Shown: positions 1 through 64,000 of the stretch, one piece after another
Layout: each line of letters opens with the position of its first letter
How positions within the stretch are numbered: position 1 is the first letter of the stretch
Assembly (NCBI GenBank): GCA_020850715.1
Contig: JADZED010000080.1
Location: forward strand, 4,524-68,523
Length of the DNA: 64,000 bases
Reading direction: 5' to 3'
Source of the DNA: Acidobacteriota bacterium
Lineage (GTDB): Bacteria > Acidobacteriota > Vicinamibacteria > Vicinamibacterales > CAVVIG01
Notes under the pieces: model-generated
What the model was told of the DNA's origin: nothing
Databases searched by the model: none
The model's input: the letters and a program-made list of their open reading frames with translations, nothing else
Position numbers and translations under genes: made by a program

Positions 1-1
1 C

Positions 2-1126
<1,125 letters not shown>

Positions 1127-1416
1127 CGAGAGCCGACAGAGCGATCATCTCACTCACCGCGTCGCGGCACCGCCATCCTCCCGCGCACGCCGGCCGGTGC
1201 GCCAATGGCGGCGGCTCTGGCGGCGGACATCTGCGCAGCCGCCGCGAATCGGCGCGTGCGGGCGCACCCGGCGCGGATGCCACGAGACGTCATCGATCCG
1301 GCGCGCGGGTCGCCGGCGCCGAAGAGCCGGCCGGCTCGACCGGCCGCATCTGGTGGGCGGCTCTCGCTGACGTTGACACCCGCGGCCACGCGGCAGATCC
1401 TGAAAAGCGATCGACG

Positions 1417-1704
1417 ATGGGAGGCCCCATGGCTGCTCCGCGTGCGGGATGTTCGCACATCGCGGCAGTGGAAACGGTCCGGCAGCCGCTCGAGCGCGTG
1501 TGCGAGGACTGCGTGACGATCGGTTCGCGATGGGTGCATCTGCGAACGTGCCAGACCTGCGGCGGAACGCGATGCTGCGACTCGTCGCCCAACCAGCACG
1601 CCAGCCGCCACGCGCGCAGCAGCGGCCATCCCGTCATTGCCTCCGCCGAGGAGGGCGAGCGCTGGCTGTACTGCTACCAGGACGACGCGTTCGCCGACTA
1701 CTGA
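1417..1704 (+). CDS. UBP-type zinc-finger protein (about 95 aa)
   Basis: ATG 1417 is in frame with stop 1704. Cys/His pattern CEDC..WVHLRTCQTCG..CCDSSPNQHASRHARSSGHP is typical of the UBP-type Zn finger. The rest of the 550-aa track ORF is Arg/Pro-rich shadow. Confidence 0.7.
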   Translation: MGGPMAAPRAGCSHIAAVETVRQPLERVCEDCVTIGSRWVHLRTCQTCGGTRCCDSSPNQHASRHARSSGHPVIASAEEGERWLYCYQDDAFADY

Positions 1705-1759
1705 CGGAGGCTGGATGCGTCGCCGTCGGCGACGTCAACGGGAAGGAGGCCCGCTCGCC

Positions 1760-3097
1760 ATGACTCACACTGCCGCGCCGATCGACCGCGACGCGCTGAT
1801 CGCCCGCTACGAGCGCACGCGCGCCCGCACGCGCGAGTTGTTCGCGCTCGTGTCCGACGACGCCTATTACCGCGCCCCCATTCCCACCCGGCATCCGCTC
1901 GTGTTCTACGACGGACATCTGCCGGCGTTCAGCTTCAACACGCTGGTGAAGAAGGCGCTGGGCGGCGCGAGCATCGACGGCGATCTCGAAAGGCTCTTCG
2001 CGCGGGGTATCGACCCCGCAGAAGTCGCGCCGCGCCAGAAACAGTCCGCTGCCGCTGTCTGGCCGGAGCGCCGCCTCGTCCGGCAGTTCACAGACGAGGC
2101 GGATCGCCGCGTGCTCGCCGCGCTGGCCGGCGCGGACCTGGACCAGCCGGGCCACCCCTACCTCGAGCGGGCGGAAGCCGTTCACGCGATTCTCGAGCAC
2201 GAGGCGATGCACCAGGAAACGCTCCTGTACATGTGGCACCGCCTGCCGCTGGAGCAGAAGCGCGCGCCAGCAGAGTACCGGCCGGCCCCGAGCGGCCGGG
2301 CTCCGGTGCCGCAGTGGGTGGAGATTCCCGCGGGCGACGTGACGCTCGGCGCGCGCCGGGGTTCGATCCCCTTCGGGTGGGACAACGAATTCGGCGCGGC
2401 GACAGAGCACGTCCCGCCGTTCTCCATCGAGCGATACGACGTCACCAATTCCGCCTATCTCGAGTTCGTCGATGCCGGCGGTTACGAGGAACCGCGCTGG
2501 TGGGGGCCCGAGGACTGGAGCTGGCGCGAACGAGAGCGGCTCCATCATCCCCTGTTCTGGCAACGCACGGACGGCGAATGGTACTGGCGCGGGATGTTCG
2601 AGCGGTTCCCCCTGCCTGCCTCGTGGCCCGTCTATGTGAGCCAGGCCGAAGCGGCGGCCTACGCTTGCTGGCGCGACGCGCGTCTTCCGACCGAAGCGGA
2701 ATTCCAGCGGGCGGCCTTCACCACGCCACGTGGAGAAGCGCGGCAGTTCCCGTGGGGAAGCGCCTCCCCGACGCAGGAGCACGGCGTGTTCGATTTCGCG
2801 AGCTGGGACCCCGAGCCGGTGGGCGGCCATCCGGCCGGGCAGAGCGCCTGGGGCGTCGAGGATCTCGTCGGCAACGGCTGGGAGTGGACCAGCACCGTGT
2901 TCGCGCCGTTTGCCGGGTTTCGTGCGATGGCATCGTACCCGGAGTACTCGGCGGACTTCTTCGACGGCCAGCACGTCGTGATGAAGGGCGCCTCGCCGGC
3001 CACCTCCCGCGAGCTGTTGCGGCCGACCTTTCGCAACTGGTTCCGGCCGCGCTACCCGTTCGTCTATGCCGCCTTCCGGTGCGCGAGAAGCGCTTGA
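1760..3097 (+). CDS. egtB: ergothioneine-pathway sulfoxide synthase EgtB (DinB-like N-domain plus FGE-sulfatase-like C-domain)
   Basis: RBS GGAAGGAGG 1741-1749, ATG 1760. N-terminal DinB-like region (HPLVFYDGHLPAF). C-terminal FGE-type motifs GNGWEWTSTVF and FRCA. Start-stop coupled to egtD. Confidence 0.85.
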   Translation: MTHTAAPIDRDALIARYERTRARTRELFALVSDDAYYRAPIPTRHPLVFYDGHLPAFSFNTLVKKALGGASIDGDLERLFARGIDPAEVAPRQKQSAAAVWPERRLVRQFTDEADRRVLAALAGADLDQPGHPYLERAEAVHAILEHEAMHQETLLYMWHRLPLEQKRAPAEYRPAPSGRAPVPQWVEIPAGDVTLGARRGSIPFGWDNEFGAATEHVPPFSIERYDVTNSAYLEFVDAGGYEEPRWWGPEDWSWRERERLHHPLFWQRTDGEWYWRGMFERFPLPASWPVYVSQAEAAAYACWRDARLPTEAEFQRAAFTTPRGEARQFPWGSASPTQEHGVFDFASWDPEPVGGHPAGQSAWGVEDLVGNGWEWTSTVFAPFAGFRAMASYPEYSADFFDGQHVVMKGASPATSRELLRPTFRNWFRPRYPFVYAAFRCARSA

Positions 3098-4089
3098 TGC
3101 CGGCCGGAGCCCGCAGCCGTGCGGACGATCGGCGCCGCGCCGCCGTGGAGGAATTCGCGTCGGACGTGCGGTACTACGTCACCCGGCGCCCCCGCCAGCT
3201 GCCGTCCAAGTATCTGTACGACGATCTCGGGTCTGCGCTGTTCGAGACCATCACGCTGCTGCCGTGGTACCGGTTGGCGCGGGCCGAGATGCGGCTGATC
3301 GGAGCGCACGGGCGGGAGATTCTCGCCTCGCTCGGCGCCCCCGCGGCCACGATCGTCGAGCTGGGCCCCGGCAACGGAACCAAGCTGGCAACGCTGCTGG
3401 CGGCCCGAGATTCCGGCAGCCCCTCATTGTCCGTGCACCTGATCGACGTGTCGCCACGCGCATTGACGCGAGCGGTGCGGACCGTCCGGGAAGCAGCGCA
3501 GGCGGAAGTGGTGTCGCATGAGGCGACCTACGAGGACGGACTGCTTGAGCTCGCGCAGGCCTTCGGCGCCTCGCATCGCACCCTGGTCGTGTTCTTCGGA
3601 TCGAACATCGGCAATTTCGATCCGCCCGCCGCCGCCGCCTTTCTCCGCCTGATTCGCGCGGTCCTTCGTCCCGGTGACGCGCTGCTGCTCGGCGCAGACC
3701 TCGTGAAGGAGGAACGCCGCCTGCTCCTGGCCTACGACGACCCGCTTGGCGTGACGGCGGCCTTCAATCGCAACCTGCTCGTCCGCCTGAATCGCGAGCT
3801 GGGCGCGGCGATCGACCTGCCGGCATTCGGCCATCGCGCGGCATGGAACCGGGAGGCATCGCGGGTCGAGATGCACCTGGTCTGCGACCGCGGGTGCCGC
3901 CTGGCCATCCCGGTGGCCGGGGTCGATCTCGCTCTCGCGCCAGGGGAGACGCTCTGGACCGAGAGCTCCTACAAGTACGAGGTCTCCGGGCTCCAGCGAG
4001 CGCTGATCCAGGCGGGCTTCGAGCGAGGGCCCGTCTGGATAGACGACGCCGACCGGTTTGCGCTGATGCTGGCGCAGGCTGGCGGATGA
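3097..4089 (+). CDS. egtD: L-histidine N-alpha-methyltransferase EgtD
   Basis: TGATG overlap with the egtB stop. KYLYDDLGSALFETITLLPWY and SAM-binding ELGPGNGTK, about 330 aa as expected for EgtD. Confidence 0.85.
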   Translation: MPAGARSRADDRRRAAVEEFASDVRYYVTRRPRQLPSKYLYDDLGSALFETITLLPWYRLARAEMRLIGAHGREILASLGAPAATIVELGPGNGTKLATLLAARDSGSPSLSVHLIDVSPRALTRAVRTVREAAQAEVVSHEATYEDGLLELAQAFGASHRTLVVFFGSNIGNFDPPAAAAFLRLIRAVLRPGDALLLGADLVKEERRLLLAYDDPLGVTAAFNRNLLVRLNRELGAAIDLPAFGHRAAWNREASRVEMHLVCDRGCRLAIPVAGVDLALAPGETLWTESSYKYEVSGLQRALIQAGFERGPVWIDDADRFALMLAQAGG

Positions 4090-4147
4090 GACGGCGGATC
4101 CGGCCGTCCGCCCGGGCGATTCGCGCCGGGGCGCGCCCTGCCCGCTC

Positions 4148-5209
4148 CTAATGGTGCGGCGACGCCGGCGCCGGGTGCGCCGGCACGGCGCGCGAGGGCT
4201 CGAGGTTCCAGTCGAGGAACGTCCAGACGCGCGCCCATGAGTCGCGCTGCTCGCGCGTGTTCTCGGGCTCGAAGGTCACCGGGTCGACACGCCGATCGAA
4301 CAGGTGGCCTCCCGGCGGGTTGTCGTAGATGGTCGTCTCGGCCAGGCCGGGCTTGCGCGAACGCAGCGCGTCCACCAGCTGCATGTCCTCCTCGATGTTC
4401 ACGTCCTCGTCATTGCGTGCGACGGCGACATAGAGCGGAATCTGCAGCTTGTCGACCTGGAAGAGCGGTGAACGTTCCTTGTAGACTTCGCGCTTCTCGG
4501 ACGGCGGCCCGCCGAACCGGTTCATCGGATCGATGGCGTGGCGCTGCGGCTCGATGCCCTTCCACGCGAGACGCTGGAAGAGGTTCGTCACCGGCACCAT
4601 CGCGACGGCGGCGCGGAACGCTCTCTGGTTCCGGAAGATTGCGAGCAGCGCGATCATGCCGCCGTGGCTCCAGCCGATGATGCCGATGCGCTGCGGGTCC
4701 ACCACCGGGTATCGGCTCTGCAGGACACCAATCGCGCCGACCACGTCGTCCACCTCCGTGCCGCCGTAGTCGATCCCCTCGTACAGCGCCTTGCCGTAGC
4801 CGATGCTCCCGCGATATTCGGGCGCGATCACCACATAGCCCTTCGCGACGGCCTCCCTGACATAGGGAATGTAGTGCTCGTAGAGGTGGCCGCGGATGTT
4901 CTCGTGGACCCAGACGATCGCGGCGCGGGCGTGCGGCTCCTGCGGAGCGAGCGGCTGGAAGACGAAGGCCGGGATGTCGAGGTCGCCGGCGGGGCTGCGG
5001 TAGGTGATCTTCTCCATCCGCATCACGCCCTCGCTGGCCTGCCGCCACCGCGCGTCGGTCTCCGCCTGCATGTCGCGCATCCGAGCGAAATCCGGCGGCC
5101 GATCGGACTGGACGGCGGCGGCCGGCGGCAGCGGCGGCGCCGGCGTCTGCGCGGGAACGGCCGCGGCGCCGGAAGACAGGAGCCCGGCGAGCAGCACGGC
5201 GGGTGTCAT
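4148..5209 (-). CDS. secreted S9-family serine peptidase / alpha-beta hydrolase
   Basis: N-terminal signal-like MTPAVLLAGLLSSGAAAVPAQ. Nucleophile elbow GWSHGG. Downstream Asp (ARNDEDV) and His (PGGHLF) candidates. Confidence 0.8.
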   Translation of the reverse strand: MTPAVLLAGLLSSGAAAVPAQTPAPPLPPAAAVQSDRPPDFARMRDMQAETDARWRQASEGVMRMEKITYRSPAGDLDIPAFVFQPLAPQEPHARAAIVWVHENIRGHLYEHYIPYVREAVAKGYVVIAPEYRGSIGYGKALYEGIDYGGTEVDDVVGAIGVLQSRYPVVDPQRIGIIGWSHGGMIALLAIFRNQRAFRAAVAMVPVTNLFQRLAWKGIEPQRHAIDPMNRFGGPPSEKREVYKERSPLFQVDKLQIPLYVAVARNDEDVNIEEDMQLVDALRSRKPGLAETTIYDNPPGGHLFDRRVDPVTFEPENTREQRDSWARVWTFLDWNLEPSRAVPAHPAPASPHH

Positions 5210-5219
5210 CCCGCCGATC

Positions 5220-5450
5220 CTACACTGCGCCGGCGGGCCTGGCGGCGCGCTCGTGTGCGCGGGCGAGCCACGCGCTCAGGTGGCCGGCGGCTTCGGCCGG
5301 CGTCGCGCCGTAGAACGGCATGAGCGCCGTCGGAACGCCGGGGATGCGGACGATATGGGCGCGCCACCGATCGTTCGAGACGTGCGCGACTTCGATGAGA
5401 TAGGCGCGTCCGCCGATGGATTGTTCGAAGCGATGGACGTCGTGAGCCAC
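5220..5450 (-). CDS. small hypothetical protein (76 aa)
   Basis: GTG-initiated ORF with high third-position GC. It ends 10 nt before the S9 peptidase start on the same strand. No recognisable domain. Confidence 0.45.
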   Translation of the reverse strand: MAHDVHRFEQSIGGRAYLIEVAHVSNDRWRAHIVRIPGVPTALMPFYGATPAEAAGHLSAWLARAHERAARPAGAV

Positions 5451-5657
5451 AGTTGATCGCGTGATGATCGTGGTTCCGGGGGTGCAGGAATTGTACGCAG
5501 GCGGCGGCGCGAAACAAGCGAAGCGCCACGCGAAGGCGGCGCTCCGATCGGGCGGCGCGCGAATCTCCGGGCCAACGGCATGAAGAGCACTGCGTCGTGC
5601 TCAGTCCGTCCACAGGAAATGCGCGATCCATCCACAGCTTTTCCACAACGCGATCGC

Positions 5658-5686
5658 TTGACGCGCCCGCGGCCTCCCACTAGGCT
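5658..5686 (+). promoter_or_regulatory. sigma70-like promoter TTGACG-17-TAGGCT, 9 nt before the ATG (near-leaderless)
   Basis: TTGACG 5658-5663, 17-nt spacer, TAGGCT 5681-5686, ATG 5696. No Shine-Dalgarno in between. Confidence 0.4.
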
Positions 5687-5695
5687 TGAATCTTC

Positions 5696-7081
5696 ATGCA
5701 CAGTCGAACGTTGGCGGGCGCGCTCGCGGCGCTGTGCCTGCTGGCCGGGGCGCGCGGCGCCTCCGCCGCCGACGACTCCCCGCTGTTTCGTGTGTTCATG
5801 AAGGACGGCACCGCCCTGGCGAGCTACGGCGAGTTCGCCATCGTCGGCGATCGCGTGGTGTTTTCGATGCCGGTCGCGGCGACGTCGAATCCGCCGCTCC
5901 ATCTGGTGGACGTCCCGGCAGATCGGGTCGACTGGGATCGGACCAACCGGTACACGGAGTCGGCGCGCGCCGACCATTACATCGCCACCCGGGCGGAGAG
6001 CGACTACCTCGCGCTGTCGGGCGAGATCGTCCGCACGCTCGACGAGGTCGCCGCCACCGCCGACACCGGCAGGCGGCTGGAGATCGTCGAGCGCGCGCGC
6101 GAGCGGCTCGCCGCCTGGCCGGCCGGCCACTACAACTACCGCTCGGCGGAGGTGCTGCAGCTGCTGCAACTGCTCGACGAAGCGATCGCCGGCCTGCGCG
6201 CCGCCAGCGGGGGGCGGCAGTTCGCCCTGAACTTCTCGGCCTTCGTCCAGCTCCCGCCCGCGCGCGAGCCGCTGCTCCCGCCGCCGACCGCCCAGGAATC
6301 GATTCAGCAGATCCTGGATGCCGCGCAACTGAGCGATTCGCCCGAAGCGCGGAAGTCGCTGCTCTCCACGGCGATTGCGGCGGTCGACAGGGACGGGGAG
6401 GCCATCCCGGCCGTCTGGGCGCGCGATCAGCGGGCATCGGCGCAGGCGCAGCTCGAGGCGGAGATCCGGATCGATCGATCGTATCGCGCGCTGACGCAGA
6501 CGACGATGGGGCTGGCGCGCGAGCGGGCGAAGGCCGCCGACGTGCGCGGCATCGAAGCGCTCCTGCGACGTATCCGCAGCCGCGACGGCGCGCTCGGCCG
6601 TCGGCGACCCGATGTGGTGCTCGCGCTGATCCGCTCGGTGGAGTCGTCGCTCGACGCCGCGCGGCGGCTGCGCCTGGAGCGCGACCGCTGGGCGATGCGG
6701 GCGCCGGCCCTCCGCCGGTACCGGCAGGAGATGGCGGAGCCGTTCGATCTGTTCGCCCGGCTGAAGCCCGGCCTGGAGGACATCAGGGCGCTGTCGGGAT
6801 CGACCAGCTCGACGCTCGGCATGATCGAGCGGGTCGTCGGGCAGCTCGTCGATCGCGCCGGCGCCATCGAGCCGCCGGCCGAGCTGGCCGTGGCGCATGC
6901 GCTGCTCGTGAGCGCGGCCCGGCTCGCCGACAACGCCGGGCGCATACGCCGGGAGGCGACGCTCGCGGGCGACATCGCCCGGGCGTGGGATGCGTCCTCC
7001 GCGGCCGCCGGCGCGCTGCTGCTCGGCGCGCGCGCGCGCGCCGAGATGCAGGCCGTCTTCCGCATCCCTCAGCTCCGGTGA
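5696..7081 (+). CDS. secreted, largely helical hypothetical protein (461 aa)
   Basis: Signal peptide MHSRTLAGALAALCLLAGARGASA. The remainder is Ala/Arg/Leu/Glu-rich with normal complexity. The stop overlaps the next gene's start (GTGA). Confidence 0.7.
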   Translation: MHSRTLAGALAALCLLAGARGASAADDSPLFRVFMKDGTALASYGEFAIVGDRVVFSMPVAATSNPPLHLVDVPADRVDWDRTNRYTESARADHYIATRAESDYLALSGEIVRTLDEVAATADTGRRLEIVERARERLAAWPAGHYNYRSAEVLQLLQLLDEAIAGLRAASGGRQFALNFSAFVQLPPAREPLLPPPTAQESIQQILDAAQLSDSPEARKSLLSTAIAAVDRDGEAIPAVWARDQRASAQAQLEAEIRIDRSYRALTQTTMGLARERAKAADVRGIEALLRRIRSRDGALGRRRPDVVLALIRSVESSLDAARRLRLERDRWAMRAPALRRYRQEMAEPFDLFARLKPGLEDIRALSGSTSSTLGMIERVVGQLVDRAGAIEPPAELAVAHALLVSAARLADNAGRIRREATLAGDIARAWDASSAAAGALLLGARARAEMQAVFRIPQLR

Positions 7082-9933
7082 TCACCCCGCGCCGGACCCG
7101 CCTCGTGCGCGCGGCCAGCCTGCACGAGCTTCGCGGCGCGATCGGACGACTGGCGGCCGAGCGCGCGGCCGCCGGCGGCTCCGCGCCGCTGGTGGTCGTC
7201 CCATCGCGCGCTGCCGGCCGCCAGCTCGCGCGCACGCTGGAGGAGGCGGCGACCGCGCCCGCGTGTGAACCGGTCGATCGCGACCAGTTGTACGAGCGCC
7301 TGCGCGGCGCCCTGAGGTTGCCGCCGCGCCGGCTGAATCCGTTCGAGCGCGACGCGATCGCGCAGGCTTCGGCCCGGCAGGCGCGCGAGACGTCGCCCGG
7401 CCTGCCGTTCCGGCTGCGGCCGGCGCTGGTCGCGGAGATGCTCGCCTTCTACGATCTGCTGCGGCGGCAGTCGCAGCGCGTCGATCGCTTCGAGGGGCTG
7501 ATCGAAGAGCGGCTGGCCGGTGACGCCGGGATCGATCCGGGCGCGGAGCGCATGCTCAGGCAGACGCGGTTTCTCGCATCGGCGTTCCGCGAATACGAGC
7601 GCCGCGCCGCCGCCTCAGACGGCGTGGACGAGCACGCGCTGCGCGCGCGCCTGCTCGCCGACGCCGCACCCGATCCGTTCCGCCACGTCATCGTCGCCGT
7701 CCCCGACTGGATTGCGGATCCGAAGGGTCTGTTCGTCGCCGACTTCGATCTGCTGTCGCGCCTGCCCGGCCTCGAGGCGATCGACATCGTCGCGACGGAA
7801 GCGGTTCTCGGATCGGGGTTTCACGAGCGGCTGCACGGCTGGCTGCCGGGGCTCGAGGAGATGCCTCCGCCGCCCCCCGCCGCGATTCGCCCGGTGCTGG
7901 TGACGCCGCCGGTTCAGGCCGGCGCCGCCTGGTTCACGCACCGCGATCGCGAAGCGGAACTGCTCGCCTGCGCCCGGCGCCTCGCCGCGGCGCGCTCCGG
8001 CGATGCGGCATGTTGGCGCGCGGCGATCGTGTACCGGCGCCCGCTCCCGTATCTCTACCTTGCGGAAGACACCCTGGGCGCGGAGGGTCTGGCCTGCGAG
8101 TTGTCGGACGCGCTGCCGCTGGCCGCCGAGCCGTCGGCATCGGCGCTGGATCTCGCGCTCGATCTCGTCGCGAGCGACTTCTCGCGGCCCGCGCTCGTCG
8201 CGCTGCTGCGCTCGCCTCACCTCTCGCTCGGCGTCGATCGGCTGCAGACGAGCGCGCTCGACCGTCACTTGAGCGCGCGGCGGTACCTCGGGGATCGCGC
8301 GCGCCTCGCGTCGATCGCCGCCGAGAGCGGCGGCGAGCTTCGCGGTCCGCTGGCGTCGGCCGTGGCGGTGTGCGAGGCGCTCGCGCCGCTGGCCGGGCCG
8401 CGGGCGGCATCGGTGCAGTTGCGGCACCTCGCCGCCTTCGTACAGGCGCACGCGCGCCCGCTCGATGCGGGCGACCCGCTCGCGGAACGCGAACAGCGCG
8501 CGCGCGCCAGGCTGACCGACGGGCTTGAATCGCTGGCCGCGGCCCACGCCGCGCACGACGACCCCCCCTGGACGATCGACGACGTCGTGGGGGCGCTGCG
8601 CCGCTGGATCGAAGGCGAGACGTTCGTGCCGGCGCCGCAGCCGCCCGGCGGCGTGCAGATCCTCGACGATGAGGCCGTGCGCTTCGGCGCGTTCGAGGAT
8701 CTGACGCTCGTCGGCCTCGTCGAAGGCGAGTGGCCCGACCCACCGCGCCGGAACATCTTCTATCCGCCCGCGCTGATGACCGCGCTGGGTTGGCCGTCGG
8801 AAAAGGACCGCCGCGCCGCCGAGGCCGCGCGCTTCATCGATCTGCTGGGGTCGGCCTCGCGGCAGGTGCGGCTCTCCACGATCACGCTCGACGACGAAGC
8901 GCTCGTCGAGGCCTCGTCCATTCTCGACGAGATCCCGCGCGCGCACCTGTCGAGCCTGCCCGAGCCGGCCGGGCCTGAACCGCCGGCACCCGCGGCGTCG
9001 GCCGGCGAGGCCGGGTGGGTCGGCGCGCGAATCCCCCCGGTGTCCGGCGCGACCCCGGCGTTTCACGGCATGGCCGGTCCCCTGCCGCCGCGCGCCTGGT
9101 CGGTCAGCGCGCTCGAGACCTATCTCGGCTGCCCCTTCCGGTTCTTCGCGCAGCACGTCCTGCGGCTCGAGGAGGAGCCCGAGGACGAAGAGGTGATGGA
9201 CCCGCGGCGCCAGGGGATGTTCGTCCACCGGGAGTTCGAGCGCTTCTTCGCGGCGTGGCAGGCCGCCGGGAGGCGCGCCATCACGCCCGGCAACATCGGC
9301 GAGGCCCGAGCGCTCTTCACCGAGGTCGTCGGCCGGGAAGTCGCGACGCTGCGCGTCTCGGACGCCGAGGCGGCGCTCGAGCGCACGCGCCTGCTCGGGT
9401 CGCCGGCCGCCGCTGGGCTCGGCGAGGCGGTGCTGCGCATGGAAGCCGAGCGGCCGGTGGAGGTGGTGGAGCGGCTGCTGGAGTACGACCTGAGCGGGCC
9501 GGTGACGCTGGAGACGGAGAGCGGTTCGCGTACGGTGACCGTCAGAGGGAAGGCGGATCGCCTGGACCTGCTCGCCGACGGGACGATCCGGCTGATCGAC
9601 TACAAGCTCGGCTGGGCGCCGCAGCGCGCGCGCGCGCTGCAATTGCCGATCTACGGCATCTGCGCCGAGCAGCGCCTTTCGAGCGCACGCGGGAGGACCT
9701 GGCGGCTCGGCGAGGCCGTGTACCTCGCCTTCAAGGGGGCCCGCCGCGTGGTGCCGCTGTTTGCGAACGCGGCGGATCGGACCGACGTGCTCGCCGCGGC
9801 CCAGGCGCGCGCGGCCGACGCGCTCGATCGCATCGGCCGCGGCGAGTTCCCGCCGACCCCAGACGACGTCTACCGCTGCGAGACGTGCAGTTTCGCGGCG
9901 GTGTGCCGGAAGGACTACGTGGGCGATGTCTGA
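7078..9933 (+). CDS. AddB-like PD-(D/E)XK nuclease subunit with Fe-S cysteine set
   Basis: GTG 7078 overlaps the upstream stop. C-terminal RecB-type nuclease motif GKADRLDLL...IRLIDYKLG. Four Cys arranged as in AddB (LGCPFRFF ... CETCSFAAVC). Confidence 0.75.
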   Translation: MITPRRTRLVRAASLHELRGAIGRLAAERAAAGGSAPLVVVPSRAAGRQLARTLEEAATAPACEPVDRDQLYERLRGALRLPPRRLNPFERDAIAQASARQARETSPGLPFRLRPALVAEMLAFYDLLRRQSQRVDRFEGLIEERLAGDAGIDPGAERMLRQTRFLASAFREYERRAAASDGVDEHALRARLLADAAPDPFRHVIVAVPDWIADPKGLFVADFDLLSRLPGLEAIDIVATEAVLGSGFHERLHGWLPGLEEMPPPPPAAIRPVLVTPPVQAGAAWFTHRDREAELLACARRLAAARSGDAACWRAAIVYRRPLPYLYLAEDTLGAEGLACELSDALPLAAEPSASALDLALDLVASDFSRPALVALLRSPHLSLGVDRLQTSALDRHLSARRYLGDRARLASIAAESGGELRGPLASAVAVCEALAPLAGPRAASVQLRHLAAFVQAHARPLDAGDPLAEREQRARARLTDGLESLAAAHAAHDDPPWTIDDVVGALRRWIEGETFVPAPQPPGGVQILDDEAVRFGAFEDLTLVGLVEGEWPDPPRRNIFYPPALMTALGWPSEKDRRAAEAARFIDLLGSASRQVRLSTITLDDEALVEASSILDEIPRAHLSSLPEPAGPEPPAPAASAGEAGWVGARIPPVSGATPAFHGMAGPLPPRAWSVSALETYLGCPFRFFAQHVLRLEEEPEDEEVMDPRRQGMFVHREFERFFAAWQAAGRRAITPGNIGEARALFTEVVGREVATLRVSDAEAALERTRLLGSPAAAGLGEAVLRMEAERPVEVVERLLEYDLSGPVTLETESGSRTVTVRGKADRLDLLADGTIRLIDYKLGWAPQRARALQLPIYGICAEQRLSSARGRTWRLGEAVYLAFKGARRVVPLFANAADRTDVLAAAQARAADALDRIGRGEFPPTPDDVYRCETCSFAAVCRKDYVGDV

Positions 9934-12760
9934 TCTGCGTCCGCCGCCCGCGGCGGCCGGGGGCGATCCTGCGGCCGCAGGCCGGAGGGAGCTCGCCGAT
10001 GCGGCGTCGCGCGCCGCGGCCGTCGACCCTTCGCGCAACGTCGTGCTCGAAGCCTCGGCGGGCACCGGCAAGACGCGCGTCCTCGTCGAACGCTACGTGA
10101 ACCTGCTGCGCGCCGGCGTCGCGCCCGATCACATCCTGGCAATCACCTTCACGCGCAAGGCCGCCGCGGAGATGCGCCAGCGGATCATCGAGCGGCTGCG
10201 CGAGGCGAGCCGGCTCTCGCAGGCCGACGCCGCGCGCTGGCGCGAGTTGCGCGACCGCCTCGGCGACATCAGCATCTCGACGATCGACGCGTTCTGCCTG
10301 TCGCTGCTGCGCGAGTGTCCGCTCGAGGCCGACGTCGATCCCGCGTTCGATCTCGCCGCCGACGCCGACGTGCCACGGCTCATCGAGGAGGCGCTCGACC
10401 ACGCCTTCCGCATCTGCCGCGCCGTCGCGCAGGACGACGAGGACGTCGCGCTCGTGTTCGCGCAGCTCGGCGAGCAGCGCCTCCGTGCCGGCATTGCCGC
10501 GCTGCTCGATCGACGGCTCGTCGCGCCGCGGGTGCTGGCGCGCTATCTGTCGAAAGGGCCGCGGGCCCTGACGCCGGCCGCCGCCTGCGGCGCCGCGGCC
10601 GCGCGTCTCGCCGATCTCATCGGAGGCGTCGAGGGCGGGGTCGATGCGTTCCTCCACGACGGCCCGGTGCGCCATCCGCAGTTCGCGATGCTGGCCGCGG
10701 ACATCCGCGAGCGCTGCGGGCCCCGATCTCCGCATCCCTCCCGCGCCGACGCGGAGACCAACGCGTTCGCGTCGCGCGCCGGGCAGGCGGCCTTCCGCGG
10801 ATTCGTCGATCACCTGCGCGCGTACTTCCTGACGCAGGCGGGGGCGCCGCGCGGCCCGCATTTCAGCGGCACCGGCTTCACCGCCGGAGACTGCGCGAGT
10901 CGCGACGCGTGGAAGCGCCACCGCGCCGCCGCCGCCTCGCTGGCCCCGGCCGTGGCCGACGCCGTGCGGGCGTTCCGGCGCGATCTGAACGTGATCATGG
11001 CGCGCGGCGTCTGGCGCGTGTTCGCCGTCGCGCTGCACCAGTACCAGCGCACGCTCGACGCCCGCGCGCTCGTGGACTTCCCGGGCGTGCTCGAGCGCGC
11101 GGTGGCGCTGCTGCGCGGCATGGGCGAGTTCGCGCACAGCCGGTACCGGCTGGAGGCGCGGTACCGGCATGTCCTCGTCGACGAGTTCCAGGACACCAGC
11201 CGCGCCCAGTGGGAGCTGGTCTCGCTTCTCGTGCGGAACTGGGGCGAAGGATTCGGCGCGTCGGCCGATGCGCTGCCGCCCTCGATCTTCGTCGTCGGCG
11301 ACCGGAAGCAGTCAATCTACGGTTTCCGCGGCGCCGACGCCGGCATCCTCGACGATGCCGCGTCCTTCGTGGAAGGCCTGAGGGCCGAAGGAGCGCCGCG
11401 CCATGCGATCTCGGTCAGCTTCCGCGCCCTCCCGGAACTGCTGGCGTTCGTCAACGGCGTGTTCGGCGAGATCGCGCTCCCGGACGGCGCGCGGCGGGAC
11501 GGGTTCCCCTATCGCGAGACCGATCGATTTCCGCCCGCCGGCGGGCCGGACGACGACCGATCGGCGCCCGCCGCCGCCACCGACGCACCTCCGGAGTGGG
11601 CGGCGGCCGGGGGCGGCCGGCCGCTGCACATCATGGCCGCGGGCACGACCCGCGCGGCGGCCGACCTGGTGGCCGACGAGATCGCGCGGGTCCTGGCCGG
11701 CGTCGCCGTTCGCGACAAGGCGACCGGCGGAGCGCGGCCGGCCCGTCCGGGCGACATCGGCATCCTGTTCCGCGCGCGCGACAGCCATCGCGCATTCGAG
11801 GCGGCGCTCGGGGAGCGCCAGATCCCGACCTACGTGTACAAAGGGCTCGGCTTCTTCGAGTCCGACGAAATCCAGGACGCCGTCGCGCTCCTGCGCTACC
11901 TGGCCGATCCGCACTCGAACATGCGCGTGGCGGCGCTGCTGCGGTCGCGGATCGTGCGGCTGGCCGATCCGGCCCTGGCGCGGCTCGGCCCCGACCTCGC
12001 CGCCGCCATCCTGCGCGGGGACGCCGGCCGGCTGGAGGACGCCGATCGCGCCACTCTCGCGCGGCTGCAGGCCGCGGTGCCGCGCTGGCTTTCGTGGGTG
12101 GATCGGCTGACGCCCTCGGAGCTCTTGAGCCGCATCCTCGCCGAGACGGCGTATGCGCTGGAGCTGCGCGGGCCGCACGCCGTGCAGGCGCGTGAGAACC
12201 TCAAGAAGCTCCGCGCGATGATCCGCCGCGTCCAGAACCGCGGGTACGCGACGCTCGCCCGGATTGCGGATCACCTCGACCGGCTCGCGATCGGCGACGA
12301 GTCGAACGCGACCATCGACGCGCTCGACGCCGTGAGCCTCATGACCGTGCACGCGTCGAAGGGGCTGGAGTTCCCCATCGTCTTTCTGGTTCACCTGGGC
12401 CGGGGCGCCGGCGGCGTCCGGCCGCCGATCCGCATCTCGGCCGACGACGCCGCCGGGAACGGCGATGCGGTGGCGATCGCCGATTACCAGTCCGGCGCCG
12501 ACGACGACATGCCGGCGCGCGATCGGGAGGAATCCAAGAGGCTCCTGTACGTGGCGCTCACGCGCGCGCGCGACCGGTTGTACCTGTCCGCGACGGTGCA
12601 GGGCGGGCGCTGCCGGATGGGACGCGGCAGCCTCGGCGAGGTGCTGCCCGAGCCGGTGAAGGCACTGTTCGTGCGCGCGGCGGCCGAGCCCGAGCTCACC
12701 TGGACCAGCGCCGACGGCGGACGGCACCGGTTCAGCGCCCGGAGCGCCGGCGCCGGATGA
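9926..12760 (+). CDS. UvrD/AddA-like superfamily-1 helicase; no C-terminal nuclease domain seen
   Basis: ATG 9926 overlaps the AddB-like stop by 8 nt. Motifs EASAGTGKT, ILAITFTRKAAAEM, VLVDEFQDTS, VGDRKQSIYGFRGA, VALTRAR. The protein ends about 45 aa after motif VI. Confidence 0.8.
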   Translation: MSDLRPPPAAAGGDPAAAGRRELADAASRAAAVDPSRNVVLEASAGTGKTRVLVERYVNLLRAGVAPDHILAITFTRKAAAEMRQRIIERLREASRLSQADAARWRELRDRLGDISISTIDAFCLSLLRECPLEADVDPAFDLAADADVPRLIEEALDHAFRICRAVAQDDEDVALVFAQLGEQRLRAGIAALLDRRLVAPRVLARYLSKGPRALTPAAACGAAAARLADLIGGVEGGVDAFLHDGPVRHPQFAMLAADIRERCGPRSPHPSRADAETNAFASRAGQAAFRGFVDHLRAYFLTQAGAPRGPHFSGTGFTAGDCASRDAWKRHRAAAASLAPAVADAVRAFRRDLNVIMARGVWRVFAVALHQYQRTLDARALVDFPGVLERAVALLRGMGEFAHSRYRLEARYRHVLVDEFQDTSRAQWELVSLLVRNWGEGFGASADALPPSIFVVGDRKQSIYGFRGADAGILDDAASFVEGLRAEGAPRHAISVSFRALPELLAFVNGVFGEIALPDGARRDGFPYRETDRFPPAGGPDDDRSAPAAATDAPPEWAAAGGGRPLHIMAAGTTRAAADLVADEIARVLAGVAVRDKATGGARPARPGDIGILFRARDSHRAFEAALGERQIPTYVYKGLGFFESDEIQDAVALLRYLADPHSNMRVAALLRSRIVRLADPALARLGPDLAAAILRGDAGRLEDADRATLARLQAAVPRWLSWVDRLTPSELLSRILAETAYALELRGPHAVQARENLKKLRAMIRRVQNRGYATLARIADHLDRLAIGDESNATIDALDAVSLMTVHASKGLEFPIVFLVHLGRGAGGVRPPIRISADDAAGNGDAVAIADYQSGADDDMPARDREESKRLLYVALTRARDRLYLSATVQGGRCRMGRGSLGEVLPEPVKALFVRAAAEPELTWTSADGGRHRFSARSAGAG

Positions 12761-12797
12761 CATTCCGCCATATTTCCTTGCCGCGTCGCGATTTGCA

Positions 12798-12826
12798 TTG
12801 CGCGGCGCGATGCGGTCCCATAGAAT
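12798..12826 (+). promoter_or_regulatory. sigma70-like promoter TTGCGC-17-TAGAAT
   Basis: TTGCGC 12798-12803, 17-nt spacer, TAGAAT 12821-12826. Downstream are RBS AAGGAG 12873-12878 and GTG 12885. Confidence 0.4.
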
Positions 12827-12884
12827 CAGCCTTTTGGGTGGCTCTGCGCGAGGCGCGCGGAGCAAGCGGAGCAAGGAGTCATAC

Positions 12885-13106
12885 GTGGCGTTAACGTGTC
12901 CCAACTGCGGCAACGACCGGAACTTCCTGGTCAAGACGCTGCAGATGCACGTCGTGCACCTGGAGGACGGGCGGGTCGAGGTGTCGGAGGAGAGCCGTCC
13001 GGCCGTGCTCGAGGTGCTGTGCGACGAGTGCGAGTCTGCGTTGAAGTTCGAAGAATTCGAAGAACCCCTTCGCAAGGAAGTGCTGCTGACGATCGGCGCG
13101 CGCTGA
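12885..13106 (+). CDS. small zinc-ribbon protein (73 aa)
   Basis: AAGGAG RBS then GTG 12885. Two CxxC pairs: CPNCG ... CDEC. Confidence 0.55.
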   Translation: MALTCPNCGNDRNFLVKTLQMHVVHLEDGRVEVSEESRPAVLEVLCDECESALKFEEFEEPLRKEVLLTIGAR

Positions 13107-13132
13107 CGCGGGCGCCGGTTGCCTTTCTTCGC

Positions 13133-13297
13133 TCACCGACCGTCTTCGGTCTCTTCAAAGTAATCGCATTCAGGGCAGACCCATTCGCGCGTCGTGCGCA
13201 CGGTGGCGCGCGTGTGGCCGGGCACGCGCACGACGGTCTGGCTCTCGCGCAGCCGCATCGTCTCGCCGCAGAGCGGGCACTCCCTGATCTCGGGCAC
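13133..13297 (-). CDS. small zinc-ribbon protein (54 aa)
   Basis: GTG at 13297. CPLCG ... CPEC pairs and an acidic tail. The upstream part of the 167-aa track ORF looks like shadow frame. Confidence 0.45.
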   Translation of the reverse strand: MPEIRECPLCGETMRLRESQTVVRVPGHTRATVRTTREWVCPECDYFEETEDGR

Positions 13298-13342
13298 GTT
13301 TCTTGTTGACGATAGCAGAAACGCGGACCGACGCCGCGCGTC

Positions 13343-13371
13343 TTGACAACGGTGCGATCGGCACCTATCGT
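13343..13371 (+). promoter_or_regulatory. sigma70-like promoter TTGACA-17-TATCGT, 11 nt before the ATG
   Basis: Consensus -35 TTGACA 13343-13348, 17-nt spacer, TATCGT 13366-13371, ATG 13383. No SD. Confidence 0.45.
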
Positions 13372-13382
13372 TAGGGACTTCG

Positions 13383-13781
13383 ATGCCGAGCGAGTGTTTC
13401 GCGGACGAGATCGCGATCGATTTCCCCTCTGTGGGGCACGCCGTCGAGCGGATGCGCGACGCGTTTCTCGACGCGCGCGGCGACGCCGGCCGCCTCACGA
13501 TGGAGATCTCGCTGTCGACGCGCGAAGCGTCGGGCGGCCTGACGATGCCGCTGGACGTTCCGGTGCGCGCGACCTGCCCGGGGTGCGGCGGCCGCGGCGA
13601 GAGCTGGACCGAGCCGTGCGGAGCGTGCGAAGGCACAGGCGCCGCGCTGTATCTCTACCCGGTGCGGCTGAATCTTCCCGCCGGCCTGGTCGATGGCGCG
13701 CGCCTGCGGTTCCGCGTGCGCTCGGAGCGCGCCGCCCCGGTGCGCGTCGAAGTCCGCGTCGCGGTGCGGGCGTCCGCCTGA
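13383..13781 (+). CDS. J-domain-less DnaJ-like protein (CR-type zinc-finger plus beta C-terminal segment)
   Basis: CPGCGGRG ... CGACEGTG repeats identical in form to the DnaJ cysteine-rich domain. No HPD/J domain upstream. Confidence 0.6.
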   Translation: MPSECFADEIAIDFPSVGHAVERMRDAFLDARGDAGRLTMEISLSTREASGGLTMPLDVPVRATCPGCGGRGESWTEPCGACEGTGAALYLYPVRLNLPAGLVDGARLRFRVRSERAAPVRVEVRVAVRASA

Positions 13782-13980
13782 GATTGCCGGCCTGCCCGGG
13801 CTGGACGAGGTTCGGATCGCAGAGAGGGGCCGCCGGCGGGGCGCGAGGCGCGAGGATCCCGCGCCTCGCCCGACGGCACGCTACGCCGCCAGCCGGGATG
13901 CGCCGGGATGCAACGCCCGTGCATCGTGCCGCGCATCAGCGGCCCGGGCCGCCCGCGCGGCGCCGTCGCACATCCTCCGG

Positions 13981-14319
13981 TCACCACCGGTTCGCCAATT
14001 CGCTCAGGACCGGCACCCTCAGCCGCCGGCCATTCAGGGCTTTCACGATCGCCGCGGCGTGCAGCGCGAGCACGCCGATCCACCCCAGCGGAATCAACAG
14101 CATCAGGATGAACCCGAACGCCAGGGCGGCGATCCCGGCCAGCGCGGCGAGCACCAGGTACGCGCACAGCAGCACGAACTCGGCCGCGGCGAGCACCAGG
14201 CCGTGCTTCGCGTGCCATCGCACCTCGTCGTCGGCATCGGCCAGCAGCGGGACCAACGCCAGCAGCCACAGGTACGCGAGCGCGATCAGCGTGGCGCGGC
14301 GCGTGGCGGGGCCGGGCAT
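13981..14319 (-). CDS. small integral membrane protein (112 aa, about 3 TM helices)
   Basis: ATG 14319. Hydrophobic stretches LIALAYLWLLALVPLL, LVLAAAEFVLLCAYLVLAALAGIAALAFGFILMLLIPLGWIGVLAL. The remainder of the 408-aa track ORF is antisense to mrp. Confidence 0.55.
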   Translation of the reverse strand: MPGPATRRATLIALAYLWLLALVPLLADADDEVRWHAKHGLVLAAAEFVLLCAYLVLAALAGIAALAFGFILMLLIPLGWIGVLALHAAAIVKALNGRRLRVPVLSELANRW

Positions 14320-14352
14320 CCACCAGCGAGTGTACGATATTCTTGTGCAGAT

Positions 14353-15435
14353 ATGAGTGCAGCAGAGACGGCGATTCGCGAGGCGTTGAAAGTCGTCAAG
14401 GACCCCGATCTGAAGCGCGACATCGTGAGCCTCGGGTTCGTCAGGAACATGGCGATCGACGGCGGGCGCGTCTCGTTCACCATCGAGCTGACGACGCCGG
14501 CCTGTCCCGTGAAGGATCAGATGCGCGACCAGGCGCGCGCGGCGGTGCTGCAGGTGCCAGGCGTCAGCGACGTCGAGATCACGATGACCGCGCGCGTCCG
14601 CGAAGCGATGGCGCCCGACAGCACGCGTGCGCCGCTGCCGGGCGTGAAGAACGTCATCGCCGTCGGCGCGGGCAAGGGCGGCGTCGGCAAGACCACGGTC
14701 GCGGTGAACCTGGCGCTCGCGCTGGCGAAGGCCGGCGGCAGCGTCGGGCTGATCGACGCCGACATCTATGGCCCGAACGTCCCGATCATGCTCGGGATGA
14801 AGACGCAGCTCACCACCGACGGAAAGAAGATCATTCCGGCCGAGAAGTACGGCGTCCAGGTCATCTCGATGGCGTTTCTCACCACCGACGATGCGCCGAT
14901 CATCTGGCGCGGCCCGATGCTGCACGGTGCGCTGCAGCAGTTCTTCCGCGAGGTGGCCTGGGGCGCCCTCGACTACCTCGTGGTCGATCTGCCGCCGGGC
15001 ACCGGCGATGTCGCGCTCAGCCTCAGCCAGACGGTGCCGGTGGCCGGCGCGGTGGTCGTGACGACGCCGCAGCAGGTGTCGCTCGCCGACAGCCGGCGCG
15101 CGCTGGCCATGTACCGCAAGCTCAACATCCCGCCGCTGGGCATCGTCGAGAACATGAGCTACTTTGTCTGCCCCGACTGCGGGCACGAGGCCGACATCTT
15201 CGGACACGGCGGCGGCGAACAGATGGCATCGGAGCTCGGCGTGCCGTTCTTCGGGCGCATCCCGATCTATCAGCCCATCCGCGAAGGCAGCGATCGCGGC
15301 GTACCGCTCATGATCGACGACGCCGGGTCGCCGGCCGGGCGCGCGTTCGTGTCGGCCGCCGAGCGGATGGCGGCGCAGCTGTCGATCGCGAGCTTCAGTC
15401 GTCCTTCAACCATTCCCCTCACGGTGGTGCGATGA
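14353..15435 (+). CDS. mrp: Mrp/ApbC/NBP35-family Fe-S cluster carrier ATPase
   Basis: N-terminal DUF59-like segment. Deviant Walker A GKGGVGKTT. CPDCG (CxxC) cluster-ligand motif. Confidence 0.9.
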   Translation: MSAAETAIREALKVVKDPDLKRDIVSLGFVRNMAIDGGRVSFTIELTTPACPVKDQMRDQARAAVLQVPGVSDVEITMTARVREAMAPDSTRAPLPGVKNVIAVGAGKGGVGKTTVAVNLALALAKAGGSVGLIDADIYGPNVPIMLGMKTQLTTDGKKIIPAEKYGVQVISMAFLTTDDAPIIWRGPMLHGALQQFFREVAWGALDYLVVDLPPGTGDVALSLSQTVPVAGAVVVTTPQQVSLADSRRALAMYRKLNIPPLGIVENMSYFVCPDCGHEADIFGHGGGEQMASELGVPFFGRIPIYQPIREGSDRGVPLMIDDAGSPAGRAFVSAAERMAAQLSIASFSRPSTIPLTVVR

Positions 15436-15890
15436 GAGCATTCCTGATCGTGGCGATCTCGGCGCTGATTGCGGTGGGTTGCGGCGGCACTTCATCCACC
15501 CGGACGCCCGAGGGCGGCGAACTGCCGCACTCGATCCTCGACCCCTACCTGAAGATCCACGAAGCGCTCGCCGCCGACAGCACCGACGGCATCCGCCAGA
15601 ACGCGGGCGCGATTGCCACGGCGGCGGCCTCGCTGGGTGCGCCGGCGGTGAAGGTCGACACGTCGGCCGTCCAGCTCGCCGCGGCCGGCGACATCGCCGA
15701 CGCGCGCGGCAAGTTCGGGCAGCTGAGCGACGCGATCGACGCCTACATGACGGGCTTCGAGCTGACGACGCCCGAGGGGGTGCGCAAGGCGTTCTGCCCC
15801 ATGGTGCGGAAGCCGTGGCTGCAGGCCGGCAGCGTGATGAAGAACCCGTACTACGGGACCGCGATGTCGACGTGCGGAGAGTTCCGCTGA
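15432..15890 (+). CDS. DUF3347-like lipoprotein
   Basis: ATGA overlap with mrp. Lipobox LIAVGC. C-terminal CPM...W.Q......NPYYG..M..CG pattern recalled from DUF3347. Confidence 0.6.
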   Translation: MRAFLIVAISALIAVGCGGTSSTRTPEGGELPHSILDPYLKIHEALAADSTDGIRQNAGAIATAAASLGAPAVKVDTSAVQLAAAGDIADARGKFGQLSDAIDAYMTGFELTTPEGVRKAFCPMVRKPWLQAGSVMKNPYYGTAMSTCGEFR

Positions 15891-17191
15891 ACATCAGCTT
15901 CGCGAAGCACACGCTGGCGAACGGGCTCGACGTGCTGCTGCACGAGGATCACTCGTGCCCGATTGCCGCCGTGAACGTCTGGTACCACGTCGGATCGAAG
16001 AACGAGCGCCCGGGCCACACCGGCTTCGCCCACCTGTTCGAGCACCTGATGTTCGAGGGCTCGCAGCACCACGATCGCGGCTACTTCCATCCGCTGCAGG
16101 GCGCGGGCGCCACGCTCAACGGGTCGACCAACGCCGATCGGACCAATTACTGGGAAGTGGTGCCGTCCAACGCACTCGAGCTGGCGCTGTGGATGGAATC
16201 CGATCGCATGGGATTCCTGCTGCCGGCGCTCACCGAGGCCAAGTTCGAGAACCAGCGGCACGTCGTGCTCAACGAGCGGCGCCAGAACTACGAGAACCGC
16301 CCGTACGGGCTCGCGGCCATGGCGATCCTCGCCGCGCTGTATCGGCCGGATCACCCCTACCACTGGACGACCATCGGAGAGATCGCCGACCTCGAGGCGG
16401 TCCGCCTCGAGGAGGCGCACGCCTTCTTCCGCCGCTTCTATCATCCTGCCAACGCGTCGCTGGCGATTGCCGGGGACATCGATGCCGCCGGGGCGCTCGC
16501 GATGGCCGAGGCCTGCTTTGGCGGGATCGAAGCGGGCGAGCCGGTGCCGCCGGTGCGGGCCGAGGCCTCGCTCGAGGGCGAGGTCCGGCTGCTCCTGTTC
16601 GATCGAATCGAGCTGCCGCGGCTCTACCTGGCCTGGCTTTCACCGGCGATGTTCGCCGAGGGGGATGCCGACCTCGATCTGGCCACCGATCTGCTGGCGA
16701 ACGGCAAGACCTCGCGCCTGTACCGGCGGCTCGTGTTCGACGAACGGCTGGCCGCCGACGTCTCGGCGGCGCAGAACTCGCGCGAGATCGGCGGTTTCGT
16801 CCAGGTGACCGCGACCGCCGCGCCCGGGCGCACGCTGCCCGAGCTCGAGCGGGTGATCGTCGAGGAGATCGCGCGGCTCGCCGCCGACGGTCCGACCGAC
16901 GCCGAGATCGAGCGCGGGCGCGTGCAGGCCGAATCGCAGTTCGTCTACCGCCTCCAGACGGTCGGCGGGTTCGGCGGCAAGTCCGATCAGCTCAACGCCT
17001 ACAACGTGTTCACGGGAGACCCCTCGTACTTCGACCGCGACCTGGCGCGCTACCAAGCCGTCACCGCCGCGTCGATCCGCCGGACGGTGTCGCGCTCGCT
17101 GGTGCGCGGCGGCCGCGTCACCCTGAGCGTGGTGCCGCGCGACCGCGGCGATCTCGCGATGCCCGGCTCGTCGCCGGCGGACGTCTCGTGA
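15872..17191 (+). CDS. M16 (pitrilysin) family zinc peptidase, catalytic-type subunit
   Basis: Inverted zincin motif HLFEH (HxxEH) with downstream Glu. Start is uncertain; GTG 15872 was chosen and overlaps the upstream 3' end. Confidence 0.8.
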   Translation: MRRVPLNISFAKHTLANGLDVLLHEDHSCPIAAVNVWYHVGSKNERPGHTGFAHLFEHLMFEGSQHHDRGYFHPLQGAGATLNGSTNADRTNYWEVVPSNALELALWMESDRMGFLLPALTEAKFENQRHVVLNERRQNYENRPYGLAAMAILAALYRPDHPYHWTTIGEIADLEAVRLEEAHAFFRRFYHPANASLAIAGDIDAAGALAMAEACFGGIEAGEPVPPVRAEASLEGEVRLLLFDRIELPRLYLAWLSPAMFAEGDADLDLATDLLANGKTSRLYRRLVFDERLAADVSAAQNSREIGGFVQVTATAAPGRTLPELERVIVEEIARLAADGPTDAEIERGRVQAESQFVYRLQTVGGFGGKSDQLNAYNVFTGDPSYFDRDLARYQAVTAASIRRTVSRSLVRGGRVTLSVVPRDRGDLAMPGSSPADVS

Positions 17192-18552
17192 CGGTCGATC
17201 GATCGCGCCTGCCCGAGCCCGGTCCGGCCCGGCCGTTCGCCTTCCCCCCCCTCCGCAAGTCCACGCTGCCCAACGGTCTCCGGGTGTGGAGCATCCGGCA
17301 CGGCGTCGTGCCGGTCGTCTCGCTGATGCTGCTCGTCCGCCGCGGGTCGGCCGTGGATCCCGCGGGGCGCGAGGGGCTTGCGGCGATGACCGCCGACATG
17401 CTGGACGAGGGGAGCGGCGCGCGCAGCGCCATCGACATCCACGAGGCGCTCGCGCGCATCGGCGCGCAGTTCGACACCGACATCGGGGCCGACGCCACGC
17501 TCGTCAGCCTCACGACGCTCAGTCGCGCGGTCGACCGGGGCATCGAGCTCCTCGCCGACATGGTCGCGCGCCCCGCGCTGCGCGACGACGACTTCGCGCG
17601 GGTGCGGCAGCTCCGCCTGCATCGGCTGGCGCAGATGCGCGACAGCCCGCCGGCCGTCGCAGAGCGGACCTTCGTGCGCCTGCTGTACGGCGCGCACCCG
17701 TACGGCCATACGCCGGCGGGCTGCGAACGGGCGCTCACGTCGATGGAGGCTGGCGACGTGCGCGCGTTTCACACGTCGGCGATCCGGCCATCGGTGTCGA
17801 CGCTCGTCGCGGTCGGCGACTGCGATCACCTGGAGGTGGAGCGCATCGCGGCCACGGCGTTCGACGGCTGGACCGGCGACGATCCGCCCGCCCCCCCCGA
17901 TCGCGCGGCGCCGCTGCCGTCGCCGGCGCGCCTGAACATCGTGCCGAGGCCGGGGGCGCCGCAGTCGGAGCTGCGGATCGGGCACGTGGGCGCCGCGCGC
18001 CACACGCCCGACTACCATGCGCTCGTCGTCGGCAACATCGTCCTCGGGGGGCAGTTCGTCAGCCGCCTGAATCTCAATCTCCGCGAGCGCCGCGGCTTCA
18101 CCTATGGCGCGCGCACGTCGTTCGACTTCCGACGGATGCCGGGTCCGTTCTCCGTGCAGGTGGGCGTACAGACGAAGGCAACGGCGGCCGCGATCGAAGA
18201 ATCCATCCGCGAGATCGCCGACCTCCGCGGACCCCGGCCGATCACGTCCGACGAGCTGGCGCTCGGCATCGCGGCCGTCACGCGTGGTTACGCACGCAGC
18301 TTCGAGACGGCCGAACAGATCGCGCGCGCCGTCGTGCAGCTCGCGCTGTACGACCTGCCCGACGACTACTTCGCCGAGTTCGTGCCCCGCATCGAGCGGA
18401 TCACGGCCGACGAGGTGACGCAGGCCATGGCGCGCCACACCGATCCCGCCCGCCTGACCGTCCTCGTGGTCGGCGACCTCGACGCGGTCGGAGACGACCT
18501 GCCGGCCCTCGAGCTGGGCGATCCCGTCGTGCTGTCCGCGGACGCCTTCTGA
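17188..18552 (+). CDS. M16 family peptidase homolog lacking HxxEH (probable non-catalytic partner)
   Basis: GTGA overlap with the upstream M16 gene. M16 fold-like sequence (LPNGLRVW...) but no zinc-binding HxxEH. Confidence 0.75.
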   Translation: MTVDRSRLPEPGPARPFAFPPLRKSTLPNGLRVWSIRHGVVPVVSLMLLVRRGSAVDPAGREGLAAMTADMLDEGSGARSAIDIHEALARIGAQFDTDIGADATLVSLTTLSRAVDRGIELLADMVARPALRDDDFARVRQLRLHRLAQMRDSPPAVAERTFVRLLYGAHPYGHTPAGCERALTSMEAGDVRAFHTSAIRPSVSTLVAVGDCDHLEVERIAATAFDGWTGDDPPAPPDRAAPLPSPARLNIVPRPGAPQSELRIGHVGAARHTPDYHALVVGNIVLGGQFVSRLNLNLRERRGFTYGARTSFDFRRMPGPFSVQVGVQTKATAAAIEESIREIADLRGPRPITSDELALGIAAVTRGYARSFETAEQIARAVVQLALYDLPDDYFAEFVPRIERITADEVTQAMARHTDPARLTVLVVGDLDAVGDDLPALELGDPVVLSADAF

Positions 18553-18639
18553 TAGAGTCTGCTCCCTGGCCGCACGGGCGGCGCGCGCCGCGCGGACCGG
18601 CGGACGGCTCGCCGCCCGCGGCGTCAGGAGGCATCGAGC

Positions 18640-18870
18640 GTGCGCGACGATCGTTCGCGAGGCGGCATGCGCTACCGGCGTATCGGCTTGAGCGTGTTCG
18701 GCTTCATCGCCATTGTCAGCGTCGCGCTGGCCTCCGCCGTCGTCTGGCTGTTCCTCACCAACCCGGTGACGGTCGCCAATGCGGTGAACGAAGGCGAGGT
18801 GTCGCCGCTGGTGCGCAGTCTGGCCGAGGCGCTGTACACGGCGCTGTTGGGGATCCTTCGATACCTGTAG
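18640..18870 (+). CDS. small membrane protein (76 aa, one TM)
   Basis: TM segment IGLSVFGFIAIVSVALASAVVWLFL. High GC3. The start could instead be ATG 18667. Confidence 0.45.
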   Translation: MRDDRSRGGMRYRRIGLSVFGFIAIVSVALASAVVWLFLTNPVTVANAVNEGEVSPLVRSLAEALYTALLGILRYL

Positions 18871-18877
18871 GTTCCAA

Positions 18878-18949
18878 GGGATTCAGGAGGTGCGCCAGGC
18901 TCAGGGGGTTCGCCGGGTTCAGGAGATTGGCCGGGTTCAGGAGGTTCGC
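18878..18949. repeat. 4 tandem copies of an 18-bp unit (consensus CGGGTTCAGGAGGTTCGC), degenerate units on both flanks
   Basis: TCAGG anchors at 18883, 18901, 18919, 18937, exactly 18 nt apart. The array lies between convergent genes, and the last unit contains the stop codon of the minus-strand hydrolase. Confidence 0.85.
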
Positions 18950-19986
18950 TGGAGCAGGGCCCGCCGGAGAAAGCGCACGAGAATCCACCCGTCGACGAAC
19001 TTGAACGGCGCCTTGCCCGAGCTGTAGTGGCCGCAGCCGAGCGTGGCGAGTTCGTGCGGGATCGCCGCCTCGCGAAACAGCCGCACCAGCTCCCGCGACA
19101 GATCCACCGGAAAGGTCAGGTCGTAGCGCGCGTACACGAGCAGCGTCTGCCGATCGTGCAGGCGTTCGAGATACCACCGCGGGCTGATCGGCCGCCACAG
19201 GGCGCGCAGTCGATCGAGCTCGATGTGGCCGTCGAGCCCCTCGCGGACGTGACGGGTCGAGATGCCCCGCCACACGACGTCGGCGAAATCGGGCGAGATG
19301 TGGTTCAGCGCCTGCGCGCGGATCAGCGGCTCGTGCGCGGTGGTGAGGAGCGACAGGCAGGAGCCCAGGCTCGTGCCGAGAATGCCGATCCGCTCGAAGC
19401 CCTCGGCGTGCAGCCACGCGATCGCGCGGCGCGCGTCGAGCACCGCCTGCCGGCACACCTGCACCGTGCGGGCGAGGTTGGCGCTGACGATGTAGTCGGC
19501 GCGGTGCAGCTCCGCCGGCATGCGGGCGTCGTGGTACGGCAGGCTGAGGCGCAGCGCGGTCATGCCGTTCCACGCGAGCAGACGGCAGAGGCCGACGTGG
19601 CCGCCCGCATCGGCGTTCCACTGCGGCAGGACGAGCACCGCCGCCCGCCGCCCCCCTGCCGCGGCTTCGCGGGCAGGCACGTACCGGCAATGCACCCTGT
19701 CGTTCTCCGGATGCGGCGTCGCGAACGCGCTCGGAAAGGTGAGCACGCGATCGCCGTCCGGCAACGGCGCGCTCAGCGAGTACTCGGAAATCTGGGGCGG
19801 CGTGAAGAAGGCGTCGGTGTCGGCCATGACGCGCGACACCCAGCCGGCGAGGACGTCGGCCGGCGCCTCGCCGGGTCGGCCGCCGGCCCCGATCCAGTCG
19901 AGGCCCCAGTCGAAAGGGCGCACCACCCGATCCTTGGTGACCGAAGCGAGCTGGCGCTCCCAGGCGTGGAAGATGGCTTGCAGCAT
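18937..19986 (-). CDS. alpha/beta hydrolase
   Basis: Nucleophile elbow GTSLGS. Length and hydrophobic core pattern are typical of the alpha/beta fold. Confidence 0.7.
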   Translation of the reverse strand: MLQAIFHAWERQLASVTKDRVVRPFDWGLDWIGAGGRPGEAPADVLAGWVSRVMADTDAFFTPPQISEYSLSAPLPDGDRVLTFPSAFATPHPENDRVHCRYVPAREAAAGGRRAAVLVLPQWNADAGGHVGLCRLLAWNGMTALRLSLPYHDARMPAELHRADYIVSANLARTVQVCRQAVLDARRAIAWLHAEGFERIGILGTSLGSCLSLLTTAHEPLIRAQALNHISPDFADVVWRGISTRHVREGLDGHIELDRLRALWRPISPRWYLERLHDRQTLLVYARYDLTFPVDLSRELVRLFREAAIPHELATLGCGHYSSGKAPFKFVDGWILVRFLRRALLQRTS

Positions 19987-20005
19987 GTGACTCCCATGGT
20001 ATACT
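19978..20005 (+). promoter_or_regulatory. sigma70-like promoter TTGCAG-16-TATACT driving the asd leader
   Basis: TTGCAG 19978-19983, 16-nt spacer, TATACT 20000-20005. It overlaps the start codon of the divergent hydrolase gene. Confidence 0.5.
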
Positions 20006-20011
20006 CACGAC

Positions 20012-20124
20012 TCCATGGGCTTCGGATTCGATGCGCGAAAGCGTAGCTGGCGAAAGCGGGCCGGCCGCGTCGGATTGCGTGAGCTCGAATACTAGCCGCT
20101 CGAGACCAACCGAGCCATCATGCT
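20012..20124 (+). promoter_or_regulatory. asd-lysC-dap 5' leader: 26-codon mini-ORF (20015-20095) plus antiterminator segment
   Basis: ATG 20015 opens MGFGFDARKRSWRKRAGRVGLRELEY. CCGCGTCGG 20065-20073 duplicates the terminator 3' arm and can pair with the terminator 5' arm. Confidence 0.4.
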
Positions 20125-20163
20125 GCCGACACGGATTCCCCCCGCGTCGGCTTTTTCTTTTTT
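20125..20163 (+). terminator. rho-independent terminator 28 nt upstream of the asd start
   Basis: GCCGACACGG (20125-20134), loop ATTCCCC, CCGCGTCGGC (20142-20151), then TTTTTCTTTTTT (20152-20163). A T-run like this is exceptional in this GC-rich DNA. Confidence 0.7.
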
Positions 20164-20190
20164 GGGGACACGTTCTTTCAGCCAGCGCTC

Positions 20191-21237
20191 ATGTCCACGA
20201 TTCCCGTCGGCATTCTCGGCGCGACCGGCATGGTCGGCCAGCAGTTCATCGCCCTCCTCGCGAATCACCCGTGGTTCCGAGTGGAATGGATCGGCGCCAG
20301 CGAGCGATCCCAGGGCAAGACCTACCGCGAGGCCTGTGCGTGGCGGCTCCCGGCTCCGCTGCCCGACCGCGTCGCGACGATGAAGGTGGAGGCGACCGCT
20401 CCCGGCCTCGCGCCGAAGCTGATGTTCTCCGGCCTCGACTCGTCGGTCGCCACCGACATCGAAGCCGCCTTCGCGCGCGCCGGCCATACCGTCGTCAGCA
20501 ACGCGCGCAACTACCGCATGCACGCCACGGTGCCGCTCCTGATTCCCGAGATCAACGCCGATCATCTCGGGCTGCTGCCGGCGCAGCGCCGGGCGTTGGG
20601 CTGGGAGGGCGCGATCGTCACCAACCCGAACTGCGCCGTCGTCGTGCTCGCGATGGCGCTCGCGCCGCTCCGGCAGTTCGGCCTCGATCTGGCGACGATC
20701 ACCACCATGCAGGCGATTTCCGGCGCCGGCTATCCGGGCGTCCCCTCGTGGGACATCCTCGCGAACGTGATCCCGCACATCGGCGGTGGCGAAGAAGAGA
20801 AGGTCGAGAAGGAAGGCCCGAAGATTCTCGGCGCGCTGCAGGGCGGCGCCGTGATCGATCACCCGTGCCGCATCAGCGCGACGACAACCCGCGTGCCGGT
20901 GCACAACGGCCACACCGGGTCGATTGCCGTGAGCCTGAAGCAGAAGCCGCCGCTCGAGGCGGTCGTCGACGCGTGGCAGTCGTTTCGCGGGCGGCCGCAG
21001 GCGCTCGGCCTGCCGACCTCGCCGCCCCAGCCGGTCGTCCATTTGCCCGAGGTCAACCGCCCCCAGCCGGCGCTCGACGCCGCTCGCGACGGCGGCATGA
21101 CGGTGACCGTCGGGCGGCTGCGCGAGTGCCCGGTGCTCGGCTACAAGTTCGTCGCGCTGGGACACAACACGATCCGCGGCGCGGCCGGCGCCGCGATCCT
21201 CAACGCGGAGCTGATGCGCGAGGAAGGCCTGCTGTGA
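20191..21237 (+). CDS. asd: aspartate-semialdehyde dehydrogenase
   Basis: GATGMVGQ dinucleotide fold, active-site Cys in TNPNCAVV, GHNTIRGAAG near the C-terminus. Confidence 0.92.
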   Translation: MSTIPVGILGATGMVGQQFIALLANHPWFRVEWIGASERSQGKTYREACAWRLPAPLPDRVATMKVEATAPGLAPKLMFSGLDSSVATDIEAAFARAGHTVVSNARNYRMHATVPLLIPEINADHLGLLPAQRRALGWEGAIVTNPNCAVVVLAMALAPLRQFGLDLATITTMQAISGAGYPGVPSWDILANVIPHIGGGEEEKVEKEGPKILGALQGGAVIDHPCRISATTTRVPVHNGHTGSIAVSLKQKPPLEAVVDAWQSFRGRPQALGLPTSPPQPVVHLPEVNRPQPALDAARDGGMTVTVGRLRECPVLGYKFVALGHNTIRGAAGAAILNAELMREEGLL

Positions 21238-21248
21238 GCGGCGTCGTC

Positions 21249-22610
21249 ATGAAGTTCGGCGGCACCTCGGTCGCCGATCCGGAGGCGATCGAACGGGTGG
21301 CCGCGATCGTCCGCCGCCAGATGCAGGCCGGCGGGCCGGCGCCGGTCGTGGTCGTGTCGGCGCTTTCGAAGGTGACCGACCGTCTGATTGCGGCGGCGCG
21401 GGCGGCCGAGACGGGGAGCGGCGACGAGGCGGCCGCGAACCTCGGCGAGCTGCTCGATCGCCATCGTTCTGTCGCGTCGAGCCTGACGTCGGGCGCCCCG
21501 CAGGCGGTCCTGCTCGCGCAGGTGCAGGCGGAGCTCGAGGCGCTCATCGGCCTCGTGCGCGCGCTGGCGGTGCTGCGCGAGGTGTCGCCGCGATCGCTCG
21601 ACGCGGTCGTCGCCGCCGGCGAGCTGATCAGCAGCCGCATCGTGACCGCGGCGCTCGCCGGGCGCGGCATCCCCGCCGCGTGGGTCGATTCGCGCACCGT
21701 CCTCGTCACCGACGCGGAGCACATGGCGGCGGCGCCAGACATGGAGGCGACCTGCACGCGCGTGCGCGAGCGGGTGGCGCCGCTTCGGGCCGCCGGACAG
21801 GTGGCGGTGCTCGGCGGCTTCATCGGCGCGACGGCCAGCGGGATCACGACCACGCTCGGCCGCGGCGGGTCGGATTACTCGGCGGCCATCTTCGGCGCGT
21901 GCCTGGGGGTCGACGAGATCCAGATCTGGACCGACGTCGACGGGATGCTGACCGCCGACCCGCGCGTGGTGCCCCGGCCGCGCCTGGTGCCGCGGCTCAC
22001 CTTCGCGGAAGCCTCCGAGCTGGCCTACTTCGGCGCCAAGGTCCTCCATCCGGCGACGATCCTGCCGGCCGTGGCCAGGAACATCCCTGTCAGGATCCTC
22101 AACTCGCACCAGCCCGGCAACCCGGGCACGACGATCGCCAGCGCTGCCGGCCCGCCGGAAGGGCAGTTCACGGCGCTCGCCTGCAAGCGCGGGTTGACCG
22201 TCATCGACATCACCTCGAGCCGCATGCTGAACGCGTACGGCTTCCTGCGGCGGCTCTTCGAGGTCTTCGAGCGGTTCCGGACGTCGGTCGACGTGGTGAC
22301 GACCTCGGAGATCAGCGTGTCGGTGACCGTCGACGACGCCCGGCAGCTGGACGCGATTGTCGAGAGCCTGCGGCAGTTCGCCGACGTTTCGAGCGAGGGC
22401 GACATGGCGCTCATCTCGGCGGTCGGGGAGAATCTGCACGAGGACCCGACGCTGTTCGGGCGCGCGGTGACCTCGCTCGGGAGGATTCCGATCCGCCTGG
22501 TCTCGCAGGCGGCGTCCCGGCGTAACATCACCTTCGTGCTGCGCGACGCCGACGTGCCGGAGGCGATGACGCGGCTGCACGATCGGTTCTTCGGGGCTGC
22601 CTCATCATGA
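21249..22610 (+). CDS. lysC: aspartate kinase
   Basis: Canonical MKFGGTSV start. An alternative GTG 21234 overlaps the asd stop. Amino-acid kinase domain plus C-terminal ACT-like repeats. Confidence 0.9.
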   Translation: MKFGGTSVADPEAIERVAAIVRRQMQAGGPAPVVVVSALSKVTDRLIAAARAAETGSGDEAAANLGELLDRHRSVASSLTSGAPQAVLLAQVQAELEALIGLVRALAVLREVSPRSLDAVVAAGELISSRIVTAALAGRGIPAAWVDSRTVLVTDAEHMAAAPDMEATCTRVRERVAPLRAAGQVAVLGGFIGATASGITTTLGRGGSDYSAAIFGACLGVDEIQIWTDVDGMLTADPRVVPRPRLVPRLTFAEASELAYFGAKVLHPATILPAVARNIPVRILNSHQPGNPGTTIASAAGPPEGQFTALACKRGLTVIDITSSRMLNAYGFLRRLFEVFERFRTSVDVVTTSEISVSVTVDDARQLDAIVESLRQFADVSSEGDMALISAVGENLHEDPTLFGRAVTSLGRIPIRLVSQAASRRNITFVLRDADVPEAMTRLHDRFFGAASS

Positions 22611-22644
22611 CCAAGACGCTGCGCGCCTTCGCGATCCCCCGGAG

Positions 22645-23343
22645 ATGGTGACGCGAATACTGCTGGTCGGCTACGGCCGGATGGGACGGCTCGTCGAGAG
22701 CCTCGCCGCCGAGTACGGCTGCGAGATCGCCGGGATCGTCGACCCGGCGGCGGGGAGCGACCCCATCGATTCGGATCGCTGGGCCGGTGCCGAGGTGGCG
22801 ATCGACTTCTCGACCGCCGACGCGGTGCCCGGCAACGTGGAGGCGCTCGCCCGCCGCGGCATCGACGTCGTCATCGGCACGACCGGCTGGGACGGGCGGC
22901 GCGCGGACGTCCGGCAGCGCGCCGCCGACGCCGGCATCGGCGTCGTCGCGGCGCCGAACTTCTCGACCGGCGTCGTGCTGTTCGAAGCGATGGTGGCGCA
23001 CGCGTCGGCCCTGGTGGCCGGGCAGCCGGAGTTCGGCGCCTTCGTCCACGAGGCGCACCATCGCGCCAAGAAGGATGCGCCGTCGGGCACGGCCCTCATG
23101 CTGGAGCGTGCGATGCGCGCGGCCGGCTACAATCGCGAGATCGACATGGCCTCGACGCGGGCCGGCTCGATCCCCGGCGTGCACACGGTCGGCTTCGACG
23201 GCCCGGCCGAGACGATTACGCTGACGCACGCCGCGCGCGACCGGAGCGCGTTCGCGCGCGGCGCCCTTGCGGCGGCACAATGGGTGAAGGGGCGGCGCGG
23301 CTGGTTCTCGATGCAGGACGTGCTGGGGTTGAACCAGGCCTGA
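22645..23343 (+). CDS. dapB: 4-hydroxy-tetrahydrodipicolinate reductase
   Basis: GYGRMG NAD(P)-binding start. EAHHRAKKDAPSGTA signature. Confidence 0.9.
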   Translation: MVTRILLVGYGRMGRLVESLAAEYGCEIAGIVDPAAGSDPIDSDRWAGAEVAIDFSTADAVPGNVEALARRGIDVVIGTTGWDGRRADVRQRAADAGIGVVAAPNFSTGVVLFEAMVAHASALVAGQPEFGAFVHEAHHRAKKDAPSGTALMLERAMRAAGYNREIDMASTRAGSIPGVHTVGFDGPAETITLTHAARDRSAFARGALAAAQWVKGRRGWFSMQDVLGLNQA

Positions 23344-23368
23344 GGGCCGCACGGACGAGGCACTGTTT

Positions 23369-24271
23369 ATGCGAACACCCTGGACAGGAGTCGGCACGGC
23401 GCTGGTCACGCCGTTCACGCGCGGCGGCGCGCTCGACGAGGCGGCGGTGCGCCGCCTGGGCCGCCGTCAGATCGACGGCGGCGTGCACTTCCTCGTACCC
23501 TGCGGGACGACGGGCGAGAACCCGACGCTCTCGCTCGCCGAACGGCTGCGGATCGTCGAGATCCTCGTCGAAGAGGCGAACGGCCGGACGCCAATCCTGG
23601 CGGGCGCCGGCGGCTACGACACCCGCGAGGTCATCCAGCTTGCACACGAGATGGAACGCGCCGGCGCGACGGGGCTCCTCTCGGTCACGCCCTATTACAA
23701 CAAGCCGACCCCCGACGGGCTCTACGCCCATTACCGCGCGATCGCCGAGAGCACGCCGCTGCCGATCATCGTCTACAACGTGCCCGGCCGCACCGGCGTG
23801 AACGTCGACGTGGCCACGCTCGTCCGGCTCGCCGGCGTGACCAATATCATCGGCGTGAAGGAAGCGTCGGGCAACGTGCCGCAGATGTGCGAGATCTGCC
23901 GCGAGGTGCCCGCCGACTTCATCGTGCTGTCGGGCGACGATGCGCTGACGCTGCCGTGCATGGCGGTGGGCGGGCGCGGCGTGGTGTCGGTGGCGTCCAA
24001 CGAGATTCCGGCCGAGATGGCGCAGATGGTCGAAGCCGCGGAGCGCAACGACTTCGCCGCCGCTCGGGCCGTGCACGCGCGGATCATGCCGCTGATGCAG
24101 GTGAACTTCATCGAGTCGAACCCTGTGCCGGTGAAGGCCGCGATGGCGGCGATGGGCCTGCTCGAAGAGGTCTATCGACTCCCCATCGTCGGGCCGCGGC
24201 CCGAGTCGCGCGGGAAGATCCTGCGCGTGCTGGCCGACCTCGAGCTGATCGACAAGCCCGCGTTCGCCTGA
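23369..24271 (+). CDS. dapA: 4-hydroxy-tetrahydrodipicolinate synthase
   Basis: GTTGE motif (PCGTTGENPTLS). Schiff-base Lys context IIGVKEASG. About 300 aa. Confidence 0.92.
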   Translation: MRTPWTGVGTALVTPFTRGGALDEAAVRRLGRRQIDGGVHFLVPCGTTGENPTLSLAERLRIVEILVEEANGRTPILAGAGGYDTREVIQLAHEMERAGATGLLSVTPYYNKPTPDGLYAHYRAIAESTPLPIIVYNVPGRTGVNVDVATLVRLAGVTNIIGVKEASGNVPQMCEICREVPADFIVLSGDDALTLPCMAVGGRGVVSVASNEIPAEMAQMVEAAERNDFAAARAVHARIMPLMQVNFIESNPVPVKAAMAAMGLLEEVYRLPIVGPRPESRGKILRVLADLELIDKPAFA

Positions 24272-24332
24272 GCCGCACGGGCCGCGGCGCAGGCGGATTC
24301 GCCGCGGCGCCGCCCGCCGCCAGGACCCCCTT

Positions 24333-25172
24333 ATGCTCCAGACCGAGATCGAAGCCTTCGTGGCCGCCGGGGCCGGCGCGGATCGGGAGGCCGTGCGCAC
24401 GGCCTTTGCGAAGCTGCGCGACGCGCTCTCGTCGGGCGAGGTGCGGGCGGCCGAGCCGGATGCGCGGAGCGCCACCGGCTGGCGGGTGAACACCTGGGTG
24501 AAGCAGGGCATCCTGCTCGGCTTCCGGTTCGGCGAGACGGTCGACGCGTCGATGGACCATGCCAGGTGGCCCTTCTACGACAAGGACACGCTCCCGCTCC
24601 GTCGGCCGGGGCTCGCCGCGGGCGTGCGCATCGTGCCCGGCGGATCGACCGTGCGGGACGGCGCGTATCTGGCGCCGGGCGTCATCTGCATGCCGCCGAT
24701 GTACGTGAACATCGGCGCATGGATCGGCGAACAGTCGCTGATCGATTCGCATGCCCTCGTGGGGTCGTGCGCCCAGATCGGCGCGCGCGTGCACGTCAGC
24801 GCGGGCGCCCAGATCGGCGGGGTGATCGAACCGATCGGTGCGCTTCCGGTCATCGTCGAGGACGAGGCGCTGGTGGGCGGCAACACGGGAATCTACGAAG
24901 GCGCCGTCATCAAGCGGCGCGCCGTCGTGGGCGCCGGAACCGTGCTGACCGGGTCGACGCCGGTGTACGACCTCGTGCGCGGAGAGATCATCAGGCCCTC
25001 CGATGCGCGGCCGCTCGTCGTGCCCGAAGGGGCCGTCGTGGTGCCGGGCGCGCGCGCGGTCGCCGGCGGCCGCGGCCCCGAGTGGGGCCTCTCGCTGGCG
25101 ACCCCGGTGATCGTCAAGTACCGCGACTCGCGCACCGACACGCGCACCGAACTGGAACAGTGGATCCGGTGA
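24333..25172 (+). CDS. dapD: tetrahydrodipicolinate N-succinyltransferase
   Basis: DapD-type N-terminal helical domain (GWRVNTWVKQGILLGFR) followed by left-handed beta-helix hexapeptide repeats. Confidence 0.85.
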   Translation: MLQTEIEAFVAAGAGADREAVRTAFAKLRDALSSGEVRAAEPDARSATGWRVNTWVKQGILLGFRFGETVDASMDHARWPFYDKDTLPLRRPGLAAGVRIVPGGSTVRDGAYLAPGVICMPPMYVNIGAWIGEQSLIDSHALVGSCAQIGARVHVSAGAQIGGVIEPIGALPVIVEDEALVGGNTGIYEGAVIKRRAVVGAGTVLTGSTPVYDLVRGEIIRPSDARPLVVPEGAVVVPGARAVAGGRGPEWGLSLATPVIVKYRDSRTDTRTELEQWIR

Positions 25173-26200
25173 TCTCCCCCGCCGCGGTCGATCCCGTCGC
25201 GCTGGCGCGCGCGCTGGTGGATATCGATTCCACCACCGGCCGCGAGGGCGACGCGGGTCGCTGGCTGGCCGCCTACCTGCGCGACCGCGGTTACCAGGTC
25301 GTGGAGCAGCGGGTGGACGCATCCCGGTTCAACATCATCGCGCGGGCGGGCGATCCGGCCGTCGTGTTCTCGACCCACATGGACTGCGTGCCGCCGTTCT
25401 TTGCCAGCCGCATCGAGGGCGACCGGCTGTATGGACGCGGCGCGTGCGACGCGAAGGGCATCCTGGCCGCGCAGGTGGCGGCAGCCGAACGGCTGCGGCA
25501 GGGCGGCGAGACGCGGGTGGGGCTGCTGTTCGTCGTCGGCGAGGAACGGGGCAGCGACGGCGCCCGCGCGGCCGATGCGGTGGCGCCGGGGTCGCGATAC
25601 CTCGTGAACGGCGAGCCGACCGACAACCGGCTGGGGCGCGCGACCCGCGGCGTGCTGCGCCTGAAGCTGCGCGCGTCGGGCCGCGCGGCGCATTCGTCCT
25701 ATCCCGAGCTGGGCGAATCGGCGATCGACGCCCTCATCGACGCGCTGGTCGAACTGCGCGGCATCGCGCTGCCGGCCGACGCGCTGCTCGGGCGCACGCA
25801 CTACAGCGTGGGGCTGATCTCGGGCGGGGTGGCCCCCAACGTGATTTCGCCCGCCGCCGAAGCCGAGGTGATGTTCCGGACAGTCGGCGACGGATCGGCG
25901 GTGCGCCGGGCGGTGGCGCCGCTCGAGCGGCGCGTCGCCGTGGAGCATGTGCTCGAGGTGCCGCCGGTGCGGATGACGCCGCTCGATGGCTTCGAGACCG
26001 CGGTGTTCCCCTACACGACCGACATCCCGTTCCTCTCCGCCTGGGGGCGGCCGCTGCTGTTCGGCCCTGGATCGATTCACGTGGCTCACACGGCCGACGA
26101 GTTCGTCTCGATCCCGGAGCTGCACGAGGCGGTCGATCGCTATGCGGCGATCGCGAAGGCCCTGTTGTCGCGGACCGGCGATCCTGCGCCGAGCGCCTGA
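25169..26200 (+). CDS. M20-family metallohydrolase, probably succinyl-diaminopimelate desuccinylase (ArgE/DapE family)
   Basis: GTGA overlap with dapD. Metal-ligand contexts FSTHMDCV, GRGACDAKG, VGEERGSDG. The DapE versus ArgE assignment rests on context only. Confidence 0.7.
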   Translation: MISPAAVDPVALARALVDIDSTTGREGDAGRWLAAYLRDRGYQVVEQRVDASRFNIIARAGDPAVVFSTHMDCVPPFFASRIEGDRLYGRGACDAKGILAAQVAAAERLRQGGETRVGLLFVVGEERGSDGARAADAVAPGSRYLVNGEPTDNRLGRATRGVLRLKLRASGRAAHSSYPELGESAIDALIDALVELRGIALPADALLGRTHYSVGLISGGVAPNVISPAAEAEVMFRTVGDGSAVRRAVAPLERRVAVEHVLEVPPVRMTPLDGFETAVFPYTTDIPFLSAWGRPLLFGPGSIHVAHTADEFVSIPELHEAVDRYAAIAKALLSRTGDPAPSA

Positions 26201-26204
26201 CCCC

Positions 26205-28013
26205 GTGCCGGTACGGGAGTATCGCTCGCGGATCGAACGCTGGACCGCGGAGATCTCCCGGACCGATCGCCTTCACCTGCTGCTCTCCAATCTCAGGCTC
26301 GCCGCCTTCTTCGCCGGCGTCGCCGTCTTCTGGCTGGCATTCATCCACGGCACGATCAATCCCTGGTGGATCGCCGCGCCCTCGGCTGCATTCGGCGCGC
26401 TCGCGATCGGTCACGCGCGGGTGCTCCAGCACGGCGCGCGCGCGCGGCGCGCGCGCCGGATCTACCGGCGCGGCCTCGAGCGGATCGCCGGCCGCTGGGC
26501 GCGGCAGGGCCGCGGCGGCGCGCGATACCTGGCGCGCCCGCATCTGTACGCGCGCGATCTCGATCTCTTCGGGGAGGGGTCGCTGTTCGAGCTCCTGAAC
26601 CAGGCGCGAACCGAGATCGGCGAGGATACGCTGGCCGACTGGCTGCTCGCGCCCGCCGCGGCCGGCGAGATCGCCGCCCGCCAGTCGGCGGTCGAGGAAC
26701 TGCGGCCGAACCTCGACCTGCGCGAAGCGATCGCCGTGCTCGCCGACGATGCGGTCGTCGGTCGCACCGGCGCGCTGGCGGCGTGGACGGCCGCGCCGCC
26801 GGAAGCGCTGCCGCCCGCCCTCGGGTACCTCTACGGCACGGCCGCCGCAGGGGCGGCGGCGCTGGCCGCGGCGGCGTACCTGGGCGCCATCGGCGGCGCA
26901 TGGCTCGCCGCCTGGATCGCGCTCGAGGCGGCGATCGACGCGGTCTGGCGCCGGCGGACCAGCCGGATCCTGCACGCAGTCGAGACGCCCGAGCACGATC
27001 TCGGCCTGCTCGCCGAACTGCTGGCGCGAGTGGAGCAGGAGCCCTTCACGTCGCCAAAGCTCGAGCGGTTGCACGGACTGCTCGTGGCAGGCGGGGCGCC
27101 GGCCTCGCGGCGGATCGCGCGGCTCCGGCAGGTCGTCGCCTGGGCCGATTCGACGCACAACCTGTTCTTCGCCCCGTTCGCCTACGTGCTCATGCTGAAG
27201 CCGCAGCTTGCTCTGGCGGTGAACGCCTGGCACCGGGCGCACGCCGCCGAAGCGGCCGGCTGGCTTCTCGCGATCGGCGAGCTCGAGGCGCTCGCCTCGC
27301 TGGCGGTCCACGCGTACGAGCATCCGGGCGACCCGTTTCCCCAGGTCGCCGGAGGCGATCCGAAGTTCGAGGCCGTCGCGCTCGGACATCCGCTGATCGC
27401 GGACGCCGAAGTCGTCCGCAACGACGTGGCGTTCGGCGGCGGGGGACCGCGGGTGCTCGTCGTGAGCGGCTCGAACATGTCGGGCAAGAGCACGCTGCTG
27501 CGGGCGGTGGGCGTCAACGCGGCGCTCGCGCTGGCAGGCGGGACGGTGCGGGCGTCGCGCCTGGCGATGACGCCGCTGGCGATCGGCGCGACGCTCAGGA
27601 TCGAAGACTCGCTCCAGGAAGGGCAATCGAAGTTCTACGCCGAGATCCTGCGCATCCGGGCCATCGCCGGGCTGGCCGCCGGACCGCTGCCGGTGCTGTT
27701 TCTCCTCGACGAGATCCTGCACGGCACCAACTCCCGCGACCGCCGCCTCGGCGCCGAGGCGATCGTGCGGGCGCTCGTCGATCGCGGCGCCATCGGGCTG
27801 GTGACCACGCACGATCTCGCGCTCACCAGCCTGGCGGAGACGCTGGAGAACCCGGCGAGCGCGGCCGAGCCGCGCGGTCCGCTTGCCGCCAACGTGCACT
27901 TCGAGGATTGGATCGAGAACGGGCAGCTGCGGTTCGACTACACGATGAGGCCCGGCGTCGTCGAGCGCAGCAACGCGCTCGAGCTCATGCGCGCGATCGG
28001 CCTCGACGTGTGA
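26205..28013 (+). CDS. MutS-related ABC-type ATPase with N-terminal membrane helices (no mismatch-binding or Smr domain seen)
   Basis: Walker A GSNMSGKST, MutS signature SLQEGQSKFYAEI, Walker B LFLLDEILHGTN. N-terminal hydrophobic helices LLLSNLRLAAFFAGVAVFWLAF / WWIAAPSAAFGALAIG. Confidence 0.75.
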   Translation: MPVREYRSRIERWTAEISRTDRLHLLLSNLRLAAFFAGVAVFWLAFIHGTINPWWIAAPSAAFGALAIGHARVLQHGARARRARRIYRRGLERIAGRWARQGRGGARYLARPHLYARDLDLFGEGSLFELLNQARTEIGEDTLADWLLAPAAAGEIAARQSAVEELRPNLDLREAIAVLADDAVVGRTGALAAWTAAPPEALPPALGYLYGTAAAGAAALAAAAYLGAIGGAWLAAWIALEAAIDAVWRRRTSRILHAVETPEHDLGLLAELLARVEQEPFTSPKLERLHGLLVAGGAPASRRIARLRQVVAWADSTHNLFFAPFAYVLMLKPQLALAVNAWHRAHAAEAAGWLLAIGELEALASLAVHAYEHPGDPFPQVAGGDPKFEAVALGHPLIADAEVVRNDVAFGGGGPRVLVVSGSNMSGKSTLLRAVGVNAALALAGGTVRASRLAMTPLAIGATLRIEDSLQEGQSKFYAEILRIRAIAGLAAGPLPVLFLLDEILHGTNSRDRRLGAEAIVRALVDRGAIGLVTTHDLALTSLAETLENPASAAEPRGPLAANVHFEDWIENGQLRFDYTMRPGVVERSNALELMRAIGLDV

Positions 28014-28294
28014 GCGCGACGAGGGAGGCCCGCCTCCGGGCGGCGCGCATCGTGCAGCGGCGGACCGGCATGATCGAACAACCCGACGAGCCGGAGCTTC
28101 CGGTGCCGATCGAGCCGGCCGACGCGCCGCCGCCCGACATCAAGCCGGTGCCGCCGCCCGACATCCCGCCGCCGCCGCCGACGCCCGACATCCAGCCGCC
28201 GCCGGGGCCGGATCGCCGCGGGGCACTGAGGGTCCTGGAGGGCGAGCGACGGCACCGGCAAGGCTGGCGTCTGGCGCCGGCACCCGTGCAGGCG

Positions 28295-29632
28295 TCAGGA
28301 CCGATCGCGGGTGCACGCCGCCTCGACAGCGAGCGCGGTGCGTACGAGCGCCTCGGTGTGGCCGCGAGCGCCGATCAGTTGGAGGGAGCAGGGCAGGCCG
28401 GCGGCGGTGAACCCGCACGGCAGGGCGAGGGCGGCATGACCGGTCACGTTGAACGGCGAGGTGAGCCGCAGCATCAGCGCGCGGACGGGCTCGCGCCGGC
28501 CAGCGACGTCAACGAAGGCCTCGCCCAGGCGGGGCGCCGGGATCGGCAGCGTCGGCACGACGAGCGCGTCGCGATCGGCGAGCGCCGCGTCCACCTCTCG
28601 TTCGAGCACGCCCCGGCCGGCCAGCGCGCGCGCGTAATCCTCCCCGCGCACGTGGCGCGCCATCTCGAGCCGCAGCCGCACGTTCGGGGTATACCGCTCG
28701 GGCATCGATTCGAGCGTGGCCGCGTGGTACGCCGCGGCATCGGCCAGCGAGATGTGCATGTAGATCGCCGGCGCATCCGGGGCATGCCGGATGTCCACTT
28801 CGTCGACGCGGACGCCCGAGCGGCGCAGTCGCTCGAGCGCCGCGTCGAAGCGTGCGCGCACTTCGTCGTCCAGCAGATCGCAGAAATACCGCCGAGGCAG
28901 GCCGAGCCGCAGGCCCGCCAGCGGGCGCGGCGCGGGCGGCCTGGGAATCTCGCCCATCAGGCCGCGATGGATCAGCCACGCGTCCAGGACCGTCGACGCG
29001 AGCGGGCCGATGTGGTCGAAGGTCCTCGACAGCGGCACCGTGCCGATCGCGGACACCTCGCCGAGCTCCGGCTTGAGGCCGACGAGGCCGCAGGCGGCGG
29101 CCGGGATGCGGATGGAGCCGCCCGTGTCGCTGCCGACGGTTCCCAGCGCCATCCCGGTCGCGACGCTGACGGCCGAGCCTCCGCTCGATCCTCCGGGCGA
29201 TCGCGACGGATCGAGCGGGTTGCGCACCGGACCGAACGCCGAATCCTCGTTGGTCGTGCCGAGCGCGAACTCGTGCAGGTTCGTCTTGCCGACGAACACG
29301 GCGCCGGCGCGCCGCAGGTGCGCCACCGCGGGGGCGTCGCGAACCGCCCGATGCCCCTCGCGCACGCGCGACGCCGCCGTGGTCGGAGTCCCTTTCAGGT
29401 CGAGCAGATCCTTGAGCGAGATCGGCACGCCGTGCAGCGGTCCGCGGTCGCGGCCGGTTGCCAGCTCCCGATCCGCCTCTCGTGCCTGGGCGCGCGCCGC
29501 TTCGTCGAGCACGAGGATGAAGGCGTTGAGCCGCCCGTTGTCGCTGCCGATGCGGCGCAGGCAGGCGTCGGTCGCCTGCTCGGCGGTGATGGCGCCGGCG
29601 CGCAGCTGCCGCCCGAATTCCGCGATCGTCAC
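28295..29632 (-). CDS. amidase-signature (GatA-like) family amidase
   Basis: GTG 29632 overlaps the O-methyltransferase stop (GTGA). Signature GGSSGGSAVSVATG...GSDTGGSIRIPA and catalytic Lys context PISLKDLL. Confidence 0.85.
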   Translation of the reverse strand: MTIAEFGRQLRAGAITAEQATDACLRRIGSDNGRLNAFILVLDEAARAQAREADRELATGRDRGPLHGVPISLKDLLDLKGTPTTAASRVREGHRAVRDAPAVAHLRRAGAVFVGKTNLHEFALGTTNEDSAFGPVRNPLDPSRSPGGSSGGSAVSVATGMALGTVGSDTGGSIRIPAAACGLVGLKPELGEVSAIGTVPLSRTFDHIGPLASTVLDAWLIHRGLMGEIPRPPAPRPLAGLRLGLPRRYFCDLLDDEVRARFDAALERLRRSGVRVDEVDIRHAPDAPAIYMHISLADAAAYHAATLESMPERYTPNVRLRLEMARHVRGEDYARALAGRGVLEREVDAALADRDALVVPTLPIPAPRLGEAFVDVAGRREPVRALMLRLTSPFNVTGHAALALPCGFTAAGLPCSLQLIGARGHTEALVRTALAVEAACTRDRS

Positions 29633-30375
29633 CGGGAGGCGTTCTCGTTGAAGTCGGCCGCGCGCAGCGCGCGCGTCGAGCGTTCGAGCGATTCGAGCAG
29701 CGGGTTCAGCTCCCTCGCCCCGCGCTTCACGCACAACGCCAGGCCGTCGCGCAGCGGGATCGTCGACGTGATCAGTTGAGGGTGCGCGCTCAGGCGCACG
29801 TTGTAGTCGGCGATGGCGCGCGTGTCGGCCGGGTCCTTCCGGGGCAGCGAGACATGGCCGGGAACGACTTCGCCGTCCCACAGCACGTTGTCGGTCACGA
29901 GCAGGCCGCCGGGCCGGAGCAGTTCGACGAGCCGGTCGAGCATCGGCCCGTACAGCTTCTTGTCGCAGTCCTGGAAGATCAGATCGAACGGCCCGGCGAC
30001 CTTGGCGATCAACCGCTCGGCGTCGCCGATCATCACCGAGACCCGCCCGGACAGGCCGGCGCGCTCGACGTTCGCGCGCGCCCGCCTGGCCCGCTCTTCG
30101 CTCGTTTCCATGGTGATCAGGAGGCCGTCCGGCGGCAGCGCGCCGGCGATCCAGATGGTCGAGTAGCCGATCGCGGTGCCGACCTCGAGCACGCGCCGGG
30201 CGCCGCAGGCCGCGGTCAGCACGCGCAGCAGCGCGCCGACCTCGGCATTGATGAGCGGGAGATGCTCGCGCACTCCTTCGTGCGCGATCTCGTCGAGCAC
30301 GCCGTCGGACTGCCGATTGAGCGACGCGAGATAGCGTTCGACGAGGTCCGGCACGATCTGGCCCATAATCGACAT
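29629..30375 (-). CDS. class I SAM-dependent O-methyltransferase (caffeoyl-CoA OMT-like)
   Basis: SAM-binding VLEVGTAIGYS. DCDK...Y and DNVLW motifs typical of cation-dependent OMTs. Confidence 0.8.
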   Translation of the reverse strand: MSIMGQIVPDLVERYLASLNRQSDGVLDEIAHEGVREHLPLINAEVGALLRVLTAACGARRVLEVGTAIGYSTIWIAGALPPDGLLITMETSEERARRARANVERAGLSGRVSVMIGDAERLIAKVAGPFDLIFQDCDKKLYGPMLDRLVELLRPGGLLVTDNVLWDGEVVPGHVSLPRKDPADTRAIADYNVRLSAHPQLITSTIPLRDGLALCVKRGARELNPLLESLERSTRALRAADFNENASR

Positions 30376-30383
30376 TGTCCTCC

Positions 30384-31793
30384 ATGCGGCGCACGAAAAT
30401 CATCGCGACCGTCGGACCGGCGAGCGACACCGGCGCGGAGCTCGACGCCCTGATCGCCGCCGGCGTCGACGTGTTCCGCCTGAACTTCGCGCACGGCACG
30501 CACGCGTCGCACGCCGCCAGCATCGCCGCCATCCGGCGCGCGGCCGGGCGCGCCGGGCGGGAAGTCGCGATCCTCCAGGATCTTGCCGGCCCGAAGATCC
30601 GCACCGGCCGCCTCGCCGGCGGCTCGCCGATCGACGTCGCACGCGGCGACCCCCTGCGCATCGCGATCGGCGACGGCCTCGGCACGCGCGAGCAGCTGTT
30701 CACCGCCTTCGCAGGGCTGGCGGAGGCCGTGCGGGCCGGCGATCGGCTGCTGCTGGCCGACGGCGCGATCGAGCTCAGGGTCGATGCCAGCGACCCCGCC
30801 GGGATCCGGACGACGGTGGTCGAGGGAGGCAGGATCGGCGAGCACAAGGGCATCAACGCGCCCGGCGTCGCTCTGCCGGTCGCCGCGGTGACCGCCAGGG
30901 ATGCCGACGATCTGGCGTTCGGCGCCGCGCACGGCGTCGACCTGGTCGCGATCAGCTTCGTGCAGTCGGCCGCCGACGTGCGGCGCGTCCGCGGCCTCCT
31001 CGAGGCGCAGGGGCGCAGCCTGCCGGTTGTCGCGAAGCTCGAGCGCCCGGAAGCGCTCGCCAACCTCGCCCTCATTCTCGACGCCTGCGACGGCGTGATG
31101 GTCGCCCGCGGAGACCTGGGCCTCGAGATCCCGCTCGAGCAGGTGCCGCGCGCCCAGAAGAGCATCACGTTGGCGGCGCTGGGTGCGGGCAAGCCCGTGA
31201 TCGTCGCCACGCAGGTGCTCGAGTCGATGACCCGCGCCGCGCGGCCCACGCGCGCCGAGGTCAGCGATGCCGCCAACGCGGTGGACGACGGAGTGGACGC
31301 GATCATGCTGGCGGGCGAGACCGCGGTCGGCGCCGCGCCGGCGCACGTGGCCGCGACGCTCGACGCGATTATTCGCGACGCCGAATCGGCGCCGGATCCC
31401 GGGACCCCGATCGCCCTGCGGCGCGAGGCGCGGCCGGACGATCATGCCTTCGCTCTCTGCATGGCGGCGGTCACGCTCGCCGAACGGGGGGCCGCGCACG
31501 GCATCGTGGCGGTCACCCGCACGGGCCGTACGGCGCAGCGCCTGTCGATGCTCAGGCCGAAGGTGCCGATCCTCGCGGCGTCCGACCGCGTCGACACGGC
31601 GCGGCGGCTGTCGCTTCTGTGGGGCGTGGCCCCGTTTCACATGGAGGTGCCGCCGGATCGCGATCCGGGCGCGATCGGCCGCCAGATGGCCGCACAAGGG
31701 CGCATTCCGCCGGGCGCGGCCGTGGTGCTGGTCAACATCCACCCCGACGCGACGCGGCCGGACGCCAACTATCTCAGGCTCCAGCAGTTCTGA
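30384..31793 (+). CDS. pyk: pyruvate kinase
   Basis: KIIATVGPAS, RLNFAHG, GPKIRTG, MVARGDLG. ATG 30384 is preferred over the TTG 30375 used by the track. Confidence 0.9.
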   Translation: MRRTKIIATVGPASDTGAELDALIAAGVDVFRLNFAHGTHASHAASIAAIRRAAGRAGREVAILQDLAGPKIRTGRLAGGSPIDVARGDPLRIAIGDGLGTREQLFTAFAGLAEAVRAGDRLLLADGAIELRVDASDPAGIRTTVVEGGRIGEHKGINAPGVALPVAAVTARDADDLAFGAAHGVDLVAISFVQSAADVRRVRGLLEAQGRSLPVVAKLERPEALANLALILDACDGVMVARGDLGLEIPLEQVPRAQKSITLAALGAGKPVIVATQVLESMTRAARPTRAEVSDAANAVDDGVDAIMLAGETAVGAAPAHVAATLDAIIRDAESAPDPGTPIALRREARPDDHAFALCMAAVTLAERGAAHGIVAVTRTGRTAQRLSMLRPKVPILAASDRVDTARRLSLLWGVAPFHMEVPPDRDPGAIGRQMAAQGRIPPGAAVVLVNIHPDATRPDANYLRLQQF

Positions 31794-31804
31794 GATGGAC
31801 GCCG

Positions 31805-32311
31805 CTACTTCTCCAGCAGCGCCTTCATCGATGCGAGCGCCCGCTCCCACCCGTGGGCAATGACCTCGTAGTACCGCCGCCAGCGCTCGCCTTCCTCGAA
31901 ACCCGTTTGCCGCACGCGTACCTGGGTGGCGCCATCGTCCGACGAGGTGCACTGCACGGCGAGCGCCATCGGGCCGATCGGGTCGCCGTCGGGCGGGAGC
32001 CAGTAGGCATCGGCGACGAAGAAGCCGGCACCCGCGTCGAATTCCATGACCGTGCCGCGGAAGACGCCGCCCAGGCGGCCCAGCATCTCGTCGCGGAAGT
32101 CGGTCGGCGCCCACTCGATGGCGTACGGCCCCAGCGCCCGCGGCGTGGTCACCGAGTGCGCGGCCTGCCACCAGGCGCCCAGCGCGTCGGCCTCGAAAAA
32201 GGCGCGGAGGACCGTGCCGGCGGGAGCCTGAATGGTGGCACGGACGTCGAGGCTTGGCGCGCTGCCCATGAGCGGCGCGATCATACCGAATGTTGCTAGA
32301 GTGACAAACAT
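31805..32311 (-). CDS. SRPBCC/AHSA1-like domain protein
   Basis: About 150-aa START-like pattern (VRATIQAPAGTVLRAFFEADALGAWW ... GWERALASMKALLE). Confidence 0.65.
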   Translation of the reverse strand: MFVTLATFGMIAPLMGSAPSLDVRATIQAPAGTVLRAFFEADALGAWWQAAHSVTTPRALGPYAIEWAPTDFRDEMLGRLGGVFRGTVMEFDAGAGFFVADAYWLPPDGDPIGPMALAVQCTSSDDGATQVRVRQTGFEEGERWRRYYEVIAHGWERALASMKALLEK

Positions 32312-32313
32312 CC

Positions 32314-33177
32314 ATGACGCAGCAGCCGACCGCCTACACCGATCCCGTGTTTCTCGAGAGCCAGGAGGCGCGCCCGATCCGGATTCTGGCCGAATACCTC
32401 GAGCCGCTCCGCCGTTTCAGGGAACAGCGGATCCAGGACACCGTGGTGTTCTTCGGATCGGCGCGCGTCGACAGCCGCGAGCGGGCACAGCGCGCCCTGC
32501 GGACGCTCAGGGCCCGCGGCGTCCGCGACGCCGACGAACAATTCGAGCGCGAGATCACCCAGACCCGCAAAGCGCTCGAGTGGGCGCGCTACTACGAGGA
32601 CGCGCGCGAGCTCGCGCGGCTGCTGACCGCCTGGAGCCGGACGCTCGAATCCGACAACCACCGGTTCGTCGTCACCTCCGGCGGCGGCCCCGGCATCATG
32701 GAGGCGGCCAATCGCGGCGCCCACGAAGCCGGCGGCAAGACGATCGGCCTGAACATCCGGCTGCCGTTCGAGCAGGGCGCCAACCCCTACATCAGCGACG
32801 GGCTCCACTTCGAGTTCCACTACTTCTTCATGCGCAAGTTCTGGTTCGCCTACCTCGCGAAGGCCCTCGTGATCTTCCCGGGCGGCTTCGGCACGATGGA
32901 CGAGCTGTTCGAGATCCTCACCCTCGTGCAGACCGACAAGCTGTCCAAGCAGATCGATGTCGTGCTCTATGGCAGCGAGTACTGGAGCGAGGTGCTCAAC
33001 CTGAAGCCGATGGGCGACTGGGGCGCCATCGCCGAACAGGATCTCGATCTGCTGCACCACTGCGATACGCCGAAGGACGCGTTCGAGCACCTGCGCGCCA
33101 ACCTGATCGCGCGGCATCTCGAGCCGGCATCGGCGCAGGAAGCGGCGGCGCCGGGGATCGCCCGGACCCGGGGCTGA
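32314..33177 (+). CDS. LOG / TIGR00730-family nucleotide 5'-monophosphate nucleosidase
   Basis: GGGPGIMEAANRGA and PGGFGTMDELFE motifs. Confidence 0.85.
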   Translation: MTQQPTAYTDPVFLESQEARPIRILAEYLEPLRRFREQRIQDTVVFFGSARVDSRERAQRALRTLRARGVRDADEQFEREITQTRKALEWARYYEDARELARLLTAWSRTLESDNHRFVVTSGGGPGIMEAANRGAHEAGGKTIGLNIRLPFEQGANPYISDGLHFEFHYFFMRKFWFAYLAKALVIFPGGFGTMDELFEILTLVQTDKLSKQIDVVLYGSEYWSEVLNLKPMGDWGAIAEQDLDLLHHCDTPKDAFEHLRANLIARHLEPASAQEAAAPGIARTRG

Positions 33178-33206
33178 TCGTTCCATCGGGATTCGAGGAG
33201 GGCCGT

Positions 33207-33692
33207 ATGGATGCGGAGACGCGGCAGCGCGAGATCGCACGCTACAAGGACGGCTATCGCGTCGTCGCCGAGGCGCTCGCCGGCGCGACCGGTGCCGAGC
33301 TGGACGCCCGCCCGGCGCCCGATGCCTGGTCCGCCCGGGAGATCGTGCACCACCTGGCCGACAGCGAGATGACGTCGGCCATCCGGCTGCGGCGGCTCGT
33401 CGCCGAGGAGCAGCCCGCGATCGCCGCCTACGATCAGGACCTGTTCGCCAGGCGGTTGTACTACGACCGACCGATCGCCTCCTCGCTCGAGGCCTTCCGC
33501 TTCGCGCGCGCGACGACGGCCGAGATCCTGGACCGGCTGACCGAGGAGGAATGGGCGCGGGAAGGGACCCATTCCGAGGTCGGACGATTCGGCGTCGAGA
33601 CCTGGCTCGAGATCTACGCGAAGCACGCGCACGGGCACGCCAGCCAGATCCGGCGCGCCCGCGCATCGGCGAATCAGGAGCTGCGGCCCTGA
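33207..33692 (+). CDS. DinB-superfamily protein
   Basis: RBS GAGGAGG. Four-helix-bundle His triad contexts IVHHLADSE and HAHGHASQI. Confidence 0.7.
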   Translation: MDAETRQREIARYKDGYRVVAEALAGATGAELDARPAPDAWSAREIVHHLADSEMTSAIRLRRLVAEEQPAIAAYDQDLFARRLYYDRPIASSLEAFRFARATTAEILDRLTEEEWAREGTHSEVGRFGVETWLEIYAKHAHGHASQIRRARASANQELRP

Positions 33693-33886
33693 TCGCTGCC
33701 ACTCGCGCACGTCCGCGGGCCCCGTGGACCTCTCCGAGGGCAGCCCACCGGACCGAGCCTGTCGGCGAACAGCCCCTCACTCGGCGCCTCCGGCGAGGTG
33801 AACCTGTCGCGGATCGGCCTGCGCGCCGGGCGTGGCGCCGCGTTCGCGTTCACCCGCGAACGCGCGGCAATCGAGGCGACCGTCGA

Positions 33887-35050
33887 TCAGTACAGGAGGT
33901 ACCTCCGCCGGATGTGCTCGAACGCCGCCACGCTCGCCTCCCACGAGCGCGCGATCTCGCGCGCCGAGCGCCCGGCGTCGACCTGCTCGCGCAGCGCCGG
34001 AGAGCCCGCGAGGATGTCGATGGGCGGCTTGACCGGTTCGTATTCGTACGGCGGCTCGCGCCAGGCGAACCGCTGCGGATCGCTGGCCCGGAACGCCGCC
34101 AGCAGCGCGACCCCGCATTCGACCGGCCGGAAGCGCCGCCGATCGAGCACGTGGACCTGGCACCCGCCGCAGCCGATCTTCGCGTGCTTGTGGAAGGTCG
34201 GCTCGAACACCGCGGGCCGGAAGAACACGCCCGGCAGCCCGAGCCGGTTCATCGCATCCGCAAAGCGTTCCGCCGTCACCCAGGGTGCGCCGGACAGCTC
34301 GAACGGCCGCGTCGTGCCGCGTCCCTCCGAGATATTGGTCCCCTCGAGCAGCACCGTGCCCGGATAGACGACGCAGGTGTCGGCGGTCGGAATGTTGGGC
34401 GACGTCATCACCCAGGGGAGGCCGGTCGCCTCGAAGTACATCTCGCGCCGCCAGCCCTGCATCTCGACCACTTCGAGATCGGCGCCGATGCCGAACTCGT
34501 CGTTGAACAGCCGGGCCAGCTCGCCGATGGTCATGCCGTGCCGCATCGGGATGGGGTACTGGCCGACGAACGACTCGAAGCCGTTCTCGAGCATCGGCCC
34601 TTCGACGGCGAGGCCGCCGATCGGGTTCGGTCGATCGCAGACGATCGCCTTGATCCCGCGGGCGCGCGCGGCCGCGAGGCAGTTCGCCATCGTGTAGATG
34701 TAGGTATAGATTCGCGTCCCCACGTCCTGCAGGTCGATGACGAGCAGATCGACCTCTTCGAGCATGGCCGCGGTGGGCGTTCGGGTCTCGCTGTACAGCG
34801 AATACACCGGCACGCGGCGGACGGCGTCGTGCGCGTGGCCGCTCTCGATCATGTTCTCCTGCACGTCGGAGCGGAACCCGTGCTGCGGGCCGAAGATCGC
34901 GGCGAGCCGGCCCCGCGGCCGTGCGGCCAGGCGGTCGGCGACATGCCTGAGCTGGCGGTCGACCGAGGAGGGATTGCACACAATCGCGGCACGCGCGCCG
35001 TCGAGGCGGCCGCTGTCGAGCAGCCGTTCACACCCCGGAACCACGGTCAT
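33887..35050 (-). CDS. DUF1343 / NamZ-like exo-beta-N-acetylmuramidase family protein
   Basis: Family-typical blocks IFGPQHGF, VPVYSLYSE, LLVIDLQDVGTRIYTYIYTM. Confidence 0.75.
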   Translation of the reverse strand: MTVVPGCERLLDSGRLDGARAAIVCNPSSVDRQLRHVADRLAARPRGRLAAIFGPQHGFRSDVQENMIESGHAHDAVRRVPVYSLYSETRTPTAAMLEEVDLLVIDLQDVGTRIYTYIYTMANCLAAARARGIKAIVCDRPNPIGGLAVEGPMLENGFESFVGQYPIPMRHGMTIGELARLFNDEFGIGADLEVVEMQGWRREMYFEATGLPWVMTSPNIPTADTCVVYPGTVLLEGTNISEGRGTTRPFELSGAPWVTAERFADAMNRLGLPGVFFRPAVFEPTFHKHAKIGCGGCQVHVLDRRRFRPVECGVALLAAFRASDPQRFAWREPPYEYEPVKPPIDILAGSPALREQVDAGRSAREIARSWEASVAAFEHIRRRYLLY

Positions 35051-35120
35051 GCACGCAATTATAGGAGGCTCGCGGGAGGCCGCCGTCCCAGGCGCACGCT
35101 GCCGCCCCAGGGCGACTCAC

Positions 35121-35149
35121 TTGCTTACGCAGGACCCGGTTGATAGACT
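35121..35149 (+). promoter_or_regulatory. promoter TTGCTT-17-TAGACT with extended -10 TG, giving an about 180-nt 5' UTR for the RRM gene
   Basis: TTGCTT 35121-35126, TGATAGACT 35141-35149. Confidence 0.35.
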
Positions 35150-35334
35150 ACGCCTCCTTGGTGGTCAGCCCCGCCTGCTTCGCCCGCGCCGAGAGCCGAT
35201 CGAGCCTCCGTCCTGACTCGCTCTCTCCTCCACGTGATCGCCTAGCCGACGCGCAGCCACCAGCCCGGGGCTGATGCTCCGGGGCGGTAATGCGCCGGAT
35301 GCGTGCAGCACGCCGGCGGGATGAGGAGACAGCG

Positions 35335-35658
35335 ATGGGTCGAAGGCTCTACGTCGGAAATCTGCCCTACACGACGGGCGAAGCGGAACTGCAGGAACTG
35401 TTCGCCCGCGCGGGCACGGTCGAATCGGTGCGCGTGATGCGCGATGCGGCGACCGGCCGCGCCCGGGGATTCGCGTTCGTCGAGATGGCGACCGACGACG
35501 AGGCCCAGAAAGCTGCTTCGGAATTCAACCAGTTCCAGTTGGGAGGCCGCAGTCTGACCGTCAACGAAGCGCGGCCGAAGCCCGAAGGCGGGTTTGGCGG
35601 CGGCTTCGGCGGCAACCGCGGCGGCGGCGGCGGCGGACGCCGCGAGCCGCGCTGGTAA
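35335..35658 (+). CDS. RRM-type glycine-rich RNA-binding protein
   Basis: RBS GAGGAG. RNP-2 LYVGNL, RNP-1 RGFAFVEM, C-terminal GGFGGGFGGNRGGGGGG tail. Confidence 0.9.
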   Translation: MGRRLYVGNLPYTTGEAELQELFARAGTVESVRVMRDAATGRARGFAFVEMATDDEAQKAASEFNQFQLGGRSLTVNEARPKPEGGFGGGFGGNRGGGGGGRREPRW

Positions 35659-35663
35659 CGCCG

Positions 35664-35909
35664 ATGAAGTCGTGGACCAAGGGCGACCGCGTCGTCCAGC
35701 CGACCTATGGCTCCGGCACGCTGGTCGAGGTGAACGAGCACCACACCGTCATCGACTTCGACGAGCACGGCCGCCGCGTCTTCGCGACGCGGCTGGTCGC
35801 GCTGCAGGCGACCAGCGAGCCGGCGCCCGCCAAGGCAGCGCGCAAGCGTGCGACGAAGGCGAAGCCGAAAGGCGAGCGCGGCGGACAGGAGAAAGCGGGC
35901 AAAGCCTAG
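35664..35909 (+). CDS. small protein with beta-rich N-domain and Lys/Ala-rich basic tail (81 aa)
   Basis: Starts 5 nt after the RRM gene stop. MKSWTKGDRVVQPTYGSGTLVEV..., then KAARKRATKAKPKGERGGQEKAGKA. Confidence 0.55.
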   Translation: MKSWTKGDRVVQPTYGSGTLVEVNEHHTVIDFDEHGRRVFATRLVALQATSEPAPAKAARKRATKAKPKGERGGQEKAGKA

Positions 35910-35935
35910 AGCCGCTCGCACGGCGTTCGGGTGCG

Positions 35936-37222
35936 TCAGCGCGCGGCCAGCGCCGCGGCGGCCATCCGGGCGGTCGCCCAGGCCCACTGAAAGTTGAAGC
36001 CGCCCAGCCGGCCGTCGGCGTCGAGCATCTCGCCGACGAGAAAGAGACCGGGGCGGATCCGCGACTCCATCGACGACGGATCGATCTCCGCGAGATCGAC
36101 GCCACCGGCCGTGGCCTCCGCAAAGTTGTAGCCGCGGGCGCCGGCCACCGGCAGCGGCCAGGCGTCGAGCGCGTGCGCCAGGCGCCGGCGCGCGTCCCGA
36201 CCGGCGTGCGCCAGCGTGGTGCACCCTTCAATCGACAGTCGTCGCAGCAGCGCCTCGGCGACCGAGGCCGGCACGATCGACGCGAGCGTCGCAGCGATCG
36301 AGGCGGTCGGCCGCGCCCTGGCGCGATCGATCCACAGGCGATCGATCTCGTCGAAAGCGGCGCCGCCGCAGAAGTTCAACGTCAATCGGACCGGGCGCCG
36401 CTCGAGCTCCGCGCGCAAGTAGTGACGCGACGCATCCAGGGCCACCGGTCCGCTCACCCCGAAGTGCGTCCACAGCAGCGGACCGTACAGCCGCCGGGCG
36501 CGCACGCCGTCGATCCAGATCGAAAGCGCGACCGGCTGCGACACGCCGGACAGCTCCCGATGGAGCGGATCGGCGTCCGCCAGCAGGAGCGGCGTCAACG
36601 CCGGCGTTGTCGGCACGATGGTGTGCCCGAGGCGGCGGGCGATCTCCAGCCCGGCGCCGTCGCTGCCGGATTTCGGGAGCGACCGGCCGCCGGTTGCCAG
36701 CACCACCCGCCGGGCGTCGACCGCCATCGTCGGGGTCTGGACGCGGAAGCGATCGCCGCATGGCACGACGTCGAGGACGCGCTGCCCAGTCAACAGCCGT
36801 GCGCCCACGGCGTCGATCTCGCCGAGCAGCGCGTCGAGCACATCGCGCGAACGATTCGAATCCGGAAACAGTTTGCCCTCTTCTTCGGCATGGAGCGGCA
36901 CCCCGAGCTCCCGGAAGAAGGCGACGGTGCGCTCGGGCGGAAATCCGCCGAGGATCCGGCCGATCGGCACGCGCCGTCCGCCGCTGAAGTCGGCCGCCTC
37001 GACGCGCGCGTTGGCGACGTTGCAGCGGCCGCCGCCGCTGACGAGAATCTTGGCCCCCGGACGCTTCGCACCCTCCAGCAGCACGACCGACGGCGGCCGG
37101 TCCGCACGGCGGGTGAAGATTGCCGTCGCAAGGCCGGCCGCGCCGGCGCCGACGATGGCGATGTCTGCGGTGAGGAGGCGGGAGGCCACGGGTGCGGAGG
37201 AAGAATCCGGGCGAACCGTCAT
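35936..37222 (-). CDS. HI0933/BaiN-like NAD(P)/FAD-dependent flavoprotein
   Basis: IVGAGAAGLATAIF dinucleotide motif and SGGGRCNV motif. Confidence 0.8.
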   Translation of the reverse strand: MTVRPDSSSAPVASRLLTADIAIVGAGAAGLATAIFTRRADRPPSVVLLEGAKRPGAKILVSGGGRCNVANARVEAADFSGGRRVPIGRILGGFPPERTVAFFRELGVPLHAEEEGKLFPDSNRSRDVLDALLGEIDAVGARLLTGQRVLDVVPCGDRFRVQTPTMAVDARRVVLATGGRSLPKSGSDGAGLEIARRLGHTIVPTTPALTPLLLADADPLHRELSGVSQPVALSIWIDGVRARRLYGPLLWTHFGVSGPVALDASRHYLRAELERRPVRLTLNFCGGAAFDEIDRLWIDRARARPTASIAATLASIVPASVAEALLRRLSIEGCTTLAHAGRDARRRLAHALDAWPLPVAGARGYNFAEATAGGVDLAEIDPSSMESRIRPGLFLVGEMLDADGRLGGFNFQWAWATARMAAAALAAR

Positions 37223-37270
37223 GGGACGCGTGAAGCGCCACGCTCGCGCTTCACAGATGGCGACGGCAGT

Positions 37271-37492
37271 CTACCCGCACCCTTCGAGTCGCATGCCGGT
37301 GTCGTCCGCGGGAGGTTCCCTGGTGTCGCGGTCGGTGGCCGGCACTGATGAAATGGCGCCACAGGCGTTGCAGCGGACGACGAGCGCAGGCGGCGTCTCG
37401 GTCATGCCGACGACTTCGGTACGATGGCTTCCGCACTTCGGACATATCGAGAGCGGCATACGCGGGATTGCGGAATATTCATAATGAACCAT
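37271..37492 (-). CDS. small zinc-ribbon protein (73 aa)
   Basis: CPKCG ... CNACG pairs. Candidate leaderless promoter immediately upstream (TTGGCC-16-TATGAG-5-ATG on the minus strand, 37525-37498). Confidence 0.45.
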   Translation of the reverse strand: MVHYEYSAIPRMPLSICPKCGSHRTEVVGMTETPPALVVRCNACGAISSVPATDRDTREPPADDTGMRLEGCG

Positions 37493-37629
37493 GATGTCTC
37501 ATAGAGTCATCAATTGCAGGGCCAAGGCAGGGATCGCGGCAAGTTGCTCGCGAACAATGATTTGACCAACTTGTAACGATGCAGCAATTCGAAAGGTGTA
37601 TCGAGGCTGAACACGAAAAGCGAAAACGG

Positions 37630-38484
37630 TTATCTCAGGGTGAACGAGCCGGAATCGACGACTGCGCCGGTGTCCGAGATGGCCTCGAAGCTCAGCACCC
37701 CGCCGGCGAGCTCGACGAGCATGAAGTGGTTTCCGGTATCGAACGCCTTCGCCGTGAGCGCCGACGCCTCGATGTCGCCCTTCCGCAGCTTCGCCGCGCC
37801 TCCCGACACGAAGTAGTAGATCCCCTTCTGCGGCTTGATGCGTTCATAGACGTGATCGTGCCCTGCGAAGACCACGTCGACGCCGTACTTCAGGAGCAGC
37901 GGCTCGACCTGCGCGCGCAGCGCAAGATCGGACCCGTGGCGGCCGGCCGACGAGTAGAGCGGGTGGTGAAAGAAACAGATCTTCCAGTCCGATCCGCTGT
38001 CGGCGAGAGCCTTCTCGAACCAGTCGAGCTGCGCCCGATCCATGGCGTTGCTGTCGAGCGCGAAGATCCGGACGCCCGGCTGCGGCCGGAACGAGTAATA
38101 GCGCTCGCCGTTCATGTTGAAGCCCTTGTAGAAGCGCTCCTTCGGATCGTCGTGGTTGCCCAGCGCTGCGTAGAACCTCACGCCGGCGTCGAGCATCGGT
38201 TTGTAGGGAATCTCGAACGCCTTCCGATAGTCCTCCCGGTCGCTGCCAATGTAGAGGTTGTCGCCCAGCATCAGCACGAGCTCGTAGTGAAACGACCGGC
38301 GCGCGTCGGCGAGCGCTTTCGCGACCCGATACTGGGCCGGACCGCCGGTGCCGCTGTCGCCGATCACGGCGAACTTGAGGGAACCTTCCTGGTCGGGCAG
38401 GGTTGCTGGTGCGCCCGCGAGGCCGGCGGCGACGATCGACGCCACGAGCAGGACGAGCAGGTGAGACGTATGGCGGCAGCGCAT
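37630..38484 (-). CDS. secreted calcineurin-like metallophosphoesterase
   Basis: Signal peptide. Motifs GDSGTG, GDNLY, GNHD, FFHHP, GHDHVYER. Confidence 0.88.
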   Translation of the reverse strand: MRCRHTSHLLVLLVASIVAAGLAGAPATLPDQEGSLKFAVIGDSGTGGPAQYRVAKALADARRSFHYELVLMLGDNLYIGSDREDYRKAFEIPYKPMLDAGVRFYAALGNHDDPKERFYKGFNMNGERYYSFRPQPGVRIFALDSNAMDRAQLDWFEKALADSGSDWKICFFHHPLYSSAGRHGSDLALRAQVEPLLLKYGVDVVFAGHDHVYERIKPQKGIYYFVSGGAAKLRKGDIEASALTAKAFDTGNHFMLVELAGGVLSFEAISDTGAVVDSGSFTLR

Positions 38485-38654
38485 GGGGCGACCTCTCTCC
38501 CGGGGGGGGGGCGCTGGCAGGTGACCGCCGATCAGGGTAGCACGCGTCGCCGGGGGAGCGGGGCATCCTGACCGCCGGGGTGAAGGGCCGGCGGCAGGCG
38601 GACAGCGGGGACGAGGAGCGGCGCCCCGGCCGGGCAGCGGATCGGGCCACGAGA

Positions 38655-38834
38655 GTGGACCGCGCTCGCTGAAGTACCACCACTGGGACTACTACGGGCG
38701 GCGGCGGCGAAGGGGTGCCACCGCCGGGCGCCGGGCCGGCAGCCGTGACACGCGTTCTTCGGCGGGCACCCGGTGGGGCTGCTCGCGAAGAGAACCCTGC
38801 GCTCTGCGGTGCTGATTCAGCCGGGACGGTCCAC
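38655..38834 (+). repeat. copy A of a conserved about 180-nt intergenic element (candidate structured RNA or MITE-like repeat)
   Basis: Aligns with 54236-54409. Identical blocks GCTCGCTGAAGTACCACCAC (20 nt), ACGCGTTCTTCGGCGGGCA (19 nt), CCGGTGGGGCTG (12 nt). Termini GTGGACCG...CGGTCCAC are complementary. Confidence 0.8.
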
Positions 38835-38846
38835 TAGAATACAGGG

Positions 38847-40739
38847 ATGCGCAGACATCCTTCGTGCCTCCGGTCCATCGTCGCGGCGGTCCTGGTGGCC
38901 GCAGTCGGGCTCGGCGTCGCGGCGCAGGAACGCGACCGCGCCAGGATTCCCGACAAGTACAAGTGGAATCTCGCCGACATCTATCCCGACGACGCGGCGT
39001 GGCGCGCCGCCAAAGAGAAGACGGCGGGCGAGATCGGCGGGCTGAAATCGTACCAGGGCAGACTCGCGTCGTCGGCCCAGGTCCTCGCCGACGCGCTCGA
39101 GAGGATGTCGGCGCTCGACAAGGCGCTGTCGCGCGAGTACGTCTACGCGAGCCTGCTGGCGGATCAGGACACGCGCGATGCCGCCCGGCAGGGCATGAAG
39201 CAGGAAATGGTGCAGCTGTACTCGACCTTCGCGGCGCAGGCTGCGTTCATCGAGCCCGAGGTGCTGAAGGCGGATCGCGCGACGATCGATCGCTTCGTCG
39301 CCTCCGAGCCGCGGCTCGCCGTGTACAAGTTCTATCTGGCCGACATCGCGCGCCGCGCGGCGCACACGCTCAGCGAGCCGGAAGAGAAGCTGCTCGCGAG
39401 CGCCGGGCCCCTGGCGGGCGCCTCGTCGGACGCCTACAACATCCTGGCGAACGCCGACTTCCCCTATCCGACGATCACGCTGAGCGACGGCAAGCCGCAC
39501 AAGATCGATCAGGCGGCCTACGCCGATCTGCGCGCGCTGCCCGATCGCGGCGACCGGCAGAAGGTGATGTCGTCGTTCTTCGATGCGCTCGGCGGCTTCA
39601 GCGGCACGTTCGGCACGACGATGAGCGGCGAGGTGCAGAAGGTGCGCTTCTACGCGAATGCGCGGAAGTATCCGTCCGATCTTGCGCTCGCGCTCGACGG
39701 TCCGAACATCCCGCTCTCGGTCTACACGCGTCTGGTCGAAGGCGTGAACCGGAACCTGCCGGCCTTCCACCGCTACCTCCAGCTGCGCAGGCGGATGATG
39801 GGCGTCTCCGAGCTGCACTACTACGATCTCTACGCGCCGCTGGTCGATTCGGTGAAGCTCGAGTACACGCCGGAGGAGGCCGAGCAGCACGTGCTTGCCG
39901 CGATGAAGCCCCTGGGCGACGAGTACGTGACCACGCTGAAGAAGGCGTTCGACGAACGCTGGATCGATCTGCTGCCGAGCGAGGGCAAGCGATCCGGCGC
40001 CTACTCGGACGGCGGCGCGTACGACGTCCATCCCTACATGCTGATCAATTTCAACGGCAAGTACGCCGACGTCAGCACGCTTGCGCACGAGCTCGGGCAC
40101 ACGATGCAGAGCTACTTCTCCAACAAGGCGCAGCCGTACCCGCTGGCGAACTATCCGATCTTCGTCGCCGAGGTGGCATCCACCTTCAACGAGTCGCTGC
40201 TGATCGACCACATGCTGGCGAGCATCGACGACGACGACGCGCGGCTGTCGCTGCTGGGGAACTACCTGGAGAACATCAAGGGCACCGTGTTCCGCCAGGC
40301 GCAGTTCGCGGAGTTCGAGCTGAAGATGCACGAAATGGCGGAGAAGGGGCAGCCGATTGTCGGCGACGCGCTCGCGAAGCTGTACCTGGACATCACCCGG
40401 CGCTACTACGGCAGCGATCAAGGCGTCTGCATCGTGGACGACTACATCCAGCACGAGTGGAGCTACATCCCCCACTTTTACCGCGACTTCTACGTCTATC
40501 AGTACGCAACCTCGTTCACGGCGTCGCTGGCGCTGGCCGAGAAGGTGAAGTCGGGCGACGCGGCCGCCACCAGGCGCTACCTCGATTTCCTGCACGCCGG
40601 CGGATCGAAGTACCCGATCGACCTCTTGAAGGAGGCGGGCGTCGACATGACGACCGACGAGCCGCTGGAGCTGACGGTGAAGGCGATGAACCGGGTGATG
40701 GACGAGATGGAGCAGATCCTGGCGAAGAAGGGGAAGTAG
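38847..40739 (+). CDS. pepF: secreted M3B oligoendopeptidase F
   Basis: Signal peptide SIVAAVLVAAVGLGVAAQ. HELGH zinc motif. About 630 aa, typical for PepF. TAGAAT box 6 nt upstream of the ATG. Confidence 0.88.
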   Translation: MRRHPSCLRSIVAAVLVAAVGLGVAAQERDRARIPDKYKWNLADIYPDDAAWRAAKEKTAGEIGGLKSYQGRLASSAQVLADALERMSALDKALSREYVYASLLADQDTRDAARQGMKQEMVQLYSTFAAQAAFIEPEVLKADRATIDRFVASEPRLAVYKFYLADIARRAAHTLSEPEEKLLASAGPLAGASSDAYNILANADFPYPTITLSDGKPHKIDQAAYADLRALPDRGDRQKVMSSFFDALGGFSGTFGTTMSGEVQKVRFYANARKYPSDLALALDGPNIPLSVYTRLVEGVNRNLPAFHRYLQLRRRMMGVSELHYYDLYAPLVDSVKLEYTPEEAEQHVLAAMKPLGDEYVTTLKKAFDERWIDLLPSEGKRSGAYSDGGAYDVHPYMLINFNGKYADVSTLAHELGHTMQSYFSNKAQPYPLANYPIFVAEVASTFNESLLIDHMLASIDDDDARLSLLGNYLENIKGTVFRQAQFAEFELKMHEMAEKGQPIVGDALAKLYLDITRRYYGSDQGVCIVDDYIQHEWSYIPHFYRDFYVYQYATSFTASLALAEKVKSGDAAATRRYLDFLHAGGSKYPIDLLKEAGVDMTTDEPLELTVKAMNRVMDEMEQILAKKGK

Positions 40740-40762
40740 GGCCGGGATCGGAGGAGCAGCGC

Positions 40763-41683
40763 ATGAGAGCAGCGATGATCGGCGCCGCGGCGGCGCTTCT
40801 CCTGGCCGGCGGCACCTCCGTGCTGGCGCAGGGCGGCCCCGACTACAGCCAGATCGAGATCAAGACGACGAAGGTCGGCGGCAGCCTCTTCGTGCTCGAA
40901 GGGATCGGCGGCAACATGGGCGGCAACATCAGCGTGCTGGCCGGGCCCGACGGCGCGTTCATGGTCGACGCCGCGTTCGCGCCGCTCAGCGCGAAGATCC
41001 TCGCGGCGGTCAAGGCGGTTCAGCCCGACGGTCGCATCCGCTTCCTGGTCAACACCCATCTGCACGGCGACCACACCGGCGGGAACGAGAACATGGCCCG
41101 GGCGGGCGCCACGCTCCTCTCGCGCGAGAGCCTCCGCAGGCGGCTCGCGACTCCAGGCCCCACGGCCAGCGGGCAGCCTGGCACGCCGGCGCCCGCGGCG
41201 GCGCTGGCCGTCCTCACCTACGACGCCCCGGTCACGGTACACGTCAACGGCGACGACGTGCAGCTCATCCCGGTGCCGAACGCCCACACCGACGGCGACA
41301 CGATGATCTACTTCCCGTCGGTCCACGCGCTTGCGGTCGGCGACTTCTACCGCTCGACCGGGTACCCGAACATCGACCGCAGCAACGGCGGCACGATGGA
41401 CGGCATGCTCGCCGGTTTCGAGGCGATTGCCAGGGTGGGTGGGCCGGACCTGACGATCATCCCCGGCCACGGCCCCCTCGTCGGCAAGGCGCAGGTGGCG
41501 GCGCACAGGGCGATGATGATGGCGGTGCGCGACAAGGTGGCCGCGCTGATCGAGGCGGGGAAGACTCAGGAAGAGGTGGTCGCCGCGAAGCCGACCGCGG
41601 AGTTCGACGCGAAGGTCCCCGGCGCGACGCCGCAGAGCGCCGACCGGTTCGTCGCGCAGGTGTATCAGGAACTGAAGAAATAG
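40763..41683 (+). CDS. secreted MBL-fold metallo-hydrolase
   Basis: RBS GGAGGAG. Signal peptide. HLHGDH (HxHxDH) motif. Confidence 0.85.
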   Translation: MRAAMIGAAAALLLAGGTSVLAQGGPDYSQIEIKTTKVGGSLFVLEGIGGNMGGNISVLAGPDGAFMVDAAFAPLSAKILAAVKAVQPDGRIRFLVNTHLHGDHTGGNENMARAGATLLSRESLRRRLATPGPTASGQPGTPAPAAALAVLTYDAPVTVHVNGDDVQLIPVPNAHTDGDTMIYFPSVHALAVGDFYRSTGYPNIDRSNGGTMDGMLAGFEAIARVGGPDLTIIPGHGPLVGKAQVAAHRAMMMAVRDKVAALIEAGKTQEEVVAAKPTAEFDAKVPGATPQSADRFVAQVYQELKK

Positions 41684-41708
41684 GCGGGAGGGGCCGCCCC
41701 CTCCCGCC
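41683..41708. terminator. 11-bp perfect GC hairpin between convergent genes; a U-rich tract follows only on the minus strand
   Basis: GGCGGGAGGGG (41683-41693), loop CCGC, CCCCTCCCGCC (41698-41708). The minus-strand continuation reads TATTTCTTCAG. Confidence 0.5.
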
Positions 41709-41717
41709 CGTCCCGCC

Positions 41718-44069
41718 CTAGAAGCTGAACATCTGCGTGAACTTCACGATCAGCCCTCGCCCGGCGACCGGCGGAGCGTCGGTGCCGGCGAGAAGCGGCG
41801 CCCCGTCGGTGAACCGCTGATCGTTGTAGACGATGTACAGATCGCTCAGCGGGTGGTGGATGAAGTTGAACCGGATGTTCGAGTTGACCCGGTGCGTCGC
41901 CTGCTCGAACTGGATCAGCGCGTCGACGAACATGTTGGTCGTGAACGAGTAGTTCGTCCGGTTGGTCACGATCACGCGCAGCGCGTTCTGGGGCGCGGCG
42001 GGATCGTCGACGGTCAGCCGCGTGCGCTGCGCGCTGAGCGTCGTCCGGAACCGGTAGCTCGGCTTCAGCGTGAGGTTCGCGCTGATCGTCTGCTCGTCCG
42101 CGATCCAGTTGGTGCCGACCGTCGTCGTCAGGCCGCCCGAGAAGAGACGCGACGGATCGCTGCTGTAGTTCACGCGGAAGTTGTTGGTCCGGAAGGTGCC
42201 CGCGGGCACGCGGATGCCGGAGATCGTCTGCGGCGCAAACAGCGTGTCGCCCCCGGGGTTCATCGAGAACTCGAGCGAGGAGCCGCTGTTGCCGTAGATG
42301 GAGAAGGCCGTGTGCAGATTGCGCGCGAAATAGCGCCCCTCCATGTCGGTGAAGTAGTTCCAGGTCAGGTGCGGCTGCAGTTCGCGGATGCCGTACTTGT
42401 TGAGCGCCTTCGGCCTTGGACGCATGCCGGTGTCGAGGATGTACTTGCGGATGCCGAGGCGGCGGTAGTAGCCGAGCTCGTCGTTGAAGTCCTTGCCGAT
42501 CGTGACCATCGTGCCGTTGCTGTAGTACTTCCGTCCCTCGAACAGGTACGACGCGCGCAACGACGACTGATCCCACCGGGTGCTGCCCGCCTTGCGCAGC
42601 GGGTTGCCCGCGCCCGTCAGCGTGTTGAAGTAGGACGCGCTCGTATCCACCCGGCCGAAGAGCCGGATGTTCGTATCGATGCCGACCACCCGGTTGTAGT
42701 CGCCCGACGCGTCGGTGTTCTGCCGCTGCATCAGGATGCCGCCGAAGAAGGCGGTGTTGTTCAGCACGCCCTTGCGGAGGCGCGCCACCGTGTAGTGGTT
42801 GTTCGGCGACGACGCGGTGTCCTTCACCTGGACCGAGAGCACGCCGATGCCGAGGCCGCCGGCCTGGCCGGTGAGGCGCGCGCCCGCCAGAATCGGGATC
42901 GGCTGCCCATCGTCGGTGAGGCCGATGCGCCGGCTGTGGAAGTAGTACAGGTCGGTATCGGCGCGCGCCGCCGTGGTCACCTGGTTGCCGACGAGCGCGC
43001 GCGAGGCGTCGCCGACGTAGAAGACGCCCGAGTTCTCGAGGAAGAAGTCGCGCTTTTCCGGATAGAACAGATCGAACTGCGTCAGGTTGACCTGCTGCTG
43101 GTCGGCTTCGGCCTGGGCGAAGTCGGGGTTCACCATCACGTCGAGCGTGAGCGACGAGCTGACGCCGTACTTCAGGTCCAGGCCGATGTCGCCGTCGCCG
43201 GCGAACGCCGGCGCGGGCACCGCTCTGGACCCGGTGGGCCTGACGCTGCTGGCGAGCACGTAGGGCTTGATGCGCAGGTTCCGGCTCGGCATGCGCGCCG
43301 GAATGCCTTCGAGATCGCCGGCCAGCGAGACGCGGCTGATCTTGAACTGCCGCGGCACGAGCGACCAGTAGGTGACTTCGTTGACCCGGCGCAGCCGGCG
43401 GCTGAAGTTGATCCCCCAGACCTTCTCCACGCCTCCCTCGAACCGGAGCGAGCGGAACGGGATGCCCATCTCGATTGTCCAGCCCTGGTCCACCTTGCGC
43501 GTGCGTACGTTCCAGACGGCATCCCAGCTCGTGTTGACCTCGCGTCCCTCGTTGGTCACCTGGGAGTCGGAGCGGGCGCCCTCGGGATTGGTGGCGAAAA
43601 TGAAGCCGTTGTTGTGATCGCCGAACGTGTCGATGATCACTTCGAAGGTGTCCTGATCCCCCGTCCCGAAGTCCTTGCGGATGTCGGTGATCACCAGCGG
43701 GCTGTCGTCGCGGCAGAACGCCGCAATGTACAGGTTGTTCTGGTCGTACGCGATGCGCACCTCGGTCTGCTGCGTCGCCGGCTGGCCCTCGGCCGGCTCG
43801 CTCTGCAGGAACCCGCTCACCGGCGTCGCGTGCTCCCACGCCTCGTCATCGAGGGCGCCGTCCACACGGATGCCTCCCGACGCTTCGACGGCGGTCAGGA
43901 CGAGGCGGCCGTCGCTCGAGCGGACGGCGGTCGCTCCCCCGCTGCCGGCGCCGGCGTCCGGCGCCGGCGAGCCCTGCGGGGCGGATGGGGCGGCGCTCTG
44001 CGCGCGCGCGGGCGCGGCGAGCGGGAGCGCGAGTGCGGTCATGAGAACGGCAGCTGATCTGAGACGCAC
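41718..44069 (-). CDS. CBM9-like/DUF5916 predicted outer-membrane protein, paralog 1
   Basis: RBS GGAGGA then GTG 44069. Signal peptide ..LMTALALPLAAPARAQS. Shared family blocks (see findings). C-terminal ...KFTQMFSF. Confidence 0.8.
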   Translation of the reverse strand: MRLRSAAVLMTALALPLAAPARAQSAAPSAPQGSPAPDAGAGSGGATAVRSSDGRLVLTAVEASGGIRVDGALDDEAWEHATPVSGFLQSEPAEGQPATQQTEVRIAYDQNNLYIAAFCRDDSPLVITDIRKDFGTGDQDTFEVIIDTFGDHNNGFIFATNPEGARSDSQVTNEGREVNTSWDAVWNVRTRKVDQGWTIEMGIPFRSLRFEGGVEKVWGINFSRRLRRVNEVTYWSLVPRQFKISRVSLAGDLEGIPARMPSRNLRIKPYVLASSVRPTGSRAVPAPAFAGDGDIGLDLKYGVSSSLTLDVMVNPDFAQAEADQQQVNLTQFDLFYPEKRDFFLENSGVFYVGDASRALVGNQVTTAARADTDLYYFHSRRIGLTDDGQPIPILAGARLTGQAGGLGIGVLSVQVKDTASSPNNHYTVARLRKGVLNNTAFFGGILMQRQNTDASGDYNRVVGIDTNIRLFGRVDTSASYFNTLTGAGNPLRKAGSTRWDQSSLRASYLFEGRKYYSNGTMVTIGKDFNDELGYYRRLGIRKYILDTGMRPRPKALNKYGIRELQPHLTWNYFTDMEGRYFARNLHTAFSIYGNSGSSLEFSMNPGGDTLFAPQTISGIRVPAGTFRTNNFRVNYSSDPSRLFSGGLTTTVGTNWIADEQTISANLTLKPSYRFRTTLSAQRTRLTVDDPAAPQNALRVIVTNRTNYSFTTNMFVDALIQFEQATHRVNSNIRFNFIHHPLSDLYIVYNDQRFTDGAPLLAGTDAPPVAGRGLIVKFTQMFSF

Positions 44070-44188
44070 GGGAATCCTCCGGAGCGGGGCCGGTGACACG
44101 GCCGGGAAAATGAGCGACACAGTATACGCGGAGGACAAGACCGGGTGAGGGTGGGCCGCCGGAAATTTCGACGCGCCGGCCGCCGCAT

Positions 44189-44221
44189 CCAAAATAACCG
44201 CGGCATCCGACGATGCCGCGG
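44189..44221 (-). terminator. rho-independent terminator after the D-aminoacylase gene
   Basis: Minus strand reads CCGCGGCATC-GTCG-GATGCCGCGG (10-bp perfect stem) followed by TTATTTTGG. Confidence 0.65.
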
Positions 44222-44285
44222 CTCAGGAGGCGGGGCCGGGAACGAGGCGGCGATGCCGCATTTCCCGGCAGAGCCACGGGAACGG

Positions 44286-45950
44286 CTACTGGCCGGATGT
44301 GGCGGCCCTCGCCGCTTTGTACCCGGGGCCGAGAATCGCCCTGCCGGGGCGCGCGCCGGTGTGCTCGCCCTTGTCGATCACGAGCACGCCGTTGACCAGC
44401 ACGTACGGCACTCCCCTGGCATACGACTTCGGCTTCTCGTAGGTGTTCGTGTCGCCCACCGTCTTCGGATCGAAGACGACGATGTCGGCGGCGAAGCCCT
44501 CGCGGAGCTGGCCGCGGTCGCGGAGCCCGAGGACCTGCGCCGGGAGCGAGGTCATCTTGCGCACGGCGTCCTCGAGCGTGAGCAGGTGCTCTTCGCGCAC
44601 GTACTTGCCGAGCACGCGGACGTTGGTGCCGTAGTTGCGCGGGTGGGGCACCCCCGCCGCCTGCAGGTTGATCGCGGAGCCGTCACTGGCCGGCGACACC
44701 CACGGCTGGCTCAACACCAGCTTGACGTTCTCCTCAGACTGGTTGTGAAACACTCCGCTGATGCCGCCGCCGTCGTCGGCCATCAGGTCGAGGAAGGTAT
44801 CGGCCGGGTCGGCGTCGCCGCGCGCCTTGGCGATCGCCGCCACGCTCATGCCCTCGTACTCGCTGTTCTTGGGGGTCCGGGCGCGGGCCATGACGACGCC
44901 TTCCCACCCGCCGTGCTCTTCCATCCAGGCGATGAAGTCGGGATCGGCCTTGATCCTCGGCCGCAGCGACTTGTCGCGGAGCCGCTCGGCGTACTTCTCG
45001 GGCCCGCCCTCGCGGACCCACAGGGGCACGATCGAGCTCCAGCCGTGGCTCATCGCGCCGTACGGATAGACGTTCGCCGTGACGTCGAAGCCGCTGTCCC
45101 GCACGGCCTGCACCTGCCGGACGTACTCGGGCATCTTCGGCCACAGCTTCTCGCCGCGGATCTTGAAGTGCAGGACGTGAACGGGAATGTTGACCTCTCT
45201 GGCGACCCGCAGCGCGAAATCGAGCTCCTTCTGCTGCTCGTACCCTTCGCTGCCGATGTGGGAGGCGTAGTGGCTGCCCGGGTACCGCGCGGCCACCTTC
45301 GCGAGCTCAATCACCTCGTCGGGATGCTCCGGGCCGCCGCTCTCGAAGCGTCCCATGAGGCCGACGGCGCCTTCCTCCATCGTTCGCGCGACGAGCTGCT
45401 TCATCCGTTCGAGCTGCGCCGGGCTCGCGGGGCCCGTGTCGTAGCCCATCACGACGCGGCGCACCTGCCCCTCTGAGACGTACGAGGCGATGTTCATCGA
45501 GACGCCGGCTTTTTCGAGCTTCTGGAAATAGCCCGTCAGAGTGGTCCAGTCCTGGTCGCCCTCGGCCTTCAGGCCGTCGCGCGGTGCCACGGAGCTGCCT
45601 TCGCCGATGACGTCCAGCGTGACGCCCTGGCGGATCTTGCTCTGCGCGGTTCCGTCTGCGACGACGGCCATGTCCGAGTGGGTGTGCATGTCGATGAACC
45701 CGGGCGCGACCACGAGTCCTTTGGCGTCGATGATGCGGGTCGCCGCGGCACCGGCGAGGTGGCCGACGCCGGCGATGCGGCCGTTCTTCACGGCCACGTC
45801 ACCATAGAAATAAGGGTTCCCGGTGCCGTCGACGACCTGGGCACCGCGGATCAGCACGTCGTAGGCGGCGCCTTGCGCCGCAAGCGTCCAGCCGCCGAAT
45901 CCGACGGCGGCCGCGGCCAACGCGATCGCGAGTGTCTTTCTGCCAGTCAT
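44286..45950 (-). CDS. secreted N-acyl-D-amino-acid deacylase (D-aminoacylase) family amidohydrolase
   Basis: RBS AAGGAG, ATG 45950. Signal peptide. [15 protein letters not shown]...[11 protein letters not shown] metal-binding HxH block typical of the family. Confidence 0.8.
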
Positions 45951-46008
45951 GACGCAAGCTCCTTTGAGTCCGCCGCGGGGGGGAAGATACACCCGCGCAG
46001 TCCGGGAT

Positions 46009-47385
46009 TCAACACTCGACGATATTGACCGCCAGACCTCCGCGCGCCGTCTCCTTGTAGTTGCTGCTCATGTCGGCGCCGGTCCGCCGCATCGTGTCGA
46101 TGACCTTGTCGAGCGACACGTGGTGCGTGCCGTCCCCCTGCATCGCGAGCCGGGCGGCGTTGATGGCCTTCACGGCGCCCATCGCGTTGCGCTCGATGCA
46201 GGGCACCTGGACCAGGCCGCCGATCGGATCGCAGGTCAGGCCGAGGTTGTGCTCCATGCCGATTTCGGCGGCGTTTTCGAGCTGGCCCGGCGTGCCACCC
46301 AGGGCGTCGACCAGGGCGCCGGCCGCCATCGAGCAGGCGACGCCCACCTCACCCTGGCACCCGACCTCGGCGCCGCTGATCGACGCGTTCTTCTTGTACA
46401 GCGAGGCAATCGCCGCCGCCGCCAGGAGGAACCGGATCGTCCCCTCGTCGCCGGCATTGGGAATGAAGCGGCGGTAGTAGGTCAGCACCGCCGGGACGAT
46501 GCCGGCCGCGCCGTTGGTCGGTGCGGTGACCACGCGGCCGCCCGCCGCGTTCTCTTCGTTGACGGCCAGCGCGAACAGGTTGACCCAATCCATGACGGCG
46601 AGCGGATCGACCGCGCCGCGGACGTCGGCGCTCAGCCGCCGGTGGAGCGCGGCGGCGCGCCGCCGCACGCGGAGGCCGCCCGGCAGGATGCCCTCGCGCT
46701 CGCAGCCGCGACGGACGCACCCGTCCATCGCGTGCCAGATCCCGAGAAGATCTCGCCGCACATCGGCCGCCGGCGCGTGCGCCGTCTCGTTGGCGAGCAT
46801 CAGCGACGACACCGCCAGTCCGTGCTCGGCACAGAGGCGCAGCAGCTGTTCGCCCGACTCGAACGGATACGGCACTGCAGCGTCCCGCGCCGGGCCGGCG
46901 TCGGCGGCGCCGCCCGCGTGATCGACGAGGAAGCCGCCGCCGACCGAATAGTAGATGCGCTCCGCGAGGATGGCGCCCGGCGCGTCCAGCGCGGTGAAGC
47001 GCATGCCGTTGGGATGGAGCGGCAGGCTCTCGGCGCGGTTGAACACGATCGCCTCCGACGGGTCGAAGACGACCTCCTGCCCGCCGGCCAGCGTCAGACG
47101 TTTGCGCTGCGCGATCGCCAGCAGCCGCAGCGGGATCGCGTCGACGTCGACCGTCGCCGGATCCTCCCCCTCGAGTCCGAGCACGATCGCCTTGTCGCTG
47201 CCGTGGCCCCGGCCGGTGAATCCGAGGCTGCCGTACAGCTCCACGCGCACCGCGGCGGTCTGCGCGAGCAGATCGCCGGCCGCCAGTCCCTCGGCAAAGC
47301 GGCGGGCGGCGCGCATCGGGCCGACCGTGTGGGAGCTGGAAGGACCGATGCCGATCTTGAAGATCTCGAAGACGCTGATGTGCAC
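46009..47385 (-). CDS. sdaA: L-serine ammonia-lyase (Fe-S dependent, single chain)
   Basis: GTG 47385 gives [23 protein letters not shown], the hallmark N-terminus. 458 aa. Confidence 0.9.
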
Positions 47386-47517
47386 GCCGGAGCATTGTAC
47401 CGGTACGCGCGCGCGGCGGCGGGGGCTGCCGCCGCCGCGGAAATCGAGATGCTCGCGTCGCTCCGGTTCCGGCGCTCGCGGGCGAGGCGCGCGCACGGCG
47501 CCCGCGGGCGCCAGGCG

Positions 47518-49710
47518 TCAATTCAGCAGATCGAACTGCCGCGAATACTTGACCACGAACGTCCGGTTCACCGGACCATTGCCGTCGAGCGTCTCGGTGT
47601 CGTTGTAGACGACGAACAGGCCGGTGCCCGCGGTCTGGAGCACCTGGAACCGGAGGTTCGAGGACCAGCGGTCCGTCCGATCGTTGTACTGCACGAGGCT
47701 CTGCACGAACACCTGCGGCGTGAAGTTGTAGGTGATGCGCGCGTTCCCCAGGTTGGTGCGGAAGCGCCCCTCGGGCAGATCGAAGGAACGGTAGCTCCAG
47801 GTGGCGTCCACGGTGAACGCCGCGCCCCGGCGCACCGTCGCCTGGAGCGACGGGCTGAACTGATGGCCCGTGAGAAAGCGCCCATCGTCCATCGTGAACC
47901 GCAGGAAGACCGGCTTGCGCCGATCGGAGTTGGCCTGCAGCGAGAAGCGGGGTCCGCCGTGCACGCCGGGCGGCACGACAACGCCGGGGTAGACTTCGAA
48001 GGGCTCGCGCAGGCCGTCCCAGGTGCCGTTGAGCGTGGCCGACAGCAGCACGCCGTTCTCGAAATCCCAGTCGTTGTCGACGTGCAGCTCCGCGTTGTCC
48101 AGCCCGCCGTCGAGATACTCGTACCGGGTATAGGTCATGTGCGGCAGGAGCTGGCGGAAACCGAGGTTCCGGATCGACTGCTGCCGCAGCGTTTCGGCGA
48201 ACCGGAAGAAGAGGCGGCGGTATCCGCCCGTCCGATCGAGGTAGCCGACCTCCGGGTTGAAGCCCTCGCCGGTCGCGCCGTACTCGACGCGTGCGAGATG
48301 GCGGCCGTTGTCGTAGTACGAATCGACGTTGTAGGCGTACTCGCGGCCGCTCGCGCCGGGGGTTTCGGTGCGTGCGGCGAATGCCGCAATCGAGAAGTCC
48401 TCGCCGATGCCCAGACGGGCGTCGCCGCCCCACGTCCGGTTCCAGTCGCCGTTGTTCGCGAGCGCGCCGGTCGCCGATCGGTTCACGAAGATGAACCCGA
48501 GGCCCGAGCGCTGCGGCAGTTCGCGGCTGACGCGGAACACCGAGAAGTTGTTCGCCGCGCTGCCCGCCGCCGCCTCGGTCTGCATGTTGAGGGCCCCGAG
48601 GTTGAAGCCGCCCGCCTTGCCGCTCAGCCGGCCGCCGCCGGCGATCGGCACGAGGCCGCCGTTCTGGTCGAGGCCGATCCGCCGGCTGAAGAACAGATCG
48701 AGCAGATCGCCCTTGCCGACGCGGAACAGGCCGGAGTTCTCGAGGAAGAAGGGGCGCTTCTCGGGAAACCGGAGGTTGAACCGCGTGAGGTTGATCTGCT
48801 GCGTATCGACTTCCACCTGCGCGAAGTCGGTGTTGTAGCTGAGATCGAGGTTCAGGCTCGGCGTGACGCCGACCTTGGCGTCGATGCCGGCGTTCCCGTC
48901 GAAGTCGACCTCGGCGCCCGGAACGAAGCTGCGCTCCGCGGAGCTGACCGCGTAGGGCAGCACCTTGAGGTTGCGGGGCGTCTTCAACCGCAGGCCCTGC
49001 AGTTCGCCGGCCGACGACAGGCGCTGGATGTCGTAGATCCGCGCGACCGGCGACCAGAAGGCGCGCTCGCGATGGCGCTGGATGTTGCGGGCGACGTTCA
49101 CGCCCCAGACCTGCGGCGCCGGTCCGTAGCGCAGCGTCCGCAGCGGTATGCGGAACTCCGCCGTCCACGCGTCGGCGCCGACGTGCGTCTTCACTTCCCA
49201 GCTGCCGTCCCAGCTCGTGGTGACGCCCCCCTGGTCGCGCACCTGGCCGTCGAACTGCGAGCCGGCGCTGTTGGTGCCGAACACGAAGCCGTTCTGCTGA
49301 TCGTGGAAGGTGTCGAAGATGATGCCGATCGCGTCCTGGCCGCCGAGATCGGAATCGCGCCGCGTGTCTGTCGTCACGATCTGCGACGGATTGTCGTCGT
49401 GGCACGCGACCCCGACATACACCGCCTCATCGTCGAAGACGATGCGCACCTCGGTCGGCTCCGATGCGGGGGCGCCCTCCTCCGGTTCGGCCTGCGTGAA
49501 CCCGGTGAGCGGCGTGGCCGCCTGCCAGGCCCGATCGCCGAGATCGCCGTCGATCGCCGGCGGCGTGTCGACCTGCGCCGCCGTGGCGACGAGGCGCGCT
49601 TCCTGCGCGGCGGCAGGGGAGCGCTGGCCGGCGGCGCCGGGCGCCGGTGCAGAGGCGATGAACAGGAGAACGAGGGCGACCGTGGGAAGGGCGAGGACGC
49701 GACGAGCCAT
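47518..49710 (-). CDS. CBM9-like/DUF5916 predicted outer-membrane protein, paralog 2
   Basis: ATG 49710. Signal peptide MARRVLALPTVALVLLFIASAPAPGAAG. Family blocks present. The upstream part of the 1058-aa track ORF is rejected. Confidence 0.8.
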   Translation of the reverse strand: MARRVLALPTVALVLLFIASAPAPGAAGQRSPAAAQEARLVATAAQVDTPPAIDGDLGDRAWQAATPLTGFTQAEPEEGAPASEPTEVRIVFDDEAVYVGVACHDDNPSQIVTTDTRRDSDLGGQDAIGIIFDTFHDQQNGFVFGTNSAGSQFDGQVRDQGGVTTSWDGSWEVKTHVGADAWTAEFRIPLRTLRYGPAPQVWGVNVARNIQRHRERAFWSPVARIYDIQRLSSAGELQGLRLKTPRNLKVLPYAVSSAERSFVPGAEVDFDGNAGIDAKVGVTPSLNLDLSYNTDFAQVEVDTQQINLTRFNLRFPEKRPFFLENSGLFRVGKGDLLDLFFSRRIGLDQNGGLVPIAGGGRLSGKAGGFNLGALNMQTEAAAGSAANNFSVFRVSRELPQRSGLGFIFVNRSATGALANNGDWNRTWGGDARLGIGEDFSIAAFAARTETPGASGREYAYNVDSYYDNGRHLARVEYGATGEGFNPEVGYLDRTGGYRRLFFRFAETLRQQSIRNLGFRQLLPHMTYTRYEYLDGGLDNAELHVDNDWDFENGVLLSATLNGTWDGLREPFEVYPGVVVPPGVHGGPRFSLQANSDRRKPVFLRFTMDDGRFLTGHQFSPSLQATVRRGAAFTVDATWSYRSFDLPEGRFRTNLGNARITYNFTPQVFVQSLVQYNDRTDRWSSNLRFQVLQTAGTGLFVVYNDTETLDGNGPVNRTFVVKYSRQFDLLN

Positions 49711-49832
49711 GTGACGCCTGAGATCCGATCCGTGCGAAGAAGGACGAGTGCCTCGTGGGCCTTCGATCATATCAGAGGCGCGCGCCCCGTTCGGCGCTGC
49801 GAACGAGACGCGCGCGAAGCCCGGCGGTGCGC

Positions 49833-50885
49833 CTACTTCTCGCCCATCTTCATCTTCTGCCAGTAGAGATGTCCGCCTTCGAGCTCGCCGGCGTCGTTGA
49901 GCCGCGGCGGACCGCCCAGGCGGAGCACGTCGCCGGTGAACTGGTAGAAGCGCTGCTGATCGCTGTAGGTGGCGGGATTGGTCGCGCCCTGCTGGCTGTG
50001 GATCAGGTACTGCGGGCTCTGGTTCTCGTAAGTGACGAAGCGTCCGAAGTACCCGCTGTAGCTCTGGAACGCCCTGAGCGCCTCGTCGGGCGTCGCCTGC
50101 GCCCCCGCCCACTTCGTCCGGCCCTCGCGATCCATCAGGTGGACCATCATGTGGCCGCTGTCGGTGTAGATGATGTACGACGTGCCGGCGCGCGCCGTGT
50201 TCCGGCCGCCGGGCGTCGTCCCGTTGCCATGGAACACCATCTTGCCGTCCTTCATCCGGTAGGTGTCGGTGTAGAGGAGCTTCCAGAAGCCGACGAACTT
50301 CTTCTGCTCGGCCGACAGCGGCGCCATTTCCTGCCGCTCCCAGACCAGGCGGCTCGTCGCCTGATCCTTCGGTCCGTCGCCATTGGGGGCCGGCGTGAGG
50401 ATCAGCCGCTCGCGTCCCTGCGGGGTCGTGACGAAATCGTAGTAGCGCTTCGCATCGACCGCGCCGCCCGGGTTGATCTGGCCCACGCGATGGTGCACGA
50501 CGAACCTGCCGGCGCCGTCGACCGTGTAGGTGCCGAAATAGGCGACGTACCCGCGAAGCGCCGCCTGCGCCTCCTCCGGCTTCGGCGGATTCGACAGCCT
50601 CTGCCGCACCTTCGGCTGGATGTGCACCGCCATCTGGCCGGTGTTGCTGTAGATGATGTAGCCGTTCGAGTTGAAGTCGGGCGTCGCCGCCCACGCGCCG
50701 CCCGCCTCCTTCCGCTCGGTGACGACGAGCGAATAGGTGCCGACGAAGCGCCCAGCATCGCCGGCCGGCGCCTGGACCGCCGACTCGGCTGGCGCGGCCG
50801 CCTTGGCGGCGCCGAACGCCGCCGGGATCGAGACGACCGCCGCGACAGCGATCGCGGCCAGCAGACTCCGGGTCACGCTTCTCAT
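49833..50885 (-). CDS. secreted tandem lipocalin-like domain protein
   Basis: ATG 50885. Signal peptide. Two internal repeats, each with G-Y-x-x-Y-F-G-x-(Y/F) type motifs (RGYVAYFGTYTV; SYSGYFGRFVTY) recalled from Lipocalin_5-type domains. Confidence 0.65.
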   Translation of the reverse strand: MRSVTRSLLAAIAVAAVVSIPAAFGAAKAAAPAESAVQAPAGDAGRFVGTYSLVVTERKEAGGAWAATPDFNSNGYIIYSNTGQMAVHIQPKVRQRLSNPPKPEEAQAALRGYVAYFGTYTVDGAGRFVVHHRVGQINPGGAVDAKRYYDFVTTPQGRERLILTPAPNGDGPKDQATSRLVWERQEMAPLSAEQKKFVGFWKLLYTDTYRMKDGKMVFHGNGTTPGGRNTARAGTSYIIYTDSGHMMVHLMDREGRTKWAGAQATPDEALRAFQSYSGYFGRFVTYENQSPQYLIHSQQGATNPATYSDQQRFYQFTGDVLRLGGPPRLNDAGELEGGHLYWQKMKMGEK

Positions 50886-51023
50886 GCCGTCCTCCACGGC
50901 GCGCGGAGCCCGCGCGCCAATCCTGCTGACAGAGCCGAAGGGGTGGGGCGAAAGCATATCACCGGCAATCGGACGCGAAAAAGCACGGCACGGGCGGAGG
51001 CCGCGGCGCGTAAATCCCGCATA

Positions 51024-51791
51024 ATGGCCGGTGTGGCGCGATCGCTGCTCCTGCGGGCCGGCGTCCTGTCGCTCGCCGCGCTGTCCGCCGGATTCCAGCG
51101 CGAGGCCTATCCCCCGCACCGCAGCGACGTCGAGTACGACGGCCGCTTCACCTTCGTCCGCGCGCGCTGGGGCGCCGACGGCAGCGGCCGAGGACGGCGC
51201 GGCGGCTGGAGCGCCGCCTGGAACCACGACTATCCGCGGGCCGAACAGAACTTCCTGCTGATCCTGCGGGAGCTGACGTCGATCGACGTCCGCACCGACG
51301 GCAGCCGCATCCTGTCGCTCGACGATCCCGAGCTGTTCAAGTACCCGATCGTCTTCATGTGGGAGCCCGGCTTCTGGACGCTCACCGATGCGGAGGCCGT
51401 TTCGCTCCGCGTCTACCTGCAGAAGGGGGGCTTCGCGGTCTTCGAGGACTTCGACGGCCCGCAGCAGTGGCGCGTCTTCGCGGCGAACATGCAGCGGGTG
51501 CTGCCGGGCGCGCGCTTCGAGCAGCTCGACGGCGCCCATCGCATCTTCGACTCGTTCTTCCGCATCGAGGACATCGACGCGATCGTCCATCCGATGAACG
51601 GGATGCGTCCGAGCTACTACGGCATCTACGAGGGCAACGATCCGTCCCGGCGTCTGATGGTGGTGGCGAACTTCGACAACGACGTGCCCGAGTACTGGGA
51701 GTGGTCCGGGCAGGGGCTGTTCCCGTTCGACGACACGAACGAGGCGTACAAGCTCGGCATAAACTACACTATCTACGGGATGACTCACTGA
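51024..51791 (+). CDS. DUF4159 domain protein with N-terminal signal/anchor
   Basis: Block FKYPIVFMWEPGFWTLTDAEAVSLRVYLQKGGFAVFEDF matches my recollection of the DUF4159 core. The stop shares its A with the ATG of the next gene. Confidence 0.65.
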   Translation: MAGVARSLLLRAGVLSLAALSAGFQREAYPPHRSDVEYDGRFTFVRARWGADGSGRGRRGGWSAAWNHDYPRAEQNFLLILRELTSIDVRTDGSRILSLDDPELFKYPIVFMWEPGFWTLTDAEAVSLRVYLQKGGFAVFEDFDGPQQWRVFAANMQRVLPGARFEQLDGAHRIFDSFFRIEDIDAIVHPMNGMRPSYYGIYEGNDPSRRLMVVANFDNDVPEYWEWSGQGLFPFDDTNEAYKLGINYTIYGMTH

Positions 51792-54076
51792 TGCGACTGC
51801 CTGCCGTGCTCTCCGCCCTCCTCTTCTCTGCCGGCGCCGCGTCGGCGCAAACGCTGGCCGCGGCCGATCCGCCGGCCGGGGCGGCGGTGCCCGGCGCCGT
51901 GATGCTCGCCGACGGCGAGACGCGGCCGGTCCTCGACGGGCGCGTCACCGACGACGCGTGGACGAAGGCGCCGCCCTACGGAACCTTCACCCAGCAGGAT
52001 CCCGACGAGGGGCAGCCGGCGAGCCAGCGGACCGAAGTGCGGATTCTGCTGGACCGCACGAACGTCTACATCGGCGTGATCTGTTACGACGACAACCCGT
52101 CGGCAATCGTGGTGAACCAGAGCCGCCGCGACGCGGATCTGAACGAGACCGACTCGATCCAGCTGATCTTCGACACCTTCCACGACAGCCAGAACGGGTT
52201 CGTGTTCGGCACCAACCCGATGGGGGTGCAGGCCGACGGCCAGGTCGCCGGCGAGGGGCAGACCAGCGGCGCCCAGCGCGGCTCCGGCTCGTTCGGCTCG
52301 GCGGGCGGCGGCGCGCAGCGCGGCGGCATCAGCGGCTTCAACGCGAACTGGGACGGCGACTGGGCGGTGGAGTCGGCGATCACCGAGCGCGGGTGGGAGG
52401 CCGAGTTCGCCATTCCGCTGCGGACGCTGCGCTACAGCCCGGGACGCGATCGCACGTGGGGGTTCAACGTCCAGCGCAATATCCGCCGGCGCAACGAACA
52501 GGCGTTCCTCGCGCCGATTCCGCGCGGCTACAACCTGTTCCGCGTCTCGCTCGCCGCGCCGCTCACGGGCCTCGATCTGCCGCAGCGGCGCGAGCTGAAG
52601 CTGGTGCCCTTCGTCTCGGCCGGCGCCGAGCGCGACTACACGACCAGCCAGTCGTTCGACGGCAGAGGGTCGGCCGGCCTCGACGTGAAGTGGGGCATCA
52701 CGCCGCAGATGACCGCCGATCTGACGATCAACACCGACTTCGCCCAGATCGAGGCCGACGACGAGCAGATCAACCTGACGCGGTTCCCGGTCTTCTTTCC
52801 CGAGAAGCGGCAGTTCTTCCTCGAGAACGCCTCGATCTTCCAGTTCGGCAACCCGCAGCAGATCGACTACTTCTTCTCGCGGCGCATCGGCCTCTCCGCC
52901 TCGGGCGTGCCGATCGACATCGTGGGCGGCGGCCGGGTGACCGGCAAGGCCGGCGGCTGGAACGTCGGCGCGATGGACATCCAGACCGAGGAGACGTTCG
53001 ACGCCCGCAGCGGCGCGCTGATCGCGCCGGCGAACAACTTCTCGGTCGCGCGGGCGCAGCGCGAGTTCGGCCGCTCGAACGTCGGCGGCATCTTCGTCAA
53101 CCGGAGCGCCACGACGCCGGCCGGGCGCTTCACCGCCTGGAACCGCGTGTACGGTCTGGACACCGCGATCCAGGTCTCCCAGAACGGCAAGCTGTTCGCC
53201 TTCGCCGGGCGCTCCGACACCGAGGGGCCGAAGGGCAGCGACTACTCCGGCCGGCTGTTCTACACCTACAGCAACCCGACCTGGGCGGTCTTCGGCGGGC
53301 ACGCGATCGTCGGCGAGCACTTCAACGCCGAGGTCGGGTTCGTGCCGCGCGTCGGGGCGCAGCGGACCGACTGGCGCATCGGGTACCAGGGGCCGGCGCT
53401 GAAGAACAGCTTCTTCCGCCGCACGTCGCCGCACACCTCGGGCTTCCTGTTCCTCGATCTCGACGGGCAGGTGCAGACCAAGTACTGGCACCTGCACTTC
53501 TTCGAGATGCAACTGCAGAACGGCGGCCGCGTCGGCTACGAGATCAACCTGAACAGCGACCGCCCGCTCGTGCCGTTCACCATTGCCGACGAGCCGGGCC
53601 GGTCGCCGGTCGTCATTCCGGCCGGCTACTATTCGTGGGCCCAGGGCATGGCGACCTTCACCTGGAACCCGAGCGCGCCGGTGTTCTGGGACGTCCGGAT
53701 TACGCACGGCAACTACTACGACGGCACGAGCGTGGGCACGCAGAGCAGCGTCGGCGCCCGCTGGGGCGATAGGTTCCGCGCCACCGTCGGCATCAACAGC
53801 GACAGCGTGGACCTGCCCTACGGCAGCTTCACCACGCTCCTGATGCCGATCAAGGCGACCTGGGCCTTCAATCCGCTGACGACGCTGGCCGCGCTCGTGC
53901 AGTACAACAACCAGACCCGGACGCTCTCGTCCAACGTGCGGCTCGCCGTGCTCGATCGCAGCGGCACCGGGCTCTTCGTCGTCTTCAACGACAAGCGCGA
54001 CACCACGCGATTCACGCCCGAGGTGCAGCTCGGGCGATCCTTCATCGTCAAGTACGCGCGGCTGTTCGATTTCTGA
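51791..54076 (+). CDS. CBM9-like/DUF5916 predicted outer-membrane protein, paralog 3
   Basis: TGATG junction with DUF4159. Signal peptide MRLPAVLSALLFSAGAASAQ. Family blocks present. C-terminal ...KYARLFDF. Confidence 0.85.
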   Translation: MRLPAVLSALLFSAGAASAQTLAAADPPAGAAVPGAVMLADGETRPVLDGRVTDDAWTKAPPYGTFTQQDPDEGQPASQRTEVRILLDRTNVYIGVICYDDNPSAIVVNQSRRDADLNETDSIQLIFDTFHDSQNGFVFGTNPMGVQADGQVAGEGQTSGAQRGSGSFGSAGGGAQRGGISGFNANWDGDWAVESAITERGWEAEFAIPLRTLRYSPGRDRTWGFNVQRNIRRRNEQAFLAPIPRGYNLFRVSLAAPLTGLDLPQRRELKLVPFVSAGAERDYTTSQSFDGRGSAGLDVKWGITPQMTADLTINTDFAQIEADDEQINLTRFPVFFPEKRQFFLENASIFQFGNPQQIDYFFSRRIGLSASGVPIDIVGGGRVTGKAGGWNVGAMDIQTEETFDARSGALIAPANNFSVARAQREFGRSNVGGIFVNRSATTPAGRFTAWNRVYGLDTAIQVSQNGKLFAFAGRSDTEGPKGSDYSGRLFYTYSNPTWAVFGGHAIVGEHFNAEVGFVPRVGAQRTDWRIGYQGPALKNSFFRRTSPHTSGFLFLDLDGQVQTKYWHLHFFEMQLQNGGRVGYEINLNSDRPLVPFTIADEPGRSPVVIPAGYYSWAQGMATFTWNPSAPVFWDVRITHGNYYDGTSVGTQSSVGARWGDRFRATVGINSDSVDLPYGSFTTLLMPIKATWAFNPLTTLAALVQYNNQTRTLSSNVRLAVLDRSGTGLFVVFNDKRDTTRFTPEVQLGRSFIVKYARLFDF

Positions 54077-54235
54077 TCCCGTCGAGACGCCGGTCGCCCA
54101 ATCGCCGGCTGGGGAGCGATCGGCGTCCGCTGTTCACGGCGGCGAGCGCCGGGCCCGGCGCTTGAGATCCGCCGGTCTCAGGCCGGCCGCCCTGGCCGGT
54201 TCGCACCGCCGGGCGCGAGCGGAGACGAACGCCTC

Positions 54236-54409
54236 GTGGACCGTGCTCGCTGAAGTACCACCACCGGGGCGACGGGTGGCCGCGAGCGGGGCGCCCCGCC
54301 GGGCGCGGAGCCGGCGCCCGTGATACGCGTTCTTCGGCGGGCAGCCGGTGGGGCTGTTCGCGGACAGGATCCGGCGCCCGGCGGTACCGATTCGGCCGGG
54401 ACAGTCCAC
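54236..54409 (+). repeat. copy B of the conserved about 175-nt intergenic element
   Basis: See copy A. The 3' half (85 nt) aligns without gaps. Lies 160 nt after the paralog-3 stop. Confidence 0.8.
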
Positions 54410-54506
54410 CGGCCGCTGGAGCGCCGCGGCGCAGCCACGTGACGCCGATCCAGGCTGCGGGTCGACAATCGCGCGGAGCGAGATGCCGGCAGCGCGTACT
54501 CTCTTC

Positions 54507-54535
54507 TTGCCAATGGCCGGAAACGGGCTTAACGT
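54507..54535 (+). promoter_or_regulatory. promoter TTGCCA-17-TAACGT for the lipoprotein gene
   Basis: TTGCCA 54507-54512, 17-nt spacer, TAACGT 54530-54535. Downstream are SD GGGAGGG and ATG 54587. Confidence 0.35.
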
Positions 54536-54586
54536 GGCTCTCATGTGAGCCGATCCCCGCCGTTCATCCGTCACGGGAGGGTAGTC

Positions 54587-55000
54587 ATGGGTCATTGGTC
54601 CAGGCGCGCTCTTCTCCTCACGCTGTACGCGATCGCCGCCGGCGCTCTCTTCATCGCGTGCGACAACGGCAACGGCACCTCCGGCGCGGTCGGCACCGGC
54701 GGCCAGGCGGACTCGCCGATCGCGATCGCCTCGAGCGCCCGCGGGCTCGCCATCACCAACAACGGGCGCACGTCGCTGACCGATCTGCAGATTGCGATCA
54801 AGCCGACGGGCAGCGCTCCGACCTTCCAGCGCGCGATCCCGGCGCTGGCCGCCGGCGAGCGCCGCGAGATCGCGCTGACCGACTTCAAGTCGAGCACGAA
54901 CGTGATGCTGAACCCGATGTTCATCACGCCGAAGGAGGTGACGCTCACCGCGAAGGACGAGACGGGGAAGGACGTCAGCCTGACGGTGCCCTGGAAATAG
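54587..55000 (+). CDS. small lipoprotein of unknown function (137 aa)
   Basis: SD GGGAGGG. Lipobox GALFIAC. No recognisable domain. Confidence 0.6.
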   Translation: MGHWSRRALLLTLYAIAAGALFIACDNGNGTSGAVGTGGQADSPIAIASSARGLAITNNGRTSLTDLQIAIKPTGSAPTFQRAIPALAAGERREIALTDFKSSTNVMLNPMFITPKEVTLTAKDETGKDVSLTVPWK

Positions 55001-56294
55001 CATCCGCCGGACGGCGATCGGGTCCGGCCGCCCCTCCGGGGTCGAGCAGGGGCCTGCCCGCGCGCAGCAGATGGTCGAGCCACGCGCCGGCGGCCTGCGA
55101 GGTCAGCACGGCGACCAGCACGAGCGTCGTGTAGAAGCTGGCGTTGATGATCCGCGCGTCGAACGCCACGCTTGCCAGCACGATGCCGGGCCCGCCCCGC
55201 GCGTTCAGCACGATCGCGAGATTGGCGCTGTCCTGCCAGGAGAAGCGCGCCAGGCGCGCGCCGAGCCCCGCCGACACCAGCTTGACGGCGCATGCCGCGG
55301 CCATGAAGACCAGCAGCATCCGGAAGGAAAACGCGCGCGTCAGCTCGAGCTGGTACCCGACGACCGCGAAGTAGAGCGGAATGAAGACCGCGAACGCGAC
55401 CTTGGAGATCGTCGCGATCGCCTCGCGCAGGTCGCGCTCGCGGATCAGCGCGTAGCCCGCGAGAAAGGCCGCAAACACCAGGCTCACGTCGAGCGCCGCC
55501 GCCGCCGCCGTGAACGCAAGCAGCACGACCATGGCGTAGGCGACCGGCGACTGCCGCGCCAGGACGTTCCAGCGGGCGGCCGTGATGCGCTGGACGGCCG
55601 GCGGCCCGAGCGCCAGCCCCGCCGCGAAGAAGCCGATCGCGCTGAAGACGTGCGTGGCGACGACCCCGGGCGCCAGCGCGCCGGCGCCGGCCATCGCCGT
55701 TGCCACGGCCAGCACGGCCCAGAGCACGATGTCTTCGACGACGGCGACACCCAGCACGAGGCGTGCGAACCTGGTATGGAGGATCCCGAGATCGTGAAAG
55801 ATCTTCGAGATCACCGGGATCGACGTCACCGCGACTGCGATGCCGAGCACGAGGAGCAGAGGGAGGCGCTGGCCGGCCTCTCCCATGAAGCGGTCCAGCG
55901 GGAGCGCCGGCGCGAGCGCGAGCGCGATCGCAAACGGCAGCCCCGCCCCCAGGCCGGTGAGCCAGGCAACCTCGCGCCGATCCTCGCGTCTGAAGAGACC
56001 GTTGCTCTCGGCCCCCGAGGCGAACATCAGCAGCAGCAGCCCGAGGTTGTAGAGGAAGCCGATGACGCTCTGGTGCTTCAGCCCGAGCGCCGACCCGGCG
56101 GCGGCCGGGAAGATCCGTGCAGAGAGTGCGGGCGCGAACGCGCCGAGGAGGGCGCCGCCCAGGACGACGCCGGCGAGGATCTCGCCGGCCACCCGCGGCT
56201 GCCGCAGCCTGACGAAGAGGGCGCCGAGCAGGTGCGCCGTCGCGAGGAGGGCGAGGAGCGGCAGCGCCAGCGCGCCGAATTCCGAGGCCGACAT
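54975..56294 (-). CDS. CPA2-family cation:proton antiporter
   Basis: Polytopic membrane protein. N-terminal LLGALFVRLRQPRVAGEILAGVVLG block typical of Kef/NhaP-type exchangers. The 3' end overlaps the convergent lipoprotein gene by 26 nt. Confidence 0.8.
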   Translation of the reverse strand: MSASEFGALALPLLALLATAHLLGALFVRLRQPRVAGEILAGVVLGGALLGAFAPALSARIFPAAAGSALGLKHQSVIGFLYNLGLLLLMFASGAESNGLFRREDRREVAWLTGLGAGLPFAIALALAPALPLDRFMGEAGQRLPLLLVLGIAVAVTSIPVISKIFHDLGILHTRFARLVLGVAVVEDIVLWAVLAVATAMAGAGALAPGVVATHVFSAIGFFAAGLALGPPAVQRITAARWNVLARQSPVAYAMVVLLAFTAAAAALDVSLVFAAFLAGYALIRERDLREAIATISKVAFAVFIPLYFAVVGYQLELTRAFSFRMLLVFMAAACAVKLVSAGLGARLARFSWQDSANLAIVLNARGGPGIVLASVAFDARIINASFYTTLVLVAVLTSQAAGAWLDHLLRAGRPLLDPGGAAGPDRRPADAISRAPSG

Positions 56295-56357
56295 CGCGCG
56301 TCAGTATAACGAAGATATCAAGATAGAATGAGCCCCTTGTTCCTCCCACGGACACTT

Positions 56358-58598
56358 ATGAAGCATCCGCTGCTCAGCCTCGTGTTCCTCGTCGTTCTTG
56401 CACCTGCGGCCCACGGCCAGGAAGCCGCGAGTGTCCCCGGCGCGCCGCCCTCGCGCCGGACGCTCGCCGCGCTGCGGCTCGCGCCCGGCGAGCGGATCGC
56501 GCTCGACGGCATCCTCGACGAGGCGGCCTGGAGGCGCGCCGTGCCGGCGACCGACTTCATCCAGCAGGATCCGGACAACGGCCAGCCGGCGACCGAGCAG
56601 ACCGAGGTGTTCGTCGTCTTTGACGAGGACGCGCTCTACATGGGGGTCGTCTGCCACGATTCCGAGCCCGACAAGTGGCTCGGCTACCAGCGCCGCCGCG
56701 ACGAGTTCCTGCAGGCCGACGACCGCTTCATGTGGAACATCGACACCTACAACAACCAGCAGTCCGGGTACTTCTTCGAGATGAACCCGTCGGGGCTGAT
56801 GGGCGACGCGCTGCGCGGCGCGAACTTCCAGAACCGGCAGTGGGACGGCATCTGGAACGCCAAGGTGCGGCACAGCGAGATCGGCTGGACGCTCGAGATC
56901 GAGATTCCGTTCCGCACGCTCAACTTCGACCCGGAGGCCGAGGCCTGGGGCATCAACTTCCAGCGCACCGTCCGGCGCAAGAACGAAGAGAGCCTCTGGA
57001 TGGGGTGGGGCCGCAACCAGGGGTTGAACCGGCTGTCCAACGCCGGGCTGCTCACCGGGCTCACCGACATCGAGGTGGGCCACGGCCTCGACCTCAAGCC
57101 GTACGTCGTCGCCACCTCGGAATCGTTCCCGGGGCGCGGCGTGGCCGGCGCCCAGAACGACGCCAACGCGGGCGTGGACCTGTTCTTCAGCCCGACGCCG
57201 AAGATGCGGACGAACCTGACGGTCAACACCGACTTCGCGCAGACCGAGGTCGATCAGCGGCTGACGAACCTGACGAGGTTCCCGCAGTTCTTCCCCGAGA
57301 AGCGCGATTTCTTCCTGGACGGATCGACCTTCTTCGATTTCCAGAGCACGGCCCAGGGGGGCAACAGCCTGATGCCGTTCTTCTCGCGCCGCATCGGGCT
57401 CGACGAGAACGGCAACCCGCAGAAGATCGACGTCGGCGGGAAGCTGGCGGGCCAGTTCGGCGCCAACGACGTCGGCGCGATGTACGTGCGCACGGGCGTC
57501 GACGCGCACACGGGCCTCGACGGCGCCAGCCAGACGATCCCGGGCGAGGACTTCGCCGTCGTCCGGGCGAAGCACCGCATGTTCCGGCAGTCGTACGTCG
57601 GCATGATGTACACAGGGCGCAACACGCGCGGCGCCGGCGGGAGCGGCACGCGCAACACGGTCGGCGGCGATTTCCTGCTCGCGACCTCGTCGTTCCGGGG
57701 GGGCGAGCAACTGAGCGTCGGCGGCTTCTTCGTGAACACGTCGAATCCGGCGGAGACCGGGAAGAGCAGTGCGTACGGCGTCGCCGTCGAGTACCCGAAC
57801 GACCCGTGGAGCGCGAGCTTCTTCTTCCGCGAGATCCAGGAGAACTACAACGCCGCGGTCGGCTTCACGCCGCGCCGCGGCTTCCGCCGGATGGCGCCGT
57901 CGCTGCAGTACACGCAGCGGCCGCGCGGGCACCGCTGGATCCGCTCGATCCGGTACGGCGCCGATGCCGACTTCATCCTCGACGCGCGCGACAACCTCGG
58001 CATGCTGAACCGGGAGATCAGCATCACCGCCTTCGACGTTTCGACGCACGCGGGCGACAGCGTCTCGTTCGACATCGAGCCGACCTACGAGAAGCTCGAA
58101 TCGGATTTCACCATCAGCCAGGGGATCAGGCTCCCGAAGGGGAGCGAGTACACCTACACGCGGTATCGCCTGTCGGCGAACACCGCGCAGCGGCGGGTTG
58201 TCGCGTTCGGCCCGACCGTGGAGGCCGGCGGCTTCTACAACGGCACGCGTCGGCGCTTCGCGATGAGCTTCAACGTGCGGCTGCGCCCCGGCGTGATCAT
58301 CTACACGTCAGGCGAGTGGAACAGCGTGGATCTCGATCAGGGGAGCTTCACCACGCGGCTGTACCGCATCGTGCCGGAGCTGCAGTTCAGCCCGTGGATT
58401 GCGTGGGTCAACAACATCCAGTACGACACGCAGAGCAGGCTGCTCGGCTGGCAGTCGCGGTTCCGGTGGATTCTGCGGCCGGGCAACGACTTCTATCTCG
58501 TCTACACCCACAACTGGCTCGACGATCCGCTCCAGAACCGGCTCTACACGCTGGATCGGCGGGCGGCGACGAAGTTCCTGTACACGCAGCGGTTCTGA
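56358..58598 (+). CDS. CBM9-like/DUF5916 predicted outer-membrane protein, paralog 4 (most divergent)
   Basis: ATG 56358 gives signal peptide MKHPLLSLVFLVVLAPAAHGQ (the track start 56328 is also possible). Family blocks present. C-terminal ...KFLYTQRF. Confidence 0.8.
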   Translation: MKHPLLSLVFLVVLAPAAHGQEAASVPGAPPSRRTLAALRLAPGERIALDGILDEAAWRRAVPATDFIQQDPDNGQPATEQTEVFVVFDEDALYMGVVCHDSEPDKWLGYQRRRDEFLQADDRFMWNIDTYNNQQSGYFFEMNPSGLMGDALRGANFQNRQWDGIWNAKVRHSEIGWTLEIEIPFRTLNFDPEAEAWGINFQRTVRRKNEESLWMGWGRNQGLNRLSNAGLLTGLTDIEVGHGLDLKPYVVATSESFPGRGVAGAQNDANAGVDLFFSPTPKMRTNLTVNTDFAQTEVDQRLTNLTRFPQFFPEKRDFFLDGSTFFDFQSTAQGGNSLMPFFSRRIGLDENGNPQKIDVGGKLAGQFGANDVGAMYVRTGVDAHTGLDGASQTIPGEDFAVVRAKHRMFRQSYVGMMYTGRNTRGAGGSGTRNTVGGDFLLATSSFRGGEQLSVGGFFVNTSNPAETGKSSAYGVAVEYPNDPWSASFFFREIQENYNAAVGFTPRRGFRRMAPSLQYTQRPRGHRWIRSIRYGADADFILDARDNLGMLNREISITAFDVSTHAGDSVSFDIEPTYEKLESDFTISQGIRLPKGSEYTYTRYRLSANTAQRRVVAFGPTVEAGGFYNGTRRRFAMSFNVRLRPGVIIYTSGEWNSVDLDQGSFTTRLYRIVPELQFSPWIAWVNNIQYDTQSRLLGWQSRFRWILRPGNDFYLVYTHNWLDDPLQNRLYTLDRRAATKFLYTQRF

Positions 58599-58817
58599 GC
58601 GCGCGAGTCCCTCGCGTTCGTGAGGCGCCGCTGGCGGGGCCCGCCCGCAGCGGCCCGCTCGGCCCTGGCGAATCCCGGCCGGCACGGCCGTCGGCTGCAC
58701 GCCACCGCGTGGCCGAAATCAGCCGCGCGCCCGGCCCCGTTCGCGGCCGCCCGCGTCCGCGCCGCATGAGTGACCGCGACGATCGACCGAGTCACTCATC
58801 GCCCAACGGCGTAGCGA

Positions 58818-59831
58818 TCAGTTCGACCTGGCGGCCTCCTTCTGGACGTAGTTCGCGATCTGTTCGGCCGTCGCAAACCAGACGCCCGGCTTGGCCTTCA
58901 TGTAATCGAGCAGCTTGGCCAGGTGTACGGCTCTCGAACGGCGACCCGACACGTGAGGGTGCATGGTCAGCATCAGCATGCCGCCTTCCTCGTAGGCCAT
59001 GTCGAACTCGTCGCGGTACACGTTGAAAATGAGCTCGGGGGAGGGCAGCGCGCCCGTGCGGCCGAAGTAGGGGGCATCGTCCTGGACCCAGGTGACCGGC
59101 AATTCGATCAGGCCGGTGTTCTTGCCGTGCGCCACGATTTCGTACGGCTGATCCATGGCCATCATGCTGCTGTCGTAGACCATGCCCAGCCGCTTCTCGA
59201 TGTCGAGCGTGTAGGGGCTAATCGCCCACCCGCCCGTGCGGCTGCCGACCGGCTTCTTGCCCGTCAGTTTGGTGAAGTAGTCGATGGCCTGCTTCAGCAG
59301 CCGCTCCTCTTCCGCGGCGTCGTTCAGGGAGGCCACCGACTCGTGAATCCAGCCGTGGAGCGCAATCTCGTGGCGCCCAGACTTCTGAATGGCCTGGAGC
59401 ATTCCGGGGGCGAGGATGTTGCTCACCGCGGGTATATAGAAGCTGGCCGGGATGCCGCGCTGATCGAGAATACGAAGGATGCGGGGCAGGCCTTCGGTCG
59501 CGCCGTACTCCGTATCCGACATGGCCGACAGGTCGCGGTTGGTGTTGCCGCGCGCCAGCGCGGGGGATTCGTTGTCGATGTCGAAGCTGACGCACACCGC
59601 CACCTTCGCGCCGTTGGGCCAGCTCTTCGGCGTCAGCACCCGGCCCGCGCGCGCGGGCGCGACGGCCTGTTTCAACTGGTCCTCGCTCCAGCGGATGCCC
59701 GGAAACGCCGCCGGACCCTCGGCGGCGGGCTGCTGCGCCTGCGCCTCGACGACGAGGGCCAACGCCCCGACGAACATCGCGCCCGCGAGCACGCCCAACG
59801 CCGTTCGCCCCTTCGATCCAATGCTCTTCAT
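58818..59831 (-). CDS. secreted polysaccharide deacetylase (NodB-homology) family protein
   Basis: Signal peptide. VAVCVSFDIDNES and HGWIHE blocks. Confidence 0.75.
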   Translation of the reverse strand: MKSIGSKGRTALGVLAGAMFVGALALVVEAQAQQPAAEGPAAFPGIRWSEDQLKQAVAPARAGRVLTPKSWPNGAKVAVCVSFDIDNESPALARGNTNRDLSAMSDTEYGATEGLPRILRILDQRGIPASFYIPAVSNILAPGMLQAIQKSGRHEIALHGWIHESVASLNDAAEEERLLKQAIDYFTKLTGKKPVGSRTGGWAISPYTLDIEKRLGMVYDSSMMAMDQPYEIVAHGKNTGLIELPVTWVQDDAPYFGRTGALPSPELIFNVYRDEFDMAYEEGGMLMLTMHPHVSGRRSRAVHLAKLLDYMKAKPGVWFATAEQIANYVQKEAARSN

Positions 59832-59886
59832 GACGTCTCCTCGTCGTGTGATGCCGGTTGATCGCGATGTGCTCGATGCGCCCCTG

Positions 59887-62760
59887 TCAGAACGAGTAGC
59901 GCGCTCCCCACTGGATCTGGCGCTCGTCGCGCGCGCCGGTTCGGATCAGGAACGTGGCCAGGCGCATATTCGAGCTTCCGCCCGTGAGGTTGACCGTATT
60001 CAGCACGTTGAATGCCTCGAGAAAGACCTCCATTCGCCGATCGCCGCCGAGCGCAAACGCCTTGGTGCCGCGCAGATCGATCGAACGGAACGGGTCCAGA
60101 GCGAGAAGCTCGCTCGCGATCGGTTTCTGGCCGATCGATGTCCGGTACTCGTTGATGATCCGCAGATCCTCGTCAACGTTTCCCCGCCCGACGCGAGGTG
60201 ACAGCCCCAGGGGACGATCTCCGCTCGTGTTCCCATCGCCATCCAGGTCGACGCCGGCCTGCACAGCTTTCGGAGTGCCGCTGACCCATCGGGCGATGCC
60301 GCTGAGTTGGATGCCGTACGGCAGCGACAGCGATGCCGACACCGTGAGATTGTGCCGCGTGTCGATGCTGTTGTACCCCTTCTCCTGGGGCGTGCGCTGC
60401 GTTCCGCGGTAGGTGCTGTAAAAGTCGACGCCATCGAGGATCGAGCGGGACAGCGTATACGACGCCTGCAGGCTGTTGCCGCCCCGGACCCTGGTTCGCG
60501 CCTGCATCTCCAGTGCGTCGTACCAGCTCTTGGTATAGTTCTCCATCATCTGCACGCGGCCGAATTGGGGCACCGGCCTTGGGTTCGTCGCGCTGATTCG
60601 ACCGGACTCCGGCAGGTTGCGGTCGGTGGATCCGAGCTGATAGCGGCCGTAAGAGTGGACGTAGTCCACGTCGAGCGACGTGGCATTCGTCAACTGCCAG
60701 CCGACTCCAGCGGTCGTGCTGAATTGTTCGGGCAGGACGTAATCATCGCTGATCAGGAACAGGGTCTGGCCTCCCCCGGCCGCGATGAACGCGTCGAGAT
60801 CCTTGCCGCCAAGCACCGCGTTGATGTCGGGATAGTGGCGTAGCTGCTGCGGGTCTTGGATGAGCACCGTGCTGCCGCGCACGGCGTCTTGATCGGTGAG
60901 CTGAAACCACGGACGATTCCGCGTCACGTACATGCCCCATCCCGCACGTCCAACCAGGGTGCCGTTCCCGCGGATGTCCCAGGCGATCCCGAGCCGCGGC
61001 TGCAGGTTGTTGTAATCGTTGCCCCGATCGTTGCTGACGAAGCGCTCGATACCCGCGTATCTCGGGTTTGAGAACAACGTCTCGTAGAAGCCGTTGTTGC
61101 GGAGGTTCGTGTCGAGGTCGTAGCGAAGGCCCAAATTCAAGCGCACCCGGTCGTGAACGAGCCAGTCGTCCTGGAGGTAAGCGGCGATCTGGCTCGACTT
61201 GAACGTATAGATGCCCGGCTTCCGCTGCGTGAACGAGAACGGCCAGGTGCTCGGCTTGGCCGGATCGAACGGCGTGTCCGTCGTGAAGCTGAATGATCCG
61301 TGCTCGTTGAAGTGCGCCTCGAAGTCGTAGGTGCCCCAGGTGAAGTCGCCGCCCGCCTTGATCTCGTGTCTCGGCGTGTTGATGTAGAGGGTGTCGTACA
61401 TCGACGTCAACGTACGCGGGAAGTACTGAGGCGCAATCCCGGTTTGCCCCCAACTGAACGACGGCCGGCTGACCGCCAGGTCGAAGCTGTTCGGCTCGGT
61501 CGCGACCCGGTGCCGCAGCACGTGCATCCGGAAGGAGTTCACCACGTCACCGGAGAGAATCGAATTCTGCTGAAAGACCACGCTGTGCGATCGGCTGGAG
61601 TCGTTCGAGGTGTTGGGGCCAATCTCCATGCCGTCCACGAGGCGCGGCGGCCGGTCGGCGCCGTTGCTTCTCTGCCGGTCGTTCGCGTAGCGCACGAACA
61701 TCGATTGCGCGTCGTTGAACCGGTGATCGATTCTCGCGTCGATCAGGTCGCTGCGGGTGTCGGTCGGGTACACGCCGTTCTCGAGCACGGCGAACGGGTT
61801 CGATGCCGGCAGCGACGTGATCGTTGCGTCGTTGGTCTTCAGGAACTCGTACGCGCTGAAATAGTGGGTCCGGTTCTGCACGACTGGTCCGCCGAGCGAT
61901 CCGCCGACACGCGTCTGGTTGAACGGCGGCTTGCCGGCGGTCGCGAAAGCGTTGGTCGCATTCAGCTTCCGGTCACGGCCGAAGTAGAATCCGCTGCCGC
62001 TCACCTGGTTCGAACCCGACTTGGTCACCACGGTCACGACGGCGGCAAGCGCCTGCCCGTACTGCGCGTCGAACTGGTTGCGGAAGACCTTGAATTCCTG
62101 GACGGCGTCCTGCGTCATGTTGATCGTCGGACTGCCCCAGATCGCATCATCGACCGGGCCGCCGTCAATGATCGTGGTATAGCCGTTTCGAGGATCGGCG
62201 ACGCCGCCGAATCGCGTGGTGGCAAACCTGCCGGTTGCCACTCCGGTTCCAGGCAGCAGTTGCGCCAGGACGAGGAAGTTGCGGGACAGCACCGGCAGCG
62301 TTTCGAGCTGGGCGCTCGCAATCACCGATGAAGGCTGCGCCTTCGAGACCTCGACCAGAGGACTCTCTGCCACCACCGTGATGTTTTCCGTGACCGTCGC
62401 CACTTCCAGCTCGAAATTCAGGGTGGCGTTGGCACCCACGACGAGCGTCACCGTCGTGCGTCTGGTCGCGAACCCCGTGAGCGCGGCGGAGATCTCGTAA
62501 GGAGCAGGAGGCAGGTTGACCGCGCGGTAGTTGCCTTCCGGACCGGACACGAGCTCCTGCGCAACGCCGCTGAGCGTGTTGGTGACGGTAATCGTCGCGC
62601 CAGGCAGGGCGCCTCCGCTGTTGTCCCTGACGACGCCGCCGATGCTCGCGCCGCTCTGCGCCCACGCGGAAGGAGTGCAGCTCCACGCGATCAGCAGCGG
62701 GATGACGAGCGTCGGCAGGACACGCGTTCTGGCTTTGGTTGAACTGCTGGAATTCGGCAT
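59887..62760 (-). CDS. TonB-dependent receptor with N-terminal CarboxypepD_reg-like domain (Oar-like)
   Basis: Signal peptide. GGVVRDNSGGALPGATITVTN...GNYRAVNLPPAPYEI. Long beta-barrel region. Terminal ...WGARYSF. Confidence 0.85.
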   Translation of the reverse strand: MPNSSSSTKARTRVLPTLVIPLLIAWSCTPSAWAQSGASIGGVVRDNSGGALPGATITVTNTLSGVAQELVSGPEGNYRAVNLPPAPYEISAALTGFATRRTTVTLVVGANATLNFELEVATVTENITVVAESPLVEVSKAQPSSVIASAQLETLPVLSRNFLVLAQLLPGTGVATGRFATTRFGGVADPRNGYTTIIDGGPVDDAIWGSPTINMTQDAVQEFKVFRNQFDAQYGQALAAVVTVVTKSGSNQVSGSGFYFGRDRKLNATNAFATAGKPPFNQTRVGGSLGGPVVQNRTHYFSAYEFLKTNDATITSLPASNPFAVLENGVYPTDTRSDLIDARIDHRFNDAQSMFVRYANDRQRSNGADRPPRLVDGMEIGPNTSNDSSRSHSVVFQQNSILSGDVVNSFRMHVLRHRVATEPNSFDLAVSRPSFSWGQTGIAPQYFPRTLTSMYDTLYINTPRHEIKAGGDFTWGTYDFEAHFNEHGSFSFTTDTPFDPAKPSTWPFSFTQRKPGIYTFKSSQIAAYLQDDWLVHDRVRLNLGLRYDLDTNLRNNGFYETLFSNPRYAGIERFVSNDRGNDYNNLQPRLGIAWDIRGNGTLVGRAGWGMYVTRNRPWFQLTDQDAVRGSTVLIQDPQQLRHYPDINAVLGGKDLDAFIAAGGGQTLFLISDDYVLPEQFSTTAGVGWQLTNATSLDVDYVHSYGRYQLGSTDRNLPESGRISATNPRPVPQFGRVQMMENYTKSWYDALEMQARTRVRGGNSLQASYTLSRSILDGVDFYSTYRGTQRTPQEKGYNSIDTRHNLTVSASLSLPYGIQLSGIARWVSGTPKAVQAGVDLDGDGNTSGDRPLGLSPRVGRGNVDEDLRIINEYRTSIGQKPIASELLALDPFRSIDLRGTKAFALGGDRRMEVFLEAFNVLNTVNLTGGSSNMRLATFLIRTGARDERQIQWGARYSF

Positions 62761-62831
62761 GCTGATCCCCTCCCCCGGACGTCGAAGACGTGGCTTTGGT
62801 GACCGGAACCGCCGCTGGCTGGAACGGTCAC

Positions 62832-62837
62832 ATTATA
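62832..62837 (-). promoter_or_regulatory. perfect -10 box TATAAT upstream of the TonB-dependent receptor gene
   Basis: Minus strand reads GGTTTTATAATGTGACC inside an AT-rich island. No convincing -35. SD GGGAGGGG precedes ATG 62760. Confidence 0.35.
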
Positions 62838-63104
62838 AAACCGTAAATGACCCGTCCGCCGGAATTCTCGTCGAACCTTCGCACTCAATTCTTCGAGCGC
62901 CGATCTCGTTGCTCAGGATCCACCGATCGGATCCTCGAACGCCTGCAGCGGAGCTCCCTCCGAATGGAACCATTCACCAGACTCCTCGACAGAGGCCCCC
63001 GCTGCGCACAGGCCCCACCTGGACCTCCGACTTGGGGCGGGCACAGCGAAGGGGAGGCGACCCGTCCTCCGGGGATGCTAGACTCCTAGCCGAATCGAGG
63101 AGCC

Positions 63105-64000
63105 ATGGGGCGGAGCTTTGGGCGCGGATCGGCGGTCTATTTGTTGGCTGGCCTGGGGTTGGCGGCAACCCTCACCTTCGCCGCCTGCGGCGGCGGCCAG
63201 CGCGGCGCCGCCGCAGGCGACGCCGCCACCTTCAAGATCGGCGTGATCACCTCGCTGACCGGGCCGGCGGCCGCCTTCGGCCAGGCGCACGAGAACGGCT
63301 ACGCCATCGCGCTCGGCGAGATCAACGCCCGAGGCGGCGTGAAGGGGAAGCCGATCGAGCTCGTGTACTACGACGACCAGAGCCGCCCCGACCAGGCGGT
63401 CCAGGGCGTCAACAAGCTGATCGACCGCGACGGCGTGCCGATCGTCCTCGGCGCCTATTCGAGCGAGAACACCCGCGCGATCGTCCCGGCCGTGACGCAG
63501 AAGCAGGTGCCGCTGCTCATGCCGACGGCGACGGCCGACAACGTGATGGACTCCAATTCCCCGTGGGTGTTCCGCCTCTGCGCCGGCTCGTCGGCGTATG
63601 CCTCGGCGACGCTCGACTTCCTGAAGACGACCTCGCTGCCCAGGCGGATGGCCATCGTGTACGAGAACACGAACTTCGGCCAGTCGCAGGCCGACGCGAT
63701 GGCGCAGGCGGCCGGCCCGGCCGGGTTCGAGATCGTCGCCAACGAGGCCTACCAGGCGAGCGCGCCCGACTACAAGGCGCTGCTGCAGCGCGTGAAGGCG
63801 GCCAGCCCCGACATCGTGTACTTCGCCTCGTATCTGCTCGACGCGAGCACGCTCATGCGCCAGTCGGCGCAGGTCGGCCTCGAGCCGCAGGCGTTCGCCT
63901 CCGCCGGCACCGGCTTTGCCGCCGCGGAGTTCCCGACCGCCGACAAGGGCGCCGGTGCGTACGCCGAGTACACCTTCTCGGTGTCGCAGTGGCTGCCCAC
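63105..64000 (+). CDS. LivK-type ABC transporter substrate-binding lipoprotein, 3' end beyond the window
   Basis: Own translation: SD GAGGAG, ATG 63105, lipobox LTFAAC, then FKIGVITSLTGPAAAFGQ...YYDDQSRPDQAVQ...IVLGAYSS. The frame is open to base 64000 and is not in the ORF track because no stop is reached. Confidence 0.8.
   Translation, partial: MGRSFGRGSAVYLLAGLGLAATLTFAACGGGQRGAAAGDAATFKIGVITSLTGPAAAFGQAHENGYAIALGEINARGGVKGKPIELVYYDDQSRPDQAVQGVNKLIDRDGVPIVLGAYSSENTRAIVPAVTQKQVPLLMPTATADNVMDSNSPWVFRLCAGSSAYASATLDFLKTTSLPRRMAIVYENTNFGQSQADAMAQAAGPAGFEIVANEAYQASAPDYKALLQRVKAASPDIVYFASYLLDASTLMRQSAQVGLEPQAFASAGTGFAAAEFPTADKGAGAYAEYTFSVSQWLP

Follow-up and report, generated by a model that had tools for sequence, protein, structure and literature searches.

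A putative lysine leader-peptide attenuator upstream of asd in Acidobacteriota

Organization of the asd upstream region

Within the window – the whole stretch of 64,000 nucleotides of acidobacterial DNA that was analysed – the genes asd, lysC, dapB, dapA and dapD and a gene for an M20 deacylase are transcribed in one direction, and directly upstream of asd lie a promoter, a small open reading frame (mini-ORF) and an intrinsic terminator. The features of this region are as follows.

19978-19983, + strand: -35-like hexamer TTGCAG (3/6 match to consensus)
19997-20005, + strand: extended -10 element TGgTATACT (TG at 19997-19998, TATACT at 20000-20005)
20015-20095, + strand: leader mini-ORF of 26 codons, MGFGFDARKRSWRKRAGRVGLRELEY (ATG 20015, stop codon TAG 20093-20095)
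20025-20035, + strand: segment 1, anti-antiterminator strand, GATTCGATGCG; pairs with segment 2
20036-20041, + strand: first regulatory codon pair, CGA-AAG (Arg-Lys); putative main stall site
20051-20059, + strand: second regulatory codons, CGA-AAG-CGG (Arg-Lys-Arg); Lys-Arg conserved
20065-20076, + strand: segment 2, CCGCGTCGGATT, within the ORF; pairs with segment 1 or segment 3
20083-20115, + strand: hairpin B, GCTCGA (20083-88) / CCGAGC (20110-15); 90.1% paired
20125-20151, + strand: terminator hairpin, segment 3 GCCGACACGG (20125-20134) / segment 4 CCGCGTCGGC (20142-20151), with one A.C mismatch
20152-20163, + strand: U-tract TTTTTCTTTTTT (T5CT6); ends 27 nt before the asd ATG
20191-21237, + strand: asd (NCBIfam)
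about 21243-22610, + strand: lysC, lysine-sensitive aspartokinase (NCBIfam)
22645-23343, + strand: dapB (NCBIfam)
23369-24271, + strand: dapA (NCBIfam)
24333-25172, + strand: dapD (NCBIfam)
ending at 26200, + strand: ArgE/DapE-family M20 deacylase (NCBIfam); last gene of the putative regulated operon

An earlier, sequence-only reading of this DNA had described a promoter, mini-ORF, antiterminator and terminator in front of co-directional lysine-pathway genes. Each of these elements is present and is conserved in relatives, the gene identities are supported by NCBIfam, and the order asd-lysC-dapB-dapA is itself conserved. The promoter proposed there, TTGCAG and TATACT separated by a 16 nt spacer (19978-20005), is also found, and the TG at 19997-19998 places it among the extended -10 promoters. 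TATACT or a near variant occurs in nearly all of the related leaders described below, and the preceding TGn in most members of subfamily A. The -35-like hexamer overlaps the start codon (19984-19986, minus strand) of a divergent gene encoding an RcgR-like hydrolase and is kept only in loci that have this gene as a neighbour, so its conservation may reflect coding. Simple consensus scanners missed both the promoter and the terminator, the former because of its weak -35 (3/6) and the latter because of the stem mismatch.

The ATG at 20015 lies 9 nt past the -10 box with no Shine-Dalgarno sequence before it, and opens a 26-codon ORF with a duplicated core, in which CGAAAGCG occurs at 20036-20043 and again at 20051-20058; on these points too the sequence-only reading is borne out. 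Given this spacing, the mRNA of the mini-ORF would be leaderless or have a 5′ UTR of only a few nucleotides (about 0-4 nt). The distance from -10 box to start codon is 9 nt in 27 of 44 related leaders and 8-10 nt in 32 of the 44, while five leaders of subfamily A have a spacer of 30-50 nt instead. The start position reads TTG in locus L001 and GTG in L095.

The terminator hairpin has a predicted energy of -16.5 kcal/mol and is 87.8% paired in 32 aligned leaders; its A.C mismatch recurs in 24 of the 32, at a position that is usually paired in the antiterminator. The hairpin and T-tract, which had been recognized at 20125-20163, leave a gap of 27 nt to the asd ATG at 20191. T-runs of the homologues are 5-10 long in nearly all cases, with only four in L115 and L116 of subfamily C. 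The terminator ends no more than 40 nt (4-40 nt) before asd in 34 of the 44 leaders, the median gap in all 44 being 25 nt, and with the terminator so close the operon must be transcribed through it. Judged purely from this lack of space, a second promoter between terminator and asd is presumably absent.

Conservation of the leader in related genomes

The same layout upstream of asd recurs in 45 related acidobacterial loci besides the window, mostly from Vicinamibacteria. These fall into four subfamilies whose sequences are almost wholly different outside the Lys-Arg codons, and which share a TATACT -10 box followed about 9 nt on by a start codon without a Shine-Dalgarno sequence and by an ORF of 19-32 codons. 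In-frame Lys codons, one to four per ORF, are found in all four subfamilies. We analysed 44 related leaders, of which every one has the mini-ORF, and built a structural alignment from 32. The leader elements are conserved in the aligned asd-upstream regions, and covariation, looked for as the sequence-only reading had proposed, is seen among the 32 leaders at one position that spans three strands.

A covariance model derived from these 32 leaders matches the forward strand of each locus exactly once; its other matches in the window are short, lie on the reverse strand and merely echo the terminator palindrome. The leader accompanies asd both where the upstream neighbour differs and where lysC is absent downstream. 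With both strands of the 64-kb window searched, the asd terminator is the sole instance of a strong hairpin followed by a T-run. Given this single occurrence and the recurrence upstream of asd in 45 loci, the arrangement is more than chance. The leader sequences are mutually related, so shuffle and Wilcoxon figures overstate significance; the folding energy of the whole leader is ordinary (z = -0.28) and uninformative. A GACACGAAG repeat seen in relatives shows no enrichment in the window.

Coding signature of the mini-ORF

Among the 44 leader ORFs, 98 of 111 AAG triplets are in frame. CGA directly precedes Lys in 55 of 105 cases, compared with a share of 4.7% among the Arg codons of the operon genes, and the codon after the last Lys is an Arg CGN codon in 39 of the 44 leaders, with synonymous variation at N (CGG, CGC, CGT or CGA). 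Gap blocks in the alignment are multiples of three in 7 of 8 cases inside the ORF, compared with 7 of 16 downstream. Lys makes up 7.7% of the window mini-ORF (2 codons) and 1.6% of the operon proteins. The codons are nonetheless few: two in the window, and a single one in L076, L085 and L099.

Outside the Arg-Lys-Arg core the peptide has no conservation between subfamilies, and five representative leader peptides matched no Pfam or NCBIfam family at E<=1. Variability is flat over the three codon positions (0.89, 0.90 and 0.96 bits), so it does not positively indicate that the peptide is under selection; such a pattern is expected of a leader peptide, yet it is no proof of translation.

Mutually exclusive RNA helices

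Two alternative structures can be drawn for the leader. In the first, or OFF state, segment 1 pairs with segment 2 while hairpin B and the terminator form; in the second, or ON state, segment 2 pairs with segment 3. The CCGCGTCGG at 20065-20073 is identical to 20142-20150 in the 3′ arm of the terminator, as the sequence-only reading had pointed out in proposing an antiterminator, and the alignment upholds that proposal: the 2:3 helix is 90.6% paired, compared with 28-38% when the register is slid. Two elements were absent from that reading and were found by comparative analysis, namely the 5′ anti-antiterminator strand and the hairpin at the stop codon. The 1:2 helix (-14.3 kcal/mol) is 86.6% paired in 32 sequences, with five pairs changed on both sides, and hairpin B, which surrounds the stop codon and is itself nested in the antiterminator, has three such pairs. 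The two GNRA mini-hairpins proposed in the duplicated core were an over-reading, the first being 94% paired with no covariation and the second only 64% paired.

Over the 32 leaders pairing amounts to 87.8% in the OFF state (1:2, hairpin B and terminator) and to 90.4% in the ON state (2:3), compared with 28-43% for slid-register controls. Twelve pairs change on both sides, and one position covaries across segments 1, 2 and 3; alignment columns 100/193 of the 2:3 helix hold UA in 19 leaders, CG in 6 and UG in 1. The 1:2 helix, hairpin B and the terminator are all predicted de novo by RNAalifold. The loop that joins segments 1 and 2 differs in length by 6-18 nt, and no pairing inside it is conserved.

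The helices are so positioned that a ribosome stalling at the first Lys codon would switch them. In every subfamily the terminator 5′ arm finds its best partner within the ORF, 7-13 nt past the first nucleotide of the last Lys-Arg pair, and segment 1 lies just 5′ of the Lys codons or over them. In the window 3 nt separate the end of segment 1 from the first Lys codon, so that segment 1 falls within the footprint of a ribosome stalled at this codon.

Folding simulations with a bound ribosome

When the nucleotides covered by a ribosome are masked, the terminator of the window is predicted with a probability of 0.99 if no ribosome is bound. The value is 0.03 once the first Lys codon occupies the A site, and 1.0 for a ribosome that has reached the stop codon. 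In equilibrium folding of full-length RNA, a ribosome at the first Lys codon shifts only 15 of the 44 leaders to the antiterminator. Because the equilibrium switch is thus clear for the window and mixed across homologues, we used transcripts ending before segment 4 as a rough kinetic proxy; in these the antiterminator is predicted for 41 of 44 leaders when the first Lys codon holds the ribosome, compared with 18 of 44 when the stop codon does.

Only 4.5 kcal/mol separates the forced ON and OFF states. Of the 44 shortened transcripts, 33 favour the antiterminator even without a ribosome, so the expectation that lack of translation gives termination depends on the order of folding and not on energy. 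For a ribosome at the last Lys codon of the window the modelling predicts termination (P = 1.0); this codon is very near segment 2, and a ribosome stalled there should therefore cover the 5′ end of segment 2.

A model for control of the asd operon by lysyl-tRNA

We consider it likely that the asd leader is a ribosome-mediated transcription attenuator of the trp/his type, which reads the supply of lysyl-tRNA and controls the asd-lysC-dapB-dapA-dapD-(dapE-like) operon. Transcription would start a few nucleotides past TGgTATACT, and the 26-codon mini-ORF would be translated without a Shine-Dalgarno sequence from a leaderless or nearly leaderless mRNA. With Lys-tRNA plentiful, the ribosome would reach the stop codon at 20093, and behind it segment 1 (20025-35) would pair with segment 2 (20065-76); segment 3 would then be left free, so that the terminator (20125-51 and the U-tract) forms and the transcript ends 27 nt before asd. 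With Lys-tRNA scarce, the ribosome is predicted to stall with the first AAG (20039-41) in the A site, covering segment 1 and exposing segment 2. Segment 2 could then pair with segment 3, with hairpin B nested inside, and RNA polymerase would enter the operon in the absence of the terminator. The net effect of such stalling would be that this soil acidobacterium has its lysine-synthesis operon on only when lysine is short, both the direction and the lysine specificity of the response being predictions of the model.

The sequence-only reading had left a choice between a Lys-codon, ribosome-mediated attenuator, which it called weak, and a ligand- or protein-responsive leader of a new type. Comparison of the leaders speaks for the former: the Lys codons hold their frame through four divergent subfamilies, insertions and deletions in the ORF come in multiples of three, and the helices are suitably placed. 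The latter, although it retains a small probability, is not needed. The mechanism would be a classic one, in a sequence family absent from Rfam, Pfam and NCBIfam.

Alternative explanations

A pure hungry-codon model would call for less conservation than is seen in the CGA before Lys and the CGG after it. It is conceivable, if rather unlikely, that the Arg-Lys-Arg...Lys-Arg core (CGA-AAG-CGN...AAG-CGN) is a dedicated sensing module going beyond two hungry codons, and that it embodies a principle of lysine sensing new for bacterial attenuators. The rare CGA codon, read by I.A wobble in the P site, could weaken decoding of the following Lys codon and so amplify sensitivity to Lys-tRNA; alternatively, the nascent R-K-R peptide or the CGAAAGCG repeats could bind a ligand or a trans-acting factor.

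Another explanation, also unlikely, is that the loop between segments 1 and 2 (CGAAAGCG / AAGCGG) binds lysine, DAP or a trans-acting RNA-binding protein and thereby decides between 1:2 and 2:3, the ORF being incidental. It would suit the conservation of CGAAAGCGG beyond what codon identity needs, the retention of CGA before Lys at 55 of 105 positions, and a third codon position no more variable than the first and second; and since the 2:3 helix is favoured without a ribosome in 33 of 44 shortened transcripts, a factor stabilising 1:2 would be useful. However, subfamilies with almost nothing else in common keep the AAG frame and have ORF indels in multiples of three, the start codon keeps a fixed distance from the -10 box, the loop varies by 6-18 nt in length, and the second GNRA mini-hairpin is 64% paired without covariation. 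A loop of about 28 nt is moreover small for an amino-acid aptamer, and no Rfam family matches it.

It is very improbable that the sensor is the nascent basic peptide (R-K-R...K-R) itself, whether through arrest of the TnaC/SpeFL kind in response to free lysine or another metabolite or through an intrinsically slow +X+ motif, and not uncharged tRNA-Lys. Known arrest peptides rely on longer tunnel contacts, the remainder of this peptide is unconserved between subfamilies, a stall at high lysine would here give read-through – the wrong direction for a biosynthetic operon – and ordinary hungry-codon reading already accounts for the geometry. On the other side are the presence of Arg-Lys-Arg in all subfamilies, the Arg that follows the last Lys in 39 of 44 leaders despite synonymous changes, and the description of R/K-X-R/K motifs as hard for the peptidyl-transferase centre when macrolides are bound (PMC12583479).

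We likewise give very little credence to a stand-alone small gene, for a basic micro-protein or an sRNA, that lies upstream of asd by chance while the operon is expressed by constitutive leak-through or from another promoter: a terminated 150-nt transcript could persist and act in trans, as rnTrpL of S. meliloti does (PMC10117765), but the 4-40 nt between terminator and asd in 34 of 44 loci leave no space for a promoter, the element follows asd when neighbouring genes change, a plain terminator would have no use for the conserved ORF strand that competes for its 5′ arm, and the peptide is without a Pfam or NCBIfam match.

Relationship to known systems

The Lys-tRNA attenuator favoured here has no counterpart among annotated RNA families. 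Searched at the gathering threshold, the whole window has nothing relevant in Rfam and no L-box, and at E<=10 the interval 19900-20260 has no L-box (RF00168), T-box or amino-acid leader family; the hits below threshold, Hrs10 (21 bits, threshold 108) and ncS54 (14, threshold 43), both fall on the terminator hairpin. The claim that L-box sequences are missing from the leader thus stands, and the covariance-model search suggested along with it assigned the leader to no known family. Among 20 related loci without the leader there is no L-box in the same niche; the Rfam matches there are a SAM riboswitch in L025 and a group II intron in L015. A literature search for lysine, asd or dap leader peptides found no description of this leader.

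Vicinamibacteria, a group of Acidobacteriota abundant in soil, have hardly been cultured and are almost devoid of regulatory annotation, and the asd leader would rank among the first cis-regulatory RNA families defined in them. It suggests that near-leaderless translation without a Shine-Dalgarno sequence works in Acidobacteriota, and the bias towards the CGA-AAG codon pair is a testable hint as to how two codons suffice for sensing. A covariance model for this unannotated family is now available to annotators, and the leader offers a compact natural part of about 150 nt that is putatively lysine-responsive.

The usual description of lysine biosynthesis genes puts them under the control of either the L-box riboswitch or protein regulators. 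The L-box (RF00168) is a five-helix lysine aptamer of about 180 nt that has no ORF and precedes lysC, asd and dap genes in many bacteria. The asd leader resembles it in being a 5′ leader with a terminator/antiterminator switch in the same regulatory niche, but has an ORF and does not match the RF00168 model.

The classical leader-peptide attenuators are those of the trp, his, thr, leu and phe operons of E. coli and Salmonella, a mechanism reportedly laid out by Yanofsky. The asd leader shares with them a short ORF with codons for the end product, four segments that can form the helices 1:2, 2:3 and 3:4, an intrinsic terminator immediately ahead of the first structural gene, and selection of the fold by ribosome position. 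It differs in having no sequence or Rfam relationship to them, in putatively sensing Lys and not Trp, His, Thr, Leu or Phe, and in having no Shine-Dalgarno sequence and about 9 nt between -10 box and start codon. Its stop codon lies well beyond segment 2, within an extra hairpin, its Lys codons are non-tandem and Arg-flanked with the rare CGA before Lys, and its host belongs to the Acidobacteriota.

Leader-peptide attenuation of the Thermus thermophilus lysine cluster, which belongs to the alpha-aminoadipate (AAA) pathway, is said to have been described by Tsubouchi and colleagues, and to our knowledge it is the only documented case for lysine; the asd leader would then be the first leader-peptide attenuator for the DAP pathway (asd, lysC, dapBAD). 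The asd leader resembles that system in its putative lysine-specific, ribosome-mediated attenuation through a short Lys-containing peptide. The pathway is DAP/asd-lysC here and AAA there, the phyla differ, and the Lys codons, which are reportedly tandem in Thermus, are separated in the asd leader. A similar idea, a Lys-codon leader peptide before an aspartate-family gene, has been put forward as a suggestion only in one published paper; there Thr codons dominate, and both gene and clade are different.

The trpL/rnTrpL attenuator of Sinorhizobium meliloti senses tryptophan, belongs to the Alphaproteobacteria and has no sequence relationship to the asd leader. It has been shown experimentally to be a small leaderless mRNA (PMC10117765), and its leader ORF at or almost at the 5′ end of the transcript is the likeness that the asd leader would share.

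Organization of the asd leader

The genes downstream of the leader were assigned by NCBIfam as asd (archaeal-type), lysine-sensitive aspartokinase (lysC), dapB, dapA, dapD, and an ArgE/DapE-family M20 deacylase, in agreement with the lysine/aspartate-family genes proposed there from the sequence alone. That sequence-only reading also described a promoter, an open reading frame (ORF) without a Shine-Dalgarno sequence, a duplication, a terminator, and a copy of the terminator 3' arm, all of which are found at positions 19978-20190.

Features of the asd leader and its upstream neighbor
18937-19986, divergent from asd: RcgR-like hydrolase gene
19978-19983, plus strand: -35-like TTGCAG, 3/6 consensus match, 16-nt spacer to the -10 box
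20000-20005, plus strand: -10 box TATACT, extended by TG at 19997-19998
20015 (ATG) to 20093-20095 (stop), plus strand: 26-codon mini-ORF MGFGFDARKRSWRKRAGRVGLRELEY, with the ATG 9 nt past the -10 box
20036-20043 and 20051-20058, plus strand: two copies of the direct repeat CGAAAGCG
20065-20073, plus strand: CCGCGTCGG, copy of the terminator 3' arm
20125-20134 : 20142-20151, plus strand: terminator hairpin GCCGACACGG : CCGCGTCGGC, one A.C mismatch, -16.5 kcal/mol
to 20163, plus strand: T-run TTTTTCTTTTTT, ending 27 nt before the asd ATG

Because the hydrolase gene is divergent, the terminator cannot be that of an upstream plus-strand gene. No other strong hairpin with a T-run occurs on either strand of the 64-kb window, where two weaker candidates were seen, both on the minus strand (32196-32240 and 50978-51022). 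This 70% G+C genome thus seems to contain few canonical intrinsic terminators. Simple promoter and terminator scanners picked up neither the leader promoter nor its terminator, owing to the partial -35 match and the mismatch in the stem. Taken as a whole, the leader folds with an unremarkable energy (z = -0.28).

Rfam 15 at gathering thresholds gave no matches across the whole window, tRNAs included, and a permissive search of 19900-20260 returned just two sub-threshold matches, both on the terminator hairpin. The leader is therefore without an L-box, a T-box, or a catalogued amino-acid leader – as had been anticipated for the L-box – and is assigned to no known family. The leader peptide has no match in Pfam or NCBIfam.

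Leaders of related asd genes

The asd protein assigns the window to the Vicinamibacteria (Acidobacteriota), its best genomic relatives being 70-75% identical. Among 80 genomic and 80 metagenomic asd loci, the leader arrangement recurs directly upstream of asd in 45. A covariance model (R1) built on 32 of these leaders finds one full-length forward-strand copy per locus, invariably in front of asd. Apart from short reverse-strand matches on the terminator hairpin, which is palindromic, neither the window nor the loci contain further copies. The leaders form four subfamilies with little sequence in common:

Subfamily A (window type): peptide M.FTSDTRKR..RKRA.RVGGVVLER
Subfamily B: peptide MTCTTPKSICRKRVKRFD...
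Subfamily C: peptide MTRKRMPKRAKCGAEGIRL
Subfamily D: members L011 and L014

In all four, a TATACT-like -10 box is followed after 6-10 nt by a start codon; one to four in-frame Lys codons and the terminator are likewise present. The distance from -10 box to start is 9 nt in 27 of the 44 leaders analyzed and 8-10 nt in 32; in subfamilies B and C, an in-frame GTG is found at a distance of 7-8 nt. The linkage of leader and asd persists in subfamilies B, C, and D, which lack the hydrolase gene upstream, and in L001, L100, and L103, which lack lysC downstream. Between the end of the U-tract and asd the median distance is 25 nt (minimum 4 nt; at most 40 nt in 34/44), such that the operon must be transcribed through the terminator.

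Two loci have unusual features. L084 carries direct repeats of GCGGTCTTGAAGAAC (approximately 1240-1300) in place of the usual TATACT promoter region, with ORF, helices, and terminator intact. L016 (JAIEMQ010000022.1), binned as 'Cyanobacteriota bacterium', carries an asd-lysC-dapB operon of acidobacterial type together with a leader of subfamily C, its asd being 60% identical to that of the window; it is probably a mis-binned contig.

RNA structure

Two helices absent from the sequence-only reading were found: segment 1 (20025-20035), formed by the codons that immediately precede the first Lys, can base-pair with segment 2 (20065-20076), and hairpin B (20083-20088 : 20110-20115) encloses the stop codon. 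Both of these helices, 1:2 and hairpin B, are predicted unaided by RNAalifold, as is the terminator (segments 3:4). In this OFF state 87.8% of cells are paired versus 31-43% in slid registers, with both-side changes in 12 pairs; the observed values were reached by 0/500 shuffles, although these controls and the Wilcoxon tests overstate significance because the leader sequences are related. The alternative ON state (antiterminator 2:3 plus hairpin B) is 90.4% paired versus 28-38% in slid registers. One position covaries across three strands – A/G in segment 1, U/C in segment 2, A/G in segment 3 – and gives the A.C mismatch in 24 of 32 terminators while being paired in most antiterminators; the mismatch should help the antiterminator to compete.

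Helix sequences differ entirely between subfamilies. In every one, the strand that pairs best with the 5' arm of the terminator is within the ORF, 7-13 nt after the first nucleotide of the last Lys-Arg pair, and in the divergent subfamilies the best upstream partner of the segment-2 equivalent ends at or overlaps the Lys codons. This conserved placement is a stronger structural argument than the pair counts, and it agrees with the mutually exclusive antiterminator proposed earlier. Of two GNRA mini-hairpins also suggested, the first is paired but lacks covariation and overlaps segment 1, and the second is just 64% paired; neither is supported.

Reading frame and codon usage

In the 44 leader ORFs analyzed, 98 of 111 AAG triplets are in frame. 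ORF gap blocks in the 32-sequence alignment are 6, 9, 3, 6, 6, 9, 3, and 2 nt long, the lone 2-nt block being that of L087, where the peptide frame changes; if one gap in three were a multiple of three by chance, at least 7/8 would be expected with a probability of about 0.003. Gaps 3' of the stop have arbitrary lengths (multiples of three in 7/16). Lys makes up 7.7% of the window ORF versus 1.6% of the operon proteins. Arg directly follows the last Lys in 39/44 leaders with all four CGN codons used, which is synonymous variation. Two points weaken the case for a real ORF: column variability is equal at codon positions 1, 2, and 3, and an ORF of this length is unsurprising at 60-70% G+C. The evidence is therefore for conservation of frame, start, and Lys codons and not of a protein, as expected of a leader peptide.

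Of 105 leader Lys codons, 55 are preceded by the Arg codon CGA (in the window, 20036-20038 and 20051-20053), which accounts for only 4.7% of the Arg codons used by the operon genes; this conservation exceeds the need of a plain hungry-codon model. CGA is decoded through I.A wobble, and in yeast this wobble impairs decoding of the next codon. The CGA-AAG pair could sharpen sensitivity to Lys-tRNA.

Proposed switch mechanism

When a ribosome is modeled as masking the RNA from -15 to +12 nt relative to the A-site codon, the predicted terminator probability in the window leader is 0.99 without a ribosome, 0.03 when the A site is occupied by the first AAG, and 1.0 at the stop, so that under this mask the leader is predicted to behave as a switch. 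The forced terminator and antiterminator structures have energies of -60.3 and -55.8, a gap of 4.5 kcal/mol. Folding of the full-length RNAs, which reflects equilibrium and not kinetics, is mixed across the 44 leaders, with the terminator still favored at the first Lys in 29. For transcripts ending just before segment 4 – a rough proxy for the decision moment – the antiterminator is predicted in 41/44 with a ribosome at the first Lys, 27/44 at the last Lys, 18/44 at the stop, and 33/44 without a ribosome. The model thus works best with a stall at the first Lys, which would cover segment 1 and leave segment 2 free; a ribosome on the last Lys would cover the 5' end of segment 2. Termination in the absence of translation would require the 1:2 helix to form first.

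The leader is probably a trp-type four-segment attenuator reading Lys-tRNA supply. The sequence-only reading had left the choice between a ribosome-mediated Lys-codon attenuator and a ligand- or protein-responsive leader; we conclude for the former, the latter being an unlikely rival. Taken together, readings of the CGA-AAG/Arg-Lys motif as a binding site or arrest sequence seem unlikely, and draw on the near-constant Arg after the last Lys and the enrichment of CGA before Lys.

Other contexts of asd

In many relatives the terminator-to-asd spacer contains tandem-like CACGAAG / GGACACGAAG repeats (L085 1431-1495, L103 1256-1322, L102 144-269, L091 1102-1148, and L089 203-223), often ending ...GGACACGAAGATG right at the asd start codon. 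In the window these repeats show no enrichment (18 matches versus 16.9 expected); they could be an element of the initiation region or a short repeat that is mobile.

In another acidobacterial lineage (L025), a SAM riboswitch (58-157, 73.5 bits) lies approximately 2.3 kb upstream of asd, and asd may therefore be under different amino-acid-sensing leaders in different lineages; by eye, the C-terminal sequence of the gene directly before this asd resembles a Cys/Met-metabolism PLP enzyme. Two distant Acidobacteriota MAGs have Lys-rich small ORFs upstream of asd, one (L063, 2275-2455) ending ...SKTKHKLIRQ* and followed by a hairpin and TTTTCTTTTT, the other (L046, approximately 2178-2265) encoding MHKRSTKSKSKIATFDFRCLW*. 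These ORFs are unrelated, and a Lys-codon leader may have arisen independently in these lineages.

A second Vicinamibacterales clade (L007-L010, L012, L013, L029, L111, and L134) has asd genes 61-65% identical to that of the window, directly downstream of an ACT-domain aspartokinase 29-37% identical to the window lysC. These loci have no Lys leader, and no L-box was found in the seven scanned (L007-L010, L012, L013, and L029); the ask-asd pair of this clade thus seems to be under a different regulation.

Comparison with known attenuators

In the literature we found no Lys leader peptide described for Acidobacteria, nor one placed before an asd, lysC, or dap gene. A lysine-specific leader peptide was reportedly described by Tsubouchi et al. 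in 2005 for the AAA-pathway cluster of Thermus thermophilus. The proposed mechanism of the asd leader is the same as that of classical leader-peptide attenuators, and trpL of Sinorhizobium meliloti is an earlier example of a leader ORF that is itself leaderless (PMC10117765). The asd leader belongs to a known kind of switch, within which it represents a family that is new and uncatalogued.

Follow-up and report, generated by a model that had tools for sequence, protein, structure and literature searches.

The repeat of about 180 nt that occurs twice in the window (the whole 64,000-nt stretch of DNA that was analysed, G000:C80:4524-68523) is, with a probability of roughly 85%, a non-autonomous DNA transposon of the MITE kind with IS630-type ends. 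It is an undescribed, order-wide MITE family, and no paper on this element was found in the literature searched. The earlier note had offered two candidates, a structured RNA or a MITE-like repeat. The second is upheld by terminal repeats of the IS630 type, by the dispersal of the copies, by TA flanks in the class to which the window copies belong, by bursts in related genomes and by an empty insertion site in a related class.

Copies in the source genome and their gene context

Copy A (38655-38834, plus strand, 180 nt, scored at 63.7 bits by the covariance model presented below) and copy B (54236-54409, plus strand, 174 nt, delimited by alignment and genome search) are about 82% identical in a pairwise alignment. 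The edges proposed in the earlier note are exact, since GTGGACC begins at 38655 and 54236 and GTCCAC finishes at 38834 and 54409, and the long identical blocks that it named are all present in the alignment of the two copies. The weaker similarity that it reported further upstream (ACCGCCGGG..AGCGGNGACGA) is a chance resemblance, as 183 of 500 dinucleotide shuffles scored as well or better.

The source genome (G000) is a Vicinamibacterales assembly of 3.6 Mb in 82 contigs, with 70% GC. A search of the whole genome recovered seven full-length copies, one partial copy and three core-only copies. The full-length copies (n = 7; 174-180 nt; 77-82% identity, with E values from 1e-28 to 1e-44) are dispersed, three of them being located on C80 and one each on C58, C17, C27 and C41, and the partial copy, which corresponds to the 3' part, lies on C25. 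The weaker, core-only copies are found at C27:252504-252610, C82:12130-12234 and C80:72162-72257, the last of these 3.6 kb past the end of the window. All three are without class II arms (the arm class of the window copies, see below), and each is located 33-40 nt downstream of the stop codon of a gene on the same strand. It follows from these core-only copies that G000 received the element in more than one version.

The boundaries of the copies are abrupt: when the G000 copies were aligned together with their flanks, identity was 0.77-0.85 inside the element versus 0.21-0.33 in the flanks. The copies differ by indels whose lengths are not multiples of three, and no ORF is conserved among them, in agreement with the earlier view that the repeat is non-coding; a non-coding element of less than about 300 bp is of the size of a MITE. 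A local segmental duplication, or a chance similarity between GC-rich sequences, with no element identity behind it, could be envisaged for copies A and B, as they are on the same strand and just 15.6 kb apart. The copy census refutes this explanation and leaves it a negligible probability: five more full copies occur, one of them far away on C80 and the others on four further contigs, hundreds of related copies are present in other genomes, and the flanks of the copies are unrelated.

Copy A is located between a gene encoding a calcineurin-like metallophosphoesterase (37630-38484, minus strand) and the divergently transcribed pepF gene encoding oligopeptidase F (Peptidase_M3; 38847-40739, plus strand), the ATG of which lies 13 nt past the end of the copy. 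As described in the earlier note, a TAGAAT sequence (38835-38840, plus strand) and the pepF ATG at position 38847 come right after copy A. The element was also said to be devoid of a clear promoter, and a consensus scan of positions 38450-38900 indeed found no sigma-70-type site. The TAGAAT sequence may be a −10 box, and its distance of 6 nt from the pepF ATG would suit a leaderless transcript; the TA of this hexamer is likely the right-hand target half-site (TAg) of the insertion. The pepF product has a signal-peptide-like N-terminus (MRRHPSCLRSIVAAVLVAAVGLGVAAQ), and a Shine-Dalgarno sequence is absent from positions 38835-38870 of the window. A weak terminator-like hairpin was called on the minus strand at 38860-38845 and is probably spurious. 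Copy B is found 160 nt beyond the stop codon of an upstream gene encoding a DUF5916/CBM9 protein (51359-54076, plus strand), and is followed by a small ORF and, on the opposite strand, by a gene for a Na+/H+ exchanger.

Terminal arms, target sites and the probable IS630-family partner

Each copy forms a long imperfect hairpin on both strands, composed of outer arms of about 35 nt and a core of about 105 nt. The arms are terminal inverted repeats (GTGGACCGT...ACNGTCCAC), imperfect over about 35 nt on each side, and both the complementarity of the two ends and the second helix (GCUGAAGUACC with GGUGCUGAUUCAGC) that had been noticed earlier are real. In copy A, the left arm (GTGGACCGCGCTCGCTGAAGTACC...) occupies positions 38655-38694, the core positions 38695-38801 (G000:C80:43218-43324, a match of covariance model R1) and the right arm (...GGTGCTGATTCAGCCGGGACGGTCCAC) positions 38802-38834, all read on the plus strand, the two arms being assigned as IS630-type terminal inverted repeats by alignment with the ends of IS630-family insertion sequences (IS). 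The core of copy B (54270-54376, plus strand; G000:C80:58793-58899) was matched by the same model with 100 bits. Of the seven copies, A has decayed furthest, and it contains a 6-nt insertion in the region of its left arm. When copies were folded as single sequences, the z-scores of the two strands lay between −1.7 and −3.7, values that do not discriminate at 78% GC.

A search for DDE_3 genes detected several such transposase genes in three related genomes (G118, G113, and G071), and no IS630-type transposase gene was found by this search in G000. Two IS630-family IS were delimited. The first, of 1095 bp, in G113 (L246:109-1203), is bounded by GTGGCCTGTA...TACAGGCCAC, with the end pattern GTGGCCTGTA..CTGAAT..GTA, and the second, of 1110 bp, in G118 (L247:1382-2491), is bounded by GTGGACTGTAT...ATACAGTCCAC, with the end pattern GTGGACTGTAT.AGTCA..TAAAGT. 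Their products contain HTH_23/HTH_32 and DDE_3 domains, which is the architecture of the IS630 family. The G113 IS lies in c[TA]...[TA]g, and the left flank of the G118 IS is TG rather than TA. The arms of the window element agree with these IS ends at 20 of 25 nt, as seen when the G000 right arm, in reverse complement (GTGGACTGTCCCGGCTGAATCAGTA), is set against the end of the G113 IS (GTGGCCTGTAACAGCTGAATGAGTA), and GTGG...GT is invariant in the alignment. These partner IS copies sit in genera other than that of G000. No core was found inside the G113 and G118 IS copies, and the class II element therefore combines ends of the IS630 type with a core of a different origin. A genome search for the arms in G000 found none away from the copies, except for one lone and exact 21-nt match to the left arm (GTACTCGCTGAAGTACCACCA) at C10:100245-100265, in coding-like sequence and without terminus or core, which may represent either a relic or an unexplained coincidence.

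Copies from the different genomes were grouped into arm classes by the similarity of their flanks; an arm extension by minimum free energy was dropped, as it over-calls in GC-rich DNA. The window copies belong to class II, with the ends GTGGNNYGT...CCAC. The termini of this class are flanked by TA in 13 of the 20 identifiable cases, mostly as cTA/ and /TAg (the slash marks the junction), TA representing 0.97% of the dinucleotides of G000 compared with 2.25% expected. Two class II copies, L115 and L203, are flanked by TA at both ends. In G000, target half-sites are retained at three of the seven left junctions (CTA/G) and at one or two of the seven right junctions (C/TAG). A target-site duplication, one of the features by which the earlier note proposed to recognise a MITE, is suggested by the TA flanks of class II copies elsewhere; the G000 copies show half-sites, never on both sides of one copy. 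No empty site was found for class II in the genomes compared, which are of genera other than that of G000, and the mobility of the window element is therefore deduced from the flanks of the class and from the IS ends. In class III, represented by the nzgw77 MAG, the ends are CAGGCGGTTTCATAACC, and TA is present on both sides of four of the five copies.

Class I, found in G017, G128, and other genomes, has the ends GAG...CTC, with a matched TAA or TTA beside about 17 of 19 copies. Direct evidence that this class transposes with a 3-bp TWA duplication is provided by a filled/empty pair, in which the element is present in G017 and the same site is empty in the sister species G128. The junctions read GAGAAT[TAA]-element-[TAA]GAATTAAG in G017 versus GAGAAT TAA GAATTAAG in G128. 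No autonomous partner of class I was found among the 16 DDE_Tnp_1 loci of G128, G017, G110, and G000 or among the other loci examined.

In the genus of G017 and G128, AT-rich heptamer tracts, (AATTAAG/AATTGAG)n, were observed between a stop codon and an intrinsic terminator (L069:2240-2480 in G017 and L122:225-300 in G128), the terminator being canonical, with a GC hairpin and T8. Class I elements land preferentially in these tracts in this genus, and the empty site likewise contains them. In G118, an element of class I type (GAGCACGTTGCAGAAT…ATTTCGCAACGCGCTC, enclosing a core) was noted at L245:628-823, some 0.7 kb upstream of a gene encoding an IS630-type transposase, and two arm classes are therefore present in one genome.

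We propose that an IS630-family transposase (HTH + DDE_3), supplied in trans, would recognise the arms (about 35 nt each), excise the element and reinsert it at a TA dinucleotide, most readily one inside CTAG, with duplication of the TA. A CTAG preference has been reported for IS630 itself. The GC-rich core carried between the arms does not derive from the interior of the IS, and the seven G000 copies would represent one old burst, now immobile. Their decay is even, arms, stems and apex all being 0.77-0.85 identical between copies, and, because of this even divergence and the lack of an IS630-type transposase in the genome, we consider them to be fossils.

The CTAG sequence is rare in G000, where only 472 sites, or 0.131 per kb versus 2.76 per kb expected from base composition, were counted, an under-representation of about 21-fold. 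In the C17, C80b, and C27 copies, the TAG stop codon of the upstream gene is made up of the target TA and the first G of the element, and the half-sites retained in G000 are those under other constraints, namely these TAG stops and the TAGAAT sequence of copy A. Insertion into a C-TAG stop would rebuild the stop codon in this way and would be harmless, so that the rarity of CTAG, together with this reconstruction, would explain why copies abut stop codons, in either orientation, in this genome and in relatives. The element may therefore serve as an example of harmless insertion, in which a CTAG-targeting sequence that starts with G restores the TAG stop that it enters. With regard to present effects on the host, the long hairpin may act within transcripts as a 3'-end stabiliser or as a processing site, a role that has been proposed for ERIC and Correia repeats, and, in copy A, the TAG-AAT junction possibly contributes to the pepF promoter. 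Ten of the 11 G000 copies are co-oriented with the upstream gene, which may be due to chance.

The hairpin core across Vicinamibacterales

Among relatives, only the central part of about 105 nt recurs. An alignment of 31 copies from nine genomes showed that the inverted-repeat arms around this core (GCGGGTGGCCGCGAAC...GTTCGCGGACAGGACCCGC) differ by genome. A covariance model of the core (A5, R1), built from 24 cores, detected it in 49 of 118 family genomes and in 29 of 43 genera, the number of copies in a positive genome ranging from 1 to at least 33; bursts were seen in several of them, and many of the burst copies are located at contig ends. In a phylum-wide sample of 301 genomes, core matches were confined to the order Vicinamibacterales, and the carriers found in a scan of public genomes were Vicinamibacterales/Acidobacteriota MAGs and a few oddly labelled bins. 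No exact core 22-mer was found on the viral contigs of IMG/VR, and no blastn match of the core was obtained on the plasmids of PLSDB. Over the 29 genera, the core is about 75-90% identical, the arms are unrelated, and at least three to four unrelated arm types were found around it, with differing target duplications (TA versus 3-bp TWA). The element accounts for several unusual hairpins between genes, for overlaps with stop codons and for breaks in the assemblies of MAGs of this order, features to which the literature searched had assigned no repeat family.

Two local arrangements were also observed. In a public Acidobacteriota MAG (L233), partial 3' halves of the core (…GACGCGTCGCGGACAGGACCCGCCACC…) form a local tandem array, copies elsewhere being single and dispersed, and, in G011 (L061:5560-6200), a tandem duplication of about 240 bp includes one copy of the element together with the 3' end of a gene for a small membrane protein.

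The covariation check gave strong support to the hairpin structure of the core. The data comprised 100 core matches representing 81 distinct sequences, in an alignment that was fitted to the model and between copies that are mutually related. In the core hairpin, 97.6% of the cells are paired, compared with 87.9% in shuffles and 33-47% when the partners were slid, and both sides are altered in 17 of the 28 core pairs. Covariation is strong in helices P3 and P4, one P4 pair occurring as CG in 43 sequences, GC in 29, UA in three and AU in one. Two unpaired segments are highly conserved, CCGUGAC in the apical loop of about 21 nt and the internal loop GCGCGGAG/GAGCAC, which has the potential for tandem G-A pairs. 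No covariation was found for a further helix within the apical loop.

The core is also asymmetric between its strands. Two G-U pairs are near-fixed, and, at the variable helix positions, 31 G-U cells (15 positions) were counted versus seven A-C cells (six positions), an excess that points to a possible selection on the plus-strand fold as a single strand, either RNA or ssDNA. As a counter-sign, one conserved C-A in the extended helix beside the internal loop, seen by eye, would be a G-U on the other strand. The earlier note had argued for plus-strand pairing from two U-A/U-G differences between copies A and B. These differences are as it described them; the argument itself rests on two changes in transposon-derived arms, but it is echoed family-wide by the G-U excess of the core.

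These features could be read as those of a gene: the element, or at least its core, would be a functional plus-strand structured RNA belonging to a multi-copy gene family, and its transposon features would be secondary. The covariation in P3 and P4, the near-fixed and variable G-U pairs, the conserved loops, the identity of the core over 29 genera despite unrelated arms and the sense orientation of 10 of the 11 G000 copies relative to the upstream gene are all in line with such an RNA. We nevertheless regard it as improbable, as several observations contradict it. No Rfam family matches: a search of the window against Rfam 15 gave 0 matches at the gathering score, and a search of four copies with permissive filters and E <= 10 gave nothing on the element, in keeping with the earlier failure to recognise a riboswitch or sRNA. 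No promoter or terminator signal was found at copy A, the genomes contain from 0 to at least 33 copies, with bursts and without conserved synteny, and the G000 core decays as fast as its arms. The conserved C-A mentioned above favours the opposite strand. Orientation relative to genes is random at the level of the family, with 25 sense and 21 antisense copies in co-directional intergenic regions, in a set of 131 distinct copies drawn from many genomes. Among the genes next to the core, none that would suggest a mechanism recurs; the only recurrent ones belong to paralog families identified by eye as permease-like and PQQ-dehydrogenase-like. The lack of an orientation bias, of a promoter and of a meaningful neighbour gene therefore argues against a stand-alone RNA gene, a candidate that the earlier note had put forward and that finds no support here, and a false "novel RNA gene" is removed from annotation.

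A selection on the fold of one strand would also be explained if the element were a single-strand DNA hairpin comparable to REP/REPIN or IS200/IS605 elements, with a Y1 (HUH) transposase or a RAYT recognising and mobilising it. The strand-asymmetric pairing and the conserved imperfections of the hairpin are compatible with this mechanism, and Y1_Tnp genes are present in all four burst genomes tested. However, G000 has no Y1_Tnp gene, none of the eight Y1 genes inspected in burst genomes has a core less than about 2.5 kb away, the elements have terminal inverted repeats and TA or TWA target duplications, and the window arms match the ends of IS630-family IS. To our knowledge, Y1 elements do not make target duplications. 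The absence of a link to Y1 genes, the target duplications and the IS630-type arms largely refute this mechanism, which we consider very unlikely. The element does not resemble an integron attC site either: such sites form arrays of one orientation behind cassette ORFs beside intI, the copies here are single, dispersed over contigs and found in both orientations, and, by eye, the GTGG...CCAC termini do not fit the R''/R' boxes of attC (RYYYAAC...GTTRRRY).

The MITE with IS630-type ends is the reading that we retain for the element. In its plain form, this model does not explain why the core is kept with unrelated arms, nor the compensatory changes, the conserved unpaired loops or the preference for G-U over A-C on one strand. 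IS630-type transposition goes through double-stranded DNA, and selection for the fold of one strand is therefore not expected. As a tentative extension, which we hold to be possible but rather doubtful, the core may be a functional single-stranded module, either a structured RNA or a protein-binding DNA hairpin, that has been captured repeatedly by MITEs and spread by them through the order. With the same reservation, the vehicles of such a module might be at least two unrelated DDE-transposase families, one of the IS630 type with TA duplications and the other IS5/IS1031-like with TWA duplications, in addition to further arm types. If so, a function proper to the core, and not transposition, would lie behind its conservation, its covariation, its conserved loops and the strand asymmetry of its wobble pairs.

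Comparison with known mobile and palindromic repeats

The element resembles bacterial MITEs of the IS630/Tc1-mariner type, in that it is small and non-coding, with terminal inverted repeats, a proposed insertion at TA with TA duplication and a presumed dependence on a transposase acting in trans, and in that its dispersed intergenic copies would give rise to long hairpins once transcribed. The Correia/NEMIS elements of Neisseria are an example of such TA-duplicating MITEs. It differs from IS630-type MITEs in being a separate sequence family, confined to Vicinamibacterales, in having an interior that is not a deletion derivative of an IS but a covarying 105-nt hairpin also found within unrelated arms, and in the state of the G000 copies, which are fossils without a resident transposase. 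Class I, to which the window copies do not belong, is similar to the "Tourist-like" MITEs of the IS5 family (IS1031 group) and PIF-Harbinger, through its GAG...CTC ends and its TAA/TTA duplication. We take GAG...CTC ends with a TWA duplication to be the signature of the IS5/IS1031 group, following ISfinder conventions.

REP/REPIN-RAYT systems also consist of GC-rich extragenic palindromes, often located at the 3' ends of genes and with strand-specific hairpin features, but the elements described here are much longer, have terminal inverted repeats and target duplications, and showed no association with a RAYT or other Y1 gene. The ERIC or IRU sequences of Enterobacteria are imperfect palindromes of about 100-130 nt that are conserved across genera, vary in copy number and sit in transcribed intergenic or 3' regions, where effects on mRNA stability have been proposed. 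Like them, our element is an imperfect intergenic palindrome shared by several genera in variable copy number. It has no sequence relationship with ERIC, and, unlike ERIC, its palindrome lies within lineage-specific transposon ends, target duplications can be demonstrated in the family and the type of its partner IS is identified.

MITE families mostly keep their ends, and it is their interior that drifts. Here, the situation is reversed, as a covarying hairpin core with conserved loops is kept in at least 29 genera and the transposon ends around it are exchanged for others of unrelated type. Should the core be functional, it would be a clear example, among bacteria, of a structured module disseminated by several families of transposons, and would open a way into the biology of RNA or ssDNA in a large soil lineage that is uncultured.
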